Positions 1-32,912 of a stretch of 32,912 nt of DNA are shown one piece after another. The notes under the pieces are model-generated. The model had not been told where the DNA came from and did not search any database. It worked only from the letters and a program-made list of their open reading frames with translations. Source of the DNA: Catajapyx aquilonaris (taxonomy: Eukaryota). The stretch covers positions 1 to 32,912 of the forward strand of contig JYFJ02004331.1 of the NCBI GenBank assembly GCA_000934665.2. The letters are read 5' to 3'. A program made the position numbers and the translations under genes. The stretch's first letter is position 1, and each line of letters begins with the position of its first letter.

Positions 1-244
1 GATATCGCAAAAATAACGACATTTCACCCCCAAAGGGCCACAACTTTTCATGTTTAGGCCGGGTAAGTGTACTCGCACACGAAAAAACGAAAACCCGCAA
101 GTTGCGTCACAAACGCCCCTGGCGGGACCGTAGGATATTAACCCACATGACTCAAATTTTTTACCTGTCAAAAGGATCACCCAACGCAACTTTTTTTCAC
201 TAGCGAACTACAACTTTCGAAAAAAAGTGTTTTTAGAGCCGCCC
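1..244. mobile_element. Right-hand part of a probable DNA transposon/MITE cut by the window edge (ends ...GAGCCGCCC|TAA)
   Basis: CpG-rich block ending abruptly at gccc-taa; partner TIR not visible. Confidence 0.35.
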
Positions 245-1568
245 TAATGTACATACACTACCTGTCAAATTGTACATGGCATCCATTTAAAATGATGACA
301 AGGGTGTCCAGATTCTCACTCAGCCATATTTGCATGTGAGGAGAACGAATTCTTGTGGGCAAGTGTGGGAGGAAGAGTGGCACATTTTTATCAGGTAATT
401 GAAAAGTTGGAAGGTGCCACTGCAGTGGAGTAAGATATGTCTGGTGCAAAATATGCCTCACACAACTGACAATACTTCGGAGGGATGCTATGCAATATGT
501 TCCAATACAAATTGAATAGGCAGAGCACACAATTAATTACTTTCTCTTCATAGCAGTTATCCCAGTTATCCAAAAGTGACCCAGATACTTGGAGCGCCCT
601 GTATTAATGGGCAGCCCTGTCGTTCATGTCACTTGTTCAAATCTATGACTACATTCATACTTGTCCTCTTATGCAACTTTGGCTGACAGGAAATGTGGAT
701 ATGCTTGCGATCATTTCGAACGTGCACACCACTGGGGGCTACCAGGTTTAAGCACCAAGGGTACGCAAGATTTGTCGGGTAGTGTACTACCTTGGAATGT
801 CAAAAGTGATTTTGCATGTCATTCATCTGTGAAACACTTCCGGAGAGTCATTCTCTGTATTCTCACCTGCCAAAACAGTTTTGAAGGTAATGAAACAAGT
901 CTTTGGCTTCAAACTTGGTGCATGGTGTGGACCAGGGTTTGGACTCTTTGGAGGATGCTCAAAGCCATTCCACATGAATTTTTAGAGCAAGGTGCACAAC
1001 TGCATCTGACTGGAAATGGTAATTTGTATGCAGGCATGCCTAGAGATCTCAAACGGTTCAAGTTGGGCATTTTTTAGCCTTCTGACCATGATCAGCACTT
1101 TTCAATGAGTAATCGTCATTTGTATTACATCTTGCAGAAACTTTTTGGCTGCTGAGAGCCTAAGGAGAAAACCTGTTTTGTAGTCAGATTTGTTTATACT
1201 TCTCTAGGTGTGTTCTAATGAATGAAATTTATCAGTAAAAGATGCAATATAGCAACTGCATGTGGCATTTGAAAGTAAATTGGTTACGTGTGTGTCACAA
1301 GGACAAGTGTTTTTCTCTACCCTGATAAGCAGAAATGCAAGTTAAATCATGTGAGTAAAGTCACCTTTTAGGGAAGAATGTAAAACTATCTGCAATACCG
1401 GGACGGGAATTGCATGTGTGGCAACAAGAATTTATTCAGGCTTAAATTAGCATTTTTGGGTATGTCAGGATGATGGCTGTGATTAAACTGAAGTTGGTTC
1501 TATATTGAAGCTTCTGTGTTTTTTTTGGACAAAAAAAATGTAGAATATATGGAATCTATATCAGGTGA

Positions 1569-14239
<12,671 letters not shown>

Positions 14240-16818
14240 CCTCAGAGGGGTAGGGTGGTTGCTGCCTCATCTGCCAGCGGGTCAATCACCAGGCGGAGGA
14301 GTAGCCACCCACAGCACCAGCCCACCCGTCTCCTCTACAGGCAAGAGCATCATCATGTGGTTGGGATGGGTGGGATGCGCATGGGTGTTGTTGTTGCAAC
14401 ATGGTCTTCAGCAAGAGGTGGAGGTGGTAGTGGGAGATGAATTGTTCAACCCCACTGGAAAAAAATTAAGATGTTTTAAGTGCGCTTCCAAATTCTGTTA
14501 CTTGTGAAGGCCTCTTCTGGGTCTCTTGTGGCTCTCACAGGTGCGTATAGGACATTTGTGAGCACTCTAAGCTGGTATGATCAGGACTTATCTTTTTGTG
14601 ATTTACTTGTGGTATGGAAAAAAATTGCCCTTCGATTTAATTTTTGGAAATATGTTTCGGTGAGAAGAACAGATTGATGGAACCCTGTCATCCTGTGGAT
14701 GGCGTAGTGGAAGGATGTGAGGTGCTTTCATAATTTGTACCAGAACATTTATTTTGTAATTGCCTAAATTTTGTGTGACTGAAGGTTTTTTGCTGCCATG
14801 TCCAACTCAACACATGTACTGAAAAAATCTTTCCCTCCTATGAAATGATACGTGACTAAAATTGTGTATATGTCATTGCAAACATTTTATAACATGGGAA
14901 AGTTGAATCTGCATGTGGGGAGAAGAATTTTCATCGAGACCAGTTTTTTTGCTTGCCACGACTGAGTGCAAGCCTCAATAGAAGTCCGATCAAAAAGGAT
15001 CACTGCCAACAGCTTTTCTCTTGCCAGCTCTTTCAGGACCCATATGACATTTTAGCTAAAAGCCATCTACAGTGGGAACATATCTGGGAAAACCACTTCT
15101 GGCTGGTCCTGATAAAGCCCAAAGCACAGACCATGAATACTTTAAGCTACCTGCTTTTTGAGATCTGATTCATCAGATAGAGTAATACTCTTTCTTGAGA
15201 ACTGACAGTTGATATAATGTGTTGTTAATATCCAGAGAGTTTCCCTTGTCCCCATATATCCCAACAGTTACCAGATAAAGATTGATTGCTTATGTACATC
15301 ACTATAGTGTATATGACTGAAACACCTGCCTCTCTCTAACTTTTTTTTTTTGTTTTCCTCTCTCTCTCTTGGAAATGATCATTAGGAGTGGGGATGGGCC
15401 AGATGAGAAGCAAATTTGTCAGTTGTGGATGTGGTGTGCAGATTATTATGCTTTTAATATCTCGAACTAGTTTTTCGATAAATGTTTTCATTGGTGTTAT
15501 CACAACTTCACTGAACTAATTTTGCCTTGTCACAACGCTTAAGATGAGCAGCTCATGTCGAGGTTGCCAAATGTGAAGTCATTTTATATTGGCCATCCTG
15601 TCAGATTCAGAATGAGTGCATGATTCACATTGTTTAAGGGAAGAAGGATGATGTGTGCGTGAGAGAATGTCATCCTTCCCTACCGCCCAGTTTTTTGCGT
15701 GTGAATTAATGCCTTTAATTTTTGGTGCCAACATGTAGTGTAATATTATTGTCAGACCCATTTCTACTGAATGGAAAAGGGCCTTGGTAGCTTCCTGATT
15801 TTTATTTTTTATTTTTTATTTTTTGTTTTTTTTTGTTTTTTTTTGTGAAGGGAATAATAATGGGTGGTGCTGTTTTGTAGTATCTTGTGCTGCGTAAGGT
15901 TATCCTTGATTTCCTTTGTGAAGTATTCTTCATTTGTAATCATTTGTGTACTATATATTGTACTGCTTTGAAGCGAAAACAAACTGCACCCAGAGAAAGA
16001 TATGTCTGGAAGAAGTTCCACCGATGTTGTGTTGTTATCTTTGTAATGACTCTCGTAACACCAAACTTTTTGCACAAGAGAATGCATCCCCCCCACTTTA
16101 TATACTGGCGTTTCTTACCAATCAGGTGTAAGCAGAAGAAAAGTGAAGAAGTGAATCCCAAAAGTTGTTCCTTAGCTTGGTTGGAATTTCAAAAGTATGG
16201 TAAATTGTGGTTGTGGTTTAATTTCCAGTATTCTCCTGCCCATTTTAATTTTCAGCAGTTTTTTTAAAGGATTTGGAGTAGGAACGGTTTGTTTTCATGT
16301 TCATGAAAGCATTCTGGTATATACGAAATATAGGGTAAATATATGGTTGAAAGACTTAAAATTTTGCTGTTGTGTCACAGACATGGATTATGCAATCAAA
16401 AACACTAAAACAATGTGTTCATTATGCAGTGTTTCATGAGTGGTGATAAACATTTAAGTAACAAGTGTGAGAACCTTTTTTTCTGACATTCCTGGAGTGA
16501 TAGTATGGATAAGTGATACTGAAGCACTTGCGTTGGAAACAAAAAGGCCCCAAAGAAATGTCACTGTGATACATTTCAGATTAGAGGCAAGGCCATGGTT
16601 AATTTAGGGCTCATTAGGATGAGGTAGGATAGATTGGGTTACATGGAGTATCTTTGTTTCGGTGGGTTGGCACTCCCGGTACCATACACTACATCGGCGC
16701 ATTTTTTCGGGACCATTATATTTCAGAGATTGTGGCTTCAGAATTGATTTCAAGATATCTATACACAAGTTTTCATGTGCCATGATGCAAGTTTGGCGGC
16801 ATCATGATTTCTAGCAGC

Positions 16819-17023
16819 CAGTGGTTCTCAGTGTGTGGTCCATGGTCGACTAGTGACTGATCTGATTCAGGTTACCACATCGCCTATATTGTGGGGGTGA
16901 ATGGGTAAGAGACAACCAAAGGCAACAGCCTAGATGCATATAGTTATGTGCTTATATCAAGCTGAAGTAGGCCACTGGATCTTTTTCCCTCCTTAGTTGT
17001 GGTGAAAAGTTGCAGAACCATTG
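16819..17023. mobile_element. Degenerate hAT (Charlie/Buster-like) MITE
   Basis: CAGTGGTTCTCA ... gcagaaccattg ends; TSD not convincing. Confidence 0.42.
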
Positions 17024-17429
17024 CAGTGAGCAAAGGAACTGCCATGACCAAAAATTGAATTGCACTATTTGGTCACTATTTTTTACTGCATGTCTTTAAC
17101 AAATCAGCTGACGTTTATCTATAATAAGCTTTCAGATGCTCATCTCCCAGCTAGGTTGCATGCTCGTCAGTGTGAGCATTTCATTTTAAATTCTGCATTG
17201 CGGACCACCAAACTCTGCACTGCCCTGCACCAGTGACACGCCAACACCAGGATGTCAACTGGCCAAGACAGACTTTCATCTCTGCAAAAGTATCGCATCA
17301 TGCCCACATAGTTTTTGTGCCTGCAGTAGTTTCCCTCCTGATTCACCATACAGCATATTACTTGATATTACTTGGTATAAAAACATGTACTGTGCCATAC
17401 TGTATCTGCCCAATACAGTATTTCACTAC

Positions 17430-17748
17430 GCCCCTAACAACTCCCCAACTCTCCACAGGCGTCGCCACATTCGCCATCAATCAACGCTCGATTATCCACA
17501 TCCGTGTTAACCACTTTTATCTCGAATAATAAAATATTATGTTGTTGTCCACACCTATTTTATTATTAAATGCTGGTTATTATTTTTCGTCAGCTGAGAA
17601 CAGTGCTGGAAGCGGACGCCATTTTTGTGTGGAATTTCAGGCGAAAGAGAAATGCAAGAAAATGCGTTCGAATCTGTGTTGTGGAACTAGGCAGTTGATT
17701 GTTGCATGCAACTAATTGGTTCCAGAAAGAATTGTGTGCATTGTAGAC
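17430..17748 (+). promoter_or_regulatory. Probable promoter/5'UTR of gene 2, with a YY1/Pho-type motif CGCCATTTT (17617-17625)
   Basis: Local rise in CpG relative to the flanks (judged by eye) and a YY1 consensus ~130 nt upstream of the ATG. Confidence 0.4.
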
Positions 17749-17886
17749 ATGGATGCGGGTCAGGACCAGGACTGGCAGACGTACAAGACGTCGGTGTCTG
17801 CTCGGACAGGTCATTTGCTGGACACAGGACTCTACAGCGACGTTACTCTTGCCGTCGGGCACACGCAGTGCCAGCAGGAATTTAAG
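17749..17886 (+). CDS. BTB-BACK-PHR gene, coding exon 1
   Basis: gacATGg start; MDAGQDQDWQ...SDVTLAVG...QEFK; donor gtactg at 17887. Confidence 0.85.
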
Positions 17887-20800
17887 GTACTGCAGATGGG
17901 AAGGGGGCAGGATGGTCGTAAGGGAGGGTGCATACATAGTCGGGCCAAGAAAAACATGACAGCATTTCAGCATAAATATTGTTGACAGCAGGGATATGAA
18001 TGTGATTATTCGCCACCAGGGTTTACCTGTTTTCATTGTCGATATGAAAATATGGCACCTCTGCAGAGGTAGTTTGAAACTTATTTCTGAAATCTAAAAA
18101 CTCTTTAAGCGATTGTGATGGTGGATTCAGGAAGTGACATAAGTGCTGATTTCGTATGATCACAAAATGGGCATGCTGTTCAAGTGTATGTGGGCAGCAG
18201 TTAAGGAATTTGTGTTGTAAACCTGGGAGATCTGAGCGTTGGTCCTCTTCCACACTGGACCACAACAACATCGGAGGTGTAGGATCATGAAATAGGGTAT
18301 ACCTGGATGCAAGACACCTGCGGTATAGATTAAAGTTAAGTGTACTTTGTCTCAGCTACATGGTGTAGCTGAGACAAAGTACACTTAACTTTAATCTGTA
18401 CCCTCAGGTTGTCTTGTATCCAGGTATCCTTTATTTCCTGATGCACCACCTTTGTACTGGCATAAACTTGTTACAATTTCTCCAGCTATTCATCTGGCCA
18501 GCCATACCTTTCTCCATAGCACTAGGTTCCTGAAGGCTCCTTTAATCAAACTAAGGCCCCCTTTACACCCCTTCCATTAAGTTTTCTAGTCAGAGAAACA
18601 ATACACAAATCATAAATGTGGTGCATCTGAAATTATTCTTAACAAAGCACTTGCAAATGCAAAAAAAAAAAATACATGTCTTATTTTTTGACTATTTCCA
18701 TTTGTAGAATGGTTGGTTGACTCTATACTGGCTATCACACTCTGTATTTGACTCTCTGTCTCCCGCTTGCTGCTGCACGTTTTGGGTGGGGGTATGAAAA
18801 TAGCGCCCTAGGTGAAAATTACTGGATCTGGCACCATTGCATTGGTTTCACTCTCGATTCATGCATAAGATGGGGCTGAAGCGTCCGATACCTACAAACC
18901 TGAGTTGCATCTTGAGAGAGCCATGTACCACCTCATATGCTTTGCACGAGAAGGTGACGTTATCGTATTGTGACATCTACGTTTTGTTTTTTTTGGGCGG
19001 CTTCCACCCATTGAAAAAATCCAAGATAAATCTATATGATTGCCCACTACCTCTAATAAATTATGAAAACATGAAGTGTCTGTTAAAATTCTTTTAAAGG
19101 TCCGGTTTAAGCAGAGGTAATGTGAGTCACCAGGTGCAAAAAAAAGTAGCTCAGGTGTCAAGCGGGCACCGGAGCAGTCCGCCAGGCCAATTAGGAGCAA
19201 GTACACTTTTTACTGCCAAAATGGCGCGGGGGGAGATTGCCTACCCATCACAGATCGTTCTGATTTTTTAATTGGCAAAAAGTAAGTCGCAGAATATCAG
19301 GAATTTTTAAATGGTGTTCAGCTGCACGTCCACTTACCGGAAAATATGCAGCAGGGAGCTATATGTATTTAAATTCATGCAGTAAATGTTTGTTTACAAT
19401 GAATGAGATCTTTGACGTCGTGCCATTAAAAATATCAAGCGAGTGGCGTAAATACTCATGAATGAACATTAGCCTTAGGTAACTCTTCTACAGGGTGTTT
19501 CAGAGTCACGGGTCAAGCCCGTGAGGGGGTGGGGAAAAATCGTAGGTGGCGACAACCCCGATCGGTTTTATAAAACAATTAGAAATACGGGAGTAATCAA
19601 TTATTTTATTACGGCGTGATGTCACATCCTTTCTGTTCGAATTGACTGGCGCGGACTGGCAGCTGCCGTGGGTTGAACCTGGTTGAACGGCTTTTTAGCC
19701 TTGCGGCTTGCACTGAAAAAGGCTCTCTCATGCTATACTGGGAGGGTACTGTACAAAGTAGTGTACTGTACAGTAGTGTGTACAGTACCCTGCCGGTATA
19801 GCATGAGAGCGCCCTTTTCAGTGCAACCCTCAAGACTGAAAAGCCGTTCAACCAGGTTCAACCGACGGCAGCTGCCAGTCCTCGCCAGGCAATTCGAACA
19901 GAAAGGATGTGACGTCACGCTGTAATAAAATAATTGATTACTGCCGTATTTCTAATTGTTTTATAAAACCGACCGGGGTTGTCGCCACCTACGATTTTTC
20001 CCCACCCCCTTGTGCGCGCTTGACCCTTGACTCTGAAACACCCTGTAGTTTCTATGGTGAAAGAAATTTTCGTCGGGGTTATACCAGTGAATTTTAAACA
20101 ATTCTTTTGTTTCGTTGCAGTATAATGCAACCAAAATGGCTGCCAGAGACAAAGGGTTAACAGGCAAATCACAATTATAAGATAGGCTGTAGCTGCATTA
20201 ATATAATATTATGCTGCATATAATGAAAGTTGTTAGCAGCTCATGTCAATTGTAATGTGTAGTTCTGTAGTGTTTATAGGTTCATATTTAACATGATTGC
20301 CCTTATGTTATGGTACGATGTAACTATTATGCACTAGTGCAGTGGTTCTTAACCTGGGGTGCGAGTGTGGCTCCCCTGGGGGTGTGAGCAAGGTGCACTT
20401 CTTGACTTACGTTAGTCTAATTATGAACTTAATCAATCACCACTGGTATAGGGGGTGCGACAAGGACCAACTGTCTTCAAAGTGGTCCAGAGGCCCGAAA
20501 AGGTTAAGAACCCCTGCATTAGTGCAAAGCCCAAAACCACAAACCAAGGGAGAGGGTGAGGGAGAAGTTATGGATTATTTGAGGGGTTGAGAGCAAGAAT
20601 GGCGTATGCCACTCAATTGGCTAAACTGAGTTATCACCACAGATAGAATCCTCACACTGTATTCTACCAGTGTCACAGACTAAATGCATCTGTTGGGATG
20701 CGTTATCTGAATGAAAAGAGCACCCAAACTTTCCGATTAACATTGAGGAGATAGGCAATTAATACTTTATTTACTTTTGTTTCTAATGTGGCATACGCCA

Positions 20801-23800
20801 TTCTTGTTCTCAACCCCTCATTTGTTTCAGATGGAGTGGCGCCGCGGTAACGCGTGCGCCCACGGAAGTTAAGGTCCCGGGTTCAATCCCCACCCGGGGT
20901 TCCCACCTTCTTTCGTGCAGAGTTGGGCCATCTCTGGCTTCGTTTCGGGTGGCAATTTCCGATAGACTAAGCCACCCGGGGGAGTTCACAAAATGACCAA
21001 TTAACGACAGCACACATGCACTTTGCACATCCCCTCCTAACTACCTTGGAGTATACTAATAAGATTATTCTTAACTCGCTCCAAAAAACAAATACCAATG
21101 GTGGTAATCCACCACCCCCCTATAGACCCAACAGGTCATCACGGGGTAAATTTAAAAAAAAAAAAAACTCATTTGTTTCAGAAACTATTTTAAAGAGAAA
21201 CTTTAACTATGTCCAGTAAATGTGACCCTGGCTGTAGCGAAAATGTAGAAAAGAGCAACAAAAGCCTTTTCCGACGTCCCCATTCCTGGGCTGTGGATTT
21301 GTGCACCTCTAGAAACAACTTAATTATGATATGGTCATATTATTTAAAAGGATGTCATAATGCAAAAATTGCGTTGGGAATACTCTCTGGGGCTTTTAAG
21401 TAATTAGCTATCATAATGCCAATTTTCAGCTCATTTGGTCTGGAAACAGGTTATAATTTTTATAACAATCATGCAAACAAAATTAGGGATTCATATGTTG
21501 AGATATAGCCTACTGTATACCTTGTAATATGTCATGGTTGCAATGTAATTTATTTTAAAGTAAGTGAATATCTTCCAGAACAACCCCACCTGCAAGAGTG
21601 TAGAGTTTAATTTGTTTTATTAAACATTGCCATAATAATAATGTGACCTGCCTTAAGGAAGGCTCTGCCTCAAGTTCTATTACTGGAAGGTTATGGGCAG
21701 GCCTCTGGTGATGCCAATTGTAGGATTGATCATGAAAATAATTCTTAACTGTTGCAAAATGATATCTGACTCTTTTTTCTCTAATCCATGTTTATTTCTC
21801 TCGAAAAGGTGCACAAAAACATCTTGGCGATGAGCAGTCCCGTGTTTGAGGCCATGTTTTATGGCTCCTTGGCTGAGGACTCAGTTGTTCAGATAACCGA
21901 CATCAAGCCAGAGACATTCCAGAAACTCCTCATGTATATATACAAGGACACACTGGACCTCATGAACATTGTGGAGGCTTGGGATTTGTGGTATGCCGCC
22001 AACAAATATCTTCTCAGGCACTTGGCACAACAGTGTCTGACGGTGAGTCATATTTGTTCATATCATAATATTTTTGTTTTCATAAGACTGAGGGAAGCAG
22101 GCACAAGAACATGACATATAGCCTGGTCAGTATGTACTTGAGTTGTTTCATAAGTCATGGCGTGTATTTTAAAATTAAAAAACCGTAACACATACAGAGA
22201 TGACCTTTGTTGAGTTTTGAATCTCCGGCGATTGCAATTTGAGCTAGCATATAGGGGAGGCAGGGAAACAAAAGGGGATCATGACCTCCCAACTGCACCA
22301 GCACCCTAAGAAGGCCTGAGCCTGACGCACTTGGAGCTGTTGGATGCTGCATGCTGGACAGTCGGCGATGGACAACACAGGAGCTTGCTTTCGAGTGTGG
22401 GACAAGTCAGAGCACTATGCTTAGGACTCTGAAAGACTGAAGAGTCTTAGGAAGTTGGCATCCTCACTGGTTCCTCACCATCTCTTTGAGGTGCAAAAGA
22501 ACTTTGCCTTCGCTTGGAACTCGATTGCATTGAGGGCGATGTTTTTTTCAAACAGTTTGTGGTGATGGATAACACATGGATCCGGTCATAGTGCTCTGAC
22601 TTCCCCCCCATGAGGGCCCTGCCCTGAAACGGGGTAACTAAATAAAATAATAAATAATAGTGCTCTGACTTGTCCCACACTCGAAAGCAAGTTCCAGTGT
22701 TGTCCATAGCCGAGTGTCCAGCATGCAGCATCCAACAGCTCCCAAGCGCGTCAGCTCGGGCCTTCTTAGGGCGCTGGTGCGGTGGGGGGCTCATGATCCC
22801 CTTTTGTTTCTCTGCCTCCCCTGCAATATGGGCAACATCTATATGCTAGCTCAAATTGCAATTGCCGGAGCTTCAAAACTCAGCAAAGGTCATCTCTGTA
22901 TGTGTTACTGTTTTTGAATTTTAAAATACACACCATGACTTACGAAAGAACCCACGTAAAAAAAATCACACAAATTGAAAAGACTCCTTCAATAGCCTGA
23001 TATTCTCTTGGATTATGCCATATATTTCAAAAGTAAACGGATCACTACCTTAGAGGAAATTCCATGCATCCTCCTGGTGTTGATATCCTCAAATTGAAAT
23101 TCTGTACAAAGTTGGCTGCAGTTCCTGTTCACATCTTTCAACCTGGGTGCAAACGTTAGCATGCCCTGCATGTGGAATTTTCACTGATATGGAACTGAGA
23201 TATTCATTAAGACATGTCAGCTCTCTTGATATGTTACGCTACCCCAGGAGGGCTAGAACCAACAAGTATTCCGTTTTTCCCTGCATCCAGGCTCCTGATG
23301 ATGTTTTTTTGGTTTGTTCTTTTTATTATTTATTTTACCTCGCGCTAGAGAACAAATAATGCTCTTATTATAACTTCAATCTCCAGTGCAAGGAATCAAG
23401 GATGTAGGGTAGGGATAGGGATTTTTGGGGAGGGGACACAGGTGCAAGTGCAATGTCGTTAAACGGGCCATGTGCAGTCCCCCAGGAGGTTAGGTTTCCA
23501 CACACCCTCGCCTTGCGGGTCATAGACCCTCCTGATGCAGGCGAAAGGGAAATCCCAGGCGGGGATCGAACCCAGGACCTCTCGCTCAGCAAGCCAAGCC
23601 GTTGCCGGCTCGGCCACCACGCTTCTCCACTCCTGATTATGTATGGATCAGGGAGGGGGAGCACTGAATGCATTGTAGGGTACTAACCACTGGTTGTGGC
23701 TGGATAGCACCAGAGTGTCTGCGATTGAAGTTTGCAATAACTAAAAGGACCCCAACACTTGGAACATACTATATGAAGACCTCAGGGGGAAATGATCAAG

Positions 23801-26800
23801 GTCCACTTTTTGTCAAAAATTAGTATCTCAGAAGATAGTTTCACTTGTTTAGAATATGATGGTTTGGTCTTGGTTGTGGAGTAATGATCATAGGTCACTA
23901 TTGGAAGGCCCTGAAAGTGGGATTTACAATGGAACCTTATGGGCCTTTGAAATTGAAAATTGGAATATATCTCAGTTTCCCCTGAGGTAGACCTTGATCG
24001 TTCTTCCCCTGAGGTCTTCATGTATGAAATAGCACACAGTCATTTATTGTTGTTTATCAGGAATTGGCATACATTCTTCTAGCTTTACTTTCATGCCACT
24101 GTTGTTTTTATTGGATTAACAGTCAGTCTGTTATTTTCAGGACATTGAAGACAAAATGACCGATTTTTATGTGATGTATACTCTCGAAAAATCAATGGAG
24201 TACAATCTGCCTGATTTGGAAGCCAAATGTTTAAGGGTGAGTGGCATTTCTCTGGATTCTGGAACAGTTGGAAGCATTTATTTTTTAAATAGATCTCATA
24301 ATTCTTAAATTCTCTTCTAGTTTATTGACATCCATGCAGATGTGATTCTGAAGTCCCATCTCTCGTCAAACCGAACTACCGACTTTTTTCATGCAATGAA
24401 AGAGTCGATATTAAAGATTATTAGTCGTCCTCTTCTGACAGCAACTGAGGTTGAAATTTTTAAGGCGGTTAAAGAATGGGGTTTCCTGGGACTGCAGAGG
24501 GAGGGACTTCCAGTCACCCCAGAATCACTCCGGGACAGGATTGGAGCCCTTCTCCCCTACATACGCTTTCACAATATGACCCCTGACAAGTTTATGGAGC
24601 TGGTTGTTCCATCAGGACTTCTCACTCCAGAGCAGCTCAATGAGAATCTGCTTGTGCTCATGAGGAAGCTTCTGCCCTCTCACAAGGTAAAATTTCTCTT
24701 GGGAAGAGAATAAGTTGCAACCCTCTATGCCAAGTGGAATTATTATATTTTATGTATCAACAAAATGTAGCTGTCTGTACATCACTCATGATGGTGCCCA
24801 GTCTCATTGAATCACGTTAGGTATTTTTAGGATTTTTAACTGCCTGCCACTTTTTCCACCATGTACTAAGATGAAAGTCAACTGCAACAGCATGTTTTTG
24901 GTTTGGTGTCATGATTTCAATGACTTTCTTATGAGTAGTGAACCTGAAATGTACCATTTAACTGCAAAATGTTATTATCTTCCTCCAGGAGGAGACATAT
25001 CGCAAGTATGCTGTTCAGGTATGCTGTGAGCGAGGGACCCTGTATTCTCGATGCTCACAAATAGAAAAGTCGGATCACTTCCTGAAATTCAAGATATACA
25101 CATCCCGGGAACTGTCATGCTTGCTGACAGGTCTACGTGTGGCTAAGGCCCACACAGACAGCCCTTGCATGTTCTGCCAGCGAGAGAAGTACCTGCACCA
25201 TCTGCATAATGATCGGGAGTCACTTCATGATGAAGAAGATGAAGACGATGAAGAAGATGGGACTGAAAGGCGGCGCCTCACCTTGTCCTGTTCAGTGTCT
25301 GATTATGCTGACCAGCAGCTGGCATACTTTGATGGGGCCCTCACAGCATCACAGTATGATGTGGACTTCACTACACCTGTGTCATTGCAATCTGGAACTT
25401 TCTACACAATATGTGTCAGAGTAAGGGATTGATATTGGTTAGCCTATTGTGCCACAGCTTCTTTAATTTTATCAAGACCCATTGGAACAATGAATTTTGC
25501 CCTTACATAAGAAGGTTATTTAGAACCACTAATTTCATTGTCATTCTTCATGACTGCACATAGCCCAAAATATATTCCAGTTCACATGTTCTCATCTGTG
25601 CTTGATCCTCTGTGGATACTTGGCTGATTATGAGATTATTTGCAGCATCCACCGAACAAACTCATAGTGCCATTCAAGGTGCTTTCAAATACCCAATTCA
25701 CACTTTCAGTGGAGAGATTTCTGGGACAAAGGAACACTGCACTCCTTCCACTAGTTGGCCTCTCAAAATCAAGCAAAAACTGTAGATTCCAAGGGTGTGA
25801 TCTGTGTTTTTCCAAACTGAAATATAACACGAGGGTGAGAGTTCAAAGTCAACTGCAAAGCTGTCAGCTGTTAGGTAGGAGCACCACTATGTGATAAGAG
25901 GTGGAAAGGAGATAATGAGAGATTTGGTGAGCAACCCCCTGTCAACTCCACTTCTGGGAGAGAATGTGTGATTCAACTGCCTCTCACATTTAGAGACCCA
26001 TTCTTGCCTTACTAATCATGTCTGGTTTGCAACTTTGCTGGGATGGTGTTGGAGGTCCCTTTGTTTGATGAACCAACCTTAACAAATGATACTTTTTTCC
26101 TTACTTTGATCTCTCACCCTAGGGTGACCTTTTAGTTCCAAGAAAAACAGATTGCACCTTTGGAATTAAGATGTTTTGTCTGATTTTTACAGCCTAACTT
26201 GTTGAAGGTGTACAGTGTTTCAGCCGTTGTGTTACAGCCCTCTAAATTCCTGCAGCAAGTAGTTGTTTACATCGTTCTATTCCGGTGACCTCTGATGACA
26301 TGCCAAATAAAAAAATTTCATGTGAACGTTGTAGATACTCGTGAACATTGCCTGTGTTTCCCAAAGCTATAATGAAAATTATTATGCTAGAAGTGATTCC
26401 AATGTCTAAAAAATTTTAAAGGTTAGTAGAGTGATTATATATTACCAAAATAGCCCCCAGCAGGCACTGGGTTAACCCTGCAATAGCTGTGCTAGGTCTT
26501 AAAAATTGCACAGAACATCTTCATTTCCTGAAACATTCTAAGTTACTATTTGTTCACTCTATTGGTATTTTGAAAAACTACAGACCTTTCATAGTTGCCT
26601 ATCTCATTTCCTGCCAGAGAAAGTGGAATGCCAATAAGTCTTCATATGCAATTTATAGAAGTGCTGTGCTAGGGTTGTTGCTAGCCTGAGTAGTTACATC
26701 GACTTATATGATTCTGCCTTTATGCAGGTCCTAGAAAATGTGAGCCTGTGCTGCTGCCGAGGAAACTGCAAACAGAAAGTGAACTGTGGAGAGCTGACCG

Positions 26801-27081
26801 TTGAATTCTACTCTGATCCACGCTCTCCATTTACCAACGTCAACACTGGCCTCATCACCCACCTGTTCTTCTACATGCCTAAAGGCACTGGATGTTTACC
26901 TGATCAAGAGTCTGCTGCTGCTTCTGCTTCCCTTGCAACAGCCTGCAGTGATCCTGGGTCATCACAACCTCTTGACCTCAAATGCGAGAAGGTGGAGTGC
27001 CCAGCACCACCCCCAACACCCCAGTCATCTGCTGGTGAGGGCAGTTCTCAGGTCAATCCTAAGAGGATGAGGACCAAGTAG
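17749..27081 (+). CDS. BTB-BACK-PHR protein, divergent BTBD1/2/3/6 (lute)-like putative Cul3 adaptor. Exons 17749-17886, 21809-22042, 24141-24236, 24321-24686, 24989-25420, 26728-27081; ~539 aa
   Basis: DWQ...LYSDVTLAVG...EFK|VHKNILAMSSPVFEAMFYGSLAE (BTB); L..TEVEIFKAVKEWG and LLPYIRFHNMTPDKF (BACK); FTTPVSLQSGTFYTI and TNVNTGLITHLFFY (PHR-like). All introns are GT-AG and phase 0, and the frame is continuous. Confidence 0.88.
18273..18450. repeat. Intronic palindrome with a perfect 34-bp stem and 3-nt loop
   Basis: 18327-18360 is the exact reverse complement of 18364-18397; imperfect pairing continues ~50 nt outward. Confidence 0.93.
19491..20045. mobile_element. Tc1/mariner-type palindromic MITE
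   Basis: TA|CAGGGTGTTTCAGAGTCA TIR, TA TSD, ~265-bp arms. Confidence 0.92.
20048..20156 (-). mobile_element. piggyBac-like element end (TTAA|CCCTTTGTCTC on the minus strand)
   Basis: ...gagacaaaggg|ttaa; homologous to 7259-7746. Confidence 0.65.
20340..20516. mobile_element. hAT (Charlie/Buster-type) MITE
   Basis: TIR CAG(T/G)GGTTCTTAACCT; 8-bp TSD cactagtg/cattagtg with central TA. Confidence 0.9.
20581..20819. mobile_element. Sola-like MITE
   Basis: 32-bp TIR GAGGGGTTGAGA(G/A)CAAGAATGGCGTATGCCAC; 4-bp TSD ATTT on both sides. Confidence 0.78.
20832..21167 (+). mobile_element. tRNA-derived SINE (family B)
   Basis: A box tggcgccgcgg, B box ggttcaatccc, poly(A) tail, exact 15-bp TSD ctcatttgtttcaga (20817-20831 and 21168-21182). 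Confidence 0.9.
21809..22042 (+). CDS. BTB-BACK-PHR gene, coding exon 2 (BTB core)
   Basis: aag acceptor; VHKNILAMSSPVFEAMFYG...YAANKYLL...CLT; donor gtgagt at 22043. Confidence 0.92.
22137..22956. mobile_element. Mariner-derived fold-back element with inverted 5' ends and a transposase remnant in the spacer
   Basis: TA-flanked ~280-bp arms; spacer encodes RKLASSLVPHHLFEVQK (WVPHEL-like) and EGDVFFKQFVVMDNTWI (VTGDETW-like). Confidence 0.87.
23365..23628 (-). mobile_element. tRNA-derived SINE (family A copy)
   Basis: Reverse complement ggagaagcgtggtggccgag...ggttcgatccccgcctggga matches the head and body of 2364-2701. Confidence 0.88.
23772..24022. mobile_element. TA-flanked MITE with ~35-bp TIRs
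   Basis: atgaagacctcagggg...gatcaaggtc versus gaccttgatc...cccctgaggtcttcat. Confidence 0.75.
24141..24236 (+). CDS. BTB-BACK-PHR gene, coding exon 3 (3-box/BACK start; not in the supplied ORF track)
   Basis: ttttcag acceptor; DIEDKMTDFYVMYTLEKSMEYNLPDLEAKCLR; donor gtgagt at 24237. Confidence 0.85.
24321..24686 (+). CDS. BTB-BACK-PHR gene, coding exon 4 (BACK)
   Basis: ttctag acceptor; FIDIHADVILKS...IRFHNMT...SGLLT...HK; donor gtaaaa at 24687. Confidence 0.9.
24989..25420 (+). CDS. BTB-BACK-PHR gene, coding exon 5 (PHR-like, with acidic insert)
   Basis: cctccag acceptor; open frame of 144 codons; donor gtaagg at 25421. Confidence 0.82.
26728..27081 (+). CDS. BTB-BACK-PHR gene, terminal coding exon
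   Basis: tgcag acceptor; VLENVSLCCC...TNVNTGLITHLFFY...PKRMRTK*. Confidence 0.85.
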   Translation, partial: VLENVSLCCCRGNCKQKVNCGELTVEFYSDPRSPFTNVNTGLITHLFFYMPKGTGCLPDQESAAASASLATACSDPGSSQPLDLKCEKVECPAPPPTPQSSAGEGSSQVNPKRMRTK

Positions 27082-27087
27082 AGAGTG

Positions 27088-27409
27088 ACCAAGGCAGCCT
27101 AGTCTAGTGGTTAGGCATTCAGGCTGCCATACGGGAGGTCCTGGGTTTGAATCCCAGGGCTGACCGTCCTGACTCGGGGCTTTCATGTATTTCCCCTGGT
27201 CGCTTCCAGGATAATTCTGGAATGGTTTCCTTTGCAAAAGGCCATGGCCACTTCCTTCCTTCCCTGTCCTCCTCCTTTATGGTGTCATATACTACTTTTA
27301 GCTATCTCCTTTACTTGATTCCTCGTTGATTGGTCATGATTATTATGGTGCAGCATCAAAAGGTTCTTAAGAGCCATAATGCCTGATCCCTATAAACCAA
27401 CCAACCAAC
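27088..27409 (+). mobile_element. tRNA-derived SINE (family C) at the start of the gene 2 3'UTR
   Basis: A box tagtctagtgg, B box ggtttgaatccc, (AACC)n tail. Confidence 0.75.
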
Positions 27410-27661
27410 AAGTCGGAGGTGTTTGAATGGAACTTGCTTTCGTGGTTTTCTAAGCGGTATCGCAGGACTTTGAAGGTGACCACTTCTTCAATCATGGAAG
27501 TAGGATTTAAAATTTTCCTATGCTAGGTGCAATTTTGCACTTCCAGGGTCCCAATGTGTCAGATAGTTGTTGCTGTATGCACAAAGAGCCAAGACACAAG
27601 TTATGAGGTCAAATCAGTCTGTTACTTATTGCAAATACAGATTATTCATTAACCATCTCCA

Positions 27662-27977
27662 CTGGGTTAGGCGATGTGGCACATGCAGGGCTATTTGATA
27701 TTATGATATATTGAACATGAGATGGAAATTTTAATAATATCGCAGGATTGATATGTTTTGAAAGTACAAATGAAGATGATGTATTTTTGGTTTAGATAGG
27801 CTACATGGTTTCCAATGACAGTTTTCGATGTGAGTTTCTATACTTGCTTTTAGATGTTGGTTTTATAGCCAATTTTCGATGTCAGTTTGTGATAATTAGT
27901 AGCAATATTTCGGCTTTCAATATCTTGAATATGCAATATAGATTTTTATATGGATATGCTGATATCGCACAGTCCTA
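27662..27977. mobile_element. Degenerate hAT-like MITE
   Basis: Right end reads TAGGACTGTGCGATATC on the minus strand, left end is a weak match; internal gatat/tcgat subrepeats. Confidence 0.4.
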
Positions 27978-28786
27978 GGTGTACACCCTGATCTGGTATC
28001 CGCCATGTGAAATGCACGTTTGAAGACTTTTGTAAAAGGGAACATTGGCATTCCTGCTTATCACATGTTCTCTGTCACCGAATGATGAGCAGCAGTTGCT
28101 AGTTGCAACCAGTAGGATTGACTGATAGATTCTTACAGCATCAATATTTCAAGAGCAGGAAAAGAAACTTGAACTTCAGGCTGGCATATGCCATGCACAT
28201 CCTCCATCCAATTCTAACCTTTTATTAGTGACTATCACCTCTTGGATCCTGCAGATGATTGATTGAGAAGATCCCAAATCAACTATGGTCCATGTGCATC
28301 ATGAGTTTCTGCACATGGGACTTGGGTTGGCACTGTATTGACAGTTGCATATCAGTTGTCAAAGCTATTAATGGCACAATTCTTGAGATGATCTGGCACA
28401 GAAGTCATGACACAGAAATCAAGACAAGGTGGAGATAACGAGCAGGAGATTGAGATTGGAATATTACGTGGTTGGAATGATGTGTACATCCTTCAGGGCT
28501 ATTGTGCATACTTATGCACATTTGGAAAAAATTTGTTGCTGCATTCACTCTTACTCTCTTGCCTTAGCATGGCAATGCTAAAATAACTACACAGATAATG
28601 AAAGTAAGTTAATATGAGTTACTTTTTGTCAACCTGATTTGGGAAGTCATCTAAAAGCAAAATTTGATTTCTTTGAACATGCGATTCATATATCTAAGCA
28701 CCAGCTTGCCAGAATTAAGCAAGTTGACATGCCTGTATCTTTAGCTGCCACGTTGGAAAGTCATATAGGCATAATTATGGTAATTA

Positions 28787-29516
28787 CAAGGGCTAGTCGG
28801 AAAGTAAGTTTCTCGATGCTATAGTTTCGACCCCATGCAATGGACAGGATTTAAAAAACGAGCATGAGCAGGTACATTGATCCTTCCTCTACTTTATATG
28901 ATAGGTAGGGGGCTTCTTGCAACTTATGCACAGGCGCGGCAGGCGTTGGACAAGACCGAGTGGCGAGCCGAGCTTGCCTGCCCACATTCCGCCAGGAAAG
29001 GTCATGCCAGACCTAGAGTGTTGATGACATGAACTAATGCAGAAGTGAGGGCAGATGTTTGCTACCAGTGGTCGACATCTGACGTATGACATATGACATT
29101 CATCGCTGGCTAGTGGAGTGTATGATCCGGAGATGTCATGTCTGAGCAAATCGTGCGGCGATATGGTTCCAGTAATTTCGGAATAAGCTCGCGAGCATGA
29201 AGGACAACCAGAGACTTGGACTACCGATCACGGCAGTTACCGACAGTGTCCTCAAGTGTCCTAACTTCTTTCTCAGTCCATGTGACCAACACTCTTTGTC
29301 TGGCATGACATTTCCTGGTGGAATTTGGGTGGGAACACTCTGCTAGCCACTCAGGTCCGACGGCTGCTGCGCCTGCGCAGAAGTTGCAAGAAGGCACCTA
29401 CCCATCCTGTAAAGTAGAGGAAGGATCAACATACCTACTCATGCTCGGTTTTACTCTGTCCGTCGCATGGCGTCGAAACTGTATCATCGCGACACTTACT
29501 TTCCGACTAGCCCTTG
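28787..29516. mobile_element. Mariner-derived fold-back element with inverted 5' ends and an N-terminal HTH remnant
   Basis: TA|CAAGGGCTAGTCGGAAAGTAAGT TIR, ~230-bp arms; frameshifted AEVRA...DIHRWLVE...DVMSEQIVRR..WFQ in the spacer. Confidence 0.88.
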
Positions 29517-29781
29517 TACTTACGAAGGAGATTCAGTAAGTAGGGAAAGTTAATTCTTTTGCTTCCTGTATTGTGTTTATTACAAAATTTCAATATACAT
29601 GTGAGAGCCCTTGTTTTTCATGACTCTTTGAAATAAGATTGGTGGGAGTTTTTTGTCAACTGCAGGAGGAACATAACAAACATGGCATAGGTTCATAGCT
29701 GTGTCCACCATAGAGGAGGGGCAAGAGATCATTAGTTCCCTCTGCACAATAGCGTCAAAACCAACAGACTCATCAGGAGTT

Positions 29782-29852
29782 AGTCCTGATCTTGTACCAA
29801 GTGATTTTGACCTTGTTTACTAATGAAGAAGGCACGAAGGGGAAGAAAGTTC
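29782..29852 (+). pseudogene. Mariner transposase fossil fragment
   Basis: Encodes SPDLVPSDFDL followed (frameshifted) by MKKA..GRKF, matching the YSPDLAPSDFHLF motif. Confidence 0.6.
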
Positions 29853-31594
29853 AACATTAGGAAAGGAAGTAGGCCTAAAACCCATATTTGTGAATTAATC
29901 CAGGGAAGTTCAAGTTGTTGAAATTCCAGTATAATTTGGATTGAAGACAAGCACTACTATTAGCTTGGTAGAGGCTCTTTCACACTGTGTATCTCAATGC
30001 TTTGAAGTCAATACGTGCCACTGTTTAGGTCATGTCCTTCACCCCCCATGGATACTTGCATCGAATGCATGTTCAGGAGCAGCTTCTAAATAGAGTGTCC
30101 AAGAATGCATCCAGTGGGTTGCAAGGTGGAGGAGTGGGAAATATTGGGGCCTCAGGTGAATGTCAGGGTAGGTGCTAAAAGACGTCTTGTTGGCCTCAGT
30201 TTGTGCCAGCCGGACTAATTTAGAACAAGGGGAGCCCCAAGTGGGATTCATGGACCGTTCATATTAGGCTTCCAGATGGCATGCTTCTGCCACCAAGAGG
30301 TTTTGAGAAAATTTGATGCCCAACAATGGGATGCATGGTGTGAAAGGGCCTTAGCTTTGTTCTTTTTCAATGCAATGTTGCATAATGTATCAATTATGTG
30401 CTCTGTTGCAAGAAACAGTATTATACAGTATATTATTACTATTGTGGTGTAAAGCATTTGTCCCCATATTTTGCATTGGCACCCTGGAAGGGCACTTTTG
30501 CATGAATTGGGTTTGTAACATGATAAAACTCACACTTTAGGAAGGAGAGAAGTAGAAAGCATCTGCCCAGTGAAATATAATTTTAACAGGTAACTTTGTT
30601 CAAGTCACTTATAAGTGTTATGACAATGTAATGGCTTTGTATCAAGCCCAATATTATGACATGTTGAGGCATTGGCATTTTTAAAAGTGTTGCTGACATG
30701 AGAGCAAGTTCATGATTTTATTTCCCAAAGATGAAGGCTGCAGGGACATGTTATGGGATTGCATTTTTTTTAAACAGGATTTTTGCTTCTAAATGGAATA
30801 GTAATGACCTGCTTGTATACAAATGGTTCTATTGTGAGAATAAGGTGCAGATTTTCATGCTGTATTCAGTTCGGGGAACTCGACTGTTCCCCATGATTTC
30901 TAGCAGTCACACCTTGTGATACTGTATTGCTCAAAAAGATTGAGACGATATTGAATTTTGCTCACTGCAAAATTGTCTCTACCTTTTTGAGTGATATAGT
31001 ACATGCAATGTGCATTGGAAGTATGACTCCTGTTTGGCCTCTGCAAAAAGCACTCAAAAGCCTACTAAAAGGGTAAAAAAAGTCGGTGCTTTAAACATGC
31101 TAACAAGAAATTCTGTCACATTATGTACAGTAGGCTATATCTTTTGACACATACTACAAAGTCAAATAAGATGAAAGTGACCCAGTCAACCATAGGCAAA
31201 CATGGTTACAAATAAGTTCAGCTGAAAATATGCGAAAAATTCAGACATGCCTCATCTACTGGTATTCGAAGATTCACATTTGAGTAATAGGAGACCTTCA
31301 CCCAAACCTTACTGTGACCAACAGCCATAAGGATGATGACATGTGATAGAGTGGGGTGGCAGAAGATAAAAATGCAATAATGACTCAGAATCCAGGGTGT
31401 TGTCCGTACTCCCAAGGCCATTCAGACACCTGCCTCATTACTGGGCCAAATCTCCAGTATGCAATCTGCCTCAGACATTCTTATCATAGAAAACCTCCAT
31501 TGGCAACAGTGGAAATTTTATGGCACGTGAACTTGATGTTTGGTCCAGCGGTGGGTGTCTCAATGGTCTTCAAAGTCAGTACACTTAAAGCATA

Positions 31595-31647
31595 TTACAT
31601 TTAAAGTTTACATTTACATTTTACATTTACATTAGCATTTACATTTA
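31595..31647 (+). repeat. Imperfect (TTTACA)n microsatellite
   Basis: Repeated tttaca/ttacat units. Confidence 0.75.
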
Positions 31648-32912
31648 AAGTAAACCATGCCTTCCAAGTCACCCTTACATCTTTTTCTTCCACCATACCA
31701 TGCTGTTTCAGATCACTGTGTCACTGTGCCCTTATGACAGTTAGTCCTGATAACTGCACAGGGATTCCTTTGGGAATAGCTTCTGACTCTCCTGCCACTC
31801 AGATGTGAACCAGTCGAAAACTGGCAGGTGACATAGGTCCTGATTTGTCGTAAATTTTCATCTGAACTTGTTCACAGCTATATTTGTGTACTGTTGACTG
31901 GCTTTCAATCGAGTAGACACTGTATTACACAATAAGGCAAAAAGTGGAGTAAAAGAAGTGTCATTTGGCACATTTAGTTGTGGTTGTGAATTAATCGTTT
32001 ATTGTAATCCAAATGTTATATTTTGTTAATTCCTTAATTTGCTTTACACTTTGTTTATTCTGACAATTTGTATACAATTTTGTGTTATTTTGTGTAACTT
32101 GTAGATATTGGATATTTTGTAGATTTTTAGAAAAAGAACATCAATCAAATGTTCATGCCAGTCATAATTTTTCTAATGCAAACTATGCATTGATCTCATC
32201 CATCTGAGATGTCAATGATTCTCTAAACATATGCCTTGCAGCCATTTGTCTGGACACATGTGGGGAAAGGAAATTATAGCACTCTAATTTATACTATCAT
32301 CAATGGAAATGAAATAGACTGGTACTCTTCCAGTGCGTTCTTTAGCTGTAGATGCAGTTGGTCACCCAAAATTGGTCTTGTGAATTGAAATTTTGTCCAA
32401 TATTCTTAAAAATAGGTGCATGTGCTGTACTTTTTTTTTTTTTGCGTTGTGATAAGAGTTTGATGATTTTGTTATAATTCAGTTAGTTGTGTTGAGCAGC
32501 ATGTGTAAGTAAAGATAAAGAGAACAGTGGCTGGAAAACTACCAAAGGGGGAGAGGTGAGTGGGAGGTAGGAAAAATCTGAGTTTCACTTATGTTTCTGA
32601 TAACTACAACCTCCACTAAAAATGAATGGGACAAACGACAATACCAATCCTGGCAGTTATCGTTTAAAAATCATGTTTGTTCTCCAAGTGAACAGTACCA
32701 GTAAATATAAAAAGTATATTCTAGTGCTGCCAGATATTCTGATGATCACCATACCAACTTAAGCCGTGGATTTTTCTCATAAATTTTGAATTGAAAGTTG
32801 CATATTCATAGCTCCTTAAGGTAGTTCTTGCGCTAGGAAACGGAGGGCAGGGGGTGGGGTGTTGAGCCTATGTTTATACATGGGACGAGCTGGCCAATAC
32901 CAACTTCTGCGA

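Follow-up and report, generated by a model that had tools for sequence, protein, structure and literature searches.

A candidate stop-codon readthrough extension in the BTBD10-like gene of Catajapyx aquilonaris

Functional stop-codon readthrough has been estimated to concern 5-6% or more of stop codons in Anopheles and Drosophila, and is described as abundant in Pancrustacea (Jungreis et al. 2016, PMC5100048). In the excerpts of a recent preprint considered here, the genes concerned are characterised by UGA-C, by G at both +9 and -7, and by a GC-rich structured sequence reaching to about 75 nt after the stop, while their extensions are long, tend towards disorder and contain little L, K, N, I and F (Makarova et al. 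2026 preprint, PMC13278127). UGA-C is described in the same excerpts as the leakiest context, and it rises with the readthrough tier in Drosophila. As for stimulatory RNA structures, a spacer length of 7-12 nt and a stem length of 10-14 bp are given in the corresponding excerpts of Firth et al. 2011 (PMC3159437).

We analysed a stretch of 32,912 nucleotides (contig JYFJ02004331.1 of Catajapyx aquilonaris), hereafter called the window, which carries a BTBD10-like gene with a further open frame and an RNA hairpin just past its stop codon. Judged from its sequence, the gene is a plausible, unproven new member of the pancrustacean stop-codon readthrough genes, a reading to which we give an even chance. 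We found no paper on readthrough or on an extended isoform of the BTBD10/KCTD20/mrityu family (for mrityu, among the matches listed).

The gene and its stop codon

By its domains and conserved regions, we identify the gene in the window as the arthropod orthologue of BTBD10/KCTD20, called mrityu in the fly. The BTB_3 domain (PF16017) was detected on exon 1 (E 5.6e-09) and exon 2 (E 4.4e-35), and the central and C-terminal regions conserved in the family are both present. With the 82 residues of exon 4 (11619-11864) as a query, 1709 of 1749 candidates were recovered as relatives at E <= 0.001, and the best 120 of these 1709 were BTBD10, KCTD20 or 'mrityu' proteins from arthropods and other animals with identities of 84-100%; exon 4 is 93-100% identical to the arthropod orthologues. 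For the protein of the window, the best identity was 79%, to a hemipteran protein, and a quick tree left the window unplaced, outside the TGA-C clade described below. BTBD10 is an adaptor linked to Akt, and the symbol of its fly orthologue mrityu is mri.

The gene model rests on record 1 of sequencing run X1, a contig of 2782 nt which matches the window with 0 mismatches in the blocks 1601-1852, 5697-5914, 9592-9789, 11617-11864, 13829-14128 and 14204-15330, with GT..AG at each joint. The run is kept as contigs and its kind is not on record as RNA, and in DNA a retrocopy would look alike; we took the contig as transcript-like because five introns are skipped. Its exons, the TGA stop, the extension and 1.09 kb past the stop lie on one mRNA-like molecule, so that, according to this contig of a kind not recorded as RNA, the stop and the in-frame open frame downstream share one mature mRNA. 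The features at the end of the coding region are the following.

13829-14128, + strand: penultimate coding exon (exon 5), 100 codons, ending ..YPEE; joined on both sides in the X1 contig, splice sites and frame checked
14129-14203, + strand: intron of 75 nt, GT..AG, phase 0; X1 record 1 has the joint 14126->14202, 'skips 75, GT..AG (cut +2)'
14204-14236, + strand: last 11 sense codons; translation and tail alignment place them on the C-terminal motif that the family conserves
14237-14240, + strand: stop TGA with C at +4 (UGA-C), in the sequence and in the X1 contig with 0 mismatches

The original prediction had assumed an acceptor at 14204 and noted a TGA stop followed by C. The acceptor proved to be used, as record 1 skips 14129-14203, and both the sequence and the contig have TGA at 14237-14239 and C, the base of the leak-prone context, at 14240.

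A tail motif of the type PYPEVQLPPEDLP followed by the stop is shared by horseshoe crab, ticks, millipede, sea hare, springtail and insects, and the spliced end of the window (..YPEE plus the last 11 residues) was aligned stop to stop with this motif of the orthologues; when the pattern is taken loosely, the motif closes 60 of 115 tails. On this alignment, the UGA at 14237-14239 is the family's own stop, and the main product is the conserved form with an acidic C-terminus. An added tail would cover a free C-terminus that is conserved.

A UGA adjoining structured RNA also invites the idea that the codon is recoded otherwise, either as selenocysteine or through A-to-I editing to UGG. This appears extremely improbable: neither SECIS nor any other Rfam family matched in 13800-17000 at E up to 1, which led us to reject the selenoprotein candidate; the X1 contig has TGA and no other letter at this place (contigs drop rare variants); and orthologues end at the same position with other stop codons.

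Separately, the annotated decapod proteins P0002, P0021, P0034, P0039 and P0041 diverge right after ..YPE, which is the position of the 75-nt intron, and the unspliced reading of the window (14129-14182) resembles the end of P0002 (IKSKSDQP). Two explanations are suggested by these observations: a terminal form that is alternative or retains the intron, or a last mini-exon overlooked by the annotations.

Three further observations were made elsewhere in the window. A second BTB gene (PF00651, E 3e-17), which also has a weak BACK match, is located downstream at 21785-27081 on the same (+) strand, and directly after its last open frame there is a tRNA-Gly(GCC)-like sequence at 27093-27165 (+), scoring 29.1 against an Rfam gathering threshold of 29, which may represent either a tRNA gene or a repeat derived from a tRNA. 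Inside intron 1, positions 2068-2601 are covered by X1 contigs at a depth of 68.9 versus about 13 for the BTBD10-like gene, with loose ends at 2363, 2384 and 2441; a repeat, or an abundant transcript distinct from that of the gene, could account for this coverage.

The open frame and the RNA structure past the stop

Beyond the stop, we distinguish the following features.

14240-14437, + strand: in-frame extension of 66 codons, rich in R, S, G, H and V, with an RRRSS site at residues 18-22; an open frame, with the best codon log-odds in this frame
14438-14440, + strand: second in-frame stop, TGA, with AT-rich composition beyond
14441-15330, + strand: remaining 3' UTR on the same X1 contig, record 1 of which covers 14202-15330 without mismatch
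14250-14313, + strand: hairpin separated from the stop by a 10-nt spacer, with an 11-bp main stem that pairs 14253-14263 with 14300-14310; MFE -33.9 kcal/mol
14318-14377, + strand: second, imperfect inverted repeat inside the extension, arms 73% complementary, part of the fold of the whole 204-nt extension

All that had been noted here from the sequence was recovered: the frame of 66 codons runs open to the TGA at 14438-14440, the segment that was said to be GC-rich and to turn AT-rich after the second stop changes from a GC content of 0.52-0.56 to 0.37-0.42, the second open frame is there (14133-14507), and the 11-bp pairing forms with its inward extension. The caveat given with that prediction, that composition alone could explain the frame, also holds. 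The 201-nt stretch contains 41 A, and dinucleotide shuffles stayed open for at least 66 codons in 819 of 5000 cases for 201 nt, 671 of 5000 for 300 nt and 224 of 5000 for 500 nt; besides, frame +1 is open for 88 codons, so that two of the three frames are open. The open frame is by itself within chance for this G-rich, A-poor stretch, and the extension is no longer than chance allows.

These results bear directly on the main alternative, namely that the segment is an ordinary 3' UTR, in which termination at the UGA is efficient, readthrough is noise, the frame is open owing to the G-rich, A-poor composition of the first 200 nt, and the hairpins have another role or none. We give this alternative somewhat less than an even chance. 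A frame within chance, with two frames open, counts in its favour, and the database searches are in keeping with it as well: the extension peptide had 0 matches among 1.84 billion protein representatives, a word search with a query spanning the readthrough junction returned 0 longer proteins among 764 candidates. The tail exon as a query gave 2 matches only. The change in composition at the second stop is, however, left unexplained by an ordinary UTR, and so is the codon use. When scored with the usage of the 416 codons of the BTBD10-like gene itself, the extension reached log-odds of 19.7 bits in frame 0, 2.6 in frame +1 and -16.3 in frame +2 (for comparison, exon 5 gave 78.5, -5.4 and -26.2 in the same frames). 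Dinucleotide shuffles in which frame 0 was kept open scored at least as high as the real extension in 72 of 2000 cases, versus 0 of 2000 for exon 5. The codon-use signal of the extension is weak, in the direction expected for coding. As a coding candidate, frame +1 (14133-14507) was rejected for its lower codon score and for needing a splice or a frameshift that was not observed.

The hairpin stands out more clearly. Cropped to its 64 nt, a choice which favours the hairpin, it folds at -33.9 kcal/mol versus -21.2 +/- 2.8 for shuffles (z -4.54), and within a context of 104 nt the excess is weaker (z = -1.88). Over the whole window and both strands, 12 of 8212 windows of 64 nt reach -33.9 kcal/mol or lower, clustered at about 4 places besides this hairpin, and none of 350 GC-matched windows folds as well; the hairpin goes beyond chance. 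With its 10-nt spacer, it is also a stable stem within the distance of about 7-12 nt after the stop at which stimulatory stems lie. Very stable 64-nt hairpins, down to -46 kcal/mol at 34% GC, were seen in AT-rich sequence at 18321-18400, 7777-7840, 12585-12656 and 19737-19800, and are probably inverted repeats of mobile elements.

Structure extends over the 204-nt extension as a whole (z = -2.40), and the next 204 nt (14441-14644) have no excess (z +0.36). Because GC richness acts on frame length, hairpin energy and codon score alike, these three lines of evidence are not independent. In favour of an ordinary UTR, distant orthologues do not share the hairpin: in L068, L022, L018, L076 and L033, the folds of the 104 nt after the stop are no more stable than those of shuffles (z -0.74 to +1.73), and among these five the stem is neither conserved nor compensated.

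Orthologue tails and the TGA-C clade

With exon 4 as the query, metagenome contigs yielded 80 loci, many of them mRNA-like; 50 had a tail reaching the stop, which amounted to 47 distinct tails. The scan of genome contigs with the same exon found no relative. TGA-C occurs in 8 of the 47 distinct tails, all of them in one clade, whose tails begin ..DPxIDNFD: 8 of 10 tails inside the clade and 0 of 37 outside carry it, and by lineage, under our own grouping of near-identical rows, it is found in 5 of 7 within the clade. Loci of this IDNFD clade include L022:2165-2347, L025, L026, L068:10787-10867, L018:1750-1899, L076:1072-1098 and L033/L034/L039. That TGA-C recurs in a second, distant orthologue clade suggests that an extended form may recur in BTBD10 and may not be a one-off.

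Within the clade, L022 has a charged extension of 60 codons that is open in one frame only. L022 and L068 have RRHSVA in common right after the stop despite widely different coding tails, a likeness whose score was reached by 7 of 5000 shuffles, and one of its arginines is AGG in one locus and CGT in the other. These tails (L022 and L068) may make a better case for readthrough than the window's own. In the trio L033/L034/L039, the extension of 15 codons is free of indels and an 11-nt indel follows the second stop; 5 of 7 changes in this extension alter the residue, so that it says little.

The window and L068 also appear to be alike just past the stop. When the extension of 26 residues after the TGA-C of L068 was compared with all six frames of the window, the best match lay at 14243-14317, colinear with the stop. 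The alignment (18.9 bits, residues 2-26 of the window extension) has 11 identities over 22 residues, and composition-keeping shuffles of the window extension reached this score in 11 of 5000 cases. Among the 11 identities, 5 are encoded by different codons, two of which switch the serine codon family. In the reverse direction, residues 1-30 of the window extension were searched against 374,268 nt of the loci, and 4 chance hits scored higher and several equalled the 18.9 bits of L068. The likeness therefore counts only by its position, because chance hits in the reverse search are as good. Comparisons of the window extension with those of L022 and L018 were also tried, and rejected as not significant (3479 and 3503 of 5000 shuffles, respectively).

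An ordinary 3' UTR in the window agrees with the background level of the L068 likeness in the unrestricted search, and with the tails most like that of the window (L001, L002, L007, L011 and L014), which have other stop contexts in place of TGA-C and short AT-rich continuations in place of an extension. Fly mri is, moreover, in neither of the readthrough lists searched, that is, the 686-row list of Jungreis 2016 (PMC5100048) and the searched part of the tables of PMC13278127. The best match of the L068 extension falling in line just past the stop is, on the other hand, unexplained by an ordinary UTR.

The extension frame could also be reached by alternative splicing, through the following site.

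14244-14245, + strand: AG, putative alternative in-frame 3' splice site, read from the sequence

If used as a distal 3' splice site, this AG would join ..YPEE in frame to RGRVVAASS.., skipping the last 11 codons together with the stop; the AG at 14221-14222 would, in a variant of the same idea, give access to the second open frame. The phases agree, as exon 5 ends in phase 0 and 14246 begins a codon of the extension frame, L068 likewise has CAG directly after its TGA, and splicing can mimic readthrough in reporters, as noted in the excerpts of PMC13278127. We consider this route highly unlikely, however, since the joint at 14204 is the one listed in X1, and a strong pyrimidine tract precedes the AG at 14203, the distal AG being situated 42 nt further on in purine-rich sequence. 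In L068, besides, the coding frame runs without a break to the stop, and therefore there is no intron at hand.

A possible extended isoform, and comparison with known readthrough systems

We place readthrough ahead of the ordinary 3' UTR, which follows close behind. Four points go beyond chance, namely the hairpin, the codon use, the likeness to L068 and the recurrence of TGA-C in one clade; translation of the extension is weakly favoured by several weak and partly dependent lines, which are codon use, the spacer and stem, the L068 likeness and the TGA-C recurrence. Of the extended BTBD10 isoform put forward in the original prediction, the gene model, the stop, UGA-C, the hairpin and the open frame stood, whereas the hairpin is not kept in distant orthologues, libraries hold no match for the extension, and the frame is within chance.

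Under readthrough, in what we regard as the most likely view, a minority of ribosomes would decode the UGA by a near-cognate tRNA and continue, presumably helped by the hairpin after its 10-nt spacer. The longer isoform would carry a basic tail rich in Ser, Arg, Gly and His, probably disordered, that covers the conserved C-terminus. The tail would add the RRRSS site, which is of the kind used by basophilic kinases and may serve such a role here, and may be kept by selection.

It is tempting to go one step further. RRxS forms are found as RRHS in L022 and L068 and as RRRSS in the window, and it may be speculated that a leaky UGA-C is retained by BTBD10 in several pancrustacean lineages. Readthrough at this stop would swap the acidic free C-terminus for a basic RRxS tail and thereby make a minor isoform of an Akt-linked adaptor that basophilic kinases could control; in that case, an old extension missed by annotations would be common to the window and the IDNFD clade. 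This wider proposal we hold to be unlikely as it stands.

If readthrough in the window is genuine, a conserved signalling adaptor joins the pancrustacean readthrough genes, and the signal is compact and testable, consisting of UGA-C, a 10-nt spacer and one hairpin. If it is not, the locus illustrates that a 3' UTR which begins G-rich and A-poor can be mistaken for a readthrough extension.

Among the systems described in the excerpts of PMC3159437, Drosophila headcase and kelch and the alphavirus nsP3/nsP4 junction have UGA-C with a stem of at least 10 bp located 7-12 nt after the stop, to which the 10-nt spacer and the 11-bp stem, extending further, of the window are comparable. The stems of headcase, kelch and the alphaviruses have long loops (52 to 268 nt) and covariation to support them, whereas the hairpin of the window is compact and stands without comparative support from distant relatives. 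The pancrustacean readthrough genes, in the excerpts of their descriptions considered here, have a CA(A/G)N(U/C/G)A motif with A at +5, whereas the window has C at +5. Those genes are backed by a multi-species coding signature and ribosome profiling, whereas the gene of the window is a candidate read from its sequence. Pancrustacean readthrough itself is already known, and the BTBD10 of the window would be a new case of it: as in the genes described, there are UGA-C, G at +9 and -7, a structured GC-rich stretch and a long, probably disordered extension poor in L, K, N, I and F.
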